From a virus, in the IMG/VR virus record IMGVR_UViG_3300034166_000560: a stretch of DNA of 64,000 nucleotides. The stretch is one strand, 5' to 3'. Position numbers and translations under genes: made by a program. The notes under the pieces were generated by a model. It searched no databases. It worked only from the letters and a program-made list of their open reading frames with translations, and was not told where the DNA came from. Positions 1 to 64,000 of the stretch are shown piece after piece; positions within the stretch are counted from its first letter, which is position 1, and the number at the start of each line of letters is the position of its first letter.

Positions 1-2
1 AG

Positions 3-1079
3 CTAGACGTTGTTGATGACGACAAGATTGATGCTAAGGATCTTGCTGCTCTACGTGCTGGTAAGAAGAAGGTTGATGAAGCTAATATTGATCCAGTTGT
101 AACTGGTTCTTCTTCAGTCACAAAAGATAAAAAAGGCTACGTTGATCCATCAACACCAAAGGTTCCTTATTCAGAACTACCAAAGCCAGGTAACGCTGCT
201 GGTGATGTTCTTTCAAAGGCAAAGAACGCTCTTGATAAAACAGGCGTTAAGGAAGAAGTCGAGATTGACGAAATGCGTGACCGTCCAAAGAAGGACGATG
301 TAAATCGTCGTAAACGTGATGCTGTTGCTATGAAATTGGGGCATGATAATCCAGAAGGTCGTAATAATAATTACAACGCTCCTGTCAGCATGCTTAAACA
401 CGGTCGCAAACTTATGAAGCAAGGTGTTACTAAAGAAGAAACTGAAGTAACTTTCTCTCAGGCAGAAATCGACCATATTAACTCTTTTTTTCTTGAAGCC
501 TCTGTAGCACCAGTAGATCCAGAAACTACAGAGGCCAAACCTACTTCTGAAAAACTTTCACAGAATGATCTTACTGCGACAGCTGAAAGTGGAAAAAGAA
601 AACTAAAAGAAGGAACTTGGAGCAGTTCAAGAATGTCTCATCCAAGACCAATGAGCTTATCATCCGGTGGTGGATTAGATTCAGAAAAAAGAAAAGCTCT
701 TGCGGCTAGTATGGCCAAATATAAGCCTAATATGAAAGCTGGTGAATCGGACGAAGAATATAAAGCCAGAACTACAAAAAACGCTGCAAGTCAAAGAGCA
801 GCAGTTGGAATGAAAGAGGAAACTCTTGAAGAAGGTCGTCCAAAGAAGAACCCAGAACCTGAAACAACTGAACGTGATCCACGTAAGCATATTCAGGTAG
901 AGGCAGGACGTGCTGCTGCTGGTAATGTTGTTGACTTCCATCACAATGATGGTACAACTTCAAAGATTACACCAGGTATGGGTAGAAGAATTACTTCTCA
1001 CCTTAATGGTCTAAAGCCAGCTGATCGTCAAGCTGCTGTTAATAAAATGCATGACAGTGCAGAAGGACTAAAGGTTTAA
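3..1079 (+). CDS. Probable internal head/virion protein, 5'-truncated
   Basis: Frame of the 273..1079 ORF is open back to position 3 (LDVVDDDKIDAKDLAALRAG...). Low-complexity and charged, with many I/L/V-x-E sites (VKE, LKE, TLEE) like T4 gp21 cleavage sites. Confidence 0.5.
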   Translation, partial: LDVVDDDKIDAKDLAALRAGKKKVDEANIDPVVTGSSSVTKDKKGYVDPSTPKVPYSELPKPGNAAGDVLSKAKNALDKTGVKEEVEIDEMRDRPKKDDVNRRKRDAVAMKLGHDNPEGRNNNYNAPVSMLKHGRKLMKQGVTKEETEVTFSQAEIDHINSFFLEASVAPVDPETTEAKPTSEKLSQNDLTATAESGKRKLKEGTWSSSRMSHPRPMSLSSGGGLDSEKRKALAASMAKYKPNMKAGESDEEYKARTTKNAASQRAAVGMKEETLEEGRPKKNPEPETTERDPRKHIQVEAGRAAAGNVVDFHHNDGTTSKITPGMGRRITSHLNGLKPADRQAAVNKMHDSAEGLKV

Positions 1080-1327
1080 TGGCCGTTATTGCTAAGAATA
1101 TCGTTCTAGGAGAGGTTGCTAAACCAGCAGCCCCTCCGGAACCACCAAAACATGTTAGTATTTTTGAAAAACTTAGACAACATTCAGTTGTAGAAGAAAA
1201 ACCAAAACCTGTTATTGAAGAAGCCCCAGAAAAGTATCATCATATTAAAGACGGAGAGCTTCATAAAATGATTAATAAAAAGTCAGAATATCTTAATGAT
1301 ATGTTGGCTCTCGAAAAAAATAAATAG
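1079..1327 (+). CDS. Hypothetical protein
   Basis: ORF track; start overlaps upstream stop. Confidence 0.5.
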   Translation: MAVIAKNIVLGEVAKPAAPPEPPKHVSIFEKLRQHSVVEEKPKPVIEEAPEKYHHIKDGELHKMINKKSEYLNDMLALEKNK

Positions 1328-1358
1328 AGAAATAGAATTCTTTTAGGAGGAATATCAA

Positions 1359-1988
1359 ATGCCATTATGGGGTAAAAACGACGCTGCTTCTAATTCAACT
1401 ATCTACGCACCAGCGCAGATGAAGCAGGCACCAAACACAGCCAATAGAGATCTTCTATTCGGTAATACAACAGCTAATGCTTATTTCGACGGCGTAACTG
1501 TCGGACAGTATGCAGTTGACTCAAACGAAATCGCAGCTGGTGGTGGCAAGGTTGCTCACACTGGCTGGGTTCTAAGAACTGTTGGTCAGGGAGGACGTGC
1601 TGGCCGTGTAATGACAGAAGTTCTAGTTGCTGGTGGTATCACTGGTGATGCTTCTGATGATACGCCATTCCCAGATTATACTTTAACAATTACAACCAAT
1701 CCATTAGCCAATAGTGGCAGTATTTCTGGTAATATAACAAGAACATTTACTGTTGCTGCTGCTTCAACACCATCAGGAGCCTCATTAAGCTACCTTTGGT
1801 ACTATTCAACAGACAACGTAACATTCAACACTACAGCCGCTGTATCTGGCTTCTCAAACCAGACAACTGCAACTCTAAGCGCAAACGTAGCAACTCTTGG
1901 TGCCAACGTTTGGGTCAAGGCTGTCGTTTCTGCTACAGGCGCTGCAAGCGTCAATTCTACAGCAGCCAAGTTTACTGCTACAGCTTAA
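1359..1988 (+). CDS. Virion structural protein with Ig-like C-terminal domain
   Basis: Strong SD (AGGAGG) and upstream TAAATA. MPLWG N-terminus typical of T4-like decoration proteins; Ala/Thr-rich beta domain with LSYLWY motif. Confidence 0.6.
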   Translation: MPLWGKNDAASNSTIYAPAQMKQAPNTANRDLLFGNTTANAYFDGVTVGQYAVDSNEIAAGGGKVAHTGWVLRTVGQGGRAGRVMTEVLVAGGITGDASDDTPFPDYTLTITTNPLANSGSISGNITRTFTVAAASTPSGASLSYLWYYSTDNVTFNTTAAVSGFSNQTTATLSANVATLGANVWVKAVVSATGAASVNSTAAKFTATA

Positions 1989-1998
1989 TAGGTGATAG

Positions 1999-2274
1999 AT
2001 GACAGATAACAGCAAAAAAGTTTCTGAATTACCAACAGCTGCTAATGTGACGTCAACTGATAGGGTCTTAGTCCTCCGAGACCCTTCAGGGACTCCATCA
2101 GTAAGAACTGTTAATGTGAGCATTTTTGCTGCTAATCTAATCATATCAAATACTGTTCCAGGCACTGCAGACGCTTCTGGTTTGCCTGGAACGATTCGTT
2201 ACGATTCTTCTTACATCTATGTCTGTGTGGCCAATAACACATGGAAACGAGCACAACTTAGCACTTGGTCGTAA
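1999..2274 (+). CDS. Small virion/fibre-associated protein
   Basis: C-terminal GTIRYDSSYIYVCVANNTWKR motif recurrent in phage fibre/decoration proteins. Confidence 0.5.
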   Translation: MTDNSKKVSELPTAANVTSTDRVLVLRDPSGTPSVRTVNVSIFAANLIISNTVPGTADASGLPGTIRYDSSYIYVCVANNTWKRAQLSTWS

Positions 2275-2663
2275 TGAATGATATTTTGAATGATAAAAAC
2301 TTTTTGTTATTTTGCGCTCATCATTATGATAATGCAAAGTATGTATCGACTGAAGATTTTTTAGAAGATCTTAACAGAATTAAATATATTAAAAAACTTA
2401 TTACTAGATATGTTGAGTATGGGGAACTGAAAGAGCGACTTATACTCAACCATATTATTGTTCTGAATAATTGTTTTGGAGCTGATGCTTGTTGTAAAAT
2501 ACTTTATTTCAAGTTAAAGCCTCAAATGAAATACATAAAACCATTTCTTATATTATTGAATATATTGCCTGATAGAATTTTTAATGTTGGTGGTGAAACC
2601 GTTGTTGACACAGACTTGATAGAAATGGACGAAGAAATCGTAGCAAGGTTAAGGAAAGTTTAA
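2274..2663 (+). CDS. Conserved T4-like hypothetical protein
   Basis: NFLLFCAHHYDN...FLEDLNRIKYIKKL...LKERLILNHII, a family commonly found upstream of primase in T4-like phages. Confidence 0.65.
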   Translation: MNDILNDKNFLLFCAHHYDNAKYVSTEDFLEDLNRIKYIKKLITRYVEYGELKERLILNHIIVLNNCFGADACCKILYFKLKPQMKYIKPFLILLNILPDRIFNVGGETVVDTDLIEMDEEIVARLRKV

Positions 2664-3214
2664 TGGAAAACATTAACAAATTTATTAAATTTGCTGCGAA
2701 AGAGTTACAGTTACCTTCGTTACCAAAAATACATTTGGTTGGTAAAGAAGAGGACAAATATTCAGCCTTTGGTCATTCTAAAGGCGATGCAATCTGGGTG
2801 AGAGTTACTGGTAGACATCCAGGGGATATTATGAGAACTATTGCACACGAATTAACACATTATAGTCAGAATCACAGAGGAGCAAAGGGCGAGAAAATGA
2901 GAGAAGATCAAGCTAATGCTCTTGCTGGCAGACTAATGAGAAAATTCAATACAGAAAATCCAGAAGTTTTTAAAGATTCTCCTATTCCAGAAGAAGTCGC
3001 ATCAAACGTTCCAAACAATTTGATGGGCGCTTCTAGTTCCGCCTCTGACAGTAAAGGCGGCATTGCAACTTTTGAACCTTTATTGGGAAAAAAGAAAAAC
3101 ACTCAGAACACATTCCTTACTCAACGTGTTCATGATATGAAAAAACTATCCGACATTATTGGTAGTAATTCTACTCTGAAAAAGTTAAACACTAAATTCA
3201 AGAGAACTCAATAA
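2663..3214 (+). CDS. HExxH zinc-peptidase-like protein with capsid-N-arm-like C-terminal segment
   Basis: RTIAHELTHYSQ...E.QANALAG motif. Confidence 0.55.
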   Translation: MENINKFIKFAAKELQLPSLPKIHLVGKEEDKYSAFGHSKGDAIWVRVTGRHPGDIMRTIAHELTHYSQNHRGAKGEKMREDQANALAGRLMRKFNTENPEVFKDSPIPEEVASNVPNNLMGASSSASDSKGGIATFEPLLGKKKNTQNTFLTQRVHDMKKLSDIIGSNSTLKKLNTKFKRTQ

Positions 3215-3588
3215 TGGCAGACCTAGAATTCAGACAAGCTAAAATCGAAGATGCTATAACTAAACTTACTGAGATCTCTGCAGACCTCAACAAGATGGTT
3301 GCAGTGCACGAACTACGTATAACTCAACAAGAGAAAATGACCGATAGCATCGAGATCATTCTTGAAAAAAGAAGAGATGAAGTAGAAGCTAAAGAAGAAG
3401 CTATTTACGAAACTATTGAAAAAGAAAAAAATGAATTCACTAGAAAAATGGATGAATCTTTTGAAAGCGTTTCGAAAAAGATAGATGCTCTTGAGAAGAT
3501 GATGTGGGTGTATGGTGGTGGATTTGCTCTTGCTGCATTCATTATCGCAAACTGGGGCGATGTAGCCAAACTTCTCCTAAAAAATTAA
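3214..3588 (+). CDS. Coiled-coil protein with C-terminal transmembrane helix
   Basis: Heptad-rich body; hydrophobic WVYGGGFALAAFIIANW. Confidence 0.55.
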   Translation: MADLEFRQAKIEDAITKLTEISADLNKMVAVHELRITQQEKMTDSIEIILEKRRDEVEAKEEAIYETIEKEKNEFTRKMDESFESVSKKIDALEKMMWVYGGGFALAAFIIANWGDVAKLLLKN

Positions 3589-3589
3589 T

Positions 3590-3617
3590 TTGTCTTTTTT
3601 GAAAAACCCAGTATAAT
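3590..3617 (+). promoter_or_regulatory. Sigma70-type promoter for primase
   Basis: TTGTCT-16nt-TATAAT. Confidence 0.5.
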
Positions 3618-3646
3618 CATATTTGAGGTTATATTATGGAGTTGTT

Positions 3647-4672
3647 ATGGATTGGCTTGTTCACAAGTATATTGGTATTGTTTCTACACGTCTAGAGAAA
3701 TTCAAACGTAAAAGTTCGAACCTTTACAATTTCCGTTGCCCTATCTGCGGAGATTCAGAATCACATCAAAATAAAGCACGAGGATACATCTACCAGAAAG
3801 ACGGTAAGATGATGTTCCATTGTCATAATTGTAATGCGACGATGGGTATTCCAAACTTCATTAAGATGCTAGACGTCAACCTATATAATGAATATCAGCT
3901 GGAGAGGCTGCAGGATAAAAAGCCTCCAGAACAAGATGAATACGAAAAGTTCGTTGAGAAGATGCGTAAGCCAGTGTTTATGACATCTGGTCCATTGAAA
4001 GGTCTTAAGAAGGTTAGCCAACTTTCTCCTGATCATCCTATTAAGAAATTCGTAGTTGAGAGAAAGATCCCTAATGTTTACCATGCCAAGTTATTCGCAT
4101 GTCCTAATTTTAAGCATTATGTTAATAATTTGGTTCCCAACAAGTTTCCAGTTGAGTCTTTGGCTCGGGATGAGACAAGGTTGCTTATCCCTTTTCTGGA
4201 TTCTGATAAGAGCGTGCATGCCTTCCAAGGTAGATCCCTCAAATCGTCTAATGGAATTAAATATATTACAATTATACTTAATGAGTCAGTACCTAAACTT
4301 TATGGCTTGGACACTGTGGATCGTAACCGTATTATACCAGTCCTTGAAGGTCCGATTGATAGTATGTTCGTTCCTAATAGTATTGCTACTGCTGGAGGTG
4401 ATCTGGTTAGCGCAATTAGAGATTTTGACAAATCAGGACTTACGATCGTATATGACAACGAGCCTCGGTCTGTAGAGACTAAAAAGAAACTTGACAAAGC
4501 TATCATGAATGGTTATAATGTCTGTATTTGGCCGGAAACAATGGAACACAAAGACGTTAATGATATGGTCCTAGCAGGATTATCTCCGGAGTTTATCGAA
4601 CATATTATTAAAACGAATACATATAGAGATTTGTCAGCGAAACTGGCATTACAGAAATGGAGTAAGGTATGA
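3647..4672 (+). CDS. 61: DNA primase (T4 gp61-like)
   Basis: Zn ribbon NFRCPICGDS...FHCHNC; TOPRIM EGPIDSMF, YDNEPR, KDVNDM. ATG at 3647 preferred over TTG at 3623. Confidence 0.95.
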   Translation: MDWLVHKYIGIVSTRLEKFKRKSSNLYNFRCPICGDSESHQNKARGYIYQKDGKMMFHCHNCNATMGIPNFIKMLDVNLYNEYQLERLQDKKPPEQDEYEKFVEKMRKPVFMTSGPLKGLKKVSQLSPDHPIKKFVVERKIPNVYHAKLFACPNFKHYVNNLVPNKFPVESLARDETRLLIPFLDSDKSVHAFQGRSLKSSNGIKYITIILNESVPKLYGLDTVDRNRIIPVLEGPIDSMFVPNSIATAGGDLVSAIRDFDKSGLTIVYDNEPRSVETKKKLDKAIMNGYNVCIWPETMEHKDVNDMVLAGLSPEFIEHIIKTNTYRDLSAKLALQKWSKV

Positions 4673-4881
4673 AGTTTGTTAAACTTTCTAATACTGGTAA
4701 GTATAGGGGCGATCCGATTTATATTAACATTGATTGGATTACCAGCGTTTTCGAAGAATCCAGCGAACAGTATGGTTCATTATCGACTATCGTTTTTGGT
4801 GGTCCAGGAAATGGCACACGGTGGATTGTAGAAGAATCTGCTAAAGAAGTTTTGCGTAAAATTGAAGAGGCAAGTAAATGA
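4669..4881 (+). CDS. FlbD-like small protein
   Basis: MKFVKLS..GDPIYINIDWI...IVEESAKEV pattern. Confidence 0.45.
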   Translation: MKFVKLSNTGKYRGDPIYINIDWITSVFEESSEQYGSLSTIVFGGPGNGTRWIVEESAKEVLRKIEEASK

Positions 4882-5132
4882 TCGTTCGTAAGAAGCCAGT
4901 TGAAGTGGAAGCATTTCTTTTTACTGAGAAGAAAGCAAAAGAAATCTCTGATTGGTGTAATGGTTTGTTAATCTCTCGTGGAGAAAACACAGAACCATTT
5001 ATTCAGATCATGACTCTAGAGGGTATGATGACTGCTCGTCTTAATGATTATATTATTAAGGGAGTTGCCGGAGAGTTTTATCCATGCGCTCCTGCTATCT
5101 TTGAAAAGACTTATGAGGTAATTTCGGAATGA
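4878..5132 (+). CDS. Conserved phage protein (RKKPVEVEA/TLEG family)
   Basis: RKKPVEVEA...TLEG.M.A...DYIIKGV.GEFYPC.P.IFEKTYE. Confidence 0.7.
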   Translation: MIVRKKPVEVEAFLFTEKKAKEISDWCNGLLISRGENTEPFIQIMTLEGMMTARLNDYIIKGVAGEFYPCAPAIFEKTYEVISE

Positions 5133-5282
5133 AAGGATCAAAAGAATATAAAGATTATGTCAAAAAGCATCGCAAATATCTAAAAGCGATTCATTGGGAT
5201 AGTCTTATGATTCTTTTGAAGTTTCCTAACTGTAAAAAATGGCGCAAGATAAAACGCCGACCAAGAGATGGATATTTAAAAG

Positions 5283-5907
5283 ATGATCAAGGTTAAAGGA
5301 TATGTCATCTGCATGCCCAGCAGCGTTTGGGCCAAGAGCGATGACAAGTTTCCGTGGATTCCTCGTGAACATTCTTTTGGTAAGACTGCAACAGAAGCAT
5401 GGATTCGATTTATGAATATTCATCCTAATGATTATGAATGGGATAGGAAACAGACATATTGGATCGATCGTGGTTATTGCGTAAAAGAAGCTACATTGGA
5501 GATTAAAATATGAACAAGATTGATATAGCATATGTAGTTAGAAATGAATTGCATCGACTTGAAAAGTATGAGAAGCTGGTTCAGTTCATCGCTAATGATT
5601 ATCATGAACTGTCGCACGACAAAGCACAATGGCAACGTGACGATTGGAAGAAGCGTTGTAAGAAACTGATAGAGGAAGATAACAAATGACTATGACTTGG
5701 AGAGGAATGGACCTCAACTATGTTAGCAAAGACGTTGCTAACCGTTTCTTTGGTGACGTTATTAATATGTCAAGAGAAGAACTTGTAAAGCAGATTGTGG
5801 AATCGCCCATATATAATCTTCTTCCTAAAGATACTGCTGAAAAACTCAAGTATGAGAGAGTGATTGAATTTCTTGATATGAAGAAAAAACTGGAAGAAGC
5901 ACGATGA
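5283..5907 (+). CDS. Run of small hypothetical ORFs (5283-5513, 5510-5689, 5686-5907)
   Basis: Translationally coupled ATGA overlaps. Confidence 0.5.
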
Positions 5908-6668
5908 ACGACGCTAAGATTATTGCAGTAACACAACCGCTTATTGAAAACAAAAACGATGTTGGGCAAATTCGTTGTGATAAGATGACACCCAACGAAT
6001 TTATCGCATACACCGCCCGAGTATCTAATCCATCCAATCAGCATAACACACTAACATCAGAAAAACTCCTCAAGTATCTAATCGAACATAAGCACTGGTC
6101 TCCGTTTGAGATGGTTTCTATCACAATGGAAATCAATACAACTCGTGATATCTCTCACCAGATCATTCGCCATCGTTCTTTTTCGTTTCAGGAATTTAGC
6201 CAGCGTTATGCCGATCCCACTAAGGACATGCAGTTTGTAACGAGAGAAGCAAGACTACAGGACGCCAAGAACCGTCAGAATAGTATTGAGGTTGATGATA
6301 AAGATTTGGAAGAAGAATGGGATGTTCATCAACACCTAGTAAAAAGTCAGGCAGAATATTCTTATAAAAAGGCTATTGAACTTGGCATAGCAAAGGAACA
6401 AGCAAGAGCAATTCTACCAGAAGGTCTAACCACAACCCGTCTATATATGTCAGGGACGCTTCGTTCTTGGATTCATTACATTGACGTTAGAGCCGAAGAA
6501 GGCACACAGAAAGAACACCGTCAGGTTGCTCTTGCTGCACAGGAAGAGATTCTAAAACACTTCCCGTCATTGAAAGAATATTGGTTTCCAGAGCCTTGGT
6601 TTCATGGTGTTCCTGTGAATAAGTCGGAAGAAGAACCTAAATCATGGTGGTGGAGATTTTGGTCATGA
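5904..6668 (+). CDS. thyX: FAD-dependent thymidylate synthase
   Basis: HWSPFE and RHRSFSFQEFSQRY signature. Confidence 0.95.
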   Translation: MNDAKIIAVTQPLIENKNDVGQIRCDKMTPNEFIAYTARVSNPSNQHNTLTSEKLLKYLIEHKHWSPFEMVSITMEINTTRDISHQIIRHRSFSFQEFSQRYADPTKDMQFVTREARLQDAKNRQNSIEVDDKDLEEEWDVHQHLVKSQAEYSYKKAIELGIAKEQARAILPEGLTTTRLYMSGTLRSWIHYIDVRAEEGTQKEHRQVALAAQEEILKHFPSLKEYWFPEPWFHGVPVNKSEEEPKSWWWRFWS

Positions 6669-7071
6669 CACACGAAGATGCAATGCTTATTGTCACAGCA
6701 ATTCATGACATATATAAGATTCTTTATCTAATTTGCATAGGTGTATTTTCACTGGTAGTTGCCACGGTTGCTACATGGAAGTTCTGGTCATGAATAGAAT
6801 CGTAACGATGATCAATATCCATGGAGAAACAATCAGGTCTATAAAGGCGCTTGATGATGGCAGGTGGTTTATCTGGCACGACGAATATCATAATTTTCCG
6901 TGGTCAAGAAAGAAGTTTGGTTTATAATGCTGTTCGATAGATATGACTTTAAGAAATTCGCCAGAGCCGTTCGCAAAGTGAATAGCAGGTTCATGGGTAG
7001 AGAAATCAGACAGCTATATTCTGGTTATCTATATCCAGAGCTACCTTTATATTTGAAAATCACGGAGATTC

Positions 7072-7383
7072 TTGATGCCTAAAATCGTATTAGTTGAAAC
7101 CGTCTCCACGTTCAGGCATATATACGCTGTAGAACTTGAAGATGACCAACCAGCAGATTATGCTGTAGAAGATGTTATGTATTTTACTACTGGTGGTGAA
7201 ACAGAATTTGATGAAGTAGCACAAGAACATGTTGGTGAAAACATCTTATCACATCGTGTAGTAACTGAAGAAGAATACTTAGAACTTTTTGATCAACATA
7301 ATCCATATGCCGCTCCTATATGGACAGTAGACGAAAAGAAGAGATATATATACAAGGCTAAAGAGAACAAAGAGGCAAAATAA
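7072..7383 (+). CDS. Conserved phage hypothetical protein
   Basis: VLVETVSTFRH.Y.VE...QEHVGENI pattern. Confidence 0.55.
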   Translation: MMPKIVLVETVSTFRHIYAVELEDDQPADYAVEDVMYFTTGGETEFDEVAQEHVGENILSHRVVTEEEYLELFDQHNPYAAPIWTVDEKKRYIYKAKENKEAK

Positions 7384-9284
7384 TGACAGACTTTACAGTT
7401 TACCAGCAGTACATCCACAAATCCCGTTATGCACGTTTCCTTCCAGAGAAGAATCGTCGTGAACACTGGAATGAAACGGTCCAGCGTTATGTGGATTATA
7501 TGTTCACAAAAGTTTCAACAGGCCAGGGATGGACGGTTGATCAAAAGCTAAAGCAAGAAGTATTTGACGCAATTTATAATCTTGAAGTAATGCCATCAAT
7601 GAGAGCATTGATGACTGCTGGTAAGGCTCTAGATCGTGATAACGTCGCTGGCTACAATTGTTCTTATCTTCCTATTGACGATCCAAAGGCTTTTGATGAA
7701 GCCATGTGCATTCTTATGAATGGCACTGGTGTTGGCTTCTCTGTTGAGCGTCAGTATGTGAATAAGCTACCAGAAATTCCAGAACAGCTTTTTGACTGTG
7801 ATACCATGATCACAGTACGTGACAGCAAGGAAGGTTGGGCAAAAGCATTACGTATGCTTATTTCACTCCTTTACGCTGGTGAAGTTCCAAAGTGGGATTT
7901 ATCAAACCTTCGTCCTGCTGGTGCACCACTAAAGGTGTTTGGTGGCCGTTCTTCTGGTCCAGATCCATTGAACGATCTATTCAAGTTCGTTATTCGTGTT
8001 TTCAAGAATGCACATGGTCGTAAACTAACATCGTTAGAATGCCATGACATTATGTGTAAAATTGGTGAAGTTGTTGTAGTTGGTGGAGTGCGACGTTCAG
8101 CAATGATCTCCCTATCTAACTTATCAGATGATCGCATGCGCCATGCAAAAGCAGGACAGTGGTGGGAAGCAAATGTTCAAAGAGCTCTTTCAAACAACTC
8201 AGCAGTCTATACAGAAAAGCCAGAAGTCGGGCAGTTTATGTCTGAATGGCTTGCAATCTATGAATCTAAGTCGGGCGAGCGTGGAATCTTTTCCAGAGAA
8301 GCAAGCCAAAAAGTTGCTAAAAGAAGTGGTCGCAGAGATTCATCGTTTGAATTCGGAACTAACCCCTGCTCAGAGATTATCCTTCGACCCTACCAATTTT
8401 GCAATCTTACAGAGGTCGTTATTCGAAGCACTGATAGTGAGAAATCTCTTGCTAGAAAGATTAGAGTCGCAACGATATTGGGAACTTTCCAATCGACTAT
8501 GACTTATTTCCCATATCTACGTAAGATTTGGCAGAAGAATACAGAAGAAGAAAGATTGCTCGGTGTATCATTCACTGGCATCTATGATTGCCCAATCATG
8601 AACGACTATAATGATCCAGAGTTACCTGCACGCCTAGAACGTCTACGACAGGTCGCTATTGATACAAATAAGGAATGGAGCGAGAAACTTGGTATTAATC
8701 AATCAGTCGCCATTACTTGCGTTAAGCCAAGTGGAACAGTCAGTCAATTGGTCCTTAGTCCTTCTGGTATTCATCCAGGTCATGATAGGCACTATATCCG
8801 CCGTGTTCGTAGCGACAACAAGGATCCCCTTACAAAGCATCTTATTGATGCTGGCGTTCCTCATGAGCCAGACGTTACTAAACCTCATTCTACTACTGTC
8901 TTTAGTTTCCCAATGAGACTACCAGAAACTTCAATCACAAGAGAGAATGTATCTGCTATTGATCATCTAGAACTTTGGTTGAAGTATCAGCGTCATTGGT
9001 GCGAGCATAAGCCATCAGTAACAATTAACGTAACTGAAGACGAATGGCCACGTGTTGGTGCTTGGGTTTATGATCACTTTGACGAAATGTCAGGTGTTTC
9101 GTTCCTACCTTATGATGGTGGAACTTATCGTCAGGCTCCATATGAAACCATTACCGAAGCCGATTACGAAGATCTAAATAAAACTATTCCAACTTCTGTG
9201 GATTGGGATGCTCTTGTCGAGATGGATGATAATGTAGAAGGAGTTCAAACTCTCGCATGTACATCAGGCAATTGCGAAATCTAA
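7383..9284 (+). CDS. nrdJ: Class II (B12-dependent) ribonucleotide reductase
   Basis: MPSMRAL, YNCSY, GTGVGFSV, VVGGVRRSA, GTNPCSEI, CNLTE, VKPSGT, C-terminal CxxxxC. Confidence 0.93.
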   Translation: MTDFTVYQQYIHKSRYARFLPEKNRREHWNETVQRYVDYMFTKVSTGQGWTVDQKLKQEVFDAIYNLEVMPSMRALMTAGKALDRDNVAGYNCSYLPIDDPKAFDEAMCILMNGTGVGFSVERQYVNKLPEIPEQLFDCDTMITVRDSKEGWAKALRMLISLLYAGEVPKWDLSNLRPAGAPLKVFGGRSSGPDPLNDLFKFVIRVFKNAHGRKLTSLECHDIMCKIGEVVVVGGVRRSAMISLSNLSDDRMRHAKAGQWWEANVQRALSNNSAVYTEKPEVGQFMSEWLAIYESKSGERGIFSREASQKVAKRSGRRDSSFEFGTNPCSEIILRPYQFCNLTEVVIRSTDSEKSLARKIRVATILGTFQSTMTYFPYLRKIWQKNTEEERLLGVSFTGIYDCPIMNDYNDPELPARLERLRQVAIDTNKEWSEKLGINQSVAITCVKPSGTVSQLVLSPSGIHPGHDRHYIRRVRSDNKDPLTKHLIDAGVPHEPDVTKPHSTTVFSFPMRLPETSITRENVSAIDHLELWLKYQRHWCEHKPSVTINVTEDEWPRVGAWVYDHFDEMSGVSFLPYDGGTYRQAPYETITEADYEDLNKTIPTSVDWDALVEMDDNVEGVQTLACTSGNCEI

Positions 9285-9296
9285 GAAGGAAAACTA

Positions 9297-9482
9297 ATGA
9301 GAATAGATTCAGAACTATTTGATTTATGTAAGGACTTTATAAGAGAAAACGAAATTTCTTGTCCAGAAACGATTTACGATAGAGATTCTCTTCAACTACA
9401 GTGTTTAGAATTACTAGAGCAAATTTGTGATCTTATTGGTTATCATGAAGACGAAGAAGAACTAGACTTCGAAGACGACTAA
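9297..9482 (+). CDS. Small acidic hypothetical protein
   Basis: ORF with AAGGA SD. Confidence 0.5.
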   Translation: MRIDSELFDLCKDFIRENEISCPETIYDRDSLQLQCLELLEQICDLIGYHEDEEELDFEDD

Positions 9483-9509
9483 TAAATATCCCGAAGGAGA
9501 TTCGGGATG
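9481..9509 (+). promoter_or_regulatory. Late promoter plus start-codon-sequestering hairpin
   Basis: AATAAATA (9481-9488) overlaps hairpin ATCCCGAA-GGAGA-TTCGGGAT, which covers the SD and part of the ATG at 9507. Confidence 0.6.
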
Positions 9510-9911
9510 TGGACATATAAAGGTGAAATCGTAGAAGATATTGGTAATTATATTGGATTCGTCTATATAATTACCAATCTTCGCACCGAAAGAAAATATA
9601 TCGGTAAGAAAAATTTCTATTTCTCAAAGACTAAGCAAGTCAAAGGTAAGAAAAAGAAATACAAAGTAGAGTCTGATTGGAAAGACTACTTTGGTTCCAA
9701 CGAAGAATTAAATCATCACGTAAATATTTTTGGCAAAGATGCTTTTAGAAGAGAGATTCTTAGATTCTGTTCTTCGAAAGGCGAGATGTCATATTTTGAA
9801 GCGAAACTTCAATTCCAGTATGATGTTTTAGAATCAGATCAGTGGTATAATTCTTGGATCTCTTGTAAGATCCATAAGAAACATTTGACTTTTCTGAAAA
9901 AGAAGGTATAA
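9507..9911 (+). CDS. GIY-YIG family endonuclease
   Basis: GFVYIITN...KYIGKK, YFGS, E..LQ, WYN motifs. Confidence 0.8.
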   Translation: MWTYKGEIVEDIGNYIGFVYIITNLRTERKYIGKKNFYFSKTKQVKGKKKKYKVESDWKDYFGSNEELNHHVNIFGKDAFRREILRFCSSKGEMSYFEAKLQFQYDVLESDQWYNSWISCKIHKKHLTFLKKKV

Positions 9912-9912
9912 T

Positions 9913-10581
9913 ATGGATATATTAAATGGTAGTCCTTCGCTTGTCTGTGATAACGCAATAGATAACCTATCTTTTAAAAAGATATGCGAACACGTGCGTA
10001 AGCCCGAATTTAGGTGGGATTATTGGCCTGTCGGAAAACGATACATAGATTATGATCCAAACTATCCATGGTTCTTAGACCCAGATACTGGAAAATACAC
10101 CAATCAGAATAAATATAAAGATAGTTTCTCGAGTATGGGTCTAGTAGACAATAGAGTTGTCTCAGAAATTGGTGGATTGTGCAAAGATGCTTTACTGCAA
10201 GTTGCATCGAGATTAAATCTAAAAATCAAAAATATCTATAGAGTAAGATTAGGGTTGATTTTACCCAAAGAAGATGGTAAGATCATTAATATGCCTCATG
10301 TGGATAATGAAATACCTCACTACACAGGATTACTTTATCTAACAAACAATGATGGCGAAACAGTATTATACAATGAAATGTATAATTTAGACCGTAAAAT
10401 TAATAGTGCCGAGCGCTATAAACAAATTATGGATAATGGCGGATTTACGGTCGCCGATAAAGTAGAGTCTAAAGAAAATCGTTTCATGATATTCCAAGGT
10501 AATAGGTATCATTCGAGCACCTGCCCTACTAATATCAAGGAGAGGATAACTGTAAACTACAATTTTGATTTGGAGGTATAA
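9913..10581 (+). CDS. 2OG-Fe(II) oxygenase-like protein
   Basis: PHVD...LLYL...DGET...YHSS..P...RITVNYN. Confidence 0.75.
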   Translation: MDILNGSPSLVCDNAIDNLSFKKICEHVRKPEFRWDYWPVGKRYIDYDPNYPWFLDPDTGKYTNQNKYKDSFSSMGLVDNRVVSEIGGLCKDALLQVASRLNLKIKNIYRVRLGLILPKEDGKIINMPHVDNEIPHYTGLLYLTNNDGETVLYNEMYNLDRKINSAERYKQIMDNGGFTVADKVESKENRFMIFQGNRYHSSTCPTNIKERITVNYNFDLEV

Positions 10582-10582
10582 T

Positions 10583-10681
10583 ATGCCATGGCCAAGTAAG
10601 AATCGACCACGCAAGGGTCGCCGTAAAGTCGGCAGTCAGAAGCGCAAGGCTCGTCGTTTGAAGGGTCGTAAGCGTAAGTAA
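10583..10681 (+). CDS. 32-aa highly basic peptide (missed by ORF track)
   Basis: GGAGG SD upstream; MPWPSKNRPRKGRRKVGSQKRKARRLKGRKRK. Confidence 0.65.
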   Translation: MPWPSKNRPRKGRRKVGSQKRKARRLKGRKRK

Positions 10682-10705
10682 TTTTAATCAGAAAGGTGAA
10701 TAAGT

Positions 10706-10987
10706 ATGAATAAGTTTTTTCTAGCAGCAGCAATCGTTCTGGGTCTAACAGTTTCCGCTGGTGCATATCAGGACGAGACACATAACGGAACAACCGTTGC
10801 TGTTCCAGGCGCTGCTAAGAGCAAGGGCGTGTTCGCTCCAGCTATTCAGCTAACTCCACATGGCACCGTCGTAACTGCTCCTCCAGGTGCAGATGTTGAC
10901 GTTGATAACGATGGTGATGATGTCTCTGTTGACATTACTCCAAAGGGTAAGCGTGGCCTTCTAGGTCTCGGCATTCTAGGAATGTAA
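10706..10987 (+). CDS. Small exported protein
   Basis: Sec signal MNKFFLAAAIVLGLTVSAGA. Confidence 0.6.
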   Translation: MNKFFLAAAIVLGLTVSAGAYQDETHNGTTVAVPGAAKSKGVFAPAIQLTPHGTVVTAPPGADVDVDNDGDDVSVDITPKGKRGLLGLGILGM

Positions 10988-10989
10988 CA

Positions 10990-11448
10990 ATGAAAAAGCT
11001 GAATCTGGACGAAGTCAGAGAGTTCATTGTCAACACATCATTGTCAACAAAGATCTACATCGGTTCAGATTCAGCCCGTTACCGTAAGGGTGAAGTTTGG
11101 TTTGCTGAATACTGTACTGTAGTTGTTGTTCACTATGATGGCAACCGTGGATGTAAAGTTTTTGGTCATTTAGAATCTGAAAGAGACTATGACCAGAAGA
11201 TGAATCGCCCACGTATGCGTTTGATGAATGAAGTGCAGCGTACTGCGCAGATGTATTTGGATCTAGCAGAAGCTATTGGTCAAAGAAAAACAGAAATACA
11301 TCTGGACATCAACCCTGACGAAAAGCATGGATCTTCATGCGTTATTTTAGAAGCAGTTGGATACATCAAGGGAATGTGTAATGTCATTCCTTTTGTAAAA
11401 CCAAACGCCTTCGCAGCTTCTATTGCTGCAGATAGATTGCTGGCGTAA
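10990..11448 (+). CDS. RNase H-like YkuK (DUF458) protein
   Basis: IYIGSDS...RLMNEV...EIHLDIN...AASIAAD. Confidence 0.8.
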   Translation: MKKLNLDEVREFIVNTSLSTKIYIGSDSARYRKGEVWFAEYCTVVVVHYDGNRGCKVFGHLESERDYDQKMNRPRMRLMNEVQRTAQMYLDLAEAIGQRKTEIHLDINPDEKHGSSCVILEAVGYIKGMCNVIPFVKPNAFAASIAADRLLA

Positions 11449-11454
11449 TAATAA

Positions 11455-11530
11455 ACTCCGGTAGCCAAGTGGTTAAGGCCAGCCGCTCATAACGGTTCCA
11501 TCGGGGGTTCGAATCCCTCCCGGAGTACCA
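11455..11530 (+). tRNA. tRNA with CAU anticodon (Ile2 or Met)
   Basis: ACTCCGG/CCGGAGT acceptor, AGCCG-CTCATAA-CGGTT, TTCGAAT, CCA. Confidence 0.92.
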
Positions 11531-11538
11531 CCAAAGGT

Positions 11539-12135
11539 TTGATAATGCAATCGATCAATAATTATATTTTCAAAAAACAATTATCTTTAGATCTTAACCT
11601 TATCAAACAAGAATGTTGGTCTGCATACGATATAATCAAAGAAAATTATATAGATAAAAATTCTAAACACAACAGACAGTGGTCTTTAGGATATGTCAGT
11701 TACAAATATAATTTATTCAGGTTAGGGTATCCAGGGTTTAGTTTATTACATGAACAAATTAGAGATATGTTCTTTGAAATAAATCCTAATTCCCGAGAGC
11801 AACATTATATACATTGTTGGTTAAACCTTTGCGATCAAAATGGTAATTTTCCATGGCATAACCATTCGTATAGATTTGCTATGCTTCTTGGTATGCATGG
11901 TTTCTTTTGCGTAGACGTTGAACCTTCTTCGACATACTATAAATTCTTGGACACAGAAGATATTTACGAATTAGAAGACAAAGATAATCTTCTGATTATG
12001 GCCAAAAACGATAACGATGAACATAGAACTTATCCTTGGCCATACAATAGAACCAGAATAACTATTCCTTTTAACATAGTTTCATCTAAGTATACAGGTG
12101 TTTTGCCTTGTACTGCTTCCTGGTTCCCTTTATAA
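11539..12135 (+). CDS. 2OG-Fe(II) oxygenase-like protein
   Basis: CWLN...WHNH...HRT...RITIPFN; AT-rich, directly after a tRNA. Confidence 0.6.
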   Translation: MIMQSINNYIFKKQLSLDLNLIKQECWSAYDIIKENYIDKNSKHNRQWSLGYVSYKYNLFRLGYPGFSLLHEQIRDMFFEINPNSREQHYIHCWLNLCDQNGNFPWHNHSYRFAMLLGMHGFFCVDVEPSSTYYKFLDTEDIYELEDKDNLLIMAKNDNDEHRTYPWPYNRTRITIPFNIVSSKYTGVLPCTASWFPL

Positions 12136-12151
12136 TCTGAAAGGATATATT

Positions 12152-12559
12152 ATGCGTTATATTATTGTGCTAGCATTTGCGCTTTTCTCTACAACAGCAA
12201 ACGCTGGCTTCTTGGATGATCTATTTGGTGGTTGGAATCAACACCAGCAAGTCGCCTATGGCAAGCATTCCAAGCATATAAATACCTATTCCACTGGTGG
12301 CGGACATAACGCCTCGTGGTATAACGACCGGAGCGGACGGACAGCATCCGGTATGCGTCATCACTATGGGGTGGCGCATAGAACCTTACCATTTGGAACA
12401 ACGGTTTGTATCCACAACCCGTCGAATGGTAGGCAAGTAGAAGCCGTTGTAACCGATAGAGGGCCATTCGTCAGAGGAAGAACAATTGACGTCAATCAAA
12501 ACGTGGCTCGTGCCCTTGGTTTCCGAGGAACCGCACATCTAAATTACCATCCGTGTTAA
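12152..12559 (+). CDS. RlpA-like (DPBB) lytic transglycosylase with signal peptide
   Basis: ASWY...TASG...AHRTLPFGT...VTDRGPFVRGRTIDV. Confidence 0.9.
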   Translation: MRYIIVLAFALFSTTANAGFLDDLFGGWNQHQQVAYGKHSKHINTYSTGGGHNASWYNDRSGRTASGMRHHYGVAHRTLPFGTTVCIHNPSNGRQVEAVVTDRGPFVRGRTIDVNQNVARALGFRGTAHLNYHPC

Positions 12560-12594
12560 GGGTCGGTTGCACATAACAGAAAGGTAAATCCCAA

Positions 12595-13122
12595 ATGAAG
12601 AAGATTATTCTAGCTGCGATGACAGCAGCTGCTGTGCTTGCGTATGCAAGTGTGGCAGAAGCAAAAGTTCATCCTGGCAAACATAGTCAGTATTCAGCAA
12701 ATCTCGAAGAACCAGATCCGATTGGATCGATCTTCGATGGTTGGGGAGACGTTACTCCTCAGCTACGTTTTAAAAACAAACGACAGGCTCGCATTTACAG
12801 CGAGCGTAGAGAAGCAACTTATGGCTTTGAGCGTGCGGACGATGGATACTCAGGTTCGATCGTAGCTCTTGGTCATCAGCTTCAGCATCAGGGTCTCCGT
12901 GTGTCTGAGCATCCATCATTCGGTGGAGTGCACCATGTTCATCATGGTTGGGCACACTACGCAGGGCGTGCGATCGACGTAAATGTTGGTCGTGGCGTTT
13001 TCGAGGCTCACTCAGCGTATGCACACAATTTTGATCACCTTGCTGCTCAGTTAAGATCAGAAGGTTACACAGTGCTCTGGAGAGTTCCAGGTCACTATAA
13101 TCATATGCATATTCAAAAATAA
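12595..13122 (+). CDS. Exported M15-like zinc peptidase
   Basis: Signal peptide; H..GRAIDV...HYNHMH. Confidence 0.6.
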   Translation: MKKIILAAMTAAAVLAYASVAEAKVHPGKHSQYSANLEEPDPIGSIFDGWGDVTPQLRFKNKRQARIYSERREATYGFERADDGYSGSIVALGHQLQHQGLRVSEHPSFGGVHHVHHGWAHYAGRAIDVNVGRGVFEAHSAYAHNFDHLAAQLRSEGYTVLWRVPGHYNHMHIQK

Positions 13123-13126
13123 CAAC

Positions 13127-13157
13127 GAGGGTGGCAATGTCCGTGCCACCCTTTTTT
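13127..13157 (+). terminator. Rho-independent terminator
   Basis: GAGGGTGGCA/TGCCACCCTT stem then T run. Confidence 0.8.
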
Positions 13158-13158
13158 C

Positions 13159-13737
13159 TTGGAGGCTATTTTGAATTTAGAAAAAGAAGACAAAACAATA
13201 GACATTCCGAATATCGAAGACCACCACTATTATCTATTCAACTCAACATTCGACGCAAGTTCTACGGGCGAAGCATTAAAGTTTATTCTTGCCCGTAACC
13301 TAATGAAAAAAGACCGCCCGAAGTTTATGAAATTTATTATTAACTCTCCTGGCGGCGAAGTTCCCTCAGCCTTTTCTCTCATCGATACGATGAAGGGTTC
13401 AAAGATTCCGGTATATACATATGGACTTGGTGAAATTGCTTCTTGTGGTCTACTTACGTTTATGGCGGGAGCAAAAGGACATCGTTACATTACTAGAAAT
13501 ACCGCAATTCTATCCCACCAGTTCTCATGGGGATCTATGGGTAAAGAACATGAATTGATGGCATCAGTCAAAGAATTTAATAATACCAGTCAGCGCATTG
13601 TAGATCATTATAAGAAGTGCACTGGTCAAACCGAAGCAACTATTAAGAAGTATCTACTACCACCAGAAGATGTTTGGTTAACTCCAAAGGAAGCAGTGAA
13701 ATATGGAATCGCAGACGAAATTGTGGATTTTTATTGA
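13159..13737 (+). CDS. clpP: ClpP-like protease
   Basis: INSPGG, IASCG (catalytic Ser), LSHQ, DVWLTPKEAVKYGIAD. Confidence 0.85.
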   Translation: MEAILNLEKEDKTIDIPNIEDHHYYLFNSTFDASSTGEALKFILARNLMKKDRPKFMKFIINSPGGEVPSAFSLIDTMKGSKIPVYTYGLGEIASCGLLTFMAGAKGHRYITRNTAILSHQFSWGSMGKEHELMASVKEFNNTSQRIVDHYKKCTGQTEATIKKYLLPPEDVWLTPKEAVKYGIADEIVDFY

Positions 13738-13939
13738 GTGGGTAGCAACTGTTGTTCTAATCGTAGGTGTTGCTCTGACTTCATGGAATATCTATCCAGC
13801 TAATATATACGTAAGTGCTGCTGGTAATCTATTGTGGTTTGTGATAGGTTGGCACTGGAGAAAATTGTCTCTAATCACAATCCAAATTATAGTTACTGGT
13901 ATATATGCAGTTGGGTTGTGGAAGTATTGGTTCTTATAA
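13703..13939 (+). CDS. Small 3-TM membrane protein
   Basis: Three hydrophobic segments. Confidence 0.55.
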   Translation: MESQTKLWIFIEWVATVVLIVGVALTSWNIYPANIYVSAAGNLLWFVIGWHWRKLSLITIQIIVTGIYAVGLWKYWFL

Positions 13940-13942
13940 ATA
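13935..13942 (+). promoter_or_regulatory. T4-type late promoter
   Basis: TATAAATA 18 nt upstream of the ATG at 13961. Confidence 0.75.
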
Positions 13943-13960
13943 ATCCAAAAAGGAATCAAT

Positions 13961-14683
13961 ATGCAGAACTTCTCAGAATTTATTGCCGAGTTAAAAATAA
14001 CTCTAAAATGTCACGAAGAGCTTAATGAGAAGCTCTGGGATGGCGATAAAATAAAGCCAGAAGTTCGTAAGGCTCTTATAAAATTCGGCGAGACTTGGGC
14101 TGACTTTGCTAAGATTCCCAAGAGTATGATTGAAGATATCGTAATGACAGGTGGTAACACTAACTTCAATTACACTTCTAAATCTGATATTGATGTTCAT
14201 CTTATCGTCGACCGTTCTAAATTGTTTAGCGATCCAAAATTCGTAGAGGAATATCTCCAGGATAAAAAATCTCTCTGGACTCTATCTCACGATGTTAATG
14301 TATATGGATATCCGCTAGAACCTTACGCTCAAGATAATAGTATTAAATATCCGAAAGATCAGGGCGTCTATTCTCTTAAAAACGATGAATGGTTAAAGAA
14401 ACCTGGTAAGTGCGACTACGATTATCAGAACGATCACCTTCTTAAACAGAAGGTTAAGCACTATATGCACGCCATTGACCATCTAATCAAAAATAAGATG
14501 GGCGAGGGTGCAGTCAATGTTTTGAAAACAAAACTAAAGAACATGCGAGCCGCTGGCATCCAGCAGTATGGTGAATATTCCAGAGAGAACCTAGTATTCA
14601 AAGAGCTACGTAACAGAGGATATCTGGATAAGATGAATGCCTATGATAAGGGCGTCCAAGATCAAGAGCTCTCGCTAAAATAA
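13961..14683 (+). CDS. Pol-beta-superfamily nucleotidyltransferase with capsid-targeting-like N-terminus
   Basis: TGG...SDIDVH motif; N-terminus MQNFSEFIAE. Confidence 0.75.
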   Translation: MQNFSEFIAELKITLKCHEELNEKLWDGDKIKPEVRKALIKFGETWADFAKIPKSMIEDIVMTGGNTNFNYTSKSDIDVHLIVDRSKLFSDPKFVEEYLQDKKSLWTLSHDVNVYGYPLEPYAQDNSIKYPKDQGVYSLKNDEWLKKPGKCDYDYQNDHLLKQKVKHYMHAIDHLIKNKMGEGAVNVLKTKLKNMRAAGIQQYGEYSRENLVFKELRNRGYLDKMNAYDKGVQDQELSLK

Positions 14684-14686
14684 ATA

Positions 14687-14715
14687 TTGCTTTCCACTAA
14701 AAAATAAGTTATAAT
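14687..14715 (+). promoter_or_regulatory. Sigma70-type promoter
   Basis: TTGCTT-17nt-TATAAT upstream of small ORF 14741-14860. Confidence 0.6.
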
Positions 14716-14849
14716 GTTCTGATCTAACTTGGAGGTTGTCATGAATATGAGCAGTGATCTAGAATTTATGGTTGAGACGGACATGATTTTGCTGGGCTAT
14801 AATCCGTATAACCCTGCTGATGTCAATTTGTATTGGGAGGATTACTTTA

Positions 14850-15125
14850 ATGGCCATTGAGATTTATTCAAAGACTAATTGTGTGCATTGCGATCAAGCA
14901 AAGCAAATCCTACGCACACACGGTAAAGATTTCATTGAGTATAAGTTAGACGAAGACTTTACTCGTGAGATTCTACTATCAAAGTTTCCAGAAGCTAAGA
15001 CTTTTCCTGTCGTAGTCGTTGATGGTTTTAACATCGGCGGATATGAGCAGCTAAAGCAGCATCTTGTTGAAGAAACTTCAGACACTCGCAAGGTTCTATT
15101 GGAAAATAATTACCACGGAGCATAA
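14850..15125 (+). CDS. Glutaredoxin
   Basis: CVHC, TFPVV, IGGY. Confidence 0.9.
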   Translation: MAIEIYSKTNCVHCDQAKQILRTHGKDFIEYKLDEDFTREILLSKFPEAKTFPVVVVDGFNIGGYEQLKQHLVEETSDTRKVLLENNYHGA

Positions 15126-15128
15126 ATT

Positions 15129-15410
15129 ATGGCTACCTACGATCGTGACACTCTGCTAGAAGACCTACGCAAGAATGTTGTTGCAGTTTATTTCACAAAG
15201 GTTAATGGCGAAAAGCGAGAGATGCGTTGCACTCTCATGCCAGGTCTACTTCCTCCGACATATGTCGAAGAAGAAAAAGACGTAAAGAAATTCCATGACG
15301 AGAACAAAGAAGTTCTTGCTGTATGGGACGTGATGAAGGGTGGATGGCGTTCATTCCGTATCGACTCTATTGAATATGTTCAAGTTTTAGATCCATATCA
15401 ATATTTTTAG
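15129..15410 (+). CDS. WYL_2/SH3-like (DUF2693) protein
   Basis: FTKVNGEKREMRCTL...VWD...GWRSFR. Confidence 0.8.
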   Translation: MATYDRDTLLEDLRKNVVAVYFTKVNGEKREMRCTLMPGLLPPTYVEEEKDVKKFHDENKEVLAVWDVMKGGWRSFRIDSIEYVQVLDPYQYF

Positions 15411-15419
15411 GAGTCAAGA

Positions 15420-15782
15420 ATGAACGAAAAGACCTACTGGGGTTATCACCTAATCATCAATGCGGGCGATTGCGATAGAGCAGCAGTAACAAGTCCAGCA
15501 ACAATTTACGAATTCGTTACCGATCTAGTTGAGAAGATTGACATGGTTGCTTATGGCGAACCACAGATCGTTCACTTTGGCGACGGTAATAAGTCTGGAT
15601 ATACTCTTGTCCAGCTAATCGAAACAAGTAACATTTGTGCACATTTCTGCGACGATTCAGGTGATATGTACCTAGACGTCTTTTCGTGCAAGCCTTTTGA
15701 TAAAAACGTAGTTGCTCAACTTGTTGATGACTATTTCCTACCTACTAGATCAAATACTACATATCTAGAAAGACAAGCATAA
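15420..15782 (+). CDS. speD: S-adenosylmethionine decarboxylase-like proenzyme
   Basis: GYHLI...GYT..QLIETSNICAH...DVFSCK. Confidence 0.7.
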   Translation: MNEKTYWGYHLIINAGDCDRAAVTSPATIYEFVTDLVEKIDMVAYGEPQIVHFGDGNKSGYTLVQLIETSNICAHFCDDSGDMYLDVFSCKPFDKNVVAQLVDDYFLPTRSNTTYLERQA

Positions 15783-15794
15783 CATAATTGGAGT

Positions 15795-16631
15795 TTGGTA
15801 ATGAATATTATTTGGTCGGACTTTGATCCGAATTCAGAATGGTCTGTGAAGCAGCGTGAAGCTAAAGCGGTAAACGGGTCAGATTATTGGCCAACGATGC
15901 GGGAAGTGTTCAAGCATGATTGTGCTACACTCCCGCTCAATCGTTTTCGTTTGTGGGCTAGTATCCACAACGTTCCTCTTGTAACACAGTACAGAACATC
16001 TCGTTTCTTTGGCGAAGCATTCTATCATGCTTATCGTGACGAAGAAATCTATAATGCTCTGCTAGAAAACTGGATTGGTATTCCAGAAGGTATGGCAGAA
16101 GCACTTCGCCCAACTAATGATTTTGATACATCAACGCAGCGTATCCAGAACCTTGGTCATCTTATGATTACTGGGTTCGGTAAGGAGAAGCTACGTTCTA
16201 TCAAGTCAATTGTTGAAATTGGTGCTGGCTATGGTGACATGTGTTCACTAATCCACGACCTTGGTTTCGAGGGCGAATATACTATCGTTGATATTCCAGA
16301 GACTCAGCCAATTCAGGAATTCTATCTTGGTAAGCAGGGCATTACTCCAAAGTGGTCTTTCGAAGACGACAACGTCTCTCATGCTGATCTTGTAATTGCT
16401 ACTTGGTCTCTATCAGAAACGCCACTCGAATATCGTGCGCAGCTAATGCCAAAGATCGACCAGTCAAAGAACTGGCTAATCATGGCACAGTCTGAAATCT
16501 TTGGACAGAAGGTAAATGACGAATATTTTACTAACTTCTTCAAAGATAAGAACATGACAAAGATTCCACTTGGTTCAGAGCAGATGAAGCAGTGGGATGG
16601 TGATAACAATTATTATGTTGTGAGGGATTAA
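15795..16631 (+). CDS. Putative sugar O-methyltransferase
   Basis: VEIGAGYG, YTIVDIPE, IATWSLSE. Confidence 0.7.
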   Translation: MVMNIIWSDFDPNSEWSVKQREAKAVNGSDYWPTMREVFKHDCATLPLNRFRLWASIHNVPLVTQYRTSRFFGEAFYHAYRDEEIYNALLENWIGIPEGMAEALRPTNDFDTSTQRIQNLGHLMITGFGKEKLRSIKSIVEIGAGYGDMCSLIHDLGFEGEYTIVDIPETQPIQEFYLGKQGITPKWSFEDDNVSHADLVIATWSLSETPLEYRAQLMPKIDQSKNWLIMAQSEIFGQKVNDEYFTNFFKDKNMTKIPLGSEQMKQWDGDNNYYVVRD

Positions 16632-17137
16632 TGCTTAACGTTCGTTCAACTTATCCTATGGCAGAACCTTGTTATAACCATGCAGAAAAGTGGCGTCCTA
16701 ATAATGGTATTACATTCGGAACGTTTGATCTGATGCATGCTGGCCATGTTACAATGCTCGAGGTATGTCGAGCGCAGTGTGATCATCTAATCGTTGGGTT
16801 GCAGTCTGACCCAACGATCGACCGTCCAGATACAAAGAACAAGCCAGTTCAATCTCTTTTTGAAAGATATGCGCAGTTATCTGCTTGTCGGTTCGTAGAC
16901 CAGATCATTCCCTACGACACAGAAGAGGATTTAGCAAATATGCTAAGTATCCTGGACGTTAAAAAGAGATTCCTTGGCGAAGAATATAAGGGACAATTCG
17001 TATATGCCGCTGATGTCTGCAGACAGCGAGAGATTGAAGTCGTATATATTGATCGCAAACACTATTATTCTTCATCAAATTTAAGAGGCAAAGTATATGC
17101 TAGAGAGTTGTCTAAACGCTCCAATAATCCATCTTGA
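16631..17137 (+). CDS. Cytidylyltransferase-family (TagD/RfaE-like) nucleotidyltransferase
   Basis: TFGTFDLMHAGH, LIVGLQSD, R....SSS. Confidence 0.85.
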   Translation: MLNVRSTYPMAEPCYNHAEKWRPNNGITFGTFDLMHAGHVTMLEVCRAQCDHLIVGLQSDPTIDRPDTKNKPVQSLFERYAQLSACRFVDQIIPYDTEEDLANMLSILDVKKRFLGEEYKGQFVYAADVCRQREIEVVYIDRKHYYSSSNLRGKVYARELSKRSNNPS

Positions 17138-17651
17138 ATATTTCGCACAACAAGCTCAGAACCTTGATGGTTTGGTTCTAGAGTTTGGTGTAGCTACAGG
17201 CGGAACTATCAAAAGAATTGCATCAACATTACCAGACAGAACTGTGTATGGATTTGATTGGTTCCAAGGTTTGCCAGAAGATTGGACTAACGGTTACAAC
17301 GCTGGGCATTTTTCTTGTGAGAAACCATCAGACCTACCAGAGAATGTAGTAATCGTAGAAGGTCTATTCAAGAAAACTGTTCCAGGATTTATCAAACAAC
17401 ACAAAGAAGAAAAAGTTGCATTCATGCATGTTGATTGCGATATCTATTCTTCTGCAAAATATGTTCTTGATAAGTTCGAAAAGAAGTTCCAAGATGGTTC
17501 TGTTATTGTCTTTGACGAATTTATCATATATAATAATTATCAGCATCATGAATGGAAAGCATGGAATGAATTCTTAGAAAAGACTAAGTATAAGTATGAA
17601 GTGCTCGGTAGAGCTCATGCAGAAAGCGTGGCGTTTAGAATTTATAAGTGA
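17097..17651 (+). CDS. TylF/MycF-like O-methyltransferase
   Basis: LEFGVATG, YGFDWFQGLPE, HVDCDIYSS, VFDE. Confidence 0.85.
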   Translation: MLESCLNAPIIHLEYFAQQAQNLDGLVLEFGVATGGTIKRIASTLPDRTVYGFDWFQGLPEDWTNGYNAGHFSCEKPSDLPENVVIVEGLFKKTVPGFIKQHKEEKVAFMHVDCDIYSSAKYVLDKFEKKFQDGSVIVFDEFIIYNNYQHHEWKAWNEFLEKTKYKYEVLGRAHAESVAFRIYK

Positions 17652-17657
17652 GGCATA

Positions 17658-18242
17658 ATGACATTTAGTGATCAATATTTTAACGAAGTAGTAGACATCG
17701 CAAATGCAATCGATAAGAACAAAATTGATAAGCTGGCTAAAGCTGTTGCAGATGTCGGTGCGCATGCTGGTCGTGTGTTTGTTCTTGGCGTTGGTGGTAG
17801 CGCTGGCAACGCTTCCCATATGGTTAATGATCTACGTAAACTATGCGGAATCGAATCATACTCTCCAACAGACAACGTGTCGGAACTTACCGCAAGGACT
17901 AACGATGAGGGCTTCGACACCATCTTTACAGAATACCTCAAAGTCAGCAATTTTTCTTCACGTGATGCGCTGTTCGTCTTATCAGTAGGCGGTGGTAATA
18001 AAGAGAAGAATGTATCAGTTGGTCTAGTTAATGCCATTGATCTAGCAAAAGAATACGGTGCGAAGGTATTCGGTATTGTTGGTAAGAAAGATGGTTATGC
18101 TGCTAAGAATGGTGACATTGTTGTAGTTGTCCCGCAACTATCTCCTGATAGAGTTACTCCTCACTCCGAAGCATTCCAGGGCGTAGTCTGGCATTGCTTA
18201 GTTTCTAATCCTGTCCTACAGAAGAACAAAACCAAATGGTAA
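17658..18242 (+). CDS. gmhA: Sedoheptulose-7-phosphate isomerase (SIS)
   Basis: GVGGSAGNASH..ND, TARTND.GF, HSE. Confidence 0.85.
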   Translation: MTFSDQYFNEVVDIANAIDKNKIDKLAKAVADVGAHAGRVFVLGVGGSAGNASHMVNDLRKLCGIESYSPTDNVSELTARTNDEGFDTIFTEYLKVSNFSSRDALFVLSVGGGNKEKNVSVGLVNAIDLAKEYGAKVFGIVGKKDGYAAKNGDIVVVVPQLSPDRVTPHSEAFQGVVWHCLVSNPVLQKNKTKW

Positions 18243-18778
18243 AAGCAGTATTCCTTGATCGTGATGGCACGCTCAACGAGCTAGTCCATGGTAGAGATAA
18301 TCCAAAGCACGTTTGTCCTTGGTATTTCTCTGAGTTCAATTACATCAATGGTGTAGAGGAAGCAATTAAGGGATTGAGATCTCTTGGATTTTCTCTACAC
18401 GTTGTGACCAATCAGCCAGACGTTGATGATGGATACACAACCGAAGAAACTATGAATGTCATTCATGATTGTTTAAAGAACGACTTAAAGGTTGATACAA
18501 TTCAGGCAGCAAGAACACGTGGTACTGAAGAGTATAAACCTAATCCTGGTATGTTGAATAAGATCATCAAAGAATGGATGGTAAGTAAGGAACGTAGCTG
18601 GATGATTGGTGATACATGGCGTGACGTTGTTGCAGGAAATCGTGCTGGCGTCAAGACTATATACCTTGGTGATATATACAATGCGCCTCAAGAATATTTG
18701 CATATTACTCCAGATTTCTATGCCAAAAACCTTCTTGAAGCAGTAACAATTATTCAACAAAATGTAGGTGGACAATGA
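18236..18778 (+). CDS. gmhB: Heptose-1,7-bisphosphate phosphatase (HAD)
   Basis: AVFLDRDGTLN, VVTNQ, KPNPGML, MIGD. Confidence 0.85.
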   Translation: MVKAVFLDRDGTLNELVHGRDNPKHVCPWYFSEFNYINGVEEAIKGLRSLGFSLHVVTNQPDVDDGYTTEETMNVIHDCLKNDLKVDTIQAARTRGTEEYKPNPGMLNKIIKEWMVSKERSWMIGDTWRDVVAGNRAGVKTIYLGDIYNAPQEYLHITPDFYAKNLLEAVTIIQQNVGGQ

Positions 18779-19515
18779 TTGAGATTTATGCAGACGGTGC
18801 AGACTTTGATGGTATTATGAAGGCTGCTGAGAATCCAAGAGTTACAGGATTTACTACTAACCCAACACTAATGAAGCAAGCTGGTATTACAGACTATGAA
18901 TTATTCGCAAAGAATACAATTCGTTCTCTTGCTGAAAAGCGCCCAGGAACTAATATCTCTCTTGAAGTATTCGCTGACGATACAAATAATATGTATCTAC
19001 AGGCAAAAAAGATTGCTTCGTGGGGAGCAGAATGTAACTACGATGTGTTCGTAAAGATTCCAGTTATGAATACAAAGGGCGAACCAAATTATGGTTTAAT
19101 TAGATTGCTTAACGAAGAAGGCGTAAAGGTAAACGTTACTGCGGTCTTTACTCCTAACCAAACTCACAATATTATAGAGAACATTACTAACCCAGATGTT
19201 CCCGTTATTATCTCTATTTTCTCTGGCCGTGTTGCTGATACTCTACGCAATCCTATTACTTGGACTAAGCAGTGTATTGGTGAATCAAACAACAAGCCAG
19301 CAGAGTTCGATAAGATTAAGTTCCTTTGGGCTTCTTGTAGAGAAATCTATCATCTGCAGATGGCAGAAGCTGCTGGTTGTGATATCATTACCATGCTTCA
19401 TGATCAGATCAAGAAGTTAAACCTACAAGGTAAAGATCTAACAAAGTTTTCTCAGGAAACTGTTGAAATGTTTTATAATGATGCTGTTGCATCTGGATAT
19501 AGGATTGAAGTATAA
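18775..19515 (+). CDS. tal: Transaldolase
   Basis: GFTTNPTLM, VFVKIP, VNVTAVF, LWAS.RE. Confidence 0.9.
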   Translation: MIEIYADGADFDGIMKAAENPRVTGFTTNPTLMKQAGITDYELFAKNTIRSLAEKRPGTNISLEVFADDTNNMYLQAKKIASWGAECNYDVFVKIPVMNTKGEPNYGLIRLLNEEGVKVNVTAVFTPNQTHNIIENITNPDVPVIISIFSGRVADTLRNPITWTKQCIGESNNKPAEFDKIKFLWASCREIYHLQMAEAAGCDIITMLHDQIKKLNLQGKDLTKFSQETVEMFYNDAVASGYRIEV

Positions 19516-20516
19516 TGAAGGGGTTTGAAGAAAACGAAATTTCCGAAAAGGCGTTTGGTGGTACAGAGATTGCCAAGCGTAAGTTGGCAGAGATTCTACC
19601 AGAAGATTTGCTCGAGAATTTCCAGATTATCTGTTCACGTCCTCGTGATCTAGACGAAAGCAAGATTCGTTTATTCTGGTGTCATGATCTTCCAGAAGAT
19701 CCAGAGTCTGCTAAGTTCCGTGACGCTAATTGGCGTTCTAAGTTTCATAAGTTTATCTTTATTTCTAACTGGCAGTATCAACGCTATCAGTTAGTGCATG
19801 GACTACCTTATGATCAGAATTCTCTAATTCTAGAATCAGGTATTGTTCCTGCTCCTGAAACTTGTTTTGATAAGCCAGACGACAAGATTCGTTTAGTATA
19901 CACATCAACTCCACAACGTGGTCTTGATATTCTTGTTCATGTATTCAAGGAGCTAGCAGAGAAGCATCCAGATATTCACCTTGATGTATTCTCTTCGTTT
20001 AAGATTTATGGTTGGGATGATGCTGACAAGCAGTTCGAACCGTTGTACGACGAGATTCGTAATCATCCACAAATGACATATCATGGATTCGTTCCGAATG
20101 AACAACTCAAAGAGCACCTTAACAAGTCTCATATCTTCGCTTACCCCTCTATTTGGACAGAGACATCCTGCCGAGCCATGCTCGAAGCTATGTCCGCTGG
20201 TTTGGTTTGTGTTCATCCTAATCTTGGCGCTCTACCGGAATCTTCCGGTGGGTTAAACGTAATGTTCCAGGGTGATCTTACTAACATTAATAATCATGCA
20301 GCTGCCTTTGCTGGTAATCTAAACGCTGCTATTGATTTTGTTAGAACAAAGAACCACGACAAGATGATTCGCTTTAACAAAATCTTTGTTGACAGCCGTT
20401 ACAATATCGATTATGTTAAGACTCGTTGGCAAGCAAATCTAGAAAAGCTACTTGCTCATTATCCCGACGAGGAATCAAGAAAGTTTCCAAAGGAAATGTT
20501 TACTTACAAGGCATAA
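19515..20516 (+). CDS. GT4-family glycosyltransferase
   Basis: GGTE, YTSTPQRGL, YPSIWTETSC..MLEAM. Confidence 0.85.
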   Translation: MKGFEENEISEKAFGGTEIAKRKLAEILPEDLLENFQIICSRPRDLDESKIRLFWCHDLPEDPESAKFRDANWRSKFHKFIFISNWQYQRYQLVHGLPYDQNSLILESGIVPAPETCFDKPDDKIRLVYTSTPQRGLDILVHVFKELAEKHPDIHLDVFSSFKIYGWDDADKQFEPLYDEIRNHPQMTYHGFVPNEQLKEHLNKSHIFAYPSIWTETSCRAMLEAMSAGLVCVHPNLGALPESSGGLNVMFQGDLTNINNHAAAFAGNLNAAIDFVRTKNHDKMIRFNKIFVDSRYNIDYVKTRWQANLEKLLAHYPDEESRKFPKEMFTYKA

Positions 20517-20520
20517 TGAA

Positions 20521-21510
20521 ATGATTCTAACAAAGACTCCGCTACGTGTATCGTTCTTTAGTGGAGGAAGTGATATGCCGTCCTTCTATGAACAGGAGGA
20601 CGGCGCTGCTCTCTCCGTCACCATCAACAAATTCATTTACGTATTTGCTCATAAGGTTCCACATATGGGAGTGCGTTGTATGTATGATGACGTTGAAGAG
20701 CAACATGATATCGAACAGATGCAGCATGCAATCACTCGTGAGACTTTGAAGTATTATGACATCAAAAAGGAGATGACCGTTGCTTCAATATCTGATATTG
20801 TTACTAAGGGTTCTGGCCTTGGTAGCTCTTCTGCTTTTACAGTGGGTCTTGTTAAAGCATTATCTACCACAAAATACGATAACAGCACACGTAAATATGT
20901 TGCCGACATTGCATGTCAGATAGAAATGGAAAGGTGTGGCTATCCTGTTGGTAAGCAGGATCAGTACGCTGCAGCTTGGGGTGGGTTTAATCTATTCCGT
21001 TTCCGTAAGAATGGTGAAGTAGAAGTTGAAGAACTTAGACTAACCAATCCTAATGTAATGGCTCTTGAAAAGAATCTAATGCTTGTTTATTCTGGCAGAA
21101 GTAGAAATGCTAATAACATTCTACAGAAGCAACAGAAGGCGATGCTAGATGCAGATAAGTTCAACAAGGTTAAACGATCAAAGGATAAAGCATTCGAAGC
21201 ATTGAACTTAATCCACAAGGGAAAGATCGATGACTTCGGTAGACTGTTACACGAGTCTTGGATTGATAAGAAGGGTGTCTGTGAAGAAATTACGCAGGAC
21301 TATTTCGACGAGATCTATCAGACAGCTATAGATGCAGGCGCTCTTGGTGGTAAGCTACTCGGTGCTGGTGGTGGAGGATTCTTTATCTTCTACGTTCCAG
21401 AAAAAAGTAGAACAAAGGTTGAGGGAGCGATCTCTACCAAACACAAAGATTGTAGGATCTATGACTTCGAGTTCTACGGGTCTGGATCTCATATGGTCTA
21501 TACTAATTAA
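20521..21510 (+). CDS. hddA: D-glycero-alpha-D-manno-heptose-7-phosphate kinase (GHMP)
   Basis: TPLRVSF.SGGSD, GSGLGSSS, GKQDQY, GGKLLGAGGGGF. Confidence 0.85.
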   Translation: MILTKTPLRVSFFSGGSDMPSFYEQEDGAALSVTINKFIYVFAHKVPHMGVRCMYDDVEEQHDIEQMQHAITRETLKYYDIKKEMTVASISDIVTKGSGLGSSSAFTVGLVKALSTTKYDNSTRKYVADIACQIEMERCGYPVGKQDQYAAAWGGFNLFRFRKNGEVEVEELRLTNPNVMALEKNLMLVYSGRSRNANNILQKQQKAMLDADKFNKVKRSKDKAFEALNLIHKGKIDDFGRLLHESWIDKKGVCEEITQDYFDEIYQTAIDAGALGGKLLGAGGGGFFIFYVPEKSRTKVEGAISTKHKDCRIYDFEFYGSGSHMVYTN

Positions 21511-21519
21511 TAAATACTG

Positions 21520-21548
21520 TTGACATTTTAGTCAAGATAAGGTATTAT
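21520..21548 (+). promoter_or_regulatory. Sigma70-type promoter
   Basis: TTGACA-17nt-TATTAT. Confidence 0.65.
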
Positions 21549-21551
21549 AAT

Positions 21552-21953
21552 TTGTCTGATAGTTCGAACAACGTTATATCTTTTCCAAAGTCTAACAAGA
21601 AGATTGTTATGGCAGCGGAGACTGTAGAACATATTCATAACAATCTCGAGATGATGAAACATTATCACATTCAAGAGACAATTCTTAATATGGCGCCAAT
21701 CCTTTTCAACCAGTTAGACATCGCAGGTTTTGGAATGACCGACGATGAAGACGAGGATGTAAGGGATGGCGCTTTTATTGTTGAAGCATTAAGAGCAGTT
21801 ATGTGTAAGTATTATGGTATCTACCATCCGTTCCAAACAATCATCGAGAATATCTTCGAAGATAAATTAACCGAAGAAGGTTCTTATAAGATTGTGGATT
21901 ATCTAGAATTAGATCTAACTGAACCAGAAGAAACAGAAACTGAAACCGAATAG
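21552..21953 (+). CDS. Conserved hypothetical protein
   Basis: NVISFPK N-terminus; IYHPFQ; start uncertain. Confidence 0.55.
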   Translation: MSDSSNNVISFPKSNKKIVMAAETVEHIHNNLEMMKHYHIQETILNMAPILFNQLDIAGFGMTDDEDEDVRDGAFIVEALRAVMCKYYGIYHPFQTIIENIFEDKLTEEGSYKIVDYLELDLTEPEETETETE

Positions 21954-21960
21954 GTGATTT

Positions 21961-22818
21961 GTGATTATTGTTGACTTGAATCAGGTTATGTTATCCAATC
22001 TACTCATGCAGCTTGGTAATCATACCAATGCTCAAGTAGAAGAAAATATGGTTCGCCATATGATCTTAAACTCTCTCCGTTCTTATAAGGTAAAGTTCGG
22101 CGACGAATATGGCGAGATGGTTATCGCTTGCGACAATACCAACTACTGGCGTAAGCAGCGCTTCCCTTACTATAAAGCTAATCGTAAAAAGAATATTGAG
22201 GCTTCTGAGCTTAATTGGAAGAGCATTTTCGAATGCATGAATAAGATTCGTGCAGAGCTAAAAGAGTATTTCCCCTACCGAGTTCTTGATGTAGAGTCCG
22301 CAGAGGCTGACGATATTATCGCAACTCTTGTCTCTAAATTCGGTACAGAACTAAATACTGGCGAGAAGATTCTAATTCTTTCTGGTGACAAGGACTTCAT
22401 TCAGTTGCATGTTTATGCCAACGTAGAACAGTATGACCCCACCCGTAAGAAGTGGATTAAACATGATGATCCAGAACGATATCTACACGAACATATTCTA
22501 AAGGGAGATGCAGGAGATGGTATTCCTAATGTTCTTTCTCCTGATAATGTTTTTGTTGTGGGTGATCGCCAGCGACCCCTGACAGCAAAGAAGCTAGAAA
22601 AGATTATGGGCACAGACCTAGAAGAAATGGATACTACTCTTGCCCGAAATTATTCTCGTAATGCTAACCTTATTGATCTCAGTTTTACCCCAGATACTAT
22701 TCGTGAGAAAGTTATGGAACAATACAATGCTCAAGAAGGACGTGATCGCAGTAAACTACTAAATTACTTTATCGCAAACAAACTAAAAAATCTAACTGAC
22801 CACTTGAGTGAGTTCTAA
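21961..22818 (+). CDS. rnh: T4-like RNase H (5' nuclease)
   Basis: YWRK..FPYYKANR, EADDIIA, SGDKDF.QL, GDAGDGIPN. Confidence 0.93.
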   Translation: MIIVDLNQVMLSNLLMQLGNHTNAQVEENMVRHMILNSLRSYKVKFGDEYGEMVIACDNTNYWRKQRFPYYKANRKKNIEASELNWKSIFECMNKIRAELKEYFPYRVLDVESAEADDIIATLVSKFGTELNTGEKILILSGDKDFIQLHVYANVEQYDPTRKKWIKHDDPERYLHEHILKGDAGDGIPNVLSPDNVFVVGDRQRPLTAKKLEKIMGTDLEEMDTTLARNYSRNANLIDLSFTPDTIREKVMEQYNAQEGRDRSKLLNYFIANKLKNLTDHLSEF

Positions 22819-22828
22819 GGAGAAAATA

Positions 22829-23248
22829 ATGGCTGTTCTCGGCATGTATGAATTTTTACATCGTGTATCTAAACTAAAAAAGACACAAGAAAAAGTAGAC
22901 AATCTAAAAGCTAATGATACATTCGCACTAAGAATTATTCTTCAAGCTGCGTTTGACCCATCTATTAAGTTCCTTCTCCCAGAAGGCGAGCCTCCATATA
23001 AGCCAACCGAAGTAGTTGATCAGCAGCATGTGCTCCACAGAGAAGCAGAAAAGCTACGTTACTTCGTAGAAGGTTTCTATCCAGACCTCAACCAGAATAA
23101 GCGAGAGATGATGTTCATTGAAATGCTTGAACGTGTAGATCCTCTCGATGCAAAACTTCTAGTCGCAATCAAGGACAAGAAGATGCCATTCCCTGGCATT
23201 ACAATCGGACATGTTAAAGAAGCACTACCAGGATTAATCGCAGAATGA
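22829..23248 (+). CDS. Conserved T4-like hypothetical protein
   Basis: FDPSIKF.LPEGEPPYK...KREMMFIEMLE. Confidence 0.65.
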   Translation: MAVLGMYEFLHRVSKLKKTQEKVDNLKANDTFALRIILQAAFDPSIKFLLPEGEPPYKPTEVVDQQHVLHREAEKLRYFVEGFYPDLNQNKREMMFIEMLERVDPLDAKLLVAIKDKKMPFPGITIGHVKEALPGLIAE

Positions 23249-24251
23249 GTAAGTCAGCATTAAAGAAGTTCAAGAAGAATGATTATTCAGACCGTGACGA
23301 GTATCATGATGATCCTCGTGAACGTGAGAACAAGCGCAAGGCAAAGCGTGAACAACGTGCGCTAAAGACAAAAGATATTTCTTCTCTTGTCGAGGAAGAT
23401 TATGAATCTGGTGATGATTACCAGTTTATTTGGAATCAGGAAACTGACTAATGCCTATCTATAAGCTACGCAATACGCAGACTGAAGAAGAATGGGAAGA
23501 GCTAATTTCTATCTCTGAGATGGAACAGAAGTTAGCCGATCATCCTCATGTCGAACTTCTTATCAATGGAGCACCTATGGTTACTGGAACCATGGGAAAG
23601 AACACTCCCATGAAGACTAAGTATAAGGACTCTACTTCAGTAAAGAAACCTGTTCTAGATGCTACAAGTTATTCAGGAAACTAAATCAATGGATCCTTTA
23701 CAGTTTTGTTATTGGCTGCAAGGTTTTGCAGAATTAAACAGTGGCACACCACCAAACGATATGCAGTGGAAAGCTATTAGAGATCATCTAGCAACAGTCT
23801 TTAATAAGGTTACTCCATCATATCCTGGACTTGGTCCTGATTGGCAAAAGGAAATCATTAAAGATTGGAAGCCTAATCCAAGTTCTGCTCCAGAAAATCC
23901 ATATCCAAATAGAATAAATTTGCCACCTGTTTGGTATGGTCCAAATGTATCGCCTCCAACTACCCCATATACGGTTACTTGTAATAACTCAACAATGAGT
24001 ATTTGCTAATGCCTACATATAAGTTTTTAAATAATGAGACTGGCGAAGAATATGAGGACTTCATGAGCATCAGTGCACTTGAAGTTTACCTTGAAGAGAA
24101 TCCAAATGTAACACAACTCGTAAATGGCGCTCCTATGATCCATTCTGGCAGAGGCATGGGTAAACCCGATCAGGGTTTCCGTGATCTGCTTAAACATATG
24201 AAGAAGGGAAACCAAAAAGGTATTTCGAGGAGCACTATTAACACATTCTAG
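23245..24251 (+). CDS. Small hypothetical ORFs incl. two paralogous FmdB-like proteins (23451-23684, 24009-24251)
   Basis: Both paralogs MP.YK..N..T.EE.E...SIS..E..L...P.V..L.NGAPM. Confidence 0.55.
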
Positions 24252-24261
24252 TAGAGGAAAA

Positions 24262-25023
24262 ATGGAAGAAGAAACAAGAACACGTCGATTAACTCGCAAA
24301 GAAAAAAGACTTCTTCGTCAACAAGGTAAAGAACCAAAGGAAAATTACCAAGAGAAATTAAATTTTAATCTAAAACATTTTCATCCTCTTACAGAGAATC
24401 AGAAATTAGCATTTGATTCTTTTGATGACGATAAAAATCTAATGCTACATGGTATTGCTGGTACTGGTAAATCCTTTATGGCATTATACCTTTCTTTGAA
24501 ACAGATCCTCAGCGATCCAGAATGTATCTATAAGAAAGTTGTTATTGTAAGATCTGTTGTTCCTACTAGAGATATGGGATTCCTTCCTGGTAGTGACAGA
24601 GAAAAGACTAAAGTTTATGAAGCGCCTTACTATGCCATCTGTACCGAGTTGTTCGGTAGAGGTGATGCATACGAGTATCTAAAGAAGAGAAACGTAGTTG
24701 AGTTTATCTCTACTTCTTTTATCAGAGGCATTACACTCAACGATTGTATTGTCGTTGTTGATGAGATGCAGAATGCTACTCTTCACGAGTTGGATTCTGT
24801 TATTACTCGTATTGGTCACAACTGTAAGGTAGTATTCTGCGGAGACTTCAGACAGTCAGACTTCACAAGAGAACACGAGAAGAGCGGTCTAACCGACTTC
24901 ATGAGAGTGGTTCGCTCTATGAAATCTTTTGATCTAGTAGAATTCGAAGCCAAAGATATTGTTCGTTCTGCTCTTGTTAAAGAATACATCATCCTTAAAG
25001 ACAAGATGAGAATTATAACGTAG
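24262..25023 (+). CDS. phoH: PhoH-like ATPase
   Basis: GIAGTGKS, GFLPG, FIRGITL, VDEMQN, GDFRQSD, IVRS. Confidence 0.93.
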   Translation: MEEETRTRRLTRKEKRLLRQQGKEPKENYQEKLNFNLKHFHPLTENQKLAFDSFDDDKNLMLHGIAGTGKSFMALYLSLKQILSDPECIYKKVVIVRSVVPTRDMGFLPGSDREKTKVYEAPYYAICTELFGRGDAYEYLKKRNVVEFISTSFIRGITLNDCIVVVDEMQNATLHELDSVITRIGHNCKVVFCGDFRQSDFTREHEKSGLTDFMRVVRSMKSFDLVEFEAKDIVRSALVKEYIILKDKMRIIT

Positions 25024-25031
25024 GAGGAGTT

Positions 25032-25775
25032 GTGTCAAAAGATAAAAAGAAAAGTTATCGTTCGATCTTTATATCTGATGTGCACCTTGGAACCCGTCAC
25101 TCTAACGCAAAATTGTTATTAGAATTTTTAAAAGAAACAGAAGCCGACAGATATTATCTTGTTGGTGATATCATTGATGGCTGGATGATGCGCAAAAACG
25201 TTTACTGGCCACAAGAACATAACGAAGTCGTGCAATTCTTTTTAAAACAGTCAAAGAAATCTGTTGAAGTTATTTTTGTCATAGGTAACCATGATGAGTT
25301 CCTTCGTGAATATTCGGGAACCGAGATGGGTAATATTAAACTGGTTAACGAAGTAATACATCATGGAGAAAATAATAAAAAATATCTAGTCATACATGGC
25401 GATCAGTTCGACCTTGTCACTAAAAACGCAAGATGGTTAGCATATATTGGCGGCTGGATGTATGATCGAATGATTGACATAAACCGTTATTTACAATGGG
25501 TTTATAATGCTCTTAACATAAATGGTTTCTCTCTATCTGCTTGGGCGAAATCTAATGTCAAAGAAGCAGTAAACTTCATTGGAGACTACGAAAAGGTAGT
25601 TGCCGATGCAGCCAAAAGGAGATGCGTCGATGGGGTTATTTGCGGTCATATACATTCTGTTAATATATCTACTATTGATGGTATTGAATACGTAAACTGC
25701 GGTGACTGGGTGGAATCCTGCACTGCCATTGTTGAACATTACAATGGTAAATTTGAGATCATAAGGAAACTATAA
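25032..25775 (+). CDS. PlcP/LpxH-like metallophosphoesterase
   Basis: SDVHLG, GDIIDGW, YWPQEHN, GNHDEFLR, HGDQFD, CGHIH, NCGDWVESCTA. Confidence 0.8.
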   Translation: MSKDKKKSYRSIFISDVHLGTRHSNAKLLLEFLKETEADRYYLVGDIIDGWMMRKNVYWPQEHNEVVQFFLKQSKKSVEVIFVIGNHDEFLREYSGTEMGNIKLVNEVIHHGENNKKYLVIHGDQFDLVTKNARWLAYIGGWMYDRMIDINRYLQWVYNALNINGFSLSAWAKSNVKEAVNFIGDYEKVVADAAKRRCVDGVICGHIHSVNISTIDGIEYVNCGDWVESCTAIVEHYNGKFEIIRKL

Positions 25776-26761
25776 TGAATATTACTATTTTTACTGATGC
25801 TTGGGATCCGCAGATCAATGGCGTTGTCACTACGCTGAAGACAACGATCAAGCATCTCGAATCACGAGGTCACGTAGTGAAGGTGATTCATCCTGGTCTC
25901 TATAAACTAACGATACCACTACAACCATCTACTGGCATTTTTATGCCAGTTTTGCCCATGGGTATTGCTGATGAAGAAGTAAAGAATGCTGACAAGATTC
26001 ACATCTCAACAGAAGGAGCCATAGGTCTTGCCGCTAGATATAGCTGTAAAAAATACAAGAAGTCTTTTACAACTTCCTTTCACACTAAGTATCCGGAATA
26101 CGTTAAGATACATACTGGTATTTCACCAAGAGTTAGCGGTGAGTATTTTCGTTGGTTCCATAGAGACAGCAGTGCTGTTATGGTTACAACCCCCAGTATG
26201 GTTGATTACTGTAAAGAATTGGGTATCAAACATCTAAAGATTTGGTCACGTGGCGTTGATACAAAACTGTTCCATCCAATTTACCCAAAGCCAAAGTCCG
26301 AACATATCTCGGCTGTATATTGCGGTAGAATATCAGCCGAGAAAAATTTAGAAGCATTTCTTTCTATCAATAATCCGTCAATCAGCAAAACTCTTATTGG
26401 CGATGGACCACAATTAGAAGAATACAAATCTAAATATCCAGAAGCTATCTTTCTCGGTAAGATGAACGCTAAACAAATTGCTGCAGAACTACCAAAGCAT
26501 GACGTGTTTGCTTGGCCTTCTCTAACAGACACTTTTGGTTTAGTGGTGTTAGAAGGAATGGCATGCGGATTACCTGTAGCAGCATTTAGAAATGATGTCA
26601 ACGAATATATCATAGACGAAAAGTCAGGTGCGTTGATGGATTGGGATTTTGAAGAAGGTATATTGGTCGCCAAAACACTAAAACCAGAGGACGCTGTTGC
26701 TCGTGCAGCTAAATTCTCTTGGGAAGCGGCGACAGATCAGTTCTTGGAGAACCTATCATGA
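25775..26761 (+). CDS. GT4 glycosyltransferase (Agt-like glycolipid synthase)
   Basis: TDAWDPQINGVVTTL, FTTSFHTKYPEY, WSRGVD, TDTFGLVVLE. Confidence 0.8.
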   Translation: MNITIFTDAWDPQINGVVTTLKTTIKHLESRGHVVKVIHPGLYKLTIPLQPSTGIFMPVLPMGIADEEVKNADKIHISTEGAIGLAARYSCKKYKKSFTTSFHTKYPEYVKIHTGISPRVSGEYFRWFHRDSSAVMVTTPSMVDYCKELGIKHLKIWSRGVDTKLFHPIYPKPKSEHISAVYCGRISAEKNLEAFLSINNPSISKTLIGDGPQLEEYKSKYPEAIFLGKMNAKQIAAELPKHDVFAWPSLTDTFGLVVLEGMACGLPVAAFRNDVNEYIIDEKSGALMDWDFEEGILVAKTLKPEDAVARAAKFSWEAATDQFLENLS

Positions 26762-27468
26762 CAGAAGCAAAAGACATTATCAAAGCATGGGACTATTGGC
26801 CAGCGCCGCCAATAGATAAGATTGCTAAGTTCCATTACATCGATGTCGGTAGAGAACCAGACACCAATCTAACTGCTACAATGCCAGATATGCATTCTTG
26901 GTTTGCTTGGGATCAGAGCAGTCAGTCTATTTTATATGTCGATTATGACAAGGATATGAAATGGAAAGACACTTGGTATCTACGTTACAAACTTGGTTAT
27001 GGTATTGCTGAATGGCGAGACGATAATATCGTTGATAAAGAAAGTATCTTTACTAAGATCTTTGGAAACAGAAACAAGATTGTATTCCAAGATAAGAATC
27101 CTATATGGTGGGGCAACTATTGCGAGATTGGTAAAGAATATGAGAACAATCCTAGGTCAGACTTCTTTGCTTGTTCGCCACCACAGTTACTAAATGGTAT
27201 ACAGTCTTTCGTTTATGAGAGAAAGATTGATAAGTGGACCAATGCATTCGGCGAAACATATAAAGACGTCGTCACATTAGTGTATCAACAAGCATGGGGA
27301 TCTAAGGTTGGTGGTGCCAGATATTGGATGGCCAGAGGTATTGGCCCCGTAGCAGTTCAGTGGATCTCAACCGTTAAAGAAGCGTCTGGAAATAAGATAT
27401 ATATAACTAATAGAATGGATGCGAAATATAGAATGGAAAACGGATTTGCGAAAGATATTCAAACATAA
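26758..27468 (+). CDS. Hypothetical Trp-rich protein
   Basis: ATGA-coupled ORF. Confidence 0.55.
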   Translation: MTEAKDIIKAWDYWPAPPIDKIAKFHYIDVGREPDTNLTATMPDMHSWFAWDQSSQSILYVDYDKDMKWKDTWYLRYKLGYGIAEWRDDNIVDKESIFTKIFGNRNKIVFQDKNPIWWGNYCEIGKEYENNPRSDFFACSPPQLLNGIQSFVYERKIDKWTNAFGETYKDVVTLVYQQAWGSKVGGARYWMARGIGPVAVQWISTVKEASGNKIYITNRMDAKYRMENGFAKDIQT

Positions 27469-28105
27469 TATAGTCCCAGAAGTAGATATTACTACTGAGA
27501 CTATTGACGGTAAAAGATATTATGTGTTACCGAATGGACAAAAGTTTCGTTCGGTAACTACTGTATTAGATTCAGCCCTAGACAAAACTGCACTAATGGA
27601 GTGGAAGAAACGTGTCGGTCACGAAGAAGCTCAAAAGATTACTGTCCAAGCTGCTCGTCGTGGAACCGCCGTACATTCCATCGCAGAGCGTTATGTCCTC
27701 AATGAAGAGAATTATCTTCGGGGTGCTATGCCTTCTGGAATTGATTCTTTTAAAGGTATTCAATCGCTCTTAGACAAACACGTCGATAACATTCTTGGTA
27801 TCGAGTTGCCTTTATATTCTGTTGCCATGAGAACTGCTGGGCGCTGCGATCTTATTGCAGAGTTTAATGGTATACCTTCTGTGATTGATTTCAAAACAAG
27901 TCGTAAAACAAAAAAGGAGGAGTGGATTGAATCCTACTTCCTCCAGACAACTTGTTACTCGATGATGTTCGAATGGATCTATAAAATAAAAATCCCGCAG
28001 ATCGCAATACTAATAGCAGTGGACAACGAGCAGCCACAACTATTTGTAAAGGATCGTGCGGAATATGTTAATAGAGTATTAGAGATCTTTACACAACCTA
28101 CATAG
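27419..28105 (+). CDS. PD-(D/E)xK (Cas4-like) exonuclease
   Basis: SVTTVL, RGTAVH, AGRCD, IDFKTS, YFLQ..Y. Confidence 0.85.
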   Translation: MRNIEWKTDLRKIFKHNIVPEVDITTETIDGKRYYVLPNGQKFRSVTTVLDSALDKTALMEWKKRVGHEEAQKITVQAARRGTAVHSIAERYVLNEENYLRGAMPSGIDSFKGIQSLLDKHVDNILGIELPLYSVAMRTAGRCDLIAEFNGIPSVIDFKTSRKTKKEEWIESYFLQTTCYSMMFEWIYKIKIPQIAILIAVDNEQPQLFVKDRAEYVNRVLEIFTQPT

Positions 28106-28508
28106 AGCCGTAGGCGTTTTCTTCTTCGAGAGAGAATACTGTTCTCTTAATACCAAAGTGTTCGATCGCTTTCTGGCACCCCGGACAAGGTTCGGCCAGT
28201 CCACTTACCCACCCAGTGTCTCCCTTGTTTTGTTTCTTAACACGGTAGACATATAGGGTGGCATCTTTTAGATCATCTTCTTCGACAACTTTCAATGCTT
28301 TGATAATACAATCCACCTCTGCGTGTTTAAAGATCGCATCGATATTCTTTGCGAACCTTTTCTGCAGAGGATGGGATTTATCTGAGTTGAAACCGACAGA
28401 GATAATCTCGTTACGAAGAACGAGACACGCTGCCAGTTTCATCTTCATATTATTGGAAGTAGCTAGTCTACGGACAAAGTCCATATATTTCTTATCACGA
28501 GAACTCAT
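28098..28508 (-). CDS. Cytidine/dCMP deaminase-like protein
   Basis: HAE...PCPGC zinc motif. Confidence 0.8.
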   Translation of the reverse strand: MSSRDKKYMDFVRRLATSNNMKMKLAACLVLRNEIISVGFNSDKSHPLQKRFAKNIDAIFKHAEVDCIIKALKVVEEDDLKDATLYVYRVKKQNKGDTGWVSGLAEPCPGCQKAIEHFGIKRTVFSLEEENAYGSM

Positions 28509-29055
28509 CTGAGTATCCTAGATTACGAAAGTCTCGGGCGTAGATCTTTCGAACCATATCCACGCTTTCCGAATCATAATCATTATTATACTCTTCTTTT
28601 GAATAAGAGCCAACGTTTATTTTTGGTATACGAATGTTTAGATCTACCTCGAGCTCCCAGAGCTCTTCGTATCTGTAGATCTTATCCATCTCTGTTATAT
28701 CTTCTTCAAAGATATAAAAAGATTGATCGTATTTCATAAGAGGAGTTTTCTCGGTAACTTCTCCTACCATAATCATGGACAAAAAGTTTTTAAAAGATAT
28801 TTGTATTTGATTGAATCGCAAAAAATGATGATAATAACTATACGCTCTTGTGAAGGGATTTCTTACGACAGAGAACTTGAAGACTTCTGGAGTAATGTTA
28901 TTATTAAGTTTGAGAACATGATAAGGATCGTGACCGATATGCCATGTTCTTAACCATGGTTGTTCTCTAAGTTGAGACCTGATAGCGATGCCACCAGTCT
29001 TAGGTATATGAACAAAGAGAAGAGGGGGAAGATCCCCCTCTACATTAGTAATCAT
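28495..29055 (-). CDS. Sulfotransferase-family protein
   Basis: FVHIPKTGG; VRNPF.RAYS.Y. Confidence 0.8.
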   Translation of the reverse strand: MITNVEGDLPPLLFVHIPKTGGIAIRSQLREQPWLRTWHIGHDPYHVLKLNNNITPEVFKFSVVRNPFTRAYSYYHHFLRFNQIQISFKNFLSMIMVGEVTEKTPLMKYDQSFYIFEEDITEMDKIYRYEELWELEVDLNIRIPKINVGSYSKEEYNNDYDSESVDMVRKIYARDFRNLGYSDEFS

Positions 29056-30469
29056 AACGCTCGTTCATGATAGTGTCGAGCATAATCGATTCGGGAGTAA
29101 AGGTCTCTACGTTAGCCAAACCCTTCACCAGTGCTGGCGAGAATCCAGAAACAAGAGCAACTCCAGAAGTATCATACTTCACAGGCTGATTACCATACGC
29201 AGCATTTAGATTCCAGAACACGATCTTTGGTAGATCATAACCAGCATCCTGATACTTACGAGCAATCATCTGTAATGCGCTATCGTCGAAACGAGTGCAC
29301 TGGTTGAACTGCATGTCTGATAGAATAAGCAGCATGTCAGGCATTTCTTCCTGAGGCACATTACCCTTCTTAGCTACATCAAGAACCTTATCCAGAGCAC
29401 GGTGCAGATCAGTAGACATAGCCCACTTAGACTGAACCATCTGCTGGCACTTCTGAACGATATTACCGTTTAGGTGCAGCAACTGTGGGTTGTCGCTGAA
29501 AGTCAAGAAGGTATCCTTGAACGCTCCAGTGTTCTTGTCTGCAAGATACAGACCAAGAGACACAGCAACGTCAATGCAAGTAGTACCACTCTTTGAGTTG
29601 TATCCACCAGCAGGAGTGGTCATTGAACCAGAAACGTCAACCAAAGGTAGGATACGGGCATCCCCAACGAAGTTAGGAAGAGCATCCCACTGAGCCTGAA
29701 GATGTCCAAGTTCAGTGGCATCATAGTCGTTTGACCAACGATATGAACATAGACCCTTTAGAACATCGTAAGGATACACAGCACCAGCGTTCACCTTTAC
29801 GCCAGCTTCGCCCTTTACGAGCTTCTGAACATACTCAGCAAACTTTACAGAGTGCTTGTTGAATGCCTTCTTGTAACGAGAAGCAGCAAGAGAAGGAACC
29901 TTGTTGTAGTCGATCTCTTCCCACTGCTTTGCGCACATCTGAGTTTCAACAACGTTGGTTAGATTAACCAAAGTCTTACGATACTGCTTTGGAGTCATAC
30001 CAAGGAATGCACGTAGCTCTGCAGCCACTTCACCCTTACGAGGCATCCACTTAGCAACTAGACCAGCAGTATTCTGGTTAGACAATCCTTCACGGATAAA
30101 CTCGAACGCTTCCTTACGGACATCGCCCTTTGCAGTTAGGAGATCATCCCAACGACCAAGTTCCGGAACCTTATGCACGATACGAGCAGCAAGTGCAGGA
30201 TCGTTGTCGCATAGGTACTGGAAAATATCACGGAAGATCTTACGTTCACCAGATCCACCACGAGCATCACGTGCCCATAGAGCAATACGAGTTGCAAGTT
30301 CCTTGTTGGTAACATATGCAGCTACGAAAGCAGGGATGATATCCTTACCACGAGAAGCACCAATGTTGAAGTATAGATCAACTAGCGGAGACGCAGTTGA
30401 CTTCAGAGCCTTCATACCATTTTCAGTACGTGCTTCCTGATTCTTCACGGCATTAACAAAAGTAGACAT
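29045..30469 (-). CDS. TROVE/Ro60-like (DUF2828-type) helical + vWA protein
   Basis: TENG, RDARGG.GE, GRWDD, AKWMPR helical region; vWA MIDAS VDVSGSM, ILSDMQF, IVFWNL, VSGFS. Confidence 0.8.
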   Translation of the reverse strand: MSTFVNAVKNQEARTENGMKALKSTASPLVDLYFNIGASRGKDIIPAFVAAYVTNKELATRIALWARDARGGSGERKIFRDIFQYLCDNDPALAARIVHKVPELGRWDDLLTAKGDVRKEAFEFIREGLSNQNTAGLVAKWMPRKGEVAAELRAFLGMTPKQYRKTLVNLTNVVETQMCAKQWEEIDYNKVPSLAASRYKKAFNKHSVKFAEYVQKLVKGEAGVKVNAGAVYPYDVLKGLCSYRWSNDYDATELGHLQAQWDALPNFVGDARILPLVDVSGSMTTPAGGYNSKSGTTCIDVAVSLGLYLADKNTGAFKDTFLTFSDNPQLLHLNGNIVQKCQQMVQSKWAMSTDLHRALDKVLDVAKKGNVPQEEMPDMLLILSDMQFNQCTRFDDSALQMIARKYQDAGYDLPKIVFWNLNAAYGNQPVKYDTSGVALVSGFSPALVKGLANVETFTPESIMLDTIMNERYDY

Positions 30470-30487
30470 TTCACTTTCCTTTTCTAC

Positions 30488-30546
30488 AGATTGAACTTTG
30501 AGTCAAATTATCAGTTTGATTTTCATTGGATTGCTGAACTCAATCT
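30488..30546 (-). ncRNA. Array unit 1: Y-like scaffold with Ile-GAU anticodon stem-loop
   Basis: AGATTGA/TCAATCT closing stem, GTTCAGCAA, TCAAA-CTGATAA-TTTGA. Confidence 0.75.
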
Positions 30547-30555
30547 AAAATTAAC

Positions 30556-30664
30556 AGGATAGATTTTACGTGCTCTACCGACTGAGCTACTCCCCCATAG
30601 GGAAGGTGGGGCTCGAACCCACGACCACGGCTGTGTAAAAGCAAAACATTGCGGAAACTATCCT
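30556..30664 (-). ncRNA. Array unit 2: Y-like scaffold with circularly permuted tRNA-Val(UAC)
   Basis: AGGATAG/CTATCCT stem, TTTCCGCAA, then anticodon loop, T arm, closed acceptor stem and D arm. Confidence 0.85.
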
Positions 30665-30680
30665 AAAACTCTATATTACT

Positions 30681-30708
30681 ATTATACTACACTTTGCTTA
30701 GAAGTCAA
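30681..30708 (-). promoter_or_regulatory. Sigma70-type promoter inside the array
   Basis: TTGACT-16nt-TATAAT upstream of units 2, 1 and the TROVE-like gene. Confidence 0.7.
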
Positions 30709-30719
30709 GCAAAAATAAC

Positions 30720-30785
30720 AGGATAACATCTTTCTTCGATTACAAGTCGAGTGCTTATTCAGCGATGGTTTGCTGTAGTTATCCT
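30720..30785 (-). ncRNA. Array unit 3: scaffold with D-like arm and Thr-UGU anticodon stem-loop
   Basis: AGGATAAC/GTTATCCT, TACAGCAA, GCT-GAATA-AGC-A-CTCGA-CTTGTAA-TCGAA. Confidence 0.75.
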
Positions 30786-30794
30786 AGAACTAAC

Positions 30795-30845
30795 GGGATC
30801 AACTTGGCTTGTTTGTGAGCAACAGTTGAATGCTGAACTGATCCC
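30795..30845 (-). ncRNA. Array unit 4: minimal scaffold with small hairpin
   Basis: GGGATCA/TGATCCC, GTTCAGCAT, loop containing CTCACAA. Confidence 0.7.
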
Positions 30846-30860
30846 AAAACTTTATACAAC

Positions 30861-30967
30861 AGGATATATTTTTTAGCTCCATGGCTATTAACCACGATAG
30901 GATTTGAACCTATTATCTTCTGTAATAATACAGATGCTTCGACCGAAGTGTTTGCTGAAAATATCCT
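30861..30967 (-). ncRNA. Array unit 5: scaffold with tRNA body permuted at the D loop
   Basis: AGGATAT/ATATCCT, TTTCAGCAA, TCTGT/ACAGA arm, ATAGG-TTCAAAT-CCTAT, CGTGGTT-AAT-AGCCATG. Confidence 0.75.
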
Positions 30968-30977
30968 AAAACTAAAC

Positions 30978-31178
30978 TGGATGGTTGAAGGAATTTTTAT
31001 TATTGTTCTGGAGAGACCGATTAACTCGTACGAGTATATCCTTCAACTCTCCCTATCTAATGATTCTCACTAGCAATATTTTCTCTCACCGTAGTGGAGA
31101 AACTCTCTGAACAGTAAGAACCAAAGTTCTTACATCGGAGGAGCCTTACGACTCCGAGTGGTTTGCTGTATCCATCCA
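30978..31178 (-). ncRNA. Array unit 6: scaffold with 200-nt multi-hairpin cargo
   Basis: TGGATGG/CCATCCA, ATACAGCAA, GNRA and UNCG hairpins. Confidence 0.65.
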
Positions 31179-31187
31179 CAATAAAAC

Positions 31188-31242
31188 AGGATCAACTTGC
31201 ATTTTTCGTTCAAAGAAAAGTAGTTATTGCTGAACTGATCCT
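31188..31242 (-). ncRNA. Array unit 7: scaffold with Ser-UGA-like anticodon stem-loop
   Basis: AGGATCA/TGATCCT, GTTCAGCAA, TTTTC-TTTGAAC-GAAAA. Confidence 0.7.
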
Positions 31243-31248
31243 AAAATT

Positions 31249-31323
31249 TGGAGCGGGCGACCAGAATCGAACTGGCGACCAACAGTTTGGAAGACTGTGA
31301 CTCTACCCCTGAGTTACACCCGC
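31249..31323 (-). tRNA. tRNA-Gly(UCC)
   Basis: Cloverleaf, loop CTTCCAA, CCA. Confidence 0.95.
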
Positions 31324-31523
31324 AAACCCCATTTAATTTTCAACCAAATCCTTTCATGAATATAATAATCTATACTAAGAAGAAGATGAAGTATTGTAGC
31401 AAATCCTGTAGACTTGCCAATGTCACCAGTAAAAACGAAAGTCCAGAATATCGTAAACACCCATGCGGTTAAACGATAACTAATCATTCTTACTACTGTA
31501 CGTTTATGAGTTTCTTGTATCAT
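31314..31523 (-). CDS. DUF2061-like small membrane protein
   Basis: ETHKRTVVR.ISYR...YYIHERIW. Confidence 0.7.
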   Translation of the reverse strand: MIQETHKRTVVRMISYRLTAWVFTIFWTFVFTGDIGKSTGFATILHLLLSIDYYIHERIWLKIKWGLRV

Positions 31524-31635
31524 TGAGATAACATATTTATATCAGAAAGAATAAAACCAGCGACTATCATCAGTCCAAAGAAACAAATAATTTTGATTAT
31601 TGCGCTCAATTTATGATTCATAATATATCCTCGAT

Positions 31636-31710
31636 TGGATCAGGAACCTGGACTCGAACCAAGATTAACGGAGTCAGAGTCCGTGGTTTTACCGATTAAA
31701 CTATTCCTGA
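31636..31710 (-). tRNA. tRNA-Gln(CUG)
   Basis: Loop CTCTGAC, U1-A72, CCA. Confidence 0.93.
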
Positions 31711-31711
31711 A

Positions 31712-31787
31712 TGGTGCTGGCAGAAGGAATCGAACCCTCGACCTGATGCTTACAAGGCAACTGCTCTACCGTCTGAGCTATACCAGC
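31712..31787 (-). tRNA. tRNA-Thr(UGU)
   Basis: Loop CTTGTAA, CCA. Confidence 0.95.
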
Positions 31788-31788
31788 G

Positions 31789-32148
31789 TTATTGACACAC
31801 GGTGATCATAATAGGATCACCAAAAATATATCCCAGCGTATCCCATGGATCAGGATATGAAGTGCAAACTGGTTGAACAGGAACTTGCTGAACAACTACC
31901 GTTGGCGTAACTGGCATCATGTAAACTTGATTACTGACAATGCCAACTCCATTGGGAACGTATTGTGGAGGAATAACCTGCACAACTGGTGCTGGAGCAA
32001 CTACAACAGGAGCAGGTCTTACGACCTTCTTAACAACTCGAGTTGTCTTGTATGTGATAGTGCAACCATTACATACATCGATCTCTTGACCTGCATAAGC
32101 AGGAGTAGCGAAGAGAATAAGAGCGAGAGCGAGCTTCTTAATATCCAT
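31789..32148 (-). CDS. Exported Pro/Val-rich protein
   Basis: Signal MDIKKLALALILFATPAYA. Confidence 0.55.
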   Translation of the reverse strand: MDIKKLALALILFATPAYAGQEIDVCNGCTITYKTTRVVKKVVRPAPVVVAPAPVVQVIPPQYVPNGVGIVSNQVYMMPVTPTVVVQQVPVQPVCTSYPDPWDTLGYIFGDPIMITVCQ

Positions 32149-32434
32149 AGTAGTATCCTGACGGACCAGAGTAATACTGATAGCGAACTCCCGGATAGGG
32201 ACCATACGCATAGCCTGGACCAGTCGAGTAATATGGATACGGAGCGCCACGATAATACGGACCAGAAGCTAGACCACCAATGAGACCACCAAGAGCAAAA
32301 CCAGCAATGGCAGCACCACCGTAACCCCATCCTCCGCCATAGCCCCATCCGCCACGATACCAGGCATTAGCAGGAGTAGTAAGTATACCTAAAACAGCGG
32401 CAATAGCAACAATCTTTTTCATCTTCATCTCCAT
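32138..32434 (-). CDS. Exported Gly/Tyr/Pro-rich protein
   Basis: Signal peptide, GGWGY repeats, glycine zipper. Confidence 0.6.
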   Translation of the reverse strand: MEMKMKKIVAIAAVLGILTTPANAWYRGGWGYGGGWGYGGAAIAGFALGGLIGGLASGPYYRGAPYPYYSTGPGYAYGPYPGVRYQYYSGPSGYYYGY

Positions 32435-32520
32435 AAGATAGCAGATTAACCTTTGATCTACACGAGACTATTTCTGGCGTCCATCCCAATCTATAATTCT
32501 ATTATACCCTATTTATCCTA

Positions 32521-33453
32521 CTAGTCAACAAGTAACTGTCTTTTTGTCTGAAAAAGATACTGCTCTCTAATTTTATCGCCAAGTTCTATATAACAACAAT
32601 CGCCGCAATTCCTACCAGTAACGAGATAGTTAAGGACAGCATTTTTATAATTTGCTATGCGGTCTCCAACATTAAGAGCTCTCACATCAACCCCAAACCG
32701 ATGTAACAAAGATATAGAGTTATCAATGTAATACATATCTGAGTTATGGTCAAGTTTACATTCTCGGAGAAACTCTGCGTATTTATCAGGAGATAACTTA
32801 CCAAGACTATAAAGAACAGAATAAACGGTACCAAGTTTATTACCAAGGTTTCCGGATTTAAAAATGTCGCCCACATCCGATACAAGGCCATTGTATGAGA
32901 TATCCTCTATAGAAGTCTTGTCCCAGATAAAGTTCCAATCGTTCTTGATCATATACTCTAGTAACATATACAAACAGCTTGGTTCGCCCAGTTCTAGATA
33001 TTTAATCCTATCACATTTATAATTTAAAACAAAATAGTATTGCTGATTATCTTTATCGTAATTTACTGCTTTGATAACTTTAACAGAAGACAAATCAAAT
33101 TCTTCTGAGTTTTCAATAATAGATAATTCTTTTACGCCACAAGAGCCAATGAAGTCTGTAAACTGTGGCTGATATTTCTCTTGAAAGATACCACTCTTAT
33201 TATTGAACGCCCACTTACGAGCGTATGGTCCCATATAAAAAACGTCAGAGAAATCTACAACATCATAACCGTAAGTATTTACGATTGGATTACTATCCAA
33301 AAACTGGCCATGATATGGAGCACCAGCGCCTTTGTAATAATACTCTTTACCTTTCGACACTCTTCCATTTACATGCTGCAGGTCATCATCAATCTCTAGT
33401 TTGTCTACTACTTGGCCAACAGAATTATAAATTGGAACAGTTGTCATAATCAC
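32521..33453 (-). CDS. Hypothetical protein
   Basis: 310-aa ORF coupled to the upstream oxygenase. Confidence 0.55.
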   Translation of the reverse strand: MIMTTVPIYNSVGQVVDKLEIDDDLQHVNGRVSKGKEYYYKGAGAPYHGQFLDSNPIVNTYGYDVVDFSDVFYMGPYARKWAFNNKSGIFQEKYQPQFTDFIGSCGVKELSIIENSEEFDLSSVKVIKAVNYDKDNQQYYFVLNYKCDRIKYLELGEPSCLYMLLEYMIKNDWNFIWDKTSIEDISYNGLVSDVGDIFKSGNLGNKLGTVYSVLYSLGKLSPDKYAEFLRECKLDHNSDMYYIDNSISLLHRFGVDVRALNVGDRIANYKNAVLNYLVTGRNCGDCCYIELGDKIREQYLFQTKRQLLVD

Positions 33454-34034
33454 TCGCTGTAATGCATATACGAACTTAGTAAATACTTATCGCCTCTTAA
33501 TACTGCCTCGCCTGCATGCGGATACATCCAGAAAGGAGGGAACATTAACAGCTTACCTTTTGCTGGTTCGTAATGCAGATTGATATTCGTTATACAGGTA
33601 TTTCCGCCACTCTCTGGTCTGTTTAGATACCAAAAGAAAATCATAAACCGTTTGCCAGAAATAAGATCATTCGAATCGATATGTTCATCGAACCGATCTA
33701 TTGACTGTCTGTTAGGATACTCTCTGCCATCCGAATAATGTTTGATTCTAAACTCTTCGAATGCGAAATTCTTTGGCCAGAACCTAGTCTCCGGAACTTC
33801 CTTACGATATCTCTCGATACCATCGAATGCACGTTCAACTAGATGCTGATGTAGTGTAGGATGTATTAGTTTATGACGACTAAAATTCATCTGCGTCATA
33901 TTCGGAAAACCGTCATCATCATATCTGATATGAAGATCTGGTTTCCATTTAAACATCGCAATCAATTCATCGCAAATATCTTCTCCCAAATGATTGGGAT
34001 AGACCTTGCAATAATCATGTATGAAGGCAGACAT
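33450..34034 (-). CDS. 2OG-Fe(II) oxygenase (prolyl-hydroxylase-like)
   Basis: HID...FWYLN...GGNT...FPPFWMYPHAG..V..GDKY. Confidence 0.85.
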   Translation of the reverse strand: MSAFIHDYCKVYPNHLGEDICDELIAMFKWKPDLHIRYDDDGFPNMTQMNFSRHKLIHPTLHQHLVERAFDGIERYRKEVPETRFWPKNFAFEEFRIKHYSDGREYPNRQSIDRFDEHIDSNDLISGKRFMIFFWYLNRPESGGNTCITNINLHYEPAKGKLLMFPPFWMYPHAGEAVLRGDKYLLSSYMHYSE

Positions 34035-34049
34035 ACAACATCCTAAAAA

Positions 34050-34124
34050 TGGCTCCCTGAGAAGGATTCGAACCTCCGGCCAAGTCGTTAACAGCGACCT
34101 GCTCTACCACTGAGCTACCAGGGA
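34050..34124 (-). tRNA. tRNA-Asn(GUU)
   Basis: Loop CTGTTAA, CCA. Confidence 0.95.
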
Positions 34125-34128
34125 ATAT

Positions 34129-34863
34129 TCATTCTAAGAGATTATCTAAAACCTCTTCCATAAACTGTTTTCTAAGTTTTGATTTTCTAAACAAGTCATA
34201 ATAATATTCTAAAGGACTAATCAAAGGATATTTATTATTTCTTGCAGACAAATTTCGTTGCATCAAATGTAAAATTTTCTCTGATGGATAGAACTTTACC
34301 AGTTCTACATTTTCATCGGTCATAAACTTTACATTAAGATAAGGATCTCCACGTTTTAAAGTTACCTCATTATATCCGTTCCTCACGAAAAAGGCAAACT
34401 CTATGTTTCTAATCCATTCATATATATTAAACTGTCCTGGCATACCAATGGTTGTTTTACCAAACTCGGTATCGCCGAGATACGTAGGAGTCGTCTGAAT
34501 CTCTACGCTTTGTTCTGGAATAAACCAATAGTATAAATTAAGAGAGATCAATCTCTCTTTTGCCATTCTAACTCTAACAACATCATCAAAAAATTTCTGA
34601 TCATACATATCAGAATAGACATCGCCATCGTCAGTAAATTTTAAAGTGTAATCAATAGGAAATCTTAACTCATACGAATTATGAATTCTTCTTTTCATAC
34701 TAGGACAATACTTAAAATTGTCCAACGGTTTTAGATCGTTCGAAGGTAATTTATTAAACAGTTCCGAAGTTTTCATCGGTTCGTAATAATTCAAAAACTG
34801 GAGCGAATGATTATCACTCTCATTTACATTGAATGTATTTACTGCTGTCCAATAAACTTTCAT
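34129..34863 (-). CDS. Hypothetical protein
   Basis: AT-rich 244-aa ORF between tRNAs. Confidence 0.6.
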   Translation of the reverse strand: MKVYWTAVNTFNVNESDNHSLQFLNYYEPMKTSELFNKLPSNDLKPLDNFKYCPSMKRRIHNSYELRFPIDYTLKFTDDGDVYSDMYDQKFFDDVVRVRMAKERLISLNLYYWFIPEQSVEIQTTPTYLGDTEFGKTTIGMPGQFNIYEWIRNIEFAFFVRNGYNEVTLKRGDPYLNVKFMTDENVELVKFYPSEKILHLMQRNLSARNNKYPLISPLEYYYDLFRKSKLRKQFMEEVLDNLLE

Positions 34864-34874
34864 AACAACCTCAA

Positions 34875-34948
34875 TGGTACTGGGACCAGGTATCGATCCT
34901 GAACTACAAGCTCCACAAACTCGTGTGCTACCACTACACTATCCCAGC
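34875..34948 (-). tRNA. tRNA-His(GUG), no encoded G-1, A73
   Basis: Loop TTGTGGA; GCTGGGA/TCCCAGT-A-CCA; T loop ATCGATA. Confidence 0.88.
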
Positions 34949-34952
34949 AAAC

Positions 34953-35027
34953 TGGATCGGGGACAAGGACTCGAACCCTGATAGACAGAACCAAAATCTG
35001 CCGTTCTACCAATTAAACTATCCCCGA
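34953..35027 (-). tRNA. tRNA-Gln(UUG)
   Basis: Loop TTTTGGT, CCA. Confidence 0.93.
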
Positions 35028-35034
35028 ACAAAAA

Positions 35035-35118
35035 TGGTGCCGAGAGTAGGGTTCGAACCTACCGTGCTATAAGCGTCCGATTTACAGTCGGGTGCCCGTC
35101 CACTCAGGCGGTCTCGGC
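35035..35118 (-). tRNA. tRNA-Tyr(GUA)
   Basis: Loop CTGTAAA, long V arm, CCA. Confidence 0.9.
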
Positions 35119-35123
35119 ATTAA

Positions 35124-35200
35124 TGGAGTCCCGAACAGGATTCAAACCTGTAGCCTTCGGTTTCGTAGACCGATGCTCTATTCAGTTGAGCTATCGAGAC
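35124..35200 (-). tRNA. tRNA-Arg(ACG)
   Basis: Loop CTACGAA, CCA. Confidence 0.9.
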
Positions 35201-35678
35201 AATCCAGTAATGGAACAGGTGTGTAATCAATTACCTCAACGGAAACATTCTTATATGCTTCATCGGGCAAACTATTACGATGCACATGTCCATGAACATT
35301 ATACTTTGTTTTATACAGACTAGAAACATGCAATGGAATATGCGACAGAGTAGCATTGTATTCCGGAAACATTCTCCAGACCATAATCTTTTGAAAGACA
35401 TTCTGTATGTGTTCGTTCTTAGCATTATCATGGTTGCCAAGAATAAGACGCTTACGCCCTTTCAATCTGTAAAGATGCTGATGACCTTTACCAAAATAAA
35501 CATCACCTAGATGATACACAATGTCAGAGTCAGAAACAACACTGTTCCAACGTTCAACCATATGCTCATCCATTTCTTCAACAGAAGAAAAGTTTCTAAC
35601 AGGAGAACCATCTGCCTGTTTGAAGTTGAGTATATTAGCATGACCAAAGTGCGTATCACTAACAACAAAGATAGTCAT
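35178..35678 (-). CDS. Calcineurin-like metallophosphoesterase
   Basis: SDTHFGH, HLGD, GNHD, HGHVH. Confidence 0.9.
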   Translation of the reverse strand: MTIFVVSDTHFGHANILNFKQADGSPVRNFSSVEEMDEHMVERWNSVVSDSDIVYHLGDVYFGKGHQHLYRLKGRKRLILGNHDNAKNEHIQNVFQKIMVWRMFPEYNATLSHIPLHVSSLYKTKYNVHGHVHRNSLPDEAYKNVSVEVIDYTPVPLLDCLDSSTE

Positions 35679-35682
35679 AATA

Positions 35683-35760
35683 TGGTACTCCTAGTCAGAT
35701 TCGAACTGACACTAGCGATGATTTTGAGTCAACGTCCTCTACCAGTTGGGATATAGGAGC
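35683..35760 (-). tRNA. tRNA-Leu(CAA), short variable loop
   Basis: Loop CTCAAAA, CCA. Confidence 0.85.
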
Positions 35761-35766
35761 ATTATA

Positions 35767-35868
35767 TGGTAGGCCAGGTAGGAGTTGCACCTACACGTTA
35801 TCCATTATCCGGATAATAGACAACAGCGCCCAGCGTTAGCGCCACGGTTACTATTACGTCACTGACCT
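35767..35868 (-). ncRNA. tRNA-like RNA with aberrant anticodon loop and very long V arm
   Basis: AGGTCAG/CTGGCCT-A-CCA, T arm GTAGG-TGCAACT-CCTAC, 12-13 bp V-arm hairpin. Confidence 0.75.
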
Positions 35869-35872
35869 ATAA

Positions 35873-35948
35873 TGGTGCTTCCCCTCAGAATCAAACAGAG
35901 TCCTCTCGTTCTTCAGACGAGCGTGCGCATCAGCTACACCAGAGAAGC
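35873..35948 (-). tRNA. tRNA-Phe(GAA), divergent
   Basis: Loop CTGAAGA; T-stem mismatch; CCA. Confidence 0.8.
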
Positions 35949-35949
35949 A

Positions 35950-36026
35950 TGGTGCCCCAGGAGAGATTCGAACTCCCAACCTTCGGTTCCTAAGACCGAC
36001 GCCTCTACCAATTGGGCTATTGGGGC
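35950..36026 (-). tRNA. tRNA-Leu(UAG), short variable loop
   Basis: Loop CTTAGGA, CCA. Confidence 0.9.
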
Positions 36027-36115
36027 ATAAACTTACGGGTCTGTGATAGTTACGAGCTAACCAGCACCCTGCCAGAGACTAAGCCATACGTCTATGACCG
36101 TCCTACTGGAACATA

Positions 36116-36191
36116 TGGTAGGGGATGACAGGATTGAACTGCCGACCTTCGCCGTGTAAAAGCGTTGCTCTCCCAGCTGAGCTAATCCCCC
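36116..36191 (-). tRNA. tRNA-Val(UAC)
   Basis: Loop TTTACAC, CCA. Confidence 0.93.
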
Positions 36192-36320
36192 AAAATTCCC
36201 TGGACCGAAGACTCGTCCGCCTTCCTGCTACTAGTGCACTTTCGCAGTATGGCTCAAATTGTGTCCTGTCTGCACTCGGTCCTACATGCGCTCTATTTTT
36301 CTACGCCGAAGCGGGCGAAT

Positions 36321-36397
<77 letters not shown>

Positions 36398-36404
36398 ATT
36401 ATAC

Positions 36405-36480
36405 TGGATGCGATGCGTTGGAATTGCACCAACTTCTACTGGTTTATGAGACCAGCGAGATACTATACCTCCCGCCCGCA
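36405..36480 (-). tRNA. Atypical tRNA with CAU anticodon
   Basis: CTGGT-CTCATAA-ACCAG; bulged acceptor; T loop TGCAATT. Confidence 0.7.
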
Positions 36481-36562
36481 AAACTCGCTGTCCCTCACGC
36501 CTTGGGACGAATGTTGTCTAGTATTACGACACTCCATAAAGGCTGTGTATCTAGATCAAACC

Positions 36563-36637
36563 TGGTGCTGATAGTTGGAATCAAACCAACCTTTAAAGCC
36601 TTATGAGGACTCCTCGACATCTTGCCGACCTACCAGC
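36563..36637 (-). tRNA. Atypical tRNA with CAU anticodon
   Basis: GAGTC-CTCATAA-GGCTT; D loop lacks GG; T loop TTTGATT; CCA. Confidence 0.7.
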
Positions 36638-36779
36638 GAAATAGCTTCCCTGTTATTATAGAGGTATCGGGACCCTCTACTGGTAAACACCTCGACAGAC
36701 CTAGGAACCATCGATTAGCAGTCCAGCGAAAAATAGAGTCAGGGCACAAATTGTGTCATACATCCCCGACTCATTAAAT

Positions 36780-36853
36780 TGGCACCAGTGGAAGGAGTCG
36801 AACCCTCGCCTAGAGTTTTGGAGACTCCCGTGCTACCGTAACACTTCACTGAT
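36780..36853 (-). tRNA. tRNA-Trp(CCA)
   Basis: Loop CTCCAAA, CCA. Confidence 0.93.
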
Positions 36854-36855
36854 AC

Positions 36856-36939
36856 TGGCGGAGGATGAAGGAATCGAACCATCAACCTTTCGGTGGCGGA
36901 GTTTTCAAGACTCTGTGTGCCCCAGGCACGCCATCCTCC
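36856..36939 (-). tRNA. tRNA-Ser(UGA)
   Basis: Loop CTTGAAA, V arm, G73. Confidence 0.88.
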
Positions 36940-36942
36940 AAT

Positions 36943-37018
36943 TGGTGGAAGTGACAGGCATCGAACCTGCAACCTGCTGCGTGCAAGGCAGCTGCTCTCC
37001 CAGTTGAGCTACACCCCC
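36943..37018 (-). tRNA. tRNA-Ala(UGC)
   Basis: Loop CTTGCAC, G3:U70. Confidence 0.93.
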
Positions 37019-37019
37019 A

Positions 37020-37184
37020 TTGATAATACGCCAACGGACCAACAATGACCAATAGGTAGCCTTATCACCGTTTGCTATTACACCCTCATCGGGTGCTAAC
37101 CATCGCAGGTTAGTCTGGATCAATTCTTACCGTATCATTTGTCAACGTTTCGAACCGTAGTCTGATCCGTTGGCGTATTATCAA
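37020..37184 (-). ncRNA. Unknown structured RNA with 22-bp closing stem
   Basis: TTGATAATACGCCAACGGATCA ... TGGTCCGTTGGCGTATTATCAA, just downstream of a promoter. Confidence 0.6.
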
Positions 37185-37199
37185 GTATTCTATTTAGTC

Positions 37200-37228
37200 A
37201 TAATACTATAAATTTTCTAACAAGTCAA
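37200..37228 (-). promoter_or_regulatory. Sigma70-type promoter
   Basis: TTGACT-17nt-TATTAT. Confidence 0.65.
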
Positions 37229-37237
37229 TAACTTTTT

Positions 37238-37327
37238 TGGCGGAGAGTGAGAGATTCGAACTCTCGGAAGACTTTCGCCCTCGCTTCGTTAGCAGTGAAG
37301 TGCCTTCGACCACTCGGCCAACTCTCC
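37238..37327 (-). tRNA. tRNA-Ser(GCU)
   Basis: Loop CTGCTAA, long V arm, G73. Confidence 0.93.
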
Positions 37328-37330
37328 AAT

Positions 37331-37422
37331 TGGTAGGGGATCCCGGATTCGAACCGAGTCGAGAACGCTAATCGGGCGCTGAAAGGTTTATAAAACCTCC
37401 CTGTGTACCAACACCATCCCCC
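37331..37422 (-). tRNA. Atypical tRNA with UAU anticodon and long V arm
   Basis: GAGGT-TTTATAA-ACCTT; mini D arm; ~24-nt variable region; TTCGAAT; CCA. Confidence 0.75.
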
Positions 37423-37427
37423 ATATA

Positions 37428-37503
37428 TGGCGGGAGCGACGAGTTTCGATCTCGCTACCTCAGCAGTGACAGTGCTGCGCTCTCCCAATTGAGCTACGCC
37501 CCC
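37428..37503 (-). tRNA. tRNA-Asp(GUC)
   Basis: Loop CTGTCAC; T loop ATCGAAA. Confidence 0.92.
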
Positions 37504-37504
37504 A

Positions 37505-37897
37505 TTAAATCAATTTAGAATACTTGTGTCTTTCTTTGTTACCATTGCCTTTATTTAAGGCTTTCCAAGTTGGAGTTAAAGAATGACAATTAGGACAAAG
37601 AACTTTTAAATTCTCTTCTTTACAGTTAGCACAATCTCCATCTATATGATCTATTTCTAGAGGAGAATTACCAGTCACTGGATTTATTTTATTCCATCCA
37701 CATTCAGAACAACTATAATTAGATTTCTCTAACATATATCTTCTGATATGAGACTTAACTCTTAATCCAGCTTTATATCCTTTGTCATTACCATCAAACC
37801 ATTCTTGTAATAGTTTCTTGGTTCTTAACTCTCCCTGGCATTTATTATTACAATACTTACCAGCTTTTATTTCTTTACCGCAATTTAAGCAATGCAT
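37505..37897 (-). CDS. HNH homing endonuclease in the tRNA cluster
   Basis: CSECG...LEIDHIDG...N...NL.VLCPNCH; late promoter TATAAATA at 37929-37936. Confidence 0.9.
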   Translation of the reverse strand: MHCLNCGKEIKAGKYCNNKCQGELRTKKLLQEWFDGNDKGYKAGLRVKSHIRRYMLEKSNYSCSECGWNKINPVTGNSPLEIDHIDGDCANCKEENLKVLCPNCHSLTPTWKALNKGNGNKERHKYSKLI

Positions 37898-37952
37898 CTA
37901 ATACCTCATAAACTGACGCCTTTTGCTTTATTTATAAAACCACGGTGTTTAA

Positions 37953-38029
37953 TGGAGGATCCTCTGGGATTCGAACCCAGGACATACCGATTAAAAGTCG
38001 GATGTTCTAACCTACTGAACTAAGGATCC
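37953..38029 (-). tRNA. tRNA-Lys(UUU)
   Basis: Loop CTTTTAA, CCA. Confidence 0.95.
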
Positions 38030-38032
38030 AAA

Positions 38033-38108
38033 TGGTAGACCTGGAGGGATTCGAACCCCCGTCAAGAGATTAAGAGTCTCCTGCTAAAACCAACTCAGCT
38101 ACAGGTCC
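38033..38108 (-). tRNA. tRNA-Lys(CUU)
   Basis: Loop CTCTTAA, CCA. Confidence 0.93.
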
Positions 38109-38233
38109 ATAAATTCCTTGTACCGTTTCCATCTTACCCTTCCATGGCGAGAAAAGACAGCGCCCTTGCGGGTTATTTTAATTCGGACACTCCTCCATCG
38201 AGGATTCGCACGGTACCACACGGACCGAATATA

Positions 38234-38308
38234 TGGTGACTCCTGGGGGAATCGAACCCCCCTACCAAGATTGAAAGTCTTGTGTCCTAACCGATAGACG
38301 AAGGAGCC
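38234..38308 (-). tRNA. tRNA-Glu(UUC)
   Basis: Loop CTTTCAA, CCA. Confidence 0.93.
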
Positions 38309-38381
38309 ATAAACTCTCGGGTTGCTACCACCCAACCCTTCCCGAGACCATTAAAATGGTAGTTGTAGCCTCGGAGTATTC

Positions 38382-38456
38382 TGGTTGTTCCACCAAGAAT
38401 CGAACTTGGATCTAACGATTATCAGTCGTTTGCACTAACCGTTGTGCTATGGAACA
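38382..38456 (-). tRNA. tRNA-Ile(GAU)
   Basis: Loop CTGATAA, CCA. Confidence 0.93.
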
Positions 38457-38461
38457 ATAAT

Positions 38462-38598
38462 AACACTTAGAAAGATACAGGTTTACTATATCTCGGACGG
38501 AGATGGTTGCAACCAGAGCCCACGGATAAAGATACAAGGTTTGAGCATCAGTATTTACTGGCGCCTTGCTCGCACGAGCCTGTACCTATCTAAGCATT
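38462..38598 (-). ncRNA. Unknown structured RNA with ~19-bp closing stem
   Basis: AATGCTTAGA-T-AGGTACAGG ... CCTGTATCT-T-TCTAAGTGTT, just downstream of a promoter. Confidence 0.55.
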
Positions 38599-38606
38599 AT
38601 ATATTC

Positions 38607-38635
38607 ATTATAACCTAAACTTCCGAAGAAGTCAA
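38607..38635 (-). promoter_or_regulatory. Sigma70-type promoter of the tRNA operon
   Basis: TTGACT-17nt-TATAAT. Confidence 0.75.
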
Positions 38636-38643
38636 CAACTTTT

Positions 38644-38723
38644 TGGAGGGAGTGATGGGACTCGAACCCACATATTTTAGGTTTTGCAGACCTTGCCGTA
38701 ACCAATTCCGGACACACACTCCC
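38644..38723 (-). tRNA. tRNA-Cys(GCA)
   Basis: Loop CTGCAAA, U73; extra nucleotides before the D arm. Confidence 0.85.
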
Positions 38724-38725
38724 AT

Positions 38726-38750
38726 AAAAAAGGCGGCCACTAGGACCGCC
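38726..38750 (-). terminator. Rho-independent terminator
   Basis: GGCGGTC-CTAGT-GGCCGCC-TTTTTT. Confidence 0.75.
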
Positions 38751-38760
38751 CCTCTATTAA

Positions 38761-39024
38761 TCAGAGACCAGCGGCCAACGCTCGATAACCAGCAGCGATA
38801 ATCTTGCGGCTTGGTTTACCACAGCGATACTTAGCGACAGTTTCGCCCTTTGAATTCTTCGATTCGTTTAGATAGATAGCATAACCCATCTGACGAATCT
38901 TATAGACAAGATCGTGCGGATTGCCTGCACCATAACGAGCCTTAATCTGCGCTGCAGTAAGTTCCTCGCCACGATTAACAAGAGCCTCGAAAACCTTATC
39001 TAGCTGAGTTGCATTCTGAACCAT
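38761..39024 (-). CDS. Winged-HTH-like conserved phage protein
   Basis: GEELTAAQI...P...V..IR..GYAIYLN...YR.GKPSR. Confidence 0.6.
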   Translation of the reverse strand: MVQNATQLDKVFEALVNRGEELTAAQIKARYGAGNPHDLVYKIRQMGYAIYLNESKNSKGETVAKYRCGKPSRKIIAAGYRALAAGL

Positions 39025-39047
39025 TATATACCTCTTTCTTTCTCAAG

Positions 39048-39883
39048 TCAAATTATGTTAACTAACATACCCTTCTCATCGATAGCACGGACACGACTGT
39101 CCGGAAACTGATCTTTGAGGCTTTTCATTGCCGAAATAATCAGCAAATCATTATTAGATGTAACAGTATAGGTTCTCCAGTTACCAGTATCATCTTGTCT
39201 CTGGATGTAGATATTTCCCATACCACTCATCGTTTTCTCCTCTTAGGATAGATTAATCTTACTATATTCTTCCACAAAAGTCAACACTGATTTTAGATCA
39301 GAGAAGATAAACTTTTTATTCTGCCACCGATCGTCGTGATCGTTGCCAGAGACCTCCACCATCCAACCGTTCTCATAACGATTGAGTGTGATACCCTCTG
39401 AAACATTCATGAATACTTCTGAAAGTTTAATATTCGTAGCCATCTATTTAGTCATCCTCTTCGAGATTTTGATCCAACAGTAGTAAGATCTACGTCTGGA
39501 CCAGCATACTGCAGACCGCCCTTGTTATAGAGCGGCATAACTAGACTAGCCTTCTTCAGAATTTCCTTCTGAACATGCTCTGGTTCTTTATGAAGGTTGG
39601 TCATGATGTCCCGTTTAGCACAGGCAGACTTAGAACCTGACAAACCTGAGGAAACGTAACCCTCACGATCAACCTTCATATCCTCAGTATACTTCTTTTT
39701 CCAGTTTTTGTCAACACCTTTTTTCAACTTTATCTGATCGGGATGAAGACCCTTCGATAACAACCACCTATCGTGGTCAGAGACTAGCTTAGTCTTAGCC
39801 TTACTCTTACGGTTGAGCTTACGTTTACTAACAGTCGTGGTATAATAAGCAGGTAAGATATGCATAGACATAGAAATCTCCAA
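39048..39883 (-). CDS. Three hypothetical ORFs (39048-39230, 39243-39443, 39452-39883)
   Basis: ORF track; the last has the conserved P.YNKGGLQY motif. Confidence 0.55.
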
Positions 39884-39915
39884 TCGAATTTCTATTCTAC
39901 TACAAAATTAGAAAA

Positions 39916-40644
39916 TTACAATCTTTCAAACAAGAAAAAAGATTGTCCTAATTGGTATCGAAAAACGTTTATTTGTTTGAATTTCCAAAGCCCATCGCAA
40001 CTTTTTTCAATATCCGAAATCTTTGTATAATATGGTGGTCTGTTATAATATGTTGTTCTTGAGAAATAGTTCTCTTCTGAAAACTCAAAAGGTTTAGATG
40101 TATCAAAAGAATCTTCAACGATCCAAAAAGATATAATGATTTTAGATTTTTCGTTAAAGCTATTATAAGAATCTTTCAAAAACATTTTTAATTTTTCTAT
40201 AGGCAAAAAAGTGAAAACCGAATTTGCCAGAGCCATGTCAAATTTTATATCGAAATTGTTGATATGAAAATTATCAGTAGCTAAAAAATTGTTTTCTGTT
40301 ATTTTATCTATTAAACCTTTTTTATATAACTCGTTGTTCACACCTATTATTAGAGATTTTTTATTTACGTCTATTCCATAATATTTAAACGGATCTAAAA
40401 AATTTATTATGTGAGATCCTGCCCTCATATACCCGCAGCCAATCTCCAAAAAATTCATATCTTTTTTCAGGCCATTATCTATCAACATATTTAATTGTTT
40501 TTCGCCATCTAAATCCCAATGGTTCCCCATTTCATTTCTATATTGATCGCCGAATAATTCTTTTTCATATATCTGTTCGTCAAAAACATAATATTTGTTA
40601 TATGTTTTCGATTTGTCATCGAACGATTCTTTTATTTTTATCAC
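39916..40644 (-). CDS. Class I SAM-dependent methyltransferase
   Basis: LEIGCG..R.G, YYGID, FD..LANSVFT; very AT-rich. Confidence 0.8.
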   Translation of the reverse strand: MIKIKESFDDKSKTYNKYYVFDEQIYEKELFGDQYRNEMGNHWDLDGEKQLNMLIDNGLKKDMNFLEIGCGYMRAGSHIINFLDPFKYYGIDVNKKSLIIGVNNELYKKGLIDKITENNFLATDNFHINNFDIKFDMALANSVFTFLPIEKLKMFLKDSYNSFNEKSKIIISFWIVEDSFDTSKPFEFSEENYFSRTTYYNRPPYYTKISDIEKSCDGLWKFKQINVFRYQLGQSFFLFERL

Positions 40645-41178
40645 GTCAATATTTCTATGATCTGTTTTAATTTTTCAACAGCTGGTTTATATTCTTCGTC
40701 GAGAATTTTTCTCGCATGACGATGATTTTCGTATTCTAATTCTTTAAGATATTTAAATCTAGAATCGACAACAGCCTCTATCACTAACGGAAGTAGATCC
40801 GACATTTTCACAAATGTTTCGCCGTTGCTGAATACTTTGTCACTCATCAACCTCTTCCTTCAAGTTCTCTACGACAATATATTCTGCTTCTTTACTTATC
40901 TGCATATGCTCGTCGAGAATATCCCTGACTTTAATAAGACGATCTTCAATATCAGTAATGGTATTGTGAACCGCCTTATCATTATGACCTTCTTGAAGAT
41001 CGATCAAAGCAGCATTTAAATTTAAATCAGCAGAGTAATCCACTTGCCATTTATGAAACTCTCCGCCTTCATCCATATCTTCCATAAGTTTACATGGAGG
41101 AAATAGAATCTGTTTAATTTGCTCGAGCTTTTCTTCTGCCGGAGTGTTTGGTCTTTTCTCAATTTTAAACGGCCACAT
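40641..41178 (-). CDS. Two hypothetical ORFs (40641-40850, 40840-41178)
   Basis: ORF track, coupled. Confidence 0.5.
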
Positions 41179-41194
41179 AATATAATCCCTTCAA

Positions 41195-41596
41195 TTACTT
41201 TTTCTTACGACCCATGTTATACTTGGCTTCTAGAGTCCAATCATGCTTTTCTTTATGATTGATAATCTTAATCTGACTCATCGATGCTTGTGGTTCGCCT
41301 ATGCGATCTGGTTCTACTACTTTAAGTAGTCCCCAGTCCTGTAGTAACATGGCAATTTTATTACGACGACCTTTATCTTCTTCTGAGAAGTCTGATGGTT
41401 TACCGTCGATCAAAAACATTTCCTTAAAGTGCACAATGTAATATCTACCTTGCTTATGAAAAATATGACAAGATTGATATAGTTTTCTTTCCTTGCGAGA
41501 AGCGACACCAATACGAGTGAGCGTCTCTTTAATCTTCAAGAAGTCTTCTTCTTCTGCAATTTTGACTTCTACAAGAGAGTCTAAGAGTTCGTTCAT
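41195..41596 (-). CDS. regA: Translational repressor RegA
   Basis: DFLKIKETLTRIGVASR...LYQSCHI.HKQGRYYIVHFKE. Confidence 0.95.
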   Translation of the reverse strand: MNELLDSLVEVKIAEEEDFLKIKETLTRIGVASRKERKLYQSCHIFHKQGRYYIVHFKEMFLIDGKPSDFSEEDKGRRNKIAMLLQDWGLLKVVEPDRIGEPQASMSQIKIINHKEKHDWTLEAKYNMGRKKK

Positions 41597-42090
41597 TTCA
41601 TTCCACCTTTTTCTTGTTTTTTCTTTATTTCATTAATTTGCGCCTCCGTTAAAACTTTCAATGCTTCTTTTGCACGGATTGCGTTATATTTATAATGGGT
41701 GGAAATAAGGTCTATTAGTGCTTCTTTCTTCTCTCTGGCTTTCTTTTCTTCCTTGGTTTCTGCTTTTGACCAACGTTTTGTTTTACGAATACTATTATAC
41801 AAGTAGTCATAATGCATTTGATCTGTTACGCCATAATGACAATTCATTTCATTGGTGTAAAATATTAACTCCTTGTAATTAGAAAGTATGTTATTGGTTC
41901 TCCATTGACTATAATCACCGTCAAGTTCGACCTTCTTCCCACTCGTAATTGAATTTTCATAACGCCAATCATACCTCGGTTTGGGTTGCTTCTGTTCCTC
42001 TGCCCATTTGGCCCAATTACCAAAGAATCCTACTGCTTCTTTCTCGAAATCTCTTTCTTCTCCCAATACGTTGACGAACTTCTTAGACAT
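41593..42090 (-). CDS. 62: Clamp loader small subunit
   Basis: NEMN...MHYDYL.NSIRK.KRWSK; between gene 44 and regA. Confidence 0.85.
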   Translation of the reverse strand: MSKKFVNVLGEERDFEKEAVGFFGNWAKWAEEQKQPKPRYDWRYENSITSGKKVELDGDYSQWRTNNILSNYKELIFYTNEMNCHYGVTDQMHYDYLYNSIRKTKRWSKAETKEEKKAREKKEALIDLISTHYKYNAIRAKEALKVLTEAQINEIKKKQEKGGMK

Positions 42091-43028
42091 TACACAAACT
42101 CGCAGTTGATCATTATTTCAACTAAGAATGCTACGAAGTTAATTTCTGGATTGGCAGCGAAAGCGTTCTGATACTGATACTTGGCAAGATTAAGCACAAG
42201 AACAGGCGCTGTATTCTTTGAACAAATATCAGAAGAGATCTCATAGAACTGATTATAGAGAGCATTAACATCTGTATCGATGTTGTTCTTCGCCCACTTA
42301 CGGATCTCAGTATAGTTCTGTTCCTTTAGAAGCCCAACCAATTCCTTGATTGAAGTTTCTTGAAGGTTTACAAGAATACCAGAATCAATCTTACCTGTTG
42401 CTGAATAACGCTGAAGCTCGTTAAGAACACGACGCCAATCTGGGAAGTGCTTATTGATTACTTCGGCAACAACCTTCTGATCGAATTCAATGCCTTCTGA
42501 TTCTAGAATAAAAGTAACACGCTTGAAGAACTGCGTGGCAAGTTTAGCAATAGCTTTCTTGCTGATCTTAAAATCAATTACCGAGCATCTGGAATGGAGA
42601 GGGTCAATGATGCGGTTTTTAAAATTACAGGTGAGAATGAAGCCGCAATTCCTCGAGAATTCCTCCATAAAATTTCGAAGTGCGGGTTGAGTAGAATTGG
42701 CATTAAGATAATCCGCTTCGTCAAGGATGACATATTTCCTTCCACCTGAAAGAGATACGCTGCTGGCAAAGTTAAGGATTTCGTTTCTGAGTGTGTCGAT
42801 GTTTCCATTCATAGATCCATTAATTACGATATAATCACAACCCAATTGTTCAAGCATGGCACGTGCAACAGTTGTCTTACCAACACCTGCTGTACCAGAC
42901 AAAATCAAATTGGGGATATTCTTTTGATCAACAAACTGTTGGAATGTTGCTTTCAAGTCACATGGAAGAATAGTATCTTCGATAGTTTTTGGACGATACT
43001 TTTCAACCCAAAGAAATTCTTCGTTCAT
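42090..43028 (-). CDS. 44: Clamp loader large subunit
   Basis: LWVEKYRP, GTAGVGKTT, DEAD, SRC. Confidence 0.95.
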   Translation of the reverse strand: MNEEFLWVEKYRPKTIEDTILPCDLKATFQQFVDQKNIPNLILSGTAGVGKTTVARAMLEQLGCDYIVINGSMNGNIDTLRNEILNFASSVSLSGGRKYVILDEADYLNANSTQPALRNFMEEFSRNCGFILTCNFKNRIIDPLHSRCSVIDFKISKKAIAKLATQFFKRVTFILESEGIEFDQKVVAEVINKHFPDWRRVLNELQRYSATGKIDSGILVNLQETSIKELVGLLKEQNYTEIRKWAKNNIDTDVNALYNQFYEISSDICSKNTAPVLVLNLAKYQYQNAFAANPEINFVAFLVEIMINCEFV

Positions 43029-43318
43029 TACTTTACCTCTTCACAAAACATAACAATAGTATTACCAGAAACATTTCTCGGAGCGCCCATATAACCATTA
43101 TGTTCGTCCCAACAAATCACGCACTGCTTTCTAACTTGATTTTCGTATTTTCTTTTACTCTTTGATTCAAGATAGAATTCTGATTTTAATTTCAATTTCC
43201 CACAAGTGACACATCTCAACTTTACAACTTCTTTAGTTCCAAAGATAGTCGTGGTAGCTAGATCATCAGCAGTCTTTCTAGTAACAACGCCGTTCTTTGG
43301 GCGTTTTGGCATTTTCAT
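43028..43318 (-). CDS. Small zinc-finger protein
   Basis: CxxC...CxxC. Confidence 0.5.
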   Translation of the reverse strand: MKMPKRPKNGVVTRKTADDLATTTIFGTKEVVKLRCVTCGKLKLKSEFYLESKSKRKYENQVRKQCVICWDEHNGYMGAPRNVSGNTIVMFCEEVK

Positions 43319-43337
43319 AATATAACTCCATCATATC

Positions 43338-43362
43338 AAAAAGAGGGGAGCCGAAGCTCCCC
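43338..43362 (-). terminator. UUCG-tetraloop terminator after gene 45
   Basis: GGGGAGC-TTCG-GCTCCCC-TCTTTTT; same core as the gene 23 terminator. Confidence 0.85.
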
Positions 43363-43369
43363 ATTCAAA

Positions 43370-44023
43370 TTAGAATGTTGAGTGCTGCTCAACTGCAATA
43401 AAGTATTCCACGTCCTTACCAATGAACTTAGAAATACCTCGTGCTGAAATGGTGACCTCATAATCACCAGGAAGAATCTTAATGTTCTCAAACTTAAAGA
43501 CTGCGTTAAAAGTCTTTGTAGTTTCTCCAATTGGTAGAGAAAACTCATTACCTGGATTCTTTGAGTTAGCTGCCTTTAGGAAAACAGTCTTGCCGTCACC
43601 AGCAACAACGATTTCTGGCAGACTCAAAACACCAGCAGCCTTCTCGACCTTATTAAGATCTTCGTTCTTTAGAGTAAAGGTAACATCCGTTGATGGAATG
43701 TTAATATCCTTCTCTGGAGCCTTAGTGATTGTGCTCTCGTCAGCAAGAAGGAACTTGCCCTGTTCCGAAGAAGAGTCCTTCATATAAACAAAAGTCTCAT
43801 CGATTTCTAGATCTGGGTCATTGTATAGACTCAGGCTAGAAAGGAACTGGTTAAGATCATAGATGGCAAACTTCTTAGTAAACTCTGTCGGAACAGTAGC
43901 CTTTGCCATAATGGTCTTATTTGGGGAAATGGTCTTAAGAACATTACCCTGCTGAACAACAATCGAAGGATTAATCTTTGAGAAGTTCTTCAAAACATTT
44001 ACTGTATTAGTATCAATCTTCAT
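43370..44023 (-). CDS. 45: Sliding clamp
   Basis: LKNFSKINPS, FAIYDLNQFL, K.LPGDY.V, YFIAVE. Confidence 0.93.
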   Translation of the reverse strand: MKIDTNTVNVLKNFSKINPSIVVQQGNVLKTISPNKTIMAKATVPTEFTKKFAIYDLNQFLSSLSLYNDPDLEIDETFVYMKDSSSEQGKFLLADESTITKAPEKDINIPSTDVTFTLKNEDLNKVEKAAGVLSLPEIVVAGDGKTVFLKAANSKNPGNEFSLPIGETTKTFNAVFKFENIKILPGDYEVTISARGISKFIGKDVEYFIAVEQHSTF

Positions 44024-44037
44024 TATATAATCTCCAC

Positions 44038-44904
44038 TTACTTCTTTTTGCCTTTGTCTTTATACTTACCAAGTGCACCTGGATCGGCGGTCGCAGAAGC
44101 ACCAACTGAAGCAAGATCAGCCAACGAACCACCAAAGATATAGGTGCCTACGTGCTGCATCTTCATCCATGGACAGAACCATGTACGCAGTCCAATTTCC
44201 TGAGCCTTCTGACAGAACCAATAATCTTCTGAAAGATAACGCTTAGACTTAGGATCGATCTCTGCCTGAAAGAACATCATGATTTCACGAGTGCCATCAA
44301 AGTGTTCAGTACGGACATGATCTGGTTTATAATTATATTCTGGATAAGAATCGACAAACTTCTGCATTGCCTTCTTAGAAACCATCATGAAGCCAGTTCC
44401 AATTTCAAGAACTTCTACTGGTTCGCTAAGAGGAATAGACTGCTGCCCACCCTTTGGATTGAAGACATAATCGCCAACGAACTTTTCAAGGACGTTTGGA
44501 TCTTCGTCAGCAACACCCTTATCAACAGCGTGCTTAACCTTTTCCCAAGAAATACACTTCTTTGGATATGGTCCGCCAATGATGTCATACTTATCTTCTT
44601 CCTGAACCTGAAGAGCCATAAGCGCAATGACGTCCTGTGGATTGAATCCGATGTCAGCATCAATAAACATCATGTGCTGCATATTGGAACGCATAAACTC
44701 GTCACAACAATAGTTACGTGCACGAGGAATTAGTGATTCATTAAACAAATAATAAAACTGTAGAGGAATACCATACTGTGTGCACAAAGCAGACAAGTCA
44801 GCTGACGACTTTGCGAACATACCTGCACACTGTCCACCATACATTGGCGTGGCGACGAATAGACCACGCTCTCTCAATTTTTCAATAGGGATCTGAATTT
44901 CCAT
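44038..44904 (-). CDS. GT-A-fold glycosyltransferase-like protein
   Basis: VATPMYGG, NESLIPRARN, FIDADI, GTGFM, LSEDY.FC. Confidence 0.75.
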   Translation of the reverse strand: MEIQIPIEKLRERGLFVATPMYGGQCAGMFAKSSADLSALCTQYGIPLQFYYLFNESLIPRARNYCCDEFMRSNMQHMMFIDADIGFNPQDVIALMALQVQEEDKYDIIGGPYPKKCISWEKVKHAVDKGVADEDPNVLEKFVGDYVFNPKGGQQSIPLSEPVEVLEIGTGFMMVSKKAMQKFVDSYPEYNYKPDHVRTEHFDGTREIMMFFQAEIDPKSKRYLSEDYWFCQKAQEIGLRTWFCPWMKMQHVGTYIFGGSLADLASVGASATADPGALGKYKDKGKKK

Positions 44905-44916
44905 TATATACCTTTC

Positions 44917-45126
44917 TTATGCTACTATAAAACTTTTAAACTTACAAGTATTACAATGAACTGCTTTTTGTGGAGGAAGCGAAGTTGTTACTACTGAGGG
45001 ATTTGTATCTTGTAATTCATCTCCACAATGAGGACAAGCAATGCCTGTTCCTAGATTAATAAAATGAGACATATATTCTCTATGTCTACGCTCGTTATGA
45101 TCATGAAAATCTTTCAATTCTTTCAT
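44917..45126 (-). CDS. Small zinc-ribbon protein
   Basis: CPHC...CNTC. Confidence 0.5.
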   Translation of the reverse strand: MKELKDFHDHNERRHREYMSHFINLGTGIACPHCGDELQDTNPSVVTTSLPPQKAVHCNTCKFKSFIVA

Positions 45127-45566
45127 TTCTTATCCTTATAATGATCGTTGTATAACATCATAAGAGTGTAATGAAGAACCTTCATAAGATCTGCTTTGTT
45201 GCTACCGTTCTTCTTACCGTAGCGCCAGAGATACTTAATAGCTGTGTTTCGGAAGGTAGGCATAGAATCACCGAGGGCGAGCCACACGTCGAAACATTCT
45301 ATATTTTGCTCTTCAGTCATATAATGTTGCCCATATGTCTTGTCGATATAGGCGTGGAAGTCACGAATAATTTCGTCTTCCTTATATTTATATTTAGGCG
45401 GCCAAGTTGAAGCAATTGGCGGATCCATGCTCATTCCAACATAAGGATCTTCTTGTCGCTTTGAACCAACAGCACCAGTAGGACCAGTTGCACCAATTGC
45501 CTGCGCTGACGCAGAAAGCGGTTGACCATAATAATCGCCATTCTCAAATCTATAAGTTTTGGTCAT
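45123..45566 (-). CDS. DUF3310-like protein
   Basis: TY.QHY...AIKYLWRYGKK.G....DL.K..HY. Confidence 0.75.
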   Translation of the reverse strand: MTKTYRFENGDYYGQPLSASAQAIGATGPTGAVGSKRQEDPYVGMSMDPPIASTWPPKYKYKEDEIIRDFHAYIDKTYGQHYMTEEQNIECFDVWLALGDSMPTFRNTAIKYLWRYGKKNGSNKADLMKVLHYTLMMLYNDHYKDKK

Positions 45567-46102
45567 GAGTTCTCCAATTTATTCATAATATCTTCAATAA
45601 TAAATTTCTGATCGTCTTTGTTATTATTTTTATATCTATTAGTGTTAAACATCAGAGTCATGTTTGTCATAATATTAGCAATCTTAGTTTCACGACCCTG
45701 CAACCAAGTTTCGTTCTGATTGCTACCACGTTCCTTGTATCGCTCTTGGCGAACTTCCTTATCAGTTTCTAGATAAATGATTTCAGTATCGTAATTCTCA
45801 ACACAATGTTCTAGGAACGTTGACGTGAAAAGACGATCGCCTTCGAAAAGAACGACCGCATCTTTATCTAAACTTGCTAGGAATTTAATTGCTTCTGGCT
45901 GAACCGCCATTGACATACGGTCTGTACCCGAGAAGGTTTCGCCTTCGTCATACTTACCAAGAATATAATATTTTCCATACTGAAGATAGGGAACGAGCTT
46001 CACGCTATCATAAATCTTAGACCAAACAAACTTAGTAAGAATTTCTTTCATTAACGTAGACTTGCCAGCACCTGGCTCACCACCAATCGCAATCACTTTC
46101 AT
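45563..46102 (-). CDS. P-loop kinase (5-hmdU DNA kinase-like)
   Basis: IGGEPGAGKST, LGKY, GTDR.SM, EGDRL; adjacent to aGPT-Pplase2. Confidence 0.75.
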   Translation of the reverse strand: MKVIAIGGEPGAGKSTLMKEILTKFVWSKIYDSVKLVPYLQYGKYYILGKYDEGETFSGTDRMSMAVQPEAIKFLASLDKDAVVLFEGDRLFTSTFLEHCVENYDTEIIYLETDKEVRQERYKERGSNQNETWLQGRETKIANIMTNMTLMFNTNRYKNNNKDDQKFIIEDIMNKLENS

Positions 46103-47079
46103 TACATAAACCTTTCAATACCGACACTCTCAGGTTCAACAAACAAACCTGTGCAATCTAGAACGCCATTCTCAATATATAAAGCCATTTTACTATTGTC
46201 AATCTTGTTTGTCAACAGTTTATTATTTAGAGTTTCATTTCGAGCGTCCCACATTGGTTGCCAATCAATACCATCCCAGCCATCCTTTTCACATTGAGCA
46301 ATTTCTTCTGCCTGACGATCAAGATAGTAACTCAGGTAACGACCATGTTTTACTCTGAATAACTTTTTAAAAGAACAAAGACACGTTTCCATATCGAAAT
46401 AATCAGTGTCAGGAAATTCCTCTTGAACTTCTTTTAGAATATAATATGCCTGACCGTCCAAATAGTTTATCTGTTTGGCATTTAGTTTTTGATCATACCA
46501 TTGATCTAATCCAACAGCGAGGCATAAACCGTTACGATGAGAACGAGAACCTGAATGATCTTCTAGCATTAGATTACCAGGTTCAATAGGCAGATCACAA
46601 CACTGTTTTAATGTTTGTAAATAGAACCAAGTAGAATATCTACCGAACTTATGGAACTTGGTTTTCACTTCATCCCATAGCATATCAAAGTTTTCTCTTG
46701 GCGTTCCAGTAAGAAACGGACGAAACGCTTCTATCTGGGAACGATCTCCAACCCAGTTCTTATACGATTCAAACTGCGCAGGTAAATGTCCTTTGTTCCA
46801 TTTAGTGTCTGTTTGATAACGTAGGCGTTTATAATTCTTATTGTTCCAATCCTTTAGGCGATCAAGACCAACAAGTTCCATATCAGGAAACTCATTCCAT
46901 ATCACCCATGTTGTTGGAAAATAATACGTTGTGCCGTAGATCCAAGCAATCCAGAGTTTTTGTTCTCTGTTATGCTCAAATCTTTTGAAAAGATAATTGG
47001 TCATGAATATCGCCGGATCGCAATCCTTAATGGAAAGTGACCACTTATACCAATTAATAAAGTCTTGTTTAACTTTCAA
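46102..47079 (-). CDS. aGPT-Pplase2 / amino-acid:DNA transferase-like protein
   Basis: DCDP, KFGRYSTWFY, S.SHRNGL, ETCLCSFKK, RY..YY.DR. Confidence 0.7.
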   Translation of the reverse strand: MKVKQDFINWYKWSLSIKDCDPAIFMTNYLFKRFEHNREQKLWIAWIYGTTYYFPTTWVIWNEFPDMELVGLDRLKDWNNKNYKRLRYQTDTKWNKGHLPAQFESYKNWVGDRSQIEAFRPFLTGTPRENFDMLWDEVKTKFHKFGRYSTWFYLQTLKQCCDLPIEPGNLMLEDHSGSRSHRNGLCLAVGLDQWYDQKLNAKQINYLDGQAYYILKEVQEEFPDTDYFDMETCLCSFKKLFRVKHGRYLSYYLDRQAEEIAQCEKDGWDGIDWQPMWDARNETLNNKLLTNKIDNSKMALYIENGVLDCTGLFVEPESVGIERFM

Positions 47080-47717
47080 CTCAAGAAACTTTCAAGGGAC
47101 GAATTGTTATATAATGCAGAGCGCAACCAATACTTTCCAACAGAATTTATTGCTTCTTCTACCTTTGTTTTCTTTTTTGTGCCAAAATTATGATTCTCTA
47201 AACCTTCAGAAAGAAATTGTTCGATGACTTTTTCTGGTGGCAACACCTGAGTAGGGTTATTAACTCCATACTGTTGATATTCTAATTGCTCTTTTCTTGT
47301 AGGAAATAATTTTTGATCAGAACGAAGAGAACCAGTAGGATCAACAGCCCAAAATAAAAGACCATTTCTCATATGCCATGTAACAGAAGAAGGCGTGCAA
47401 GATATCTTTAATCTATCAGAACGTTTTTCTTTGACTGCGTATGAGATATATTCTTCCCAAATCTTGGAAGCGTAACCCTTACCTTCTTTACCTTGGACAG
47501 TTACAATCTCATACAGGTTAGTATATCCAGAACGATTGTATGTTGCAAAGATAATAGAAACTATTTCATTATCTACTTCAAGAGCAACAGGCGGTGCTTT
47601 ATCGTAGTTCTTAAACCTGAACCATAGTGAATGTGCAGCTTTTAAAAAGTTTGTGTTTCTACCTTCTGGAGACTTTTCAATTATACCATTAACTTGATCT
47701 GCTGTTAAAAATATCAC
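47076..47717 (-). CDS. GNAT-like acetyltransferase
   Basis: NLYEIVT...EGKGYAS acetyl-CoA motif. Confidence 0.65.
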   Translation of the reverse strand: MIFLTADQVNGIIEKSPEGRNTNFLKAAHSLWFRFKNYDKAPPVALEVDNEIVSIIFATYNRSGYTNLYEIVTVQGKEGKGYASKIWEEYISYAVKEKRSDRLKISCTPSSVTWHMRNGLLFWAVDPTGSLRSDQKLFPTRKEQLEYQQYGVNNPTQVLPPEKVIEQFLSEGLENHNFGTKKKTKVEEAINSVGKYWLRSALYNNSSLESFLS

Positions 47718-48397
47718 TGTAAGTCCTCGATTGATGGAAACTCATACCTATTATAGCTTATAACTTTGAAATTATCAATAATGAAATGTTCAAACATAGG
47801 AGCAGCTACTTGAATATCTAATCCGCTTCTTTTTAGAATATCTGCTGTTGATGCAAATATAATACCATTTGCTCCATAAGAATAATGCAATGGTCTGGCT
47901 TCGTTACGGAAAGCAGTAATTACTTTATCTTTATCAAGAGTGCAAACCGACATGCTTGCAGGATGGAACTTATGTAAAGGGAGTTCGCCTTTCTCTAAAC
48001 AACGAAGAATAAGTTCGCTATCATTCTTTGTGATAACATCATAACCAAATGTTTCTTTCCATTGTTCTGGATTCTCCTGAGAGATAACTCCATTATGAAC
48101 AATAGAAAGTTCTTCGGTTGCCATTGGTTGATTGTAAGCAAGATCGCTAGTTGAGTAACGAACATGACCAATACAATATAGATTGCCATCTTCATTAACC
48201 CAACTAGGAATATCTTGATTGTTTATGAATGTGCAAGCATTAACAGGTTCTTTAATAGTGTGAACCTTGCCATCTTTGACATATGATACACCAGTGGCAT
48301 GTTTACCACGGATCATTGACTGAACAAAAAGCCGACGAACAAGTTCGAATTCCTGCTCGCTCGGCTTCTTGATCGCTATTCCTAGCACTCCGCACAT
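47714..48397 (-). CDS. Class II (Ntn) glutamine amidotransferase domain
   Basis: MCGV, RG.HATG, GHVRYST, NQP, HNG, DSE, RPL. Confidence 0.85.
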   Translation of the reverse strand: MCGVLGIAIKKPSEQEFELVRRLFVQSMIRGKHATGVSYVKDGKVHTIKEPVNACTFINNQDIPSWVNEDGNLYCIGHVRYSTSDLAYNQPMATEELSIVHNGVISQENPEQWKETFGYDVITKNDSELILRCLEKGELPLHKFHPASMSVCTLDKDKVITAFRNEARPLHYSYGANGIIFASTADILKRSGLDIQVAAPMFEHFIIDNFKVISYNRYEFPSIEDLQ

Positions 48398-49770
48398 TAG
48401 AAGAATGACTCCAATGAAGCAGCAGCGTCTTTACCGTATGGATCTTTCATATTATGAGCATGAAGATATTCATACCATTCTTTGTCATCCCACATTCCAG
48501 GAGAGACGCCATTCCATAGTGGACGCTGAAGTGGATGAGCCTTATTCATACGACGTTCTTCGACATATTGTTTACGTAACGCTTCATACTCATAAGACTT
48601 TAGTTCTAGCATCTTCTCACGGAAGTAACAAATTACTGAGATTCTTTCACAAGTAGAATCATCCGGATTGTTAAGAACAATAGGAGTATTACCATGAATG
48701 ATTTCGTGGTTGTTAACAAGGAGCAAATCACCGGGACGAACATTAACAGCAACACGATACTCAGGAAATACGAGATAGCCACCAGTATATTCTCCTGTGC
48801 CTAGAACGAGTAGATTAGAAAGACCAGCATCAAGATCACCAGCGTCTCGATGACAGGCAGTGCGGAAAGTTTTATTAACTGTAATTGTGGTAAATACAGT
48901 TTCTGGTACAAGGAACCGAGGATCTAACTTATCTGCAGCTGCTCGCTGATTACCCCAACGCCAAGGTAGTAATTCCTTGAAACCCTTATTCAGTGATTGG
49001 AGGAATGGGTATGCCAGTTCGAAAAGTTCTGGATGCTTTTCAGTGTATGACGTTGCACGCCCGTAAGGAATGCGAGGGTAACGATCGTACCAACCAGCAA
49101 CACCTGAGAATACGGATTGTGCGTAATTAGTGGCAGAAGCCCACTTTTCTGCGACCATTCTTGCTTCGGCATGAATTTCCTCCTGTGGTTTATTACTTAG
49201 GCCATCCACCCATTTATCAAACCAATCATGATATTCTGGATAAACCTTTGTTACCTCTGAACGCAACCAAACAACACCACGTGTTTCTTCAGCACCTTTT
49301 GGACCACCGTTTTTATATTTTTCTCTGATGGATTCGATTGATGTATCATCAATAAGAGATGCACCATCATTCATAAGGAACTCTAGTATCTCCATCTGAT
49401 ATGGAGTAACCCAATCTCTACCACCACGGCTTTGCGCTGCAAGCATTTCACCACGAGGACCAGCAGCATGGCCACGATTCTGGCTTTCAGTCGCAGCTTC
49501 TCTCAAGCCACGATAAGCCATATCCTGTTCTTCTTGACTGAAATAGTTTTTACGAAACTTGAAAGCAATACGCAATTCGTCATTGCCCTTTTCACAAGTA
49601 TCGCAAGCAGCCATACCACACTCAGCTTTTTCGAGAGGATCGCAGAGCGGGGGCATATAACAATCAGTGTCTTCTTCGATTAGAATATCGTAATTACTTT
49701 CATCGACAAACTGACCCAGAAGATGTTCGCAATCAATTTTATTCTTGGCGACAATACGTCTTACCATCAC
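48397..49770 (-). CDS. TET/JBP-family 2OG-Fe(II) dioxygenase
   Basis: FTTITVN..FRTACHRDAGD, HGNT, ERISVICYFRE. Confidence 0.75.
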   Translation of the reverse strand: MMVRRIVAKNKIDCEHLLGQFVDESNYDILIEEDTDCYMPPLCDPLEKAECGMAACDTCEKGNDELRIAFKFRKNYFSQEEQDMAYRGLREAATESQNRGHAAGPRGEMLAAQSRGGRDWVTPYQMEILEFLMNDGASLIDDTSIESIREKYKNGGPKGAEETRGVVWLRSEVTKVYPEYHDWFDKWVDGLSNKPQEEIHAEARMVAEKWASATNYAQSVFSGVAGWYDRYPRIPYGRATSYTEKHPELFELAYPFLQSLNKGFKELLPWRWGNQRAAADKLDPRFLVPETVFTTITVNKTFRTACHRDAGDLDAGLSNLLVLGTGEYTGGYLVFPEYRVAVNVRPGDLLLVNNHEIIHGNTPIVLNNPDDSTCERISVICYFREKMLELKSYEYEALRKQYVEERRMNKAHPLQRPLWNGVSPGMWDDKEWYEYLHAHNMKDPYGKDAAASLESFF

Positions 49771-50147
49771 TCAACTCCATAAAGAATAGATTTAATGTCA
49801 GGAGGGGTCCATCCTTCTGGCTTTAGAATCTTACCATCATCACGACGAATAACTTTACCATCAACTAATTTTGCCATGTTCGATCTATGGACTTCGTCGA
49901 AGACTCTATCCAAGGGAATACCGTAAGATGCAGCAGTCCCACAGACAATGTAAATAATATCAGCAAGCTCTTTAGCGATGTTTTCCAAGTCATTTTTGCA
50001 TTCACCTTGTATGTATTCTTCGTATTCTTCTTTCAAAAGTTTAATACGCAATTCACGTTCTGCGGGTTCAGGGAACACTGGAGCCTGACCAATATTCTGA
50101 CCAACTGCTGTTTGAAATTCTTTTACATCTTGATACATATTAGACAT
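49767..50147 (-). CDS. MazG-like NTP pyrophosphohydrolase
   Basis: EEYEE, ELADIIY, EVHRSNMAK, DGKILKP. Confidence 0.85.
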   Translation of the reverse strand: MSNMYQDVKEFQTAVGQNIGQAPVFPEPAERELRIKLLKEEYEEYIQGECKNDLENIAKELADIIYIVCGTAASYGIPLDRVFDEVHRSNMAKLVDGKVIRRDDGKILKPEGWTPPDIKSILYGVE

Positions 50148-50703
50148 ACATCCACTCCGGAGGGTTACGTTTTTTCCAACTATGAAGATGAGTCTTACCC
50201 ATCTTATAATAATTACGATAGTTTACAATAGGATCTTCTGAAATTTTATATTCATCGGCCATAGCAGATGGCATAAGAGTCATATCGTATTCTTCTAAAT
50301 TTTTGGGAGGAGTGCACAAAGCAAAACTCAACTCACCAAAACACTTATGTTCTTTCTCATAACGATATGTATATTCCTTCATAAGAGCGAAGAAATGATC
50401 TACGAGCCAATTATAATTCTCGACACTTGCCCGAGTCCATACACAACTCGGATGATTAATGTGCGTAGCTGAATATAGTATGTCTTCACGACCATCTCCA
50501 AGTAACCACCATTTTTTCTTTTTCGTTTTAAAAGTGCCATCTTCTTGTTCGATCTGAACTTCTAACTGTATTTCTTTACCATCAAGAACACGATGTGCAG
50601 TCGAAAGCAGCTGAGCAGATTCGAGGATCATCTTAACAACGTGACGATCTACCATCCACTCGGCAGCTTCTACAGGATTATCAGAAAGATAAAAGATATT
50701 CAT
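50140..50703 (-). CDS. Pyrimidine-dimer glycosylase (DenV-like) family
   Basis: MNIFYL...DRHVVKMILESAQLLSTAH, THINHP, YRNYY. Confidence 0.75.
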   Translation of the reverse strand: MNIFYLSDNPVEAAEWMVDRHVVKMILESAQLLSTAHRVLDGKEIQLEVQIEQEDGTFKTKKKKWWLLGDGREDILYSATHINHPSCVWTRASVENYNWLVDHFFALMKEYTYRYEKEHKCFGELSFALCTPPKNLEEYDMTLMPSAMADEYKISEDPIVNYRNYYKMGKTHLHSWKKRNPPEWMYV

Positions 50704-50833
50704 TAGTTATCCCAAGACAAGAACAATTTAACCCAAGTATAAACTAAAAATATAATAATAGCAAGCAAAATTGTTTGTTGACCACGATCCAACAAATCAG
50801 CCCATTGTTCTAGTTTATCAAAATCAAAATACT

Positions 50834-51331
50834 TCATGCTCTAATCCTCATTTCTGTTTTCTCTCCACGACGCCACTTGTTCAGAGCTTTCTCCCTGTGG
50901 AATCTATTTGCTCTATCATAGAAACGAATACCGTCTAGATGATCCATCTCATGCTGGAATACTCTAGCAGACATACCAGTAAACTGTTGTGTTCTAGTAT
51001 CCCCATTAGGGGTCGTGAATCTAACACGGACATGCTGAGGTCTTTTTATCTTAACTAACAATCCAGGAAAAGACAAGCATCCTTCTTCTAAAGAGATCTC
51101 TGCTTCACTAGGTTTAACGATCTTTGGATTGAAACAAACAAAGTTCTCTGGAGCACCACGCATGGCAAACACACGCCAAGGATATCCTACCTGATTAGCA
51201 GCTAATCCCAGACCGTTCTTTTCATACATAGTTTTTACAAGTTCTTGTGCGAACTCTAAAGGGTCAATTTGTGGGTTATTAAAATCAAACTCTTTACATA
51301 CTTCTGTAAGGTATCTATCATCAAGTTCCAT
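50834..51331 (-). CDS. def: Peptide deformylase
   Basis: GLGLAANQVG, EGCLS, QHEMDHLDG. Confidence 0.95.
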   Translation of the reverse strand: MELDDRYLTEVCKEFDFNNPQIDPLEFAQELVKTMYEKNGLGLAANQVGYPWRVFAMRGAPENFVCFNPKIVKPSEAEISLEEGCLSFPGLLVKIKRPQHVRVRFTTPNGDTRTQQFTGMSARVFQHEMDHLDGIRFYDRANRFHREKALNKWRRGEKTEMRIRA

Positions 51332-51332
51332 A

Positions 51333-53039
51333 TTACACCTGCATCTGCGAAAAGTTTTTATTTTTTATGAATCTAATTACATTACTGAATTTTTCATTCA
51401 TATGATCTTTATGCGAAATAATAAAAATATTATTATCCTTGGCAACATCATTAATAATATTAAACAAATAATCCGTAGCGTTCTGATCAAGAGAAGAATC
51501 AAACACCTCGTCCATAATCAATAGATTGGTGTTGATAGAGTTACGCATCTTAGCGATAGCTCTCCAAGTAAACAGAAGGGCCAAATCAATCTTCTGTTTC
51601 TCGCCTTCAGAGAAAGAAGCGTAAGTAAAATTATCTCTGTATCTTGATTTAATGGTTTCGTTAAACTCACCATCAAGTTCGAATGAAACGAAAAAGTCCA
51701 TAGCCGAAAGATATTTGTTAATAAGTTTATTGATTACTGGTATATATTGTTTAATAATTCTGGATTTAATACCGCCATCCTTCAACAAAGTTCCTGCCGC
51801 CATAAGAATATGTTTATCTTCTACAAGCTCGTTATACTTTATTTCTATTTCTTTCAACTCGTTTTCAAAATCAACAATCTTAGTTTCTTTGGCTTCTTCT
51901 TGAGTTTGATTGATATTATCAATCTCAGCCTGAAGTTGATTTACATATTTGGATAATGAATTAACCGTTGTTTTACATTCAGCTTTTTTAATTTCAAATC
52001 TTTGAATGTTACTCTGAATTTCTAAGATTTTATCTAAACGATCTTTGGTAGTATTAAATTCAATAGTTAGCTGAGTCAACCCCGCATTCAGCTTTTCTAT
52101 TTCTGTCTCATTATCCTTTACCATAACTTTTTTATGGTCAGAACTGATAGTCTGTTTACATGTAGGACAATTATCATTATCATTAAAGAAATTCATATCC
52201 TTCTTCATCAATTCCACTTTAGCTTCTATTTGATGACGAAGTTTCTTTAACTTCTCAATTTTCTTATTAACGCTCTCGTTGTCTTTTATTTGCATCTCGA
52301 GAGAAGAGATCTGATCTTCAAAGAACGTATACTTTTCTCTCATTTCTAGAATATGATCTGTAGTTTCTTTAATGAGAACTTCTTTTTCAGAAATAAGTTT
52401 TTCATTGTTATGATGAATCTCTTTAAGGTGCTCGTTGGTCATCTCAATCTTAGACTCAACAAGATTTTTTTCTGCATACTTACTATTAATGGCGTCGTTA
52501 TTGATTGCTACCTTATCTTTTAACAACGAATTCATAACCGTAAATATCTGCAGATCTAGAAGTTCTTCAATAATATCTCTACGTTGACCAGCTGGCAATT
52601 GCATGAACGGTTGAAAGGTCGCCGAACCTAATACGACAACCTGACAAAACGATCTTTGATTTACTTTGAGAATTTGTTTTTCTAGAATTTCTTGATAGTC
52701 TTTCATTTCAGCTGACTGATTTAAAAGGCTATCGTTCTGGTAAACTTCGAATACGTTAGGTTTAATACCACGAATAATTTTATAATTAACCGTGCCTATT
52801 GAGAATTCTATCTCTACCAAACAATTCTTTTGTGTGATTGTGTTCACAAGCTGCGGCTTGTTGATCTTTCGGAACGGTTTTCCAAAAAGACCAAAAGTCA
52901 GAGCATCCAGAATCGTGGATTTGCCAGCCCCATTCTGACCAATGATAAGCGTAGTGTCCTTGCCCGCTAGATCGATCTCTGTGAAGATGTTTCCTGTTGA
53001 AAGAAAGTTTTTCCATCGTAACTTTTTAAAATAAATCAT
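51333..53039 (-). CDS. 46: Recombination endonuclease ATPase subunit
   Basis: GQNGAGKST, CPTC hook, FSEGEK, MDEVFD. Confidence 0.95.
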   Translation of the reverse strand: MIYFKKLRWKNFLSTGNIFTEIDLAGKDTTLIIGQNGAGKSTILDALTFGLFGKPFRKINKPQLVNTITQKNCLVEIEFSIGTVNYKIIRGIKPNVFEVYQNDSLLNQSAEMKDYQEILEKQILKVNQRSFCQVVVLGSATFQPFMQLPAGQRRDIIEELLDLQIFTVMNSLLKDKVAINNDAINSKYAEKNLVESKIEMTNEHLKEIHHNNEKLISEKEVLIKETTDHILEMREKYTFFEDQISSLEMQIKDNESVNKKIEKLKKLRHQIEAKVELMKKDMNFFNDNDNCPTCKQTISSDHKKVMVKDNETEIEKLNAGLTQLTIEFNTTKDRLDKILEIQSNIQRFEIKKAECKTTVNSLSKYVNQLQAEIDNINQTQEEAKETKIVDFENELKEIEIKYNELVEDKHILMAAGTLLKDGGIKSRIIKQYIPVINKLINKYLSAMDFFVSFELDGEFNETIKSRYRDNFTYASFSEGEKQKIDLALLFTWRAIAKMRNSINTNLLIMDEVFDSSLDQNATDYLFNIINDVAKDNNIFIISHKDHMNEKFSNVIRFIKNKNFSQMQV

Positions 53040-53069
53040 TCAATATCCATATCAAAATATTGTTAATAA

Positions 53070-53435
53070 TTATATAATATCCATAGTAAATATGGCACGA
53101 ATGTAATGCTGGGGGTCGAACGGAATACGATTACGGGCGAATACAACGAAACCTAAATCCGTCCCTTTCATTACATCTTTCATTGACTTACCTGTAGTAT
53201 ATACATCATCAACAACCAAACGTAGTGGATGTCCAGGTGTAATATACTTCTCTAACGCTGTAGCCAGTTTAATGCCGCCACGAGGAATACCGTAAACACT
53301 ACCAAATCTAGTACGTTCATGAATAATCCTTGCTAAACAATCCCAGTCTGCATCAGATAATGCATCGCATTCGATTTTCCATTGTAATTCATTACCAGCG
53401 TGGGATATAAAATTTCCTTCTTGGAATAGATTCAT
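53070..53435 (-). CDS. Phosphoribosyltransferase-like protein
   Basis: GIPRGG, VVDDVYTTGKS. Confidence 0.8.
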   Translation of the reverse strand: MNLFQEGNFISHAGNELQWKIECDALSDADWDCLARIIHERTRFGSVYGIPRGGIKLATALEKYITPGHPLRLVVDDVYTTGKSMKDVMKGTDLGFVVFARNRIPFDPQHYIRAIFTMDII

Positions 53436-53591
53436 ATTAGAATCCGAACTGCTGCTTTACAATACTAACCACGTCGTCAATAATGCTGTTTAGTTCATCG
53501 TCTGTATAGTGACTAATTTCCATCTTCTCTCTAAGCAGAGCAATTACATTATTTCTAGTTTCTTCTGTTAGTTCGAACATATTATTCTCCT

Positions 53592-54650
53592 TTATTCTAA
53601 GGTCAATGCCTCATGGTATAAGTCAACAATTTTATTTTCTAATTTATTCTTATCAATACCTTTAGCTTCTGTATTCTGAATATACTTCTTAAAAATATCA
53701 ATAGTGGATTCTGCTTCGTCGATAATATCCTGATCGTCTTCAAGATTAAGATTCAAATGATCTTCTACTATCTGAATATCAATAGGGTTTTTCTTTTCGA
53801 TATTCTCAATAAACTTTTCAAACCAATAAGGATTATTTTTTTCAGTAATAATAATTTTAATTATCTTACCTTCAAATTGGTTGTAGTCAATGTCGGAATC
53901 CACAAACGTTGGATCGCCGTCGTTATACCAGAACTTATGAAACATCTTATAAGGGTTTTCGATGAACGTTAGTTCTCTCGTTTCTGTGTCAAATATATGA
54001 AAGCCTCGAGGATCATCGTAATCAGACCAAGTATACTCTGCAGGAGAACCGAGATAATAAATGTTATCACGGTGTGACCTATGATGATAATGGCCAGAAC
54101 AAACAATATCAAAACGTCCAAACACAGACGGATCGTCTCCGTGAGATACGATTGATCCTTTAAACATTTCAAACCCTTGAATTTCAAGATGTCCGAAACA
54201 AATTTGAGCATTAGTTTCCTTAATTAACTTGAGTGCATGTTCTCTGTTCTCATCGTTAATCCATGGCATTAGAAGAATATTGCAACCGTCAAAGTCAACT
54301 TCTGTTGCTTCTTCGTAAATATTTAGTGGAAACTTATTAAAAAGTTCTGTAAAAGAACTAATCTTATTAGTGTTTTTATGCATGACATCATGATTGCCTA
54401 GAATCTGATGCCAAGTAATTCCACGCTCAATAGCAGGTTCGATCAAATCTTTTCTGAGACGATAAGCAGTATTAATATTAATATACTTACGACGGTCAAC
54501 AATATCCCCACAATGAACCACGTTTCGAATGCCATTTGTATCGAGGTATTTGAAAAACACATCATCATAAAACTTTTTCATATAATCATGGAACGCAATA
54601 GAGTCATTTCTGACTCCTGCGTGACTATCGGTTAAAAGGGCGATTTTCAT
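53592..54650 (-). CDS. 47: Recombination endonuclease nuclease subunit
   Basis: TDSH.G, GD..D, GNHD, GHLE, SGHYH. Confidence 0.95.
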   Translation of the reverse strand: MKIALLTDSHAGVRNDSIAFHDYMKKFYDDVFFKYLDTNGIRNVVHCGDIVDRRKYININTAYRLRKDLIEPAIERGITWHQILGNHDVMHKNTNKISSFTELFNKFPLNIYEEATEVDFDGCNILLMPWINDENREHALKLIKETNAQICFGHLEIQGFEMFKGSIVSHGDDPSVFGRFDIVCSGHYHHRSHRDNIYYLGSPAEYTWSDYDDPRGFHIFDTETRELTFIENPYKMFHKFWYNDGDPTFVDSDIDYNQFEGKIIKIIITEKNNPYWFEKFIENIEKKNPIDIQIVEDHLNLNLEDDQDIIDEAESTIDIFKKYIQNTEAKGIDKNKLENKIVDLYHEALTLE

Positions 54651-54787
54651 TTGCTCTCACTACTGCGGCGGTGACATAATCACGAATAGCGTCAAGACGT
54701 AATAGAAGATTAGCCTTTTCGTTTTCTTTAATAGTCTTATCGTTTAATCTGTTAACAATATCCTGAATATTAACAGGCACGAGATGT

Positions 54788-55339
54788 TCATTCTTCATTT
54801 TCTTCTACCTCTGAAAATTTCTCAACTCCAACTAGCTTACTAGGTTTTTTGCTTTTTGTCAACTTATCTTCAAACGACCTAACAACATCAGCTGAATACT
54901 CATTAGATTTCAATTGAGTAGCATGTCCTTCTTCTTGCATTTCAGAGAAGATAAAGCTGTTCTCAAAATTCTTCATCTTGATATAAGTCTGTTTCTTTTC
55001 TTTTTGAATGCGACGAAGGAAAGCGTTCCATGCAATCTGGGTAAAATATGCGAACGGATTGTTTGTTTTATCAGGATTGAAATTATCAACTGCTGCAATA
55101 CAATCCATAATGCCATCGCTGATCATATCGGATTTATAAGTGTATCCAGAGAAGTTTGGCTTCTTGGCAAGGTTGTTACAAATCAAAAGAATAGACTCTC
55201 CGATATATTTCGGAACGATAGGTTCTTCTTTTCCTGCAGCCACGGCTTCTTTCAATTCATTTTTATAATGAATCATAGCTCCGTAGAGAGTCTTGTTGTT
55301 GATATAATTTGTTTTTCTTTTTGGCTTCTTTACTTCCAT
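54788..55339 (-). CDS. 55: Late-transcription sigma factor
   Basis: NYINN, YIGE, PNFSGY, MISDG, NPFAYFTQI..NAFLRRI.KEK. Confidence 0.95.
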   Translation of the reverse strand: MEVKKPKRKTNYINNKTLYGAMIHYKNELKEAVAAGKEEPIVPKYIGESILLICNNLAKKPNFSGYTYKSDMISDGIMDCIAAVDNFNPDKTNNPFAYFTQIAWNAFLRRIQKEKKQTYIKMKNFENSFIFSEMQEEGHATQLKSNEYSADVVRSFEDKLTKSKKPSKLVGVEKFSEVEENEE

Positions 55340-55398
55340 AATATATTCCTTGACATTTTTCAAGACACAGGTATAATCACTAGTGCCAGAGTTGAATA

Positions 55399-56880
55399 TT
55401 AAAGCTTTAGTTCTACTTTATAGAGTTTATACTTAAACTTCTCTTCATTGTATATCTTTACTCGTTCCATGAAGTGCAAAAGAGTAAAGTTCTTCTTTGA
55501 TTTCCAAGACATATCATCTGCTATATCATATAAGGTAGCAGCAGTTTTCGTATCAGACTTACGTAGTCCACGGCCAATTGACTGTAGATTCCTGATGCGA
55601 GACTTACTTGGGCTAGCAAAAATAATAGAATGGAGATTCTTAATATTGACTCCGGTAGAAAAAGTACCAACACTAGCGACGATAATAGCATTAGACTCAT
55701 TTTCAACAATCCTCCTAATTTCTTCTCTTTCTTCGCCATCGACTGAACCATGAACGAAGAAAATCTTACGATCTCCTGCTTCTGAGAGAATCTTCTCATA
55801 GAGATCTTTACCATGCTTTTCAACGAATTGAAATAGTATCAGAGTATTACCTTCTAAAGATAATGCTAAGTTTTTAATAAATTTATTTCTTGCTTCGCAT
55901 CTTACAATATAATCTAGCTCTGCTTGATACTTGTTCGAACGAGCAATCATCTTTCTAATATCATCAGGATATGTTAGAACAATACCTTTAATATTAAAAT
56001 CTGCAAGATGCTTCTTCTCAATTAGCTCTGCTGTTGAGATGACTTTTCTGACTGGCCCAAAGAGCCCTTCAAGGACGAGGCGGTGGGTTTGGCTACCATC
56101 CAGTGTTCCGGTAAGTCCAAAACGATAGCGACATCCGGAGAGTTTAGCAAGTATAGAAGTAAGAGATTTTGCTTTGAAGAGATGAGCCTCGTCTCCGATG
56201 ACAACATCAAAGTTATTAAAGAATTCTTTAGGTAACTTGTATATGCTCTGCCAAGTTGTGATTGTGATTGGTCGTTTTGTGACCTTATCTTTTCCAGCGT
56301 ATACACGATGTACGTAAGTGGAAGAGTCGAAACCATAATCAGCAAAATCAGAGGAAAGCTGACTAACAAGAGAAGTAGTTGGTACAATAATGAGAGTTCT
56401 TTTCGCATAATACCTCACAAGCAAATAAATGATAAACGATTTACCAGAAGCAGTTGGTGATAGTAATAGTGATCTACGTTCTCTTACTGCATGCACGAAT
56501 GCATCTAACTGATAATCTCTTGGTTGAAATGTTGGTTTTAGTCTTTGGATAAATTCTTTTGCTTCTTTGATAGAAAATTCTTCTGTAGAAAAATCAGAAA
56601 GATATTCTATTTGATATTCTCTTTTGTGACAGAATTCTTCGATGTAAGAAAGCAAACCATGATAGATAAGTCCAGTCATAGTGTTGAGCAAACGAATCTT
56701 ACCGTCCCAAACTTTAGCTCTAAACTTTGGAGTGAACTGCGCTCCTGGAACAGAGAAGGTGAAGAAGTCACTCATCTCCATCATAATACTAGGTTCGCAT
56801 TTAACCTTGATGTAAGTCTCGTCGCATTTCTCGACCTGGATAATATCTACCATTATGCTCCCATAGTGAACTTCTGCCAA
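55399..56880 (-). CDS. uvsW: DNA helicase UvsW
   Basis: PRDYQ, SPTASGKS, DEAH, GLTGT, QSIGRGLR. Confidence 0.95.
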   Translation of the reverse strand: MAEVHYGSIMVDIIQVEKCDETYIKVKCEPSIMMEMSDFFTFSVPGAQFTPKFRAKVWDGKIRLLNTMTGLIYHGLLSYIEEFCHKREYQIEYLSDFSTEEFSIKEAKEFIQRLKPTFQPRDYQLDAFVHAVRERRSLLLSPTASGKSFIIYLLVRYYAKRTLIIVPTTSLVSQLSSDFADYGFDSSTYVHRVYAGKDKVTKRPITITTWQSIYKLPKEFFNNFDVVIGDEAHLFKAKSLTSILAKLSGCRYRFGLTGTLDGSQTHRLVLEGLFGPVRKVISTAELIEKKHLADFNIKGIVLTYPDDIRKMIARSNKYQAELDYIVRCEARNKFIKNLALSLEGNTLILFQFVEKHGKDLYEKILSEAGDRKIFFVHGSVDGEEREEIRRIVENESNAIIVASVGTFSTGVNIKNLHSIIFASPSKSRIRNLQSIGRGLRKSDTKTAATLYDIADDMSWKSKKNFTLLHFMERVKIYNEEKFKYKLYKVELKL

Positions 56881-57287
56881 TCAATTGCATTACGAATGAT
56901 ATAATTTCTATTCATAACAAGTTTAATGATTGATTCAAGTAGTTCTATTTTTTCTTGCTGTAATCCAACTTTCAAGGTAATGTTAATGATATCATCATCA
57001 GCATCAAGATACATAGGAATATCGCCTTTAAGGACCATTCCTCTTGCTGGTAATCTCCAGCCTTTATCTTTTGTCTCTTCGTTTGGACCTTGCGTTAAAA
57101 ATTCGTATTTGTCTAGCTTGAGTTGTTTTAACTCTGCTTCGTATTTGCGAAGAGTTAATCTTTCTTTAACTAGAATTTGAAAATATTTATGGTGGAGTTT
57201 AGGGGTGTCTAAAGAAGCATCCCCTAGCTCGGTCTTATCGACCTGAGTGTCTTTTTCCCACTGCTCAAAAATTTCATCAATCTTCAT
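56853..57287 (-). CDS. uvsY: Recombination mediator UvsY
   Basis: W.KD..D...PKLH.KY...R.Y.I.NAIDW.KF..G. Confidence 0.9.
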   Translation of the reverse strand: MKIDEIFEQWEKDTQVDKTELGDASLDTPKLHHKYFQILVKERLTLRKYEAELKQLKLDKYEFLTQGPNEETKDKGWRLPARGMVLKGDIPMYLDADDDIINITLKVGLQQEKIELLESIIKLVMNRNYIIRNAIDWQKFTMGA

Positions 57288-57351
57288 ATTATCGCCTTTG
57301 ACTTTTAAACTGTCAATAGTATACTATAATTCTGGAAAAAAGTAAAGATCT

Positions 57352-57873
57352 TTATACGTTATTAATGTCGTAATAAGTATATTTAAATGTAGCAGACGCT
57401 TCGATATAATTAACATCGTCGTCCGTTGTATTGAAAACTGCACCAGTCAAACTTGTTGGATGTGCATCTGTGAATACGATTTCATAATTAGCCATTTTTG
57501 TAGAAGAAAGAACCATAAGAGAAATATCCGAAGTTTCGCCATCTCCTGTATAAGAAGGGTTTTCTCTGATAGCCTTTCTTTCAACAAAATCTTTAGGCTT
57601 ACCAAGAGCCTTCATCCAATTATGAAGCTCTAGATAATTTTGTAGATCTTCGTCGACCTTAAAAGTAATATTAAGTAAACCGTAATCTAAGTGATCCCCA
57701 ATTTGCGGTATAACGACCATTGGGTTTGATGTGATAACAGGCTTTAAACTTAGGTCTGGTATATTAACTTTCTGAATAAAGAAGTTGACATGCGGTGCTT
57801 TCTTAATCGTGAACTTGAAATTCAGAGGACTTAGAAAGTTTTTATTAGATGGTGTGTTATCTATCGCTGTCAT
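57352..57873 (-). CDS. 3: Tail tube terminator (gp3-like)
   Basis: NFLSP..F.F, NIP, L.ITF.VDEDL.NY, A.ATF.Y; late promoter at 57890-57897. Confidence 0.8.
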   Translation of the reverse strand: MTAIDNTPSNKNFLSPLNFKFTIKKAPHVNFFIQKVNIPDLSLKPVITSNPMVVIPQIGDHLDYGLLNITFKVDEDLQNYLELHNWMKALGKPKDFVERKAIRENPSYTGDGETSDISLMVLSSTKMANYEIVFTDAHPTSLTGAVFNTTDDDVNYIEASATFKYTYYDINNV

Positions 57874-57907
57874 TTTAACTCCTTTCTACTATTTATATGA
57901 GGATATA

Positions 57908-58519
57908 ATGGACTTTAATCATCTAAAAACTGACAAATTTTCTTTCGTCCTATATGAAAATATTTACGACGATGAAGAACTACAAACCATATACAAAGAA
58001 TGCATATTCTTATGCGATGAAAAGAAATTAGAATTGACTGCTAATTCTGGCGCTGCACGAGATAAAGAGGGTAATCTTTTAAAAACTAACAAAGGATTAT
58101 TCTTGGAAGATATCTACTCTGAACCTATGAAGTTTTCAAATTACCTGAGGTTATCAAGTAAACAATTCGAGTATCTTCCTTTTTCTGAATTAAACGAAAA
58201 GGATAACAATTTTGAATTCTTTTCGAAGAACTTTTATAATACTAGGACTCTGTTTAGCTACTATCAAGATAATGATTATTACTTAACACACAGAGACGCT
58301 AGTGAATTTACTTTTATATTTTGGCTGTTCAAAGAACCAAAACAATTTACTGGAGGAGATTTGATTCTGAACGATATTGATTATCGGGTAGAAATTAAAA
58401 ATAATTCAGGGATATTATTTCCGTCAAAGGCTATGCATACAGTAGAGCCAGTAATTATGAAAGACAAAACACCATTCAATAGGATGGGAAGATTTTCTTA
58501 TTCAACCTTTATATACTAA
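57908..58519 (+). CDS. 2OG-Fe(II) oxygenase
   Basis: YLTHRD, FTGGDL, FPS...H.V.PV, R; opposite orientation to neighbours. Confidence 0.85.
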   Translation: MDFNHLKTDKFSFVLYENIYDDEELQTIYKECIFLCDEKKLELTANSGAARDKEGNLLKTNKGLFLEDIYSEPMKFSNYLRLSSKQFEYLPFSELNEKDNNFEFFSKNFYNTRTLFSYYQDNDYYLTHRDASEFTFIFWLFKEPKQFTGGDLILNDIDYRVEIKNNSGILFPSKAMHTVEPVIMKDKTPFNRMGRFSYSTFIY

Positions 58520-58542
58520 AAAGGGGGAGCCGAAGCTCCCCC
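58518..58542 (-). terminator. UUCG-tetraloop terminator after gene 23
   Basis: GGGGGAGC-TTCG-GCTCCCCC-TTTTT. Confidence 0.88.
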
Positions 58543-58573
58543 TAAGTTTTTCGCCACCTTGCTTATGTGGTTC

Positions 58574-59962
58574 TTACATAAGGTTGTTAACGATAAGACG
58601 ACGGTAGTACTTGTTAGTGCTGATAGCACGACGTCCAAGACCCTGGTTAGTACCTTCGGCGAATGGGTTTGCAACCATGCCGTAACGAGTCTTAAAGCCG
58701 ATCTTTGGCTGGAATGATGACTGGTCAACAGCACGTACCATCTGTAGTGGAACGTATGGGCAGTAGAATAGACCAGCGTCGAATGCTGATGAACCCTTAT
58801 AGCCGACTGTTAGGTAGTTACCACCTAGAGCGTATGGATCGATATAAACCTTTAGACGTCCGTTTAGGATACCAGCGAAGGTATTACCTGTATCGTCAAC
58901 CTGTAGGTTGTTTGAGTTAAGGGCAGGAGTGTAGTCTAGAACACCAGCCATCTGTAGAGCAGAAGCAACGTCTGAAGAACAGATAACGATGTTACCCTTA
59001 CCACGACGAGTCTGCTTGGCGATAGCATTGGCTTCACGTTCTAGCTGGAACATAAGACCCTTGAACTTCTCAACTGACCAACGACCGTTTGAATCAGTAT
59101 CAAGATCGAAGATACCTGGAGTAGTTGTGTTTTCCTGAGCGCCAGCTTCAGCAGTGATGTTGATAGTACGAACAACTTCACGGTTGATTTCGGCTAGGAT
59201 TTCAGCTGATAGAATGTTTGCTAGTTCTGTTTCAGCGTCTAGACCATGGATAGCCTTAAGATCCTGAGCTAGTTCCATAGTGTACTCTGCCTTTAGAGCA
59301 CGAGTGTTAGCTGATACAGTAACCTTCTCGATTGAGAAAGCCATTTCTGGGAATGCAGTATTGGCATCAGTTCCTAGGGCTTCAGCCTGGAATGTTGACA
59401 TACCGTAACCAGTGTTATAAGTGTTAACAGCTGTTAGTGGTGAAGTGTTAGTAGCACCTGGGATGGTACCAACATGCTTCTGACCAAGAGTGTTAGCTCC
59501 TGAAGTAACAGATGAGAACTGAGTGTTAACTTCGTTGTAGAATGTTTCTGCGCCGGAGTTGTTGAATGACTGGACTGAAGAGTTTCCGCCAGTAGCATAA
59601 CGTGAACGCATTGCGAAGATAAGTCCAGTTGGACCAGTCATTGGCTGAACGCCGCAGATATCGTAAGCAATTAGGTTAGGCATTGCACGACGAACTAGAG
59701 AAATTAGGACAGGATCGAAAGTATCGATACCACCAGTTCCCTGAGTTGAAGATGAAGCGCCCATTAGGTTGTTATGAACGAATGAATCAGTTTCAGTTAG
59801 AGTCTGATACTGACCATGTGAAGCTGACTCACGAAGAGCCTTCTCTGTGTTCTCGAGCATAACTGCAGTTACTGAACGGCGGTGCTGGTCCTTAATGGTA
59901 CCAAGAGCGTCGTGGTCAAGAACTGGTGCCCACTTGTTTTGAATTTCCTCAGCTAGATACAT
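58574..59962 (-). CDS. 23: Major capsid protein
   Basis: DPVLISLVRRAMPNLIAYDICGVQPMTGPTGLIFAMR, ELAQDLKAIHGLDAE, FQPKIGFKTRYG; late promoter at 59996-60003. Confidence 0.98.
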   Translation of the reverse strand: MYLAEEIQNKWAPVLDHDALGTIKDQHRRSVTAVMLENTEKALRESASHGQYQTLTETDSFVHNNLMGASSSTQGTGGIDTFDPVLISLVRRAMPNLIAYDICGVQPMTGPTGLIFAMRSRYATGGNSSVQSFNNSGAETFYNEVNTQFSSVTSGANTLGQKHVGTIPGATNTSPLTAVNTYNTGYGMSTFQAEALGTDANTAFPEMAFSIEKVTVSANTRALKAEYTMELAQDLKAIHGLDAETELANILSAEILAEINREVVRTINITAEAGAQENTTTPGIFDLDTDSNGRWSVEKFKGLMFQLEREANAIAKQTRRGKGNIVICSSDVASALQMAGVLDYTPALNSNNLQVDDTGNTFAGILNGRLKVYIDPYALGGNYLTVGYKGSSAFDAGLFYCPYVPLQMVRAVDQSSFQPKIGFKTRYGMVANPFAEGTNQGLGRRAISTNKYYRRLIVNNLM

Positions 59963-60008
59963 TTGTTTTCCTTTCTAAGAAATAAATATCTTTTCTATTT
60001 ATAATATA

Positions 60009-61151
60009 TTACTTTTTAACTGTTCTTGCGAGAGCCTGAACGTAACGGCTGACCGAAGGATCAACGTTAACAACAGATTCATTAATCTCGCCTTCAAAAG
60101 TTTCTTCTTCAATGTTTGAAGAACTTACAGTAGCGTCATTCTTGAAGTAGTTCTCCTTAACGATCATTAGCTTCTTTTCGAAAACTTCTAGATCGCCGTC
60201 GAACTCAATTCCCTCTGCTAGAGCAGCGAACTTTTCTCTCTGAGTCAGTGCAAGATCAGAAGAAATGTTCTCAAAGATTTCATTTGCAGATGAAACTAGC
60301 AAATTATTCTTTAGCTCAACATTTTCAGAAATTATTTCATTCATCTTTTCTTCGAGAGCAGCAACCTTCTCGGCCATTGCCTCTAGAACGTCAACCTTAT
60401 TCTCTGGAACATTGATGTAATGCTCAGCGAATAGGCTCTTCAATCCATCAACGAATTCTTCTGCGAGTTCGTTGCGTAGAGTTGATTCAATAGCTACTTC
60501 ATTTTCCTTCATCCAGTTTTCAACACAATAATCAAGATATGTGTCGAGCTTTGAAGTTACTTCTTCATTGAAGTTAGCGATTTCTTCCTGTAGCTTAGTT
60601 TCGAATTCTTCTTCAAGACGAGTAGTCTCAAGAATAGTTCTTGCTGAAACTGCAGCTTCGAATAGTGTAGAAATGTTTTCTTTAAATTCTTCGGAAAGAT
60701 CCTGGCCATTGAACATTTCTTCAATGTCTTCCTTGACGTTTAGCTTTGGCATAGCATCACGAGTCTTTGGACCTGAACCAGTAGTCATGTCAATTGATGA
60801 CTGATTCTGTGCTGACTTATCGCCAACACCATGATCCTTACCTGGACCAAACTGAGCCTGAACCTGATTGAAGAAATTGATTAGGTCAGAATTACCCATA
60901 CCAGCCATGACATTCATAACGCCAGTCATTGCCTTTAGCTTTGGCATAGCTTCTGAACCACGAGCCTTTGGATGAAGTGAAGATGCAGCGAGTGTTTCCT
61001 CGTCCATCTTTTCTTTCTTGTCTTTCTTGTCCTTCTTTTCAGACTTAGAAGACTCTTCTTCCTCTTCTTCTTCCTCTTCGTGCTTTGCCTCGGATACAGC
61101 AGTATCCTCTAGGTTAGCAACATCTTCAAGATCGAATTCTTGGTTATCCAT
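60009..61151 (-). CDS. 22: Prohead scaffold protein
   Basis: LSEEFK...LFEAAV, YLDY.VE.WM.EN..AIE; late promoter at 61184-61191. Confidence 0.92.
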   Translation of the reverse strand: MDNQEFDLEDVANLEDTAVSEAKHEEEEEEEEESSKSEKKDKKDKKEKMDEETLAASSLHPKARGSEAMPKLKAMTGVMNVMAGMGNSDLINFFNQVQAQFGPGKDHGVGDKSAQNQSSIDMTTGSGPKTRDAMPKLNVKEDIEEMFNGQDLSEEFKENISTLFEAAVSARTILETTRLEEEFETKLQEEIANFNEEVTSKLDTYLDYCVENWMKENEVAIESTLRNELAEEFVDGLKSLFAEHYINVPENKVDVLEAMAEKVAALEEKMNEIISENVELKNNLLVSSANEIFENISSDLALTQREKFAALAEGIEFDGDLEVFEKKLMIVKENYFKNDATVSSSNIEEETFEGEINESVVNVDPSVSRYVQALARTVKK

Positions 61152-61186
61152 TGAAATAGTCTCCTATTAGTGAAATTTACATATAT

Positions 61187-61855
61187 TTATAAAAATTTAG
61201 ATTTTGCTAAAGAAGTAAGATATGCTTCAAATATAGCAAGTTTCTTTTCTTCTAACTGCGCTTTTGAAATCTTATGAACAGTCTTTTTAATTTCATGAAG
61301 TTTTTCTTCATGCCATGTGTTCTTGACTGGATCGTAAATCCACTCAACGTTTTCCATAATACCATTTACGAAGCAACCAGGACCACTAGGGTCAGAAACA
61401 ATATCAACTGTTGAAAGTTTGAAATCGGATTGAACAACCATTACACCTTTTTCTTCTTTCAAAGAACCCATACCACGTGTAGAAACACCAAGCTGTCCAC
61501 CTGATTCAAGGAGACCTCTAGCAATTTCACCCATTGGAGTTGATGTAATTTTGGCTTTACCGTTTACGTAGTTACCATCCCATGATAGTTCTGTAATGAT
61601 ATGTGAAACACGGTCTAGGTTAATTGTTGGTCCTGAAGGATGATTCAATTCGCCGAAAGCTCTTTTGGCCTGAACAACTTCTCTGAGATATCTAGAAACT
61701 TCATTTTCTAGAATATCCTTTTTATACATTCTACCATTCTTATTCTTTTCTTCAGCGGTCATGAAACGACCAGTAATATAATGGCTTCTTTTACCGTCTT
61801 CAGATCTCTCAGTAATATATTGAGTATCTTCGTTTAATTCGGCGATGAGTTTCAT
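61187..61855 (-). CDS. 21: Prohead protease
   Basis: NKNGRMY, GELNHP, LGVSTRGMGS, D.VSDPS. Confidence 0.95.
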   Translation of the reverse strand: MKLIAELNEDTQYITERSEDGKRSHYITGRFMTAEEKNKNGRMYKKDILENEVSRYLREVVQAKRAFGELNHPSGPTINLDRVSHIITELSWDGNYVNGKAKITSTPMGEIARGLLESGGQLGVSTRGMGSLKEEKGVMVVQSDFKLSTVDIVSDPSGPGCFVNGIMENVEWIYDPVKNTWHEEKLHEIKKTVHKISKAQLEEKKLAIFEAYLTSLAKSKFL

Positions 61856-61858
61856 CTC

Positions 61859-62104
61859 TTATCCTCTGTATGCTACTGGAGTTGCTAATAAACCAGTACC
61901 TTGAAGTGTATCTGTTAATGATTTAACAACATAAATTGGAGCTGTATTTGTAACCGTTGTGTTAGCATATACAACACCATTAGCATATGCAATATTAAGA
62001 ACAGCAGCAGTAGTTGGGTTTACAACTCTACAAAGATTTGCAGTGTTGCCAAAATTGTTTGCTGTAGTAATTGCTCTTTCGGCGCCAAGTAATTTAATAA
62101 ACAT
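61859..62104 (-). CDS. Small structural hypothetical protein
   Basis: Position in head operon. Confidence 0.55.
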   Translation of the reverse strand: MFIKLLGAERAITTANNFGNTANLCRVVNPTTAAVLNIAYANGVVYANTTVTNTAPIYVVKSLTDTLQGTGLLATPVAYRG

Positions 62105-62886
62105 TATAGAGTCCCCACATCTAATCTACCAGTTGTCCATCCAGAGGCTCCTGGTCCAGTATAATCTGTATTTGTTGCAGAACCTGATTCTGACTGACCA
62201 TGCATTTTCCACGCTTTGGCATAAAGAACCTGAGTGCCTTTTTCTTTACCATATTCTTTTACGAAACGCTCTTTGTTGGCCTTAACCCATGCTTCAATCT
62301 TTGGATTTGGCGGAGCGACTTCGCTGATAACTTCTTCTTTAACAGTTGCTTTTTTGTCTAGTAAAACTTTCTGACCAAACTTTGGAATGTCTTTTGGTTC
62401 AATACCTGGAGGGCATTTTTCTGTGCCATGCATTTCGCACATAACGCCAAGACCAGTATGATTGCACTTAGAGGTTGCTTCTCTTAACTTTTTACCCTTG
62501 GCAGCAGCTGCCTGAAACTTTTCTTTGCCGTATTTCTTACGCCCAATAGCAGCAGCAACGGCTCCTGGATCTCTAACGTCGCCTTTGGCAGCGATAGATG
62601 CTTTGAGCTTCTTAAAACCCAAATATTTTTCGTCAAGCTCCTCTTCGGCTTCTTCGTAAACCTTAGCGTCTTGCTTGTCGTATTTGGCAACTTTTATGTT
62701 ACTACCTTTGAACACTTCGTCGCCATTGCCAGCAGGATCTTCTTTTCTGCTAATTTTATGTTTCTTTGCAAACTCAATTTCACCCTTGTTACCTTCAGGT
62801 GACATGGCGAGATTTGTTAGATCGTTTGGTACTTCTTTACTAGCATTTACACCATGCTTTGTAATATCTCTAAGCGGCTTCGCCAT
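62104..62886 (-). CDS. Basic internal head/core protein
   Basis: Between portal and gene 21; K/E-rich with L/V/I-x-E sites. Confidence 0.55.
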   Translation of the reverse strand: MAKPLRDITKHGVNASKEVPNDLTNLAMSPEGNKGEIEFAKKHKISRKEDPAGNGDEVFKGSNIKVAKYDKQDAKVYEEAEEELDEKYLGFKKLKASIAAKGDVRDPGAVAAAIGRKKYGKEKFQAAAAKGKKLREATSKCNHTGLGVMCEMHGTEKCPPGIEPKDIPKFGQKVLLDKKATVKEEVISEVAPPNPKIEAWVKANKERFVKEYGKEKGTQVLYAKAWKMHGQSESGSATNTDYTGPGASGWTTGRLDVGTL

Positions 62887-63121
62887 TTTCTTCTTCCTCT
62901 GAGTTGTCTACGTCCATATCAGCAGCGCCAAACTCATCATCATTTTCAGCTTCTGGTTCATAATTATAAAGCTGCTGAGCGACTTCGATTTTTTTATTTT
63001 CTACTGCAGTTCTAATTCTATCAGTAACAATATCAGCAAACGCTGTTTCGAACTCTAATGGTTTCTGAAGAACAGCTGCAGAAATTAAATCATTTATTCC
63101 ATATTTATTATCTTCTGACAT
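62870..63121 (-). CDS. Prohead core protein (gp67-like)
   Basis: Small acidic ORF immediately after portal. Confidence 0.55.
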   Translation of the reverse strand: MSEDNKYGINDLISAAVLQKPLEFETAFADIVTDRIRTAVENKKIEVAQQLYNYEPEAENDDEFGAADMDVDNSEEEENGEAA

Positions 63122-63132
63122 TACATCTCACC

Positions 63133-64000
63133 TTACTGTTGTTGTTGCGGCGCACCACCAGCTAGCGCCTTTGTAGTTAAACCTGGATTCTTGGCGATAA
63201 CTTGAACAGCCGCTTTATATTTGGCTTCATCAGCCATAGTTCTATTGCCCTTTGGCATTTTCTTCATCTGATCGACGATAATTTCAGCCTGACGAACTTG
63301 TTCAATTCTTTGCTGAGTTTCTGGGTCTGGTCCACCCATTTGTCCTTCAACTCCAGGCTGCAATCCTTGCTGTCCTTGTTGTTCCATCATATCAGTTTGC
63401 ATTGCCATTTGTTCGTTGCTGAGAATAGTTGGATTAATCCATCTAGATTCACCAGAATTCTGTTCCTTACCAATCTGACCGTCTTGTTCTTTCATATCAG
63501 TATCAGTCTGCTTAAGAACATTCTTACGAATCCACTGATGTGAATAATACTGACCAGCGATTGGTTGCATTGAAGCAGCAAGCTGAATTCTACCATTAAG
63601 CATTTCAGCGTCTTTAAGCTCGCCAAAATAATTATCTGATGAGAAGTCAAAACGGATATTTGCTGCTAGCATTTTCCAATCATCAACCGTTGTTACACCC
63701 TTAAGAACTAACTGCTTTTCAAGTAGCTTTAGGAACAACTGTGAGAATCTGTTTCTTAGACGAACAACAAACTTCTCGAATTTAAGTTCGTCTCTTGTAA
63801 TTTCTGTTGCTCTACCGATAGAGAACAAAGCATCTGAATTAAGTCTTGACACCGGAACATTAAGCGCCTGTAAAAACTTCTTTTGGAAGTATAGGACGTC
63901 GTCCATTTGTCCCAGTGTCTGGCCACCTGGTAGGGTAGTAACCTCCGTACCTCTACCACCTTCACGGCGTGGTAGCCAATAGTCTTCAAGCATCGTCATG
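63133..64000 (-). CDS. 20: Portal protein, 5'-truncated
   Basis: MLEDYWLPRREGGRGTEVTTLPGGQ, EITRDELKF. Confidence 0.97.
   Translation of the reverse strand, partial: MTMLEDYWLPRREGGRGTEVTTLPGGQTLGQMDDVLYFQKKFLQALNVPVSRLNSDALFSIGRATEITRDELKFEKFVVRLRNRFSQLFLKLLEKQLVLKGVTTVDDWKMLAANIRFDFSSDNYFGELKDAEMLNGRIQLAASMQPIAGQYYSHQWIRKNVLKQTDTDMKEQDGQIGKEQNSGESRWINPTILSNEQMAMQTDMMEQQGQQGLQPGVEGQMGGPDPETQQRIEQVRQAEIIVDQMKKMPKGNRTMADEAKYKAAVQVIAKNPGLTTKALAGGAPQQQQ

What the first reader, a model, noticed from the sequence alone, without database searches (positions are those of the whole stretch)
30488..31242. Units 1, 3 and 7 display isolated anticodon stem-loops (Ile-GAU, Thr-UGU, Ser-UGA)
SEEN: unit 1 has TCAAA-CTGATAA-TTTGA (30503-30519). 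Unit 3 has CTCGA-CTTGTAA-TCGAA (30735-30751), preceded by a mini D-arm GCT-GAATA-AGC-A. Unit 7 has TTTTC-TTTGAAC-GAAAA (31203-31219). All have 7-nt loops with Y32-U33 and A37. The loops of units 1 and 3 are identical to those of the phage's tRNA-Ile(GAU) and tRNA-Thr(UGU), but the stems are different, so the loops appear selected rather than simply copied. Unit 4 contains CTCACAA (Val-CAC-like) but its register is imperfect. INFERENCE: a panel of anticodon baits with no acceptor end, as expected for sponges of anticodon nucleases, modifying enzymes or synthetases.
Basis: partly seen in the sequence, partly recalled or inferred. Interest (0 to 1): 0.82.

Follow-up and report, generated by a model that had tools for sequence, protein, structure and literature searches.

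The report
Anticodon-arm mimics on phage Y-like RNAs
Two, possibly three, of seven small RNA genes in front of a phage Ro60-like protein gene carry only a copy of a tRNA anticodon arm, a design that recurs in many phages and may bait proteins that read anticodon loops.

Summary
The three hairpins exist at the stated coordinates, on the minus strand.

**Observation**
- Units 1 and 3 have 7-nt loops identical to the phage's own tRNA-Ile(GAU) and tRNA-Thr(UGU) loops, on unrelated stems.
- Unit 7 fits the YU-NNN-R pattern but matches no real tRNA loop, and its likely counterparts have an 8-nt loop. It is weak.

**Context**
- The hairpins are the cargo of three of seven tandem RNAs.
- Each RNA has a covarying 7-bp closing stem, a CAGCAA box and a 3' GU(U).
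- The array lies directly upstream of a DUF2828/vWA gene whose model matches Ro60 structures.

**Comparative evidence**
- 88 of 93 related lineages have such arrays, and 34 carry mini anticodon arms.
- Of 141 short units, 51 have a YU-NNN-R-N loop (about 1 expected) and 40 have a loop identical to a real tRNA loop (0.2 expected).
- Positions 32, 33, 37 and 38 are kept, the triplet varies and the stems covary.
- The same cargo occurs in cultured Vibrio, Campylobacter and Mycobacterium phages.

**Verdict**
- Anticodon-loop mimicry under selection is supported.
- A decoy or tether role is plausible but untested.
- The scan has already noted this handle-plus-Ro60-like system on other genomes.
- I found no paper describing anticodon-arm-only cargo.

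The parts
30485..30550 (-). Unit 1, the last unit before the gene: handle (7-bp closing stem extendable to 10 bp, CAGCAA box, 3' GUA) plus cargo hairpin 30503-30519 with loop CUGAUAA (Ile-GAU type)
   Evidence: model R1 67.6 bits
30553..30669 (-). Unit 2: same handle with a circularly permuted tRNA-like body (T arm, sealed acceptor hairpin, D arm) and a UUUACAC loop equal to the phage tRNA-Val(UAC) loop
   Evidence: Rfam YrlA RF02553 42 bits, E 1.6e-7, below the gathering score of 69
30681..30708 (-). Sigma-70-like promoter (TTGACT, 16 nt, TATAAT; 11 of 12 matches) between units 3 and 2
30717..30789 (-). Unit 3: handle plus D-like mini hairpin (30752-30763) and anticodon-arm hairpin 30735-30751 with loop CUUGUAA (Thr-UGU type)
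   Evidence: R1 52.8 bits
30792..30849 (-). Unit 4: handle with short cargo and no convincing anticodon-like hairpin
   Evidence: R1 40.8 bits although it was not in the training set
30858..30972 (-). Unit 5: handle with a second tRNA-like body (T arm present)
   Evidence: z = -3.96
30976..31184 (-). Unit 6: handle with a roughly 180-nt non-tRNA structured cargo
31185..31246 (-). Unit 7, the first unit after tRNA-Gly: handle plus hairpin 31203-31219 with loop UUUGAAC; its anticodon-like status is weak
   Evidence: R1 59.3 bits
29045..30469 (-). Ro60-like protein gene (474 aa; DUF2828 + DUF7788/vWA; phrog_850), the presumed protein partner of the handle
   Evidence: Foldseek top 13 PDB hits are all Ro60
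31249..31323 (-). tRNA-Gly(UCC) directly upstream of the array, preceded by a promoter-like site at 31393-31420

Best explanation
The hairpins are anticodon-arm mimics carried as the variable cargo of Y-RNA-like small RNAs.

**Anatomy.** Seven such RNAs are encoded in tandem on the minus strand. They lie between tRNA-Gly and a Ro60-like (DUF2828/vWA) gene. Each has a conserved handle:
- a U-rich leader;
- a 7-bp closing stem whose last two pairs covary;
- three bases followed by CAGCAA;
- an A-rich 3' strand;
- a 3' stem half followed by GU(U).

**Inferred steps.**
- The handle binds the Ro60-like ring protein, as Y RNAs bind Ro60.
- The cargo projects from the particle.
- In units 1 and 3 (less surely unit 7) the cargo has been reduced to a 4-5 bp stem and a 7-nt loop that copies a real tRNA anticodon loop.
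- This presents the loop to a protein that reads anticodon loops, such as an anticodon nuclease of a host defence system or a loop-modifying enzyme.
- That protein is then sequestered, or is tethered to the Ro-like particle.

**Shown here.** The anatomy, the conservation, the covariation, the link to the gene, and the Ro60-like fold.

**Not shown here.** RNA expression and processing, protein binding, and the bait function.
For: **Handle and stem**
- The seven stem halves are complementary unit by unit, including the two variable pairs.
- RNAalifold on 49 units gives 7 closing pairs, 6 of them with compensatory changes.

**Link to the gene**
- 88 of 93 lineages (90% protein-identity clusters) have arrays. 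In 83 the last unit ends within 60 nt of the start codon.
- Unit density is 2.5 per kb upstream of the gene and 0.36 per kb on the opposite strand.
- The same handle lies beside DUF2828 genes in cultured Klebsiella, Vibrio, Campylobacter, Mycobacterium, Listeria, Bacillus, Staphylococcus, Enterococcus and Synechococcus phages.

**Protein**
- The model's 13 best PDB matches are all Ro60, full length, E 2e-8 to 1e-5.

**Anticodon mimicry**
- Among 141 short units, 79 have a 7-nt-loop hairpin (20 expected). 51 fit YU-NNN-R-N (1.0 expected). 40 equal a real phage tRNA loop (0.2 expected).
- CUUGUAA sits on at least 6 different covarying stems, always preceded by GCA as in tRNA.
- Positions 32, 33, 37 and 38 are near-invariant and positions 34-36 vary.
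- Independent cases are Vibrio BUCT194 (CUGCUAA, CUUCUAA), Campylobacter F357 (CUGAUAA) and Mycobacterium Lumos (CUGCUAA).

**Precedents from papers**
- Phage Ro60 binds two upstream Y-like RNAs (PMC12135203).
- A Ro60-like homolog in phage Bas63 counters a defence system (PMC11482910).
- tRNA-Thr(UGU) and tRNA-Lys(UUU) are prime targets of the PARIS nuclease AriB (PMC12409363).
Against: - There is no expression, processing or binding data.
- The hairpins are weak. They have AU-rich 4-5 bp stems, the folds of units 1 and 7 are no more stable than shuffles, and in unit 3 the arm is absent from the minimum-energy fold.
- The displayed triplets are dominated by UGU and UGA. This could mean one specific ligand for a CUUGWAA loop rather than a panel of tRNA baits.
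- 59 of 93 lineages with enough upstream sequence show no mini anticodon arm under the strict criteria.
- No RtcB or RNA ligase gene was found in the 90-kb record, so there is no local link to tRNA damage. The record is only 54% complete, and the Rnl1 search was uninformative because its control found nothing in any genome.
- The units used for the covariation count were chosen for having a hairpin, so the percentage of paired cells is biased upward.
Confidence: 0.5

Rival explanations
1. Reduction relics. The cargo descends from tRNA-like cargo. The anticodon arm is merely what is left, serving as a spacer or stabilising hairpin for the handle, with no ligand of its own.
For: - Clear descent is visible. 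The mini arms keep the GCA of the D stem and position 26.
- Unit 3 keeps a D-like stub.
- Full tRNA-like cargo with the same loops exists in relatives.
- Cargo turns over fast between close relatives.
Against: - Relics would decay in the loop as fast as in the stem. Instead the stems change with compensation while the 7-nt loops stay identical to real tRNA loops (40 observed, 0.2 expected).
- Positions 32, 33, 37 and 38 are near-invariant.
- The same design recurs in phages of unrelated hosts.
Confidence: 0.15
2. Cis-regulation. The last unit (unit 1 here) is an operator. The Ro60-like protein binds the handle next to its own ribosome-binding site and controls its own translation. The small hairpin only sets the geometry.
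For: - In 83 of 93 lineages the last unit ends within 60 nt of the start codon.
- Mini arms are most often the last unit: 26 of 64 short last units.
Against: - Identical cargo also occurs at positions -2 to -7, as in units 3 and 7 here.
- In Klebsiella KP13-26, Mycobacterium Lumos and the Staphylococcus phage the units lie downstream of the gene.
- This reading does not explain why the loops copy tRNA loops.
Confidence: 0.1
3. RNA-RNA contact. The YUNR-type U-turn loops are kissing loops that pair with a complementary RNA, as in antisense regulators, and do not imitate tRNA for a protein.
For: Every such loop has the U-turn signature (U33 followed by a purine-rich 3' side). This is a general fast-pairing motif (my own knowledge, not tested here).
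Against: - The full 7-nt identity to real anticodon loops, including A37 and A38, is not needed for kissing.
- No complementary partner was identified.
- The triplets vary between close relatives.
Confidence: 0.07
4. Chance. The hairpins are AT-rich sequences that happen to fold into 7-nt loops with U at the second position.
For: - The folding energy of units 1 and 7 is not better than shuffles.
- The YU-NNN-R-N pattern alone is loose. 170 such hairpins occur on the two strands of the window.
Against: - Enrichments of about 50-fold and 200-fold over shuffles in homologous short units.
- Covarying stems.
- Only 8 non-tRNA hairpins with real tRNA loops occur in 128 kb of the window, and 2 of them are in this array.
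Confidence: 0.03

Closest known systems
Bacterial and phage Y RNAs of the YrlA/YrlB type bound by Ro60/Rsr (Chen et al. 2014, PMC4201824; Rfam RF02553), and Yrl1/Yrl2 of Thermus phage phiLo (PMC12135203)
   Same: - Small RNAs encoded beside, and on the same strand as, a Ro60-fold protein gene.
- The 5' and 3' ends form a stem next to a conserved unpaired motif.
- The variable module mimics tRNA. Unit 2 matches the YrlA model over its T, acceptor and D part.
   Different: - The handle motif is CAGCAA after a 7-bp stem, not GNCGAA or CGAA.
- The protein is DUF2828-type, with no sequence-level match to Ro60 in the PDB.
- There are up to 7-9 RNAs per array.
- YrlA mimics the T, D and acceptor arms, whereas units 1 and 3 display only the anticodon arm.
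Phage-encoded tRNA variants that defeat anticodon nucleases (T5 tRNA-Lys, tRNA-Thr and tRNA-Asn against PARIS AriB; PMC11464382, PMC12409363)
   Same: - Phage RNAs carrying the anticodon loops of the tRNAs that defence nucleases attack.
- Thr-UGU and Lys-UUU types are among the commonest cargo loops.
- The AriB paper itself raises possible competition by overexpressed viral tRNAs.
   Different: - Those are complete, decoding tRNAs that replace cleaved host tRNAs.
- The units here have no acceptor or T arm and cannot decode.
- They are attached to a protein-binding handle.
- No nuclease interaction has been tested.
Dictyostelid Class I RNAs (Kjellin et al. 2021, PMC7919456)
   Same: - About 60-nt RNAs with a short stem joining the 5' and 3' ends.
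- A conserved unpaired 11-nt motif next to the 5' stem half.
- A variable remainder.
- A 3' CUGU whose C pairs with a conserved 5' G.
- The phage handle likewise ends ...CCU-GU(U) and starts (A)GG.
   Different: - They are eukaryotic and reported as unique to Dictyostelia.
- The known binding protein is an RRM protein.
- I could not verify the 11-nt motif sequence from the text I could read. I recall it as ending in ACAGCAA, from memory only.
- No tRNA-like cargo is described.

Membership tests
Y RNA (Ro60-associated ncRNA) | Encoded next to, and co-oriented with, a Ro60-family protein gene | tested here: met
   The array ends 16 nt before the start of a gene whose model matches Ro60 structures. 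The linkage holds in 88 of 93 lineages.
Y RNA (Ro60-associated ncRNA) | 5' and 3' ends pair into a stem that carries the protein-binding site, with a variable module beyond it | tested here: met
   A covarying 7-bp closing stem plus the conserved CAGCAA box.
Y RNA (Ro60-associated ncRNA) | Physically bound by the Ro60-type protein | not testable with these tools
   This needs RIP or EMSA. The only precedent is phiLo phiRo60 with Yrl1 and Yrl2 (PMC12135203).
YrlA (Rfam RF02553) | Score at or above the Rfam gathering threshold, with the GNCGAA-type motif near the 5' end | tested here: not met
   Unit 2 scores 42 bits against a gathering score of 69, covering model positions 23-87 only. Units 1, 3 and 7 give no hit at E <= 5. 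The handle motif is CAGCAA.
tRNA | Cloverleaf with acceptor stem, D, anticodon and T arms | tested here: not met
   ARAGORN and the Rfam tRNA model call nothing in units 1, 3 and 7. Only the anticodon arm is present, plus a D-like stub in unit 3.
tRNA anticodon stem-loop (mimic) | 7-nt loop with Y32, U33 and R37 on a roughly 5-bp stem, with the loop sequence equal to a genuine tRNA loop | tested here: met
   Units 1 and 3 show 7 of 7 identity to the phage tRNA-Ile(GAU) and tRNA-Thr(UGU) loops. Unit 7 meets the pattern only. Homologs.
Anticodon-nuclease decoy or sponge | Binds, or is cleaved by, an anticodon nuclease and relieves defence | not testable with these tools
   No assay was possible. 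The support is only circumstantial (the triplet spectrum; PMC12409363).
CRISPR array | Regular repeat-spacer period with near-identical repeats | tested here: not met
   There is no tandem period. Unit spacing runs from 60 to 211 nt, and the repeat copies are 65-85% identical to the reference copy.

The most novel reading that the evidence does not exclude
Phages carry a modular ribonucleoprotein countermeasure. A Ro60-like ring binds a universal RNA handle, and exchangeable cargo, here bare anticodon arms of Thr-UGU, Ile-GAU, Ser-UGA and Lys-UUU type, baits and neutralises the tRNA-cleaving or tRNA-modifying effectors of bacterial immune systems. These would be the first RNA decoys of anticodon nucleases. 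The arm repertoire would then record which host tRNAs are under attack.
Probability: 0.3. Interest if true: 0.85.

Novelty: new variant of a known kind. Interest (0 to 1): 0.66.

Why it matters
Ro60 and Y RNAs are conserved from bacteria to humans, yet what the variable Y RNA module recognises is still largely unknown. YrlA mimics every tRNA arm except the anticodon arm.

Here the opposite design appears. The handle carries only an anticodon arm, the loop is kept letter for letter, and the triplet changes between relatives. This points to a loop-reading partner and makes the question testable.

The same design is present in cultured Campylobacter, Vibrio and Mycobacterium phages. The handle RNAs are also present in a cultured Klebsiella phage.

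tRNA cleavage is now known to be a common phage-defence strategy, and a Ro60-like homolog has been reported to counter a defence system. These RNAs are therefore good candidates for a new class of counter-defence.

Tried and rejected
- **Tandem Repeats Finder** found no array. The units differ too much in length.
- **CRISPR-like reading** was rejected: the spacing is irregular and the repeats are degenerate.
- **Nucleotide search of the array against cultured phages** found only the tRNA-Gly.
- **Sequence search of the protein against the PDB** gave only a weak vWA hit. The fold search was needed.
- **RtcB, Rnl2 and Rnl1 searches** in the 90-kb record were negative. The record is 54% complete, and the Rnl1 control found nothing in any genome, so that search is uninformative.
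- **Model R1 hits elsewhere in the window** lie at 55053-55110, 56916-56975 and 41014-41114. They score 16-25 bits. The first was inspected and lies in coding-looking sequence. I took all three as chance.
- **No handle units** were found next to the homologs of Felix O1, Vibrio Va3, Serratia BF, Sinorhizobium phiN3 or Aeromonas AsFcp_4.
- **AriB motif test.** I tested whether mini arms keep the AriB-type U36-A-A-U39 motif that real phage tRNAs avoid. U39 is present in 10 of 10 UGU and UUU mini arms against about half of real ones. The mini stems are only 26% GC, so composition may explain it, and I treat the result as inconclusive.
- **Dinucleotide-shuffle script.** One script failed to return. 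The statistic was redone with mononucleotide shuffles.
- **Unit finder error.** My finder picked a wrong 3' arm for unit 6 onward.

Full report
**1. What is at the coordinates**

All tRNA genes near the region are on the minus strand, so the region has to be read on that strand.
- Unit 1 (30503-30519): a 5-bp stem with loop CUGAUAA.
- Unit 3 (30735-30751): 4 bp plus a C/A mismatch, with loop CUUGUAA. A 3-bp D-like hairpin (30752-30763) and an A precede it.
- Unit 7 (31203-31219): a 5-bp stem with loop UUUGAAC.

I extracted the anticodon arms of the 25 tRNAs that ARAGORN finds in the window.
- The loops of units 1 and 3 are identical to those of the real tRNA-Ile(GAU) and tRNA-Thr(UGU). The stems are unrelated.
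- Unit 7's loop differs from the real tRNA-Ser(UGA) loop, which is CUUGAAA.
- Unit 4's CUCACAA has no proper stem.

**2. What the hairpins belong to**

The 0.76 kb between tRNA-Gly (31249-31323) and the ORF at 29045-30469 holds seven units. Each unit has these parts, in order:
- a U-rich leader;
- a 7-nt 5' stem half (mostly AGGAU plus two variable bases);
- three bases, then CAGCAA;
- a variable insert;
- the complementary 3' stem half;
- GU(U).

In all seven units the two variable positions of the stem are complementary. This is direct covariation inside one array.

The inserts differ.
- Units 2 and 5 are tRNA-like bodies. Unit 2 matches Rfam YrlA over its T, acceptor and D part (42 bits, E 1.6e-7, below the gathering score of 69).
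- Unit 6 is a long structured insert.
- Unit 4 is short.
- Units 1, 3 and 7 are the small hairpins in question.

Two sigma-70-like promoters on the minus strand precede tRNA-Gly and unit 2. No terminator-like site is present.

**3. The neighbouring protein**

- The 474-aa ORF is DUF2828 plus DUF7788, and phrog_850 'RNA-binding protein'.
- A sequence search of the PDB gives only a weak vWA hit.
- An AlphaFold2 model (mean pLDDT 68) has as its 13 best Foldseek matches only Ro60 structures. These are Thermus phage phiLo phiRo60, Deinococcus Rsr, Xenopus Ro60 and human Ro60. They align over the full length, with E 2e-8 to 1e-5 and TM about 0.5-0.57.
- Homologs in mycobacteriophages are annotated 'Ro-like RNA binding protein'.

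**4. Related arrays**

I fetched about 175 homologous loci from viral and metagenome contigs, with proteins 49-88% identical. I located units with a script.
- The consensus of 331 unique units is U-rich leader, AGGAUnn, nUW, CAGCAA, insert, A-rich strand, nnAUCCU, GUU.
- Units occur at 2.5 per kb upstream of the gene and 0.36 per kb on the opposite strand.
- After clustering proteins at 90% identity, 88 of 93 lineages with enough upstream sequence have an array. In 83 the last unit ends within 60 nt of the start codon.
- RNAalifold on 49 short units recovers the closing stem, with 7 pairs, 6 of them compensatory.

The handle is not limited to this clade. It lies beside the homologous gene in cultured phages of Synechococcus, Klebsiella, Vibrio, Campylobacter, Mycobacterium, Listeria, Bacillus, Staphylococcus, Enterococcus and Fusobacterium. 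I did not find it next to the homologs in Felix O1, Va3, Serratia BF, phiN3 or AsFcp_4.

**5. Are the anticodon-like loops more than chance?**

All 328 unique inserts:
- 7-nt-loop hairpins are enriched: 382 observed against 239 +/- 16 in dinucleotide shuffles.
- YU-NNN-R-N loops number 119 against 15.9 +/- 3.8. This count includes T loops.

The 141 unique short units (insert up to 50 nt, no T arm):

| Feature | Observed | Expected from shuffles |
|---|---|---|
| 7-nt-loop hairpin | 79 | 20.4 |
| YU-NNN-R-N loop that is not a T loop | 51 | 1.0 |
| Loop identical to a real anticodon loop of tRNAs called in the same loci | 40 | 0.2 |

Further evidence:
- The commonest loop, CUUGUAA, sits on at least six different stems that differ by compensatory changes. 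It is always preceded by GCA, the end of a D stem plus position 26.
- A count on the alignment, with the closing stem and the arm helix specified, gives 89.6% of cells paired. The covariation score is 0.593 against 0.177 in shuffles (0 of 500), and slid controls score far lower. The units were chosen for having a hairpin, so only the diversity of pair types counts as independent evidence, not the percentage paired.
- Per lineage, 34 of 88 arrays hold a mini anticodon arm. Across these loops, position 32 is C in 32 and U in 7. Position 33 is U in 39 of 39. Position 37 is A in 39 of 39. Position 38 is A in 29 of 39. Positions 34-36 vary.
- The relative with an 88%-identical protein has, in the same last position and with the same flanks, CUUGAAA where the window has CUGAUAA. 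All three 'anticodon' bases differ and the frame is kept.
- Independent cases in unrelated cultured phages are Vibrio BUCT194 (CUGCUAA and CUUCUAA), Campylobacter F357 (CUGAUAA, the same loop as unit 1) and Mycobacterium Lumos (CUGCUAA).
- Within the window, outside tRNA genes, only 8 hairpins in 128 kb of both strands have a real tRNA loop, and two of them are units 1 and 3.

**6. Limits**

- Unit 7 is weak. Its loop equals no real tRNA loop, and its likely counterparts in close relatives have an 8-nt loop, CUUUGAAC or CUUUCAAC.
- The hairpins are thermodynamically feeble.
  - The arm is in the minimum-energy fold of units 1 and 7, but those folds are no better than shuffles.
  - In unit 3 the minimum-energy fold pairs part of the loop elsewhere.
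- Mini-arm stems are about 26% GC, against about 60-65% in real phage tRNAs.
- The triplets are not an even panel. UGU and UGA occur in 10 lineages each and UUU in 4, with the rest scattered. Position 36 is A or U in 37 of 39 loops.
- No expression data could be obtained.

**7. Origin**

Relatives carry full tRNA-like cargo with the same loops. Some are circularly permuted at positions 26/27, with the acceptor sealed by a loop. Others are acceptor-less bodies in which the handle takes the acceptor's place.

Unit 3 has a D stub, an A and then the anticodon arm. It looks like an acceptor-less body that has lost its T arm. The mini arms elsewhere keep only the GCA.

The arm and its loop are therefore what survives reduction. 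This argues that the loop is the selected part.

**8. Mechanism**

Shown:
- the anatomy, the linkage to the gene, the covariation and the loop conservation;
- the Ro60-like fold.

Inferred by analogy:
- The handle binds the Ro60-like protein. The analogies are Ro60 with Y RNAs (PMC4201824) and phiLo phiRo60 with two upstream Y-like RNAs (PMC12135203).
- The anticodon-arm cargo engages a protein that reads anticodon loops.

Circumstantial support for a counter-defence role:
- The Ro60-like gp130 of the Felix O1-like phage Bas63 counters the Ppl system (PMC11482910).
- tRNA-Thr(UGU) and tRNA-Lys(UUU) are prime targets of the PARIS nuclease AriB, and the authors raise possible competition by viral tRNAs (PMC12409363).

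I put anticodon-arm mimic cargo on a Ro-like-associated handle RNA at about 0.85. I put the bait or tether function at about 0.35-0.45. Together these give 0.5 for the whole statement.

**9. Comparison with what is known**

- The closest known RNAs are YrlA-type Y RNAs. Linkage, architecture and tRNA mimicry are shared.
- Membership of the Rfam family fails on score and on the handle motif.
- YrlA mimics the T, D and acceptor arms, whereas these units display only the anticodon arm.
I could not verify their motif sequence.
- Earlier notes of this scan describe the handle plus Ro60-like system on other genomes and on this genome. I found no paper describing it or the anticodon-arm-only cargo.

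Noticed in passing
window 36409-36475 and about 36560-36640, minus strand: Two odd tRNA-like genes with a CUCAUAA (CAU) loop on 6-bp stems, inside the tRNA cluster. ARAGORN missed both. Rfam tRNA scores the first at 31.8 bits, just above threshold.
   Followed up: partly
L001 (Synechococcus phage BUCT-ZZ01) about 5560-5860: Downstream of the Ro60-like gene lie two tRNA-shaped genes with an intact acceptor stem and CCA. Their anticodon arm is replaced by the handle (3' half, GU, a short loop, 5' half, CUGCAA). This is the circular permutation of window unit 2.
   Followed up: partly
L004 359-409; L016 3123-3182; L180 4131-4191; L190 2164-2222; L187 1832-1886: A second recurrent small cargo: a hairpin whose loop contains AUUGG or AAUGG. 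It is seen in freshwater contigs and in Klebsiella, Listeria and Vibrio phages. It is not anticodon-like and its partner is unknown.
   Followed up: no
L192 (Staphylococcus phage S-CoN_Ph5) 3532-3742: Three handle units lie downstream of the Ro60-like gene. They overlap two tiny ORFs annotated as hypothetical proteins (3519-3608, 3738-3866), which are probably mis-annotated RNA genes.
   Followed up: no
L179 (Serratia phage BF) 819-2078: An annotated RNA ligase gene lies two genes upstream of the Ro60-like homolog. No handle units were detected upstream of that homolog.
   Followed up: no
L180 (Klebsiella phage KP13-26) 3990-4600: A promoter-like site is followed by five handle units in an unannotated gap downstream of the Ro60-like gene, inside a tRNA cluster. 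Two of the units are permuted tRNA-like bodies, one with a CUGCUAA loop. This is a cultured, tractable system.
   Followed up: partly
window 37331-37422, minus strand: ARAGORN calls a 92-nt tRNA-Ile(UAU) with the anticodon at position 31. The length is unusual for a tRNA-Ile gene, and I did not examine it.
   Followed up: no
window 23978-23984 (+), 25128-25134 (-), 48452-48458 (-), 57814-57820 (+): Isolated hairpins whose 7-nt loops equal real tRNA loops (CUUGUAA, CUUUUAA, CUCAUAA, CUUGAAA), away from the array. They have no handle and were used here only as background.
   Followed up: no

What the first reader, a model, noticed from the sequence alone, without database searches (positions are those of the whole stretch)
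30556..30664. Unit 2 holds a complete circularly permuted tRNA-Val(UAC) opened inside the anticodon stem
SEEN (- strand, 30642 to 30569): GCT-TTTACAC-AGCCG, TGGTC, GTGGG-TTCGAGC-CCCAC (T arm), CTTCCCT-AT-GGGGGAG (acceptor stem sealed by a 2-nt linker, no CCA end), TA, GCTC-AGTCGGTA-GAGC (D arm), A, CG. Joining the final CG to the initial GCT rebuilds a perfect CGGCT/AGCCG anticodon stem. The loop TTTACAC is identical to that of the phage's real tRNA-Val (36116-36191). An alternative TTTTAC/GTAAAA pairing could mask the anticodon. KNOWN: YrlA RNAs have the T-acceptor-D order but lack an anticodon loop. INFERENCE: an unchargeable full-shape tRNA mimic that keeps its anticodon. It could alternatively be a permuted pre-tRNA matured by ligation.
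Basis: partly seen in the sequence, partly recalled or inferred. Interest (0 to 1): 0.85.

Follow-up and report, generated by a model that had tools for sequence, protein, structure and literature searches.

The report
Permuted tRNA-Val mimic on Ro60-like handle
This phage small-RNA gene encodes a complete valine-tRNA shape whose chain ends were moved into the anticodon stem and clamped by a conserved "handle" that probably docks the phage's Ro60-like ring protein; it belongs to a large family of anticodon-displaying tRNA mimics that I found in no paper or Rfam family.

Summary
On the - strand, 30665-30555 reads: handle, CCGCAA bulge, 3-bp hairpin with loop UUUACAC, T arm, sealed acceptor, D arm, CG, handle. 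Joined at CG|GCU, ARAGORN calls it tRNA-Val(UAC); in native order it calls nothing.

It is not a one-off. I collected 99 distinct units of the same build from viral metagenome contigs. The stem split at 28|29 pairs in 90% of cells (27-28:42-43) and 72% (29-31:39-41), with many compensatory changes. It works only with a 7-nt loop, which carries U33, R37 and A38. After un-permutation 80 of 99 units score as tRNAs of many anticodons.

The units lie beside a DUF2828/vWA gene, here 29045-30469, whose model matches only Ro60 structures at the top. Published YrlA Y RNAs share the T-acceptor-D order but lack an anticodon loop, and they use a different Ro-binding motif.

Best reading: a Ro-like-protein-bound, non-decoding tRNA mimic that displays an anticodon. 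Maturation to a working tRNA by ligation is unlikely. The partner and purpose (bait for anticodon nucleases, or a tether) are inferred, not shown.

This scan has noted the same RNA family before on other DNA. I found no publication or Rfam family for it.

The parts
30681..30708 (-). Sigma-70-like promoter (TTGACT, 16 nt, TATAAT) directly upstream of unit 2. It would drive unit 2, unit 1 and the Ro60-like gene.
   Evidence: 11 of 12 consensus matches. This is a consensus match only; no transcript data are available.
30658..30665 (-). Handle, 5' strand (UAGGAUAG). It pairs with 30562-30555.
   Evidence: 100 of 103 family units have a 6-9-bp terminal stem here, and it covaries (columns 3-9 with 136-142).
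30648..30657 (-). Unpaired bulge UUUCCGCAAU holding the family's conserved CNGCAA motif, the presumed protein-docking site.
   Evidence: C12, C15 and A16 are invariant, and A13, G14 and A17 are at least 90% conserved in 99 units. Protein docking is inferred.
30643..30647 (-). Connector GUUUU, which can pair with AAAAU at 30567-30563 (helix P1).
   Evidence: Read. Family-wide, this pairing is no better than composition predicts (2.49 vs 2.17 bp), so it is tentative.
30640..30642 (-). tRNA positions 29-31 (GCU), the 5' side of the anticodon mini-hairpin. The chain break lies just before it.
30633..30639 (-). 7-nt anticodon loop UUUACAC (U33, anticodon UAC, A37).
   Evidence: It is identical to the loop of tRNA-Val at 36116-36191. 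Family loops have U33 in 56/63, R37 in 61/63 and A38 in 57/63.
30628..30632 (-). Positions 39-43 (AGCCG), the continuous 3' strand of the anticodon stem. AGC pairs with GCU, and CG pairs with CG at 30570-30569.
   Evidence: helix 1 is 72% paired and helix 2 is 90.4% paired, with 19-55 double changes per pair.
30623..30627 (-). Variable loop UGGUC (positions 44-48).
30606..30622 (-). T arm GUGGG-UUCGAGC-CCCAC.
   Evidence: It is 99.6% paired in the family.
30590..30605 (-). Sealed acceptor: CUUCCCU (66-72), A73, U, GGGGGAG (1-7). Realistically it forms 6 bp plus a UAUG loop. No CCA is present.
30572..30589 (-). U8, A9 and the D arm GCUC-AGUCGGUA-GAGC.
30569..30571 (-). A26 and positions 27-28 (CG), which pair with 42-43. 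The chain leaves the tRNA body after 28.
30552..30568 (-). U, AAAAU (P1 3' strand), handle 3' strand CUAUCCUG and tail UUA.
   Evidence: The CUGU-type tail recurs in all units of the array.
29045..30469 (-). Gene for a 474-aa DUF2828 + DUF7788 (vWA) protein with a Ro60-like fold, the presumed protein partner.
   Evidence: Pfam. The AlphaFold model (pLDDT 75.7) has Ro60 chains as its 13 best Foldseek matches (9KOP TM 0.62, 1YVR TM 0.57). The MIDAS residues D278, S280 and S282 are invariant.
30484..31242 (-). Array of seven handle-framed units: 31242-31184, 31178-30974, 30967-30857, 30845-30791, 30785-30716, 30664-30552 and 30546-30484. The finding is the sixth, counted from the 5' end.

Best explanation
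Unit 2 is a non-coding RNA of a phage Y-RNA-like family.

Anatomy. An 8-bp terminal handle plus a conserved unpaired CNGCAA motif most likely docks the Ro60-like ring protein encoded 85 nt downstream. The handle carries a whole tRNA-Val(UAC) body as cargo. The chain ends of that body have been moved from the acceptor stem to the 5' strand of the anticodon stem, between nt 28 and 29. The continuous strand 39-43 pairs with two separate pieces. These are 29-31, giving a 3-bp hairpin with a true 7-nt anticodon loop, and 27-28, coming from the D-arm side. If the two stack, they rebuild a 5-bp anticodon stem with the handle branching off. The acceptor is sealed, so the RNA as transcribed cannot be charged or decode.

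Mechanism. The ribonucleoprotein would present a tRNA elbow and an anticodon loop to a tRNA-recognising factor while held on the Ro-like ring. It would act as a bait or a tether.

Shown: the sequence, the covarying structure, the family, and the gene linkage.

Inferred: protein binding, stacking at the branch, and the biological target.
For: - ARAGORN calls the un-permuted sequence tRNA-Val(tac) and calls nothing in native order.
- Rfam YrlA matches the T-acceptor-D core (42 bits, E 1e-7, model positions 23-87).
- 103 units of the same build were found in IMG/VR. With fixed geometry, 33 have 5/5 and 30 have 4/5 split-stem pairs. Other loop lengths or shifted partners give 0-5.
- RNAalifold independently predicts the handle, the 3-bp anticodon hairpin, and the T, acceptor and D arms.
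- On an unselected 99-sequence MAFFT alignment, 27-28:42-43 is 90.4% paired with 50-55 double changes per pair. 29-31:39-41 is 72% paired with 19-30 double changes. The whole structure is 90.5% paired, against 63% when shuffled and 41% when slid.
- 80 of 99 un-permuted units are called tRNAs. In native order the count is 0 of 100.
- 39 of 95 unit-bearing loci hold a DUF2828 homologue in the few kb fetched, against 3 of 112 control tRNA-cluster loci.
- The protein model matches Ro60 structures over its full length.
- The same handle occurs as a closed hairpin inserted at 29|30 in a normal-order, CCA-ended tRNA-like RNA of Synechococcus phage BUCT-ZZ01. An equivalent reading of a Cronobacter phage S13 RNA rests on my eye alone. 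Unit 2 therefore looks like one circular permutation of a shared design.
- Bas63 gp130, a Felix O1-type Ro60-like protein encoded next to the tRNA genes, counters the Ppl defence system (PMC11482910).
Against: - No expression or binding data exist for this RNA.
- Nearest-neighbour energies do not favour the model on its own. The MFE is -35.1 kcal/mol with local hairpins, the branched tRNA model is -24.7, and the masked form is -28.3. The pair probability of the anticodon hairpin is 0.002.
- A 3-bp hairpin needs stacking or protein to be stable.
- The connector helix P1 is not supported beyond base composition.
- About one third of family units have no anticodon hairpin, so the loop is not required for the family's core function.
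- UAC occurs only once among 63 loops, so no Val-specific role is indicated.
Confidence: 0.75

Rival explanations
1. The acceptor hairpin is opened in vivo. RNase P cuts 5' of G1, the 3' side is trimmed, and CCA is added after A73. The result is a nicked two-piece RNA that stays on the Ro-like protein, has a genuine tRNA acceptor end, and might even be charged by ValRS.
For: M. smegmatis YrlA, which has a 7-bp acceptor, is cut by RNase P and gains CCA in vivo, and both halves stay bound to Rsr (PMC4201824). Unit 2 has a nominal 7-bp acceptor, A73, A35 and C36. 13 of 103 family units encode NCCA directly after the acceptor 3' strand, against about 1.5 expected. Normal-order relatives have open, CCA-ended acceptors.
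Against: The linker here is only AU, so the stem is effectively 6 bp plus a tetraloop. That resembles Salmonella YrlA, which is not cut. Many relatives close the stem with UUCG, GAAA or GUAA tetraloops. No CCA-adding enzyme gene lies in the 90-kb record, although the record is only 54% complete and the host enzyme would do.
Confidence: 0.12
2. It is a permuted tRNA gene. The transcript's ends are joined at 28|29, the handle is discarded, and the acceptor linker is removed to give a working tRNA-Val.
For: Un-permutation gives a flawless cloverleaf. Permuted tRNA genes matured through circular intermediates exist in Cyanidioschyzon merolae (my own knowledge).
Against: The handle is conserved and is shared with six sister units whose cargo is not a tRNA. 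The junction has no bulge-helix-bulge motif: one unpaired U on one side and none on the other. No RtcB or Rnl2-type ligase was found in the held record. A normal tRNA-Val(UAC) already exists at 36116-36191. One third of the family lacks any anticodon hairpin.
Confidence: 0.03
3. The anticodon loop is not displayed. UUUUAC (30640-30635) pairs with GUAAAA (30569-30564), extending a plain YrlA-like stem, or it toggles between masked and open states.
For: The 6-bp helix exists. It scores -28.3 against -24.7 kcal/mol for the open branched form.
Against: Only 5 of 63 relatives can form a helix of this kind of 5 bp or more. In contrast, the 3-bp hairpin and the 7-nt loop signature are conserved with compensatory changes. 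The masked form would break the covarying 27-28:42-43 pairs.
Confidence: 0.06
4. It is a decaying, rearranged tRNA pseudogene with no function.
For: tRNA clusters of large phages do hold odd tRNA-like remnants.
Against: All stems are intact. The design recurs with compensatory changes in about 100 distinct sequences and is linked to one protein family.
Confidence: 0.02

Closest known systems
YrlA Y RNAs with Rsr/Ro60 (Rfam RF02553; Chen et al. 2014, PMC4201824; structure in Wang et al. 2018, bioRxiv 10.1101/312249)
   Same: Both are encoded next to a Ro60-type gene. Both have a terminal stem formed by the 5' and 3' ends. Both have a tRNA-like domain in the order T arm, closed acceptor-like hairpin, D arm. 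The core matches the YrlA model (42 bits, E 1e-7).
   Different: Published YrlA 'lacks the anticodon loop', whereas unit 2 keeps a 3-bp hairpin with a canonical 7-nt loop. The match covers only model positions 23-87 and lies below the gathering score of 69 bits. The Ro-binding part uses CNGCAA, not the GNCGAA(N)G motif. The partner protein is Pfam DUF2828/DUF7788, not TROVE. The unit is one of seven in tandem.
Deinococcus radiodurans Yrn1
   Same: It is a Y RNA that has been modelled with an 'anticodon arm' (5-bp stem) in addition to T-like and D-like features.
   Different: Yrn1 is in normal order, not permuted. Its loop has 6 nt. It has no V arm, and its D arm is doubtful.
Normal-order tRNA-like RNAs carrying the same handle: Synechococcus phage BUCT-ZZ01 (L146 3211-3324); Cronobacter phage S13 (L147 3395-3637, annotated tRNA-Ser and tRNA-OTHER)
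   Same: They share the stem plus (U)UCAGCA/CUGCAA handle. In BUCT-ZZ01 the branch is in the 5' strand of the anticodon stem (29|30), followed by a mini-hairpin with a 7-nt anticodon loop, and the RNA lies beside a DUF2828 gene. I read S13 the same way (28|29).
   Different: There the handle is a closed hairpin and the acceptor is open with CCA. In unit 2 the handle is open and the acceptor is closed. The S13 parse is by eye only.
Circularly permuted tRNA genes of Cyanidioschyzon merolae (my own knowledge)
   Same: The 3' half is encoded upstream of the 5' half, with the acceptor strands joined by a short linker.
   Different: Those are matured into working tRNAs through a bulge-helix-bulge junction and a circular intermediate. 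Here there is no such motif, the flanks form a conserved handle shared with non-tRNA RNAs, and the setting is bacterial/phage.
Dictyostelium Class I RNAs (Rfam RF01414; Kjellin et al. 2021, PMC7919456)
   Same: Both have a short stem joining the 5' and 3' ends, an adjacent unpaired 11-nt motif, and a 3' CUGU. The near-invariant positions T3, C6, C9, A10 and A11 are all met by AGUUUCCGCAA of unit 2. Sister unit 1 gives a weak RF01414 hit (16.9 bits, E 4.7).
   Different: Class I RNAs are eukaryotic, 42-65 nt, have variable non-tRNA cargo, and have an RRM protein as their known binder. The likeness is weak statistically and no homology is shown.
Thermus phage phiLo phiRo60 with Yrl1/Yrl2 (PMC12135203)
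   Same: It is a phage-encoded Ro60 ring with Y-like RNAs encoded just upstream. It is the best structural match of the protein here.
   Different: Yrl1 and Yrl2 were defined by a CGAA bulge motif. No tRNA-like or anticodon features are reported in the passages read.

Membership tests
YrlA (Rfam RF02553) | Score at or above Rfam's gathering threshold (69 bits) over the whole model | tested here: not met
   42 bits over model positions 23-87 of 114. Relatives score 36-46 bits.
YrlA (Rfam RF02553) | tRNA-like domain in the order T arm, closed acceptor-like stem, D arm | tested here: met
   cmscan alignment. The arms are 98-100% paired in 99 relatives.
YrlA (Rfam RF02553) | Encoded next to a Ro60/Rsr orthologue | tested here: met
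   The gene 29045-30469 has a Ro60-like fold. By Pfam it is DUF2828/DUF7788, not TROVE. Linkage is 39/95 against 3/112.
YrlA (Rfam RF02553) | Ro-binding helix with the conserved GNCGAA(N)G motif | tested here: not met
   The unit has UUUCCGCAAU, and the family consensus is CAGCAA. The YrlA motif is as given in PMC4201824.
YrlA (Rfam RF02553) | No anticodon loop: the anticodon-stem equivalent runs straight into the Ro-binding module | tested here: not met
   A 3-bp hairpin with a 7-nt loop is present and conserved.
Canonical tRNA (RF00005) | Contiguous cloverleaf recognised by tRNA finders | tested here: not met
   In native order ARAGORN finds nothing and Rfam tRNA gives 17.2 bits against a threshold of 29. 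It passes only after un-permutation.
Canonical tRNA (RF00005) | Free 5' end at position 1 and a 3' end at 73-CCA | tested here: not met
   The acceptor strands are joined by AU and no CCA is encoded. Post-transcriptional opening was not testable.
Permuted tRNA genes (C. merolae type) | Bulge-helix-bulge motif at the junction of the transcript ends | tested here: not met
   The flanks are GUUUU|GCU and CG|U-AAAAU, with no 3-nt bulges.
Permuted tRNA genes (C. merolae type) | Circular intermediate and a mature, ligated tRNA | not testable with these tools
   No RNA reads were obtainable.
CNGCAA-handle phage RNA family (uncatalogued; defined here and in earlier notes of this scan) | 6-9-bp terminal stem, then 0-3 nt, then CNGCA(A/T), with the 3' strand followed by G(U/A) | tested here: met
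   Unit 2 has an 8-bp stem, UUU, CCGCAA, then CUAUCCUG-UUA. 100 of 103 units share this build.
Dictyostelium Class I RNA (RF01414) | Rfam gathering score of 41.5 bits | tested here: not met
   There is no hit on unit 2. Sister unit 1 scores 16.9 bits, E 4.7.

The most novel reading that the evidence does not exclude
The array is a panel of anticodon baits. Each handle-bearing RNA, held on the Ro60-like ring, would display a different authentic anticodon loop: Val-UAC on a full tRNA body in unit 2, and Thr-UGU in unit 3. First-reader notes, which I did not check, report further loops in other units. The particle would capture, sense or neutralise host enzymes that read or cut tRNA anticodons, such as anticodon-nuclease defence systems. 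Loop identity would turn over between related phages as the hosts' nucleases change. The orthologous unit shows Thr-UGU in L001 and L002.
Probability: 0.25. Interest if true: 0.9.

Novelty: new variant of a known kind. Interest (0 to 1): 0.72.

Why it matters
Y RNAs and Ro60 are conserved from bacteria to humans, yet the role of the tRNA-like module of bacterial Y RNAs is still unknown. The published module explicitly lacks an anticodon loop.

This unit and about 60 relatives show that a large phage branch of the family keeps a genuine, covarying anticodon arm. It does so by branching the handle out of the anticodon stem, and the displayed anticodon varies between phages. That points to a partner that reads anticodon loops.

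The question is testable in cultured phages. Felix O1/Bas63, Cronobacter phage S13 and Synechococcus phage BUCT-ZZ01 carry the same handle and protein. For Bas63 a counter-defence phenotype of the protein is already reported.

It also matters for annotation. Normal-order members are currently annotated as tRNA-Ser or tRNA-OTHER, and permuted ones are missed altogether.

Tried and rejected
There are therefore no transcript ends, no test of RNase P cleavage, and no test for a ligated junction.
- Thermodynamic folding of the single sequence does not recover the branched tRNA model. I rely on comparative data instead and list this as evidence against.
- Connector helix P1 (GUUUU/AAAAU): I expected covariation. 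Partner-shuffled controls pair almost as well (2.17 against 2.49 bp). I keep it only as a possibility.
- Origin from the phage's own tRNA-Val: identity is 53/73 with a 10-nt identical run, but tRNA-Ala scores 55/73 with gaps. Descent from tRNA-Val is not established.
- RNA-ligase and CCA-enzyme genes in the genome record: none were found. The record is only 54% complete, so this is weak.
- Sequence search of the protein profile against PDB gave only E 0.047 to phiLo Ro60. The fold search was needed to establish the likeness.
- The blastn search of 30200-31100, which includes the array, against cultured phages matched only the coding part of the query; nothing matched the RNAs.
- Literature: searches for DUF2828, for Ro60 with phage and anticodon, and for permuted tRNA with phage found no description of this RNA class. 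The Sim et al. 2020 review could not be read.
- The third handle unit of phage S13 and the Felix O1 permuted unit did not parse cleanly into a 7-nt anticodon loop by eye. I do not count them as members of the anticodon-bearing subclass.

Full report
**What is there.** Read on the - strand, window 30665-30555 contains the following, in order:

- UAGGAUAG, the handle 5' strand
- UUUCCGCAAU
- GUUUU
- GCU-UUUACAC-AGC, then CG
- UGGUC
- GUGGG-UUCGAGC-CCCAC, the T arm
- CUUCCCU-AU-GGGGGAG, the acceptor strands in 3'-then-5' order
- UA, then GCUC-AGUCGGUA-GAGC, the D arm
- A, CG, U, AAAAU
- CUAUCCUG, the handle 3' strand, then UUA

I joined 30596..30569 to 30642..30598. ARAGORN calls the product a 73-nt tRNA-Val(tac) with a perfect CGGCU/AGCCG anticodon stem and all the usual tertiary-contact nucleotides. 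The native order gives no call. The string GCUUUUACAC is identical in the phage's own tRNA-Val at 36116-36191, and overall colinear identity is 53/73.

Two details need correcting. A 7-bp acceptor cannot be closed by a 2-nt loop. The physical form is 6 bp plus a UAUG loop, like the 6-bp stem of Salmonella YrlA. The UUUUAC/GUAAAA "masking" helix does exist, but it is peculiar to this sequence.

**Context.** The unit is one of seven tandem units at 31242-30484 on the - strand. Each is framed by a terminal stem, a CNGCA(A/U) motif just after the 5' strand, and G(U/A) after the 3' strand. A strong sigma-70-like promoter at 30708-30681 sits directly upstream of unit 2.

The array ends 14 nt before a 474-aa ORF (29045-30469) that is DUF2828 + DUF7788 by Pfam. 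A 10-sequence AlphaFold model of this protein (pLDDT 75.7) has Ro60 structures as its 13 best PDB matches. These include Thermus phage phiLo Ro60 (TM 0.62) and Xenopus Ro (TM 0.57), with E from 2e-10 to 1e-6. The vWA MIDAS residues are invariant.

Homologues of the protein occur in 701 cultured-phage records. They include Felix O1-type, KVP40-type, Listeria, Staphylococcus and Campylobacter phages. In mycobacteriophages the gene is annotated "Ro-like RNA binding protein".

The genome record is a 90-kb IMG/VR contig estimated to be 54% complete.

**Is the split anticodon arm real?** Close relatives (L001, L002-5, L013) carry an orthologous unit in which the split stem changes in a compensatory way:

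- Window: CG|GCU ... AGCCG
- L001: CG|GGA ... UCCCG
- L002: CU|CGA ... UCGAG

Pattern scans of IMG/VR gave 103 units with the CNGCA motif, a T arm, a closed acceptor of at least 6 bp, and a D arm. I imposed fixed geometry: a 5-nt variable loop, a 7-nt loop, and a split after position 28.

| Test | Units with 5/5 pairs |
|---|---|
| Fixed geometry as above | 33 (a further 30 have 4/5) |
| Loop length of 4-6 or 8-10 nt | 1-5 |
| 27-28 partner shifted | 0-3 |

Among the 63 good units, the loop has U33 in 56, a purine at 37 in 61, and A38 in 57 (all).

RNAalifold on 33 of the units independently returns the handle, the 3-bp hairpin, and the T, acceptor and D arms. I then used an unselected MAFFT alignment of all 99 distinct units, which was not fitted to any structure.

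- 27-28:42-43 is 90.4% paired, with 50-55 double changes per pair.
- 29-31:39-41 is 72% paired, with 19-30 double changes per pair. About a quarter of the rows simply lack the hairpin.
- The whole structure is 90.5% paired, against 63% when shuffled and 41% when slid.

After un-permutation, ARAGORN of 99 units tRNAs, including 33 of 33 units with 5/5 pairs. The calls cover many anticodons: Thr-UGU 9, Lys-UUU 7, Asn-GUU 6, Ile-GAU 5, and Val-UAC only here. In native order 0 of 100 are called.

The feature is therefore a conserved design and not a coincidence of this window.

**Link to the protein.** 39 of 95 loci that hold such a unit also hold a DUF2828 homologue within the few kb fetched, often within 1 kb. 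Among control viral tRNA-cluster loci the count is 3 of 112.

**The same design in normal order.** In Synechococcus phage BUCT-ZZ01, tRNA-like RNAs next to the DUF2828 gene keep an open, CCA-ended acceptor. They carry the handle as a closed hairpin (CAUUCU-GUAA-AGAAUG followed by AAUUCUGCAA) inserted in the 5' strand of the anticodon stem. A mini-hairpin with a 7-nt loop follows (ACG|GC-CUGUUAA-GCCGU). By eye, Cronobacter phage S13 has CU|UCC-AUUCCAA-GGAAG. Rfam's tRNA model spans these 113-121-nt RNAs, and they are annotated tRNA-Ser and tRNA-OTHER. Six more normal-order examples were found in IMG/VR. Unit 2 looks like a circular permutation of this design, with the handle open and the acceptor closed. 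That relationship is an inference.

**Comparison with what is known.** The T-acceptor-D core hits Rfam YrlA at 42 bits, against a gathering score of 69. The match covers only model positions 23-87, and relatives behave the same way. Chen et al. 2014 described YrlA next to Ro60 in more than 250 bacteria and phages. Wang et al. 2018 state that YrlA "lacks the anticodon loop" and a free CCA end. D. radiodurans Yrn1 was modelled with an anticodon-like arm, but in normal order and with a 6-nt loop.

The handle here uses CNGCAA rather than the GNCGAA(N)G motif. It meets all five near-invariant positions of the 11-nt motif of Dictyostelium Class I RNAs and also has the 3' CUGU. I treat that resemblance as a lead only.

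I found no paper describing anticodon-bearing, handle-branched Y-like RNAs. The nearest is a remark that some Bas63 "tRNA genes" next to the Ro60-like gp130 might be Y RNAs, together with the finding that gp130 counters the Ppl defence. In Felix O1 itself, four handle units lie unannotated between tRNA genes.

**Mechanism.** The most likely reading (about 0.75) is a Ro-like-protein-bound, non-decoding tRNA mimic that displays an elbow and an anticodon loop.

Maturation by ligation is unlikely (about 0.03):

- The handle is shared with non-tRNA cargo.
- There is no bulge-helix-bulge junction.
- Relatives often seal the acceptor with tetraloops.
- No RNA ligase was found in the held record.
- A normal tRNA-Val is present.

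Opening by RNase P with CCA addition, as in M. smegmatis YrlA, remains possible (about 0.12). 13 of 103 relatives encode NCCA after the acceptor. The 2-nt linker here argues against it for this unit.

**Weak points.** No transcript or binding data are available. Single-sequence thermodynamics prefers other folds by 3-10 kcal/mol. The connector helix is unsupported. A third of the family does without an anticodon hairpin.

**Earlier notes of this scan.** The scan's index holds many AI notes on the same RNA family in other genomes. They include a permuted mimic with a Lys-UUU loop and a giant-virus normal-order form. I treated them as leads. The tests above are my own.

**Verdict.** The unit is a new variant of the YrlA/Y-RNA kind and a member of a large uncatalogued phage family. 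Its biological target is still unknown.

Noticed in passing
family-wide (63 units from IMG/VR loci; window unit 3 at 30751-30735): The displayed anticodons are biased towards U36, which marks tRNAs that decode ANN codons. 36 of 63 units have U36, against 308 of 962 ordinary tRNAs in the same loci (odds ratio 2.8, p 9e-5; the sequences are not independent). Thr-UGU, Lys-UUU, Asn-GUU and Ile-GAU lead the list. These tRNAs carry t6A37 (my own knowledge). Unit 2 (UAC) is an exception.
   Followed up: partly
L147 3395-3637 (Cronobacter phage S13); L146 3080-3324 (Synechococcus phage BUCT-ZZ01): RNAs of 113-121 nt annotated tRNA-Ser and tRNA-OTHER, or left unannotated, are tRNA bodies with a handle hairpin of about 45 nt inserted in the anticodon stem. 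They are probably Ro-like-protein partners, not intron-bearing tRNAs.
   Followed up: partly
L378 5255-6091 (Salmonella phage Felix O1, record 23872-24708): Four unannotated handle units (AGACCnn-UUACAGCAA ... nnGGUCUGG) lie between the tRNA genes downstream of the Ro60-like ORF86. Some are overlapped by doubtful short ORFs (ORF91, ORF94). One unit carries a permuted tRNA-like body.
   Followed up: partly
L379 2960-3212 (Mycobacterium phage DirkDirk): Three handle units with (A/G)CAGCAA lie downstream of the 'Ro-like RNA binding protein' gene. The middle one is a permuted tRNA-like unit without an evident anticodon loop. The CAGCAA handle therefore extends to mycobacteriophage Ro-like loci.
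   Followed up: no
family-wide; L001 ~645-665; L002 2380-2400; L147 ~3740: 13 of 103 permuted units encode NCCA directly after the acceptor 3' strand, against about 1.5 expected by chance. This is either a relic of capture from CCA-encoding tRNA genes or a sign that some acceptors are opened.
   Followed up: partly
window 30487-30545 (unit 1) and all handles: The handle (stem, 11-nt motif ending CAGCAA, 3' CUGU) resembles Dictyostelium Class I RNAs. The Rfam RF01414 hit scores 16.9 bits, E 4.7. DUF2828 proteins also occur in eukaryotes (my own knowledge).
   Followed up: partly
window 31178-30974 (- strand): One unit of the array has a 200-nt cargo with several hairpins and no tRNA features. 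The same handle therefore also carries a large unrelated RNA.
   Followed up: no
window 37331-37422, 35767-35868, 36409-36475 (- strand): There are three odd tRNA-like genes in the main tRNA cluster: a 92-nt 'tRNA-Ile(tat)', a CCA-ended RNA with a long extra arm, and a 67-nt Rfam-only tRNA hit (31.8 bits). I saw no CNGCAA handle in any of them.
   Followed up: partly
L002 2571-2671; L008 1453-1558: Some units hold a normal-order D arm, anticodon arm and T arm (Lys-UUU, Gly-UCC), with the handle taking the place of the acceptor stem. This is a third way of mounting a tRNA body on the same handle.
   Followed up: no

Follow-up and report, generated by a model that had tools for sequence, protein, structure and literature searches.

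A probable thymidine hypermodification cassette with putative clamp-binding tails in a T4-like phage

The window analysed here, a stretch of 64,000 nucleotides from an IMG/VR virus record, contains five adjacent genes (45563-49770) that form a functional unit and encode a TET/JBP dioxygenase (TET), a glutamine amidotransferase domain (GATase), a GNAT-fold protein, an amino acid:DNA transferase family protein (AADT) and a P-loop kinase. This unit is most likely a post-replicative thymidine hypermodification cassette of a T4-like phage. In the pathway that we propose, TET would hydroxylate thymine in polymerised DNA to 5-hmdU and the kinase, judging by its family, would convert this base to 5-phosphomethyl-dU. 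Cys235 of the AADT would then activate C6, so that the phosphate is expelled and a nucleophile is accepted. The nucleophile may be ammonia, released from free glutamine by a GATase docked on the AADT, and the two proteins would act like a split PurF-type amidotransferase to give 5-aminomethyl-dU (5-NmdU). Finally, the GNAT-fold enzyme would acylate the amine, most simply with acetyl-CoA, which would give 5-acetylaminomethyl-dU (5-AcNmdU). We assign a probability of about 0.55 to this scheme as a whole, from thymine to the N-acyl product and with clamp-tailed enzymes. What is new here is a long TET that has no ParB partner and the presence of polymerase-like, putative clamp-binding tails on TET, GNAT and AADT.

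Results

The cassette and its neighbouring open reading frames are all on the minus strand, and adjacent frames overlap by 1-8 nt or are separated by 12 nt (Table 1). Every frame of the overlapping operon described in the original prediction, which had been made from the letters of the DNA, was found. Profile searches agreed with its family calls for MazG, TET/JBP, GATase, AADT and the kinase, while DUF3310 was borderline (23.9 bits, cut-off 24; phrog_480 at 2.6e-24) and the GT-A call relies on a structure model of mediocre quality. The extent of the cassette was set by comparing the locus with related viral contigs, about 100 in number. The order TET-GATase-GNAT-AADT-kinase is colinear in 21 IMG/VR contigs, with identities of 45-68%. 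The MazG, DUF3310-like and GT-A-like genes, which had been counted as members of the system, belong with the 69-aa frame to the backbone of the lineage, which is present with or without the cassette, and they occur in relatives that have no TET at all. The MazG gene was found in two such TET-less relatives, L049 and L096. The locus extends upstream of the 288-aa gene in 78 relatives, and every one of them has the DUF3310-like gene regardless of the state of the cassette; none of the 21 other loci with the cassette contains this gene.

Table 1 Features of the locus and of related genes in the window.
Feature	Position	Strand	Basis or remark
MazG/PRA-PH pyrophosphohydrolase	49767-50147	-	66.7 bits; backbone gene
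TET/JBP (5mYOX) dioxygenase, 457 aa	48397-49770	-	PF12851
TET C-terminal tail SLESFF	48400-48417	-	putative gp45 clamp-binding motif
Class II (Ntn) GATase, stand-alone domain, 227 aa	47714-48397	-	GATase_6, GATase_7
GNAT-fold acyltransferase, 213 aa, helical C-terminal extension	47076-47717	-	structure model
GNAT C-terminal tail SLESFLS	47079-47099	-	putative clamp-binding motif
AADT/ADDT, 325 aa	46102-47079	-	PF18724 (formerly aGPT-Pplase2)
AADT C-terminal tail GIERFM	46105-46122	-	putative clamp-binding motif
P-loop kinase, 179 aa (5-hmdU DNA kinase family)	45563-46102	-	PF18751
DUF3310-like protein	45123-45566	-	borderline Pfam match; phrog_480
69-aa open reading frame	44917-45126	-	backbone gene
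GT-A-like protein, 288 aa	44038-44904	-	mediocre model, Foldseek
gp45 sliding clamp	43370-44023	-	PF09116 and phrog_223
Terminator-like hairpin	43345-43362		directly downstream of the gp45 gene
ThyX (flavin-dependent thymidylate synthase)	5904-6668	+	PF02511

The 288-aa protein has no Pfam match, and its model, with a pLDDT of 64.7, has a DSD motif at residues 82-84. Foldseek aligned this model to GT-A / nucleotide-diphospho-sugar transferase and nucleotidyltransferase folds with TM scores of 0.3-0.5, which makes a GT-A glycosyltransferase fold plausible rather than firm. Homologues were found in 65 phage records, including those of Sinorhizobium phages, and the latter are not among the TET-matching records.

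The AADT matches PF18724 with 91.6 bits and belongs to phrog_3271, the PHROG of the serine transferase gp247 of phage ViI, to which it is 30% identical over 294 residues. Its segment E231-T232-x-x-C235 aligns with E243, T244 and C247 of PaMx11 gp46, which are the metal-binding Glu and Thr and the catalytic Cys. This E-T-x-x-C motif is kept across the AADTs compared, with the Cys and the Glu identical in 18 of 18. The kinase matches PF18751 (Ploopntkinase3) with 49.4 bits against a cut-off of 27, has the Walker A motif GGEPGAGKST and belongs to phrog_800, which includes the verified kinase PaMx11 gp49; pairwise BLAST against verified kinases gave only P-loop matches.

The GATase matches GATase_6 (42.8 bits) as well as GATase_7, and its closest profile matches are the N-terminal glutaminase domains of AsnB, PurF and GlmS. 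The glutaminase residues Cys2, R80, N102-G103 and D126 are all invariant in 11 sequences. No acceptor (synthase) domain is fused to it. Within one phage lineage, the GATase accompanies only AADTs of the type seen in the window, with identities of at least 69%; a 30%-identical AADT never occurs together with it. Structure prediction of the AADT and GATase complex gave an ipSAE of 0.80, which is the model's own confidence and not a measurement, against 0.00 for the best control; among solved complexes 58 of 80 score this high, and among mismatched pairs 2 of 110. At least 82% of the contacts were shared between runs and the pLDDT of the partners was at least 87, with one of the three runs scoring 0.11. 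The predicted interface on the GATase comprises residues 1, 28-33, 81, 83, 104 and 107, which surround the active site. On the AADT side, interface residues have a conservation of 0.36 in AADTs from loci without a GATase, compared with 0.42 for other conserved residues, and are not clearly more specific to the subtype. The GATase is thus predicted to dock with its active-site face on the AADT, and we propose that it is the ammonia donor of this enzyme. Such GATases were listed as being of unknown function by Lee et al. 2021 (PMC8989533).

The alternative that survives best is that the AADT, like those of ViI, M6 or SP10, adds an ordinary amino acid (serine, glycine or glutamate). The GNAT would then acetylate the free α-amine, giving an N-acetyl-aminoacyl thymidine, and the GATase would be peripheral, amidating a carboxylate or providing nitrogen elsewhere. 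Precedent favours this reading, since the characterised AADTs all transfer amino acids (PMC8989533) and ViI gp247, the nearest of them and a member of the same PHROG, makes an O-serinyl link. However, the strict co-occurrence of the GATase with one AADT subtype and its predicted docking argue against a peripheral role, and the cassette has no ATP-dependent enzyme able to activate a carboxylate for amidation. Moreover, residues W146 and K150, which hold glycine in PaMx11 gp46 (PMC11472151), are replaced by Y148 and F152, invariant in the GATase-linked AADTs. We regard this reading as unlikely.

Some class II GATase domains that stand alone act as hydrolases, and in the ergothioneine route EgtC removes a γ-glutamyl group. 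By this parallel, the GATase-like protein could be an Ntn amidohydrolase that removes the γ-glutamyl group from a DNA-bound γ-glutamyl-aminomethyl intermediate, and in close relatives the GATase does adjoin a glutamine-synthetase-like amidoligase. We consider this reading improbable, as the cassette of the window and 21 others have the GATase without the amidoligase, the best profile matches are the glutaminase domains of AsnB, PurF and GlmS, and formation of the adduct would need attack by the weakly nucleophilic amide nitrogen of glutamine. This reading corresponds to the trimming of a glutaminyl adduct, which the original prediction had offered as an option, and it is also disfavoured because the GATase residues that grip the free α-amino and α-carboxylate groups of glutamine are invariant.

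The assignment of the third enzyme of the cassette to the GNAT family did not hold at the level of sequence profiles, where the match (17.3 bits) is below the Pfam cut-off of 20.7, but it is supported by the structure. The AlphaFold (AF2) model has a pLDDT of 93.4, and Foldseek gave 215 PDB matches at E ≤ 0.001, with only GNAT enzymes among the matches listed. A conserved loop, QGKEGKG, follows strand 4 and corresponds to the pyrophosphate-binding loop between strand 4 and helix 3. No homologue of this protein was found among 50,697 phage records. The slot between the GATase and the AADT varies among relatives, and it holds either this GNAT or an amidoligase-like protein together with a GNAT from phrog_1249, to which the 5-NmdU acetyltransferase PaMx11 gp48 belongs. 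Both types of slot enzyme, GNAT and amidoligase-like, need a primary amine, which points to an amine intermediate. The GNAT is proposed to N-acylate the aminomethyl base, probably with an acetyl group; the GNAT-fold Mom uses a charged tRNA (PMC13219725), which counts against the assumed donor. Ammonia from the GATase, leading to 5-aminomethyl-dU and then to acylation by the GNAT, as had been suggested, is the best model on this evidence, with the last two steps of the pathway inferred.

TET matches PF12851 (Tet_JBP) with 82.8 bits against a cut-off of 34.9. Its Fe(II) triad, H307-x-D309 and H359, and the 2-oxoglutarate-binding R376 are invariant in 11 orthologues, and the TETs of the T4-like phages DLP6 and Cr30 share 48-50% identity with it. 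It aligns over its full length with the short, ParB-linked TETs of the T-dioxygenase clade, which is linked with GATase, kinase and AADT (PMC13229309; PMC8989533), and for phage enzymes of this kind T-dioxygenase activity has been demonstrated (O'Toole et al. 2026, PMC13229309). Compared with these short TETs, it is a long form with about 140 additional amino acids, inserted near residues 106-220 and appended at the C-terminus. The short-form orthologues have an adjacent ParB, whereas ParB_N (PF02195) had no match in the 90-kb record.

ThyX (PF02511, 150 bits, 5982-6569 of the window) supplies ordinary dTMP. The ThyA family (PF00303), which would include a hydroxymethylase, and the C5-methyltransferase family (PF00145) had no match in the 90-kb record. 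This record is about 54% complete, so that gene absences in this phage itself rest on its relatives; in two near-complete relatives (98% and 100% complete) neither family had a match and ThyX was found. Because ThyX is present and both other enzymes are absent even in the near-complete relatives, TET is most likely the enzyme that makes 5-hmU from thymine in DNA, judging from sequence, which is in line with the source of 5-hmU first suggested. A reading in which 5-methylcytosine is the substrate of TET and cytosine rather than thymine is hypermodified, as the oxidation of 5mC by clade A and B phage TETs (PMC8256090) and the suggestion of Burke et al. that P-loop kinases might phosphorylate 5hmC would allow, is very improbable given the lack of a C5-methyltransferase match in the record and in the two near-complete relatives, the full-length alignment with the T-dioxygenase clade and the membership of the kinase and the AADT in PHROGs of verified thymidine-pathway enzymes.

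TET, GNAT and AADT end in short tails (Table 1) similar to that of the DNA polymerase of this phage, STLEDFFND. The strict motif occurs four times in 40,192 residues of open reading frames, each time at a C-terminus, in these three enzymes and in the polymerase; about 0.08 C-terminal matches would be expected by chance. T4-like orthologues keep the tail, and the ParB-type ones lack it. In DLP6, the polymerase ends in ATLDSFFA and TET in ATLGDFFV. The last 13 or so residues of the GNAT model have a pLDDT of 51-70, consistent with a flexible tail. The C-terminal clamp-binding motifs of T4 gp43, gp55 and gp33 are interchangeable (PMC2988020). From these sequence features we suggest that TET, GNAT and AADT probably ride on the gp45 clamp, which would take the place of the ParB-like activator of the non-T4 cassette, and we propose gp45 as a docking platform for the tailed enzymes.

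Discussion

The observation that started this work is confirmed, and its interpretation is supported in part. Entry through TET had been put forward as a new route, but clusters of TET_JBP, GATase, P-loop kinase and AADT have already been published (Lee et al. 2021, PMC8989533; O'Toole et al. 2026, PMC13229309). Nor does a new base have to be assumed, as 5-AcNmdU, the product in which the pathway is predicted to end, is a base already known from PaMx11.

The 5-AcNmdU pathway of Pseudomonas phage PaMx11 consists of the AADT gp46, the FAD lyase gp47, the acetyltransferase gp48 and the kinase gp49. The cassette described here resembles it in having a kinase of the same PHROG, the E-T-x-x-C motif of the AADT and a GNAT-fold enzyme in the cluster, and the predicted intermediate, 5-NmdU, is also the same. 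The two differ in the source of 5-hmdU, which would be TET acting on DNA in one and is a dUMP hydroxymethylase in PaMx11. Furthermore, the FAD-dependent glycinyl-thymine lyase is absent from our cassette, which has the GATase in its place, the AADT belongs to a different PHROG from gp46 and lacks its glycine-binding pair, and no sequence similarity was detectable between the GNAT and gp48. In Salmonella phage ViI, the serine:DNA transferase gp247, the closest characterised AADT, works with a 5-hmdU DNA kinase; this phage has no TET, GATase or GNAT and produces 5-NeOmdU with the use of a PLP decarboxylase.

As a class II glutaminase, PurF (glutamine PRPP amidotransferase) has Cys1, Arg, Asn-Gly and Asp, and in its reaction ammonia displaces (pyro)phosphate from an activated carbon. 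The proposed reaction would be analogous in its glutaminase residues and in the replacement of a phosphate leaving group by ammonia. PurF has its PRTase acceptor domain in the same single chain, whereas in our cassette a separate AADT, acting on DNA, would be the acceptor, in a pairing that is predicted.

What the tailed enzymes have in common with the T4 clients of gp45 (gp43, gp55, gp33 and α-glucosyltransferase) is a short acidic-hydrophobic tail at the C-terminus, which resembles the one on the polymerase of our phage. The α-glucosyltransferase binds gp45 and is a precedent for a DNA-modifying enzyme on the clamp (PMC13216743); the putative clients here are a dioxygenase, an AADT and a GNAT.

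The nearest known systems are the metavirome TET_JBP/5mYOX clusters of the 'ParB-dependent' clade C1, which have the same Pfam set (PF12851, PF13522/PF13537, PF18751 and PF18724) and, like our phage, lack both a dUMP hydroxymethylase and a C5-methyltransferase. Orthologues of all five cassette genes, with identities of 40-60%, are present in the ParB-linked loci L017 and L019-L024. Compared with clade C1, the phage of the window has no ParB_N, a TET about 140 residues longer, a T4-like genome and three enzymes with polymerase-type tails.

Genome setting and gene assignments

The record is 90,245 bp long (IMG/VR) with a CheckV completeness of about 54%, and the window corresponds to its bases 24-64023 on the reverse strand. 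The cassette, which comprises the genes of a TET/JBP dioxygenase, a class II glutamine amidotransferase (GATase), a GNAT protein, an AADT and a 5-hmdU DNA kinase, is surrounded by T4-type replication genes: UvsW, gp55, gp47, gp46 and a peptide deformylase upstream, and gp45 (clamp), gp44/gp62 (clamp loader) and RegA downstream. Capsid genes gp23, gp22 and gp21 are inside the window too. From 50703 to 44038 there are ten minus-strand ORFs, whose neighbours overlap by 1-8 nt or are separated by a 12-nt gap. A terminator-like hairpin comes straight after gp45, so that gp45 may be transcribed together with the cassette. The number of sites returned by a promoter scan was not above chance expectation.

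Most of the family assignments of the original prediction were upheld by Pfam, PHROG and NCBIfam scans, the exceptions being the DUF3310, GNAT and 288-aa proteins (see table). The predicted structure of the GNAT protein (pLDDT 93.4) has a GNAT domain and a helical C-terminal extension, and its top matches in the PDB are all GNAT acetyltransferases. For the 288-aa protein, the predicted structure is of mediocre quality (pLDDT 64.7); it resembles GT-A and related nucleotide-sugar folds, and a DSD motif is present in the protein. No useful hit came from searching the PDB by phmmer with the 187-aa, GNAT, 288-aa and GATase proteins or by profile with the AADT, and megablast found no DNA match to the region among 50,697 phage records.

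Features of the window and of related loci (window coordinates unless a locus is named; L-numbers are loci in related viral contigs or phages)
Feature	Position	Strand	Observation
gp55 late sigma factor	54788-55363	-	ends LVGVEKFSEVEENEE
187-aa protein upstream of MazG	50140-50703	-	phrog_624 'DNA binding protein', 1.5e-51; weak Pyr_excise match (T4 endonuclease V family), 19 bits, sub-cut-off
MazG/PRA-PH	49767-50147	-	confirmed by scans
TET/JBP dioxygenase	48397-49770	-	Tet_JBP, 82.8 bits
Class II GATase	47714-48397	-	confirmed by profile scans
GATase C-terminus	47714-47725	-	D-[LYF]-Q conserved in T4-like and ParB-linked groups; residues 226-227 in predicted AADT interface
GNAT	47076-47717	-	under Pfam cut-off
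AADT	46102-47079	-	ADDT/AADT PF18724, 91.6 bits
5-hmdU DNA kinase	45563-46102	-	Ploopntkinase3 PF18751, 49.4 bits
DUF3310	45123-45566	-	borderline, 23.9 bits vs cut-off 24
69-aa ORF	44917-45126	-	
288-aa GT-A-like protein	44038-44904	-	no Pfam match
gp45 clamp	43370-44023	-	
Strong terminator-like hairpin	43345-43362	-	7 bp, 6 GC, then T run
242-aa class I SAM methyltransferase-like protein	39916-40644	-	downstream of RegA; Methyltransf_12, 26 bits, sub-cut-off
244-aa protein	34129-34863	-	no family match; ends EEVLDNLLE
B-family DNA polymerase	G000:C1:79330-81855		beyond the window
431-aa cassette protein, closest relative	L030:2592-3887		weak ParB-like match, phrog_8071, E 1e-4, residues 150-228
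Proteins ahead of cassette, another T4-like contig	L012:1284-5829		radical SAM-like, dCMP deaminase, UDP-glucose dehydrogenase-like
~260-aa protein after TET	L039:4086-4868; L088:2913-3698; L100:3053-3829		ends TLESFF, SLDEFF or TLDNFF
Hypothetical protein near TET, DLP6 (AAY80_028)	L001:5057-5920		ends LSDLSSFFN
Hypothetical protein near TET, Cr30	L002:12238-13164		ends ISDLSKLF

Conservation and variation of the cassette

The cassette is real and well conserved. With the GNAT protein as query, 21 viral contigs were found in which the five genes adjoin, at 45-68% identity and in two contexts. In the T4-like context, gp46, deformylase and gp45 flank the cassette and TET is long (430-457 aa). 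In the ParB-linked context, which is the 'ParB-dependent' clade of O'Toole et al. 2026 (PMC13229309), TET is short (318 aa) and a ParB_N protein is ahead of it.

A search with the 288-aa protein gave 507 relatives, the best 80 of which (82-97% identity) represent one abundant T4-like lineage. In this lineage, the backbone is constant and consists of gp46, deformylase, the 187-aa gene, MazG, the cassette site, DUF3310, the 69-aa gene (seen in many lineage relatives), the 288-aa gene and gp45. The hot spot between MazG and DUF3310, equivalent to window positions 45566-49767, has at least five states among these relatives (L030-L109): no cassette; TET alone; TET with a TAGT-like glucosyltransferase; TET with a 30%-identical AADT and kinase; and TET with GATase, a variable middle block, the window-type AADT and kinase. 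The fullest state has GATase, amidoligase, GNAT, AADT and kinase. Because the backbone stays constant while the cassette varies, MazG, DUF3310, the 69-aa ORF and the GT-A-like gene are placed outside the modification system, and the earlier inclusion of MazG, DUF3310 and the GT-A protein among its members was not borne out. The 288-aa protein also has homologues in 65 phage records; some of these are from Sinorhizobium phages, which are not among the TET-matching records. The 213-aa GNAT of the window is absent from all loci of the lineage set (0 of the best 80 of 507), so the middle block of the window looks swapped in. The cultured phage Cr30 has a 30%-identical AADT and kinase, with neither GATase nor GNAT.

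Proposed source of 5-hmdU

Residues H307-x-D309, H359 and R376 of TET are invariant in the orthologue alignment. ThyX is present in the record, in which neither a ThyA-family protein nor a C5-methyltransferase was found. As the record is incomplete, the search was repeated in two near-complete relatives, one of 162 kb (98% complete) with a GATase-type cassette and one of 168 kb (100% complete) of the GATase-less type; ThyX was found in both, PF00303 and PF00145 in neither. This leaves thymine in DNA as the only evident substrate, which agrees with the original proposal that dTMP comes from ThyX and that TET/JBP could make hmU on DNA. The same substrate was deduced for such contigs by Lee et al. 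2021 (PMC8989533), and T-dioxygenase activity has been shown for phage enzymes of the TET/JBP superfamily (O'Toole et al. 2026, PMC13229309).

The N-terminus of the long TET is common to the short, ParB-linked TETs, and its extra length is accounted for by an internal insertion (near residues 106-220) and by an extension at the C-terminus. ParB dependence is governed by a variable insert (O'Toole et al. 2026, PMC13229309). A ParB fused in TET was rejected, there being no similarity to the HTVC112P ParB and no Pfam hit. The upstream 187-aa gene was likewise rejected as a ParB, as it is a backbone gene that matches only phrog_624 and, weakly, Pyr_excise.

AADT, kinase and the predicted pairing with GATase

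The kinase belongs to phrog_800, as does the verified PaMx11 gp49 kinase, and the AADT to phrog_3271, as does the verified ViI gp247 serine:DNA transferase, to which it is 30% identical. The AADT motif E231-T232-x-x-C235 aligns with the metal ligands and catalytic Cys247 of PaMx11 gp46, and its Cys and Glu are identical in 18 of 18 AADTs compared; this alignment was made by MAFFT, since the hhalign comparison of the AADT profile with gp46 was not significant. The hhalign comparison of the GNAT profile with PaMx11 gp48 was not significant either. In PaMx11 gp46, glycine is held by W146 and K150 (PMC11472151). These positions are invariant Y148 and F152 in GAT-linked AADTs, L and N in ViI, and L and S in the GATase-less AADT of the lineage.

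The GATase starts with Met-Cys and keeps R80, N102-G103 and D126. In PurF, GlmS and AsnB, whose N-terminal domains are its best profile matches, the Cys, Arg, Asn-Gly and Asp serve in the binding of free glutamine and in the oxyanion hole. Among the lineage loci (the best 80 of 507 relatives), the GATase accompanies every window-type AADT with upstream DNA available and is never seen with the other AADT type. With paired alignments, the predicted GATase-AADT complex scored 0.80 against 0.00 for the best control, a value that expresses the model's own confidence only; 58 of 80 solved complexes score that high, as do 2 of 110 mismatched pairs. Contact agreement between runs was at least 82% and partner pLDDT at least 87, and of the three runs one gave 0.11. 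On the GATase, the predicted interface is made up of the active-site face and conserved C-terminal residues; a test for subtype-specific conservation in the AADT interface gave no clear enrichment. No similar complex is known to have been solved.

The stretch from GATase to AADT holds different genes in different loci: the 213-aa GNAT in the window, an amidoligase-like protein and a GNAT in some relatives, and other sets elsewhere. The GNAT beside the amidoligase-like protein shares its PHROG with the 5-NmdU acetyltransferase of PaMx11. Acyl-CoA transferases and amidoligases both need a primary amine, which fits a common 5-aminomethyl-dU intermediate. Co-occurrence, predicted docking and the variable genes between them are evidence that the GATase is tied to the AADT. 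Ammonia derived by the GATase would attack to give 5-aminomethyl-dU, as PurF aminates PRPP. The GATases and amidoligases of such clusters were listed as of unknown function by Lee et al. 2021 (PMC8989533), and no later paper was found that assigns them one.

C-terminal tails

TET ends with SLESFF, GNAT with SLESFLS, AADT with GIERFM and the DNA polymerase of the phage with STLEDFFND. The strict tail motif occurs four times in 40,192 residues (all 278 ORFs), each time at one of these C-termini, where about 0.08 hits would be expected by chance. The tails are retained in T4-like orthologues despite variable preceding linkers and are absent from ParB-linked orthologues. In the relatives, the alternative AADT has a tail too, as do the TAGT-like transferase and a 363-aa cassette protein; GATase, kinase, amidoligase and backbone genes have none. 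In the cultured phage DLP6, the polymerase ends with ATLDSFFA and TET with ATLGDFFV. T4 gp43, gp55 and gp33 bind gp45 via interchangeable short acidic-hydrophobic C-termini (PMC2988020), and T4 alpha-glucosyltransferase is a gp45 binder (PMC13216743).

The gp55 of the window has a tail-like VGVEKF, close to VGIERFM of AADT, nine residues before its C-terminal end. The 244-aa protein is the sole other ORF fitting a relaxed tail pattern. The L039 copy of the ~260-aa protein found after TET in three relatives matches phrog_842, beta-glucosyl-HMC-alpha-glucosyltransferase, and this match suggests a base-J-like glucosyl-hmU variant, likewise with a putative clamp tail.

Discussion

GATase and AADT may be the two parts of a split PurF-like amidotransferase, aminating 5-phosphomethyl-dU directly on DNA, with the T4-like TET, AADT and GNAT (in relatives, the TAGT-like glucosyltransferase) recruited by gp45 via polymerase-type tails. 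The gp45 sliding clamp would then stand in for the ParB-like CTPase clamp that activates short-form TETs. We regard this joint reading as tentative, with a probability of roughly 0.35; we infer the chemistry of the proposed AADT/GATase amination and GNAT acylation steps. The putative clamp recruitment could explain the inactivity of ParB-less clade C1 TETs in E. coli. If these enzymes are indeed held on the clamp by their tails, modification would be linked to the replication fork, and gp45 and its loader would be suggested additions in reconstituting ParB-less phage TETs.

Thymidine hypermodification clusters started by TET are known as neighbourhoods, and none with a GATase has a known product. 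The locus and its relatives offer a concrete and cheap test case, with predicted nucleoside masses of 257 u for 5-NmdU and 299 u for 5-AcNmdU and glutamine-amide 15N expected in the base. One phage lineage provides a natural series, from no cassette through TET alone, TET with glucosyltransferase, and TET with AADT and kinase to the GATase versions. The cluster type is already published as a gene neighbourhood with the same Pfam set; new here are its T4-like ParB-less version, the polymerase-type, putatively clamp-binding tails, the evidence for GATase-AADT pairing and the hot spot between MazG and DUF3310. The predicted product is identical to the base of PaMx11, and it would be reached here by a route that dispenses with hydroxymethylase, glycine and FAD lyase.
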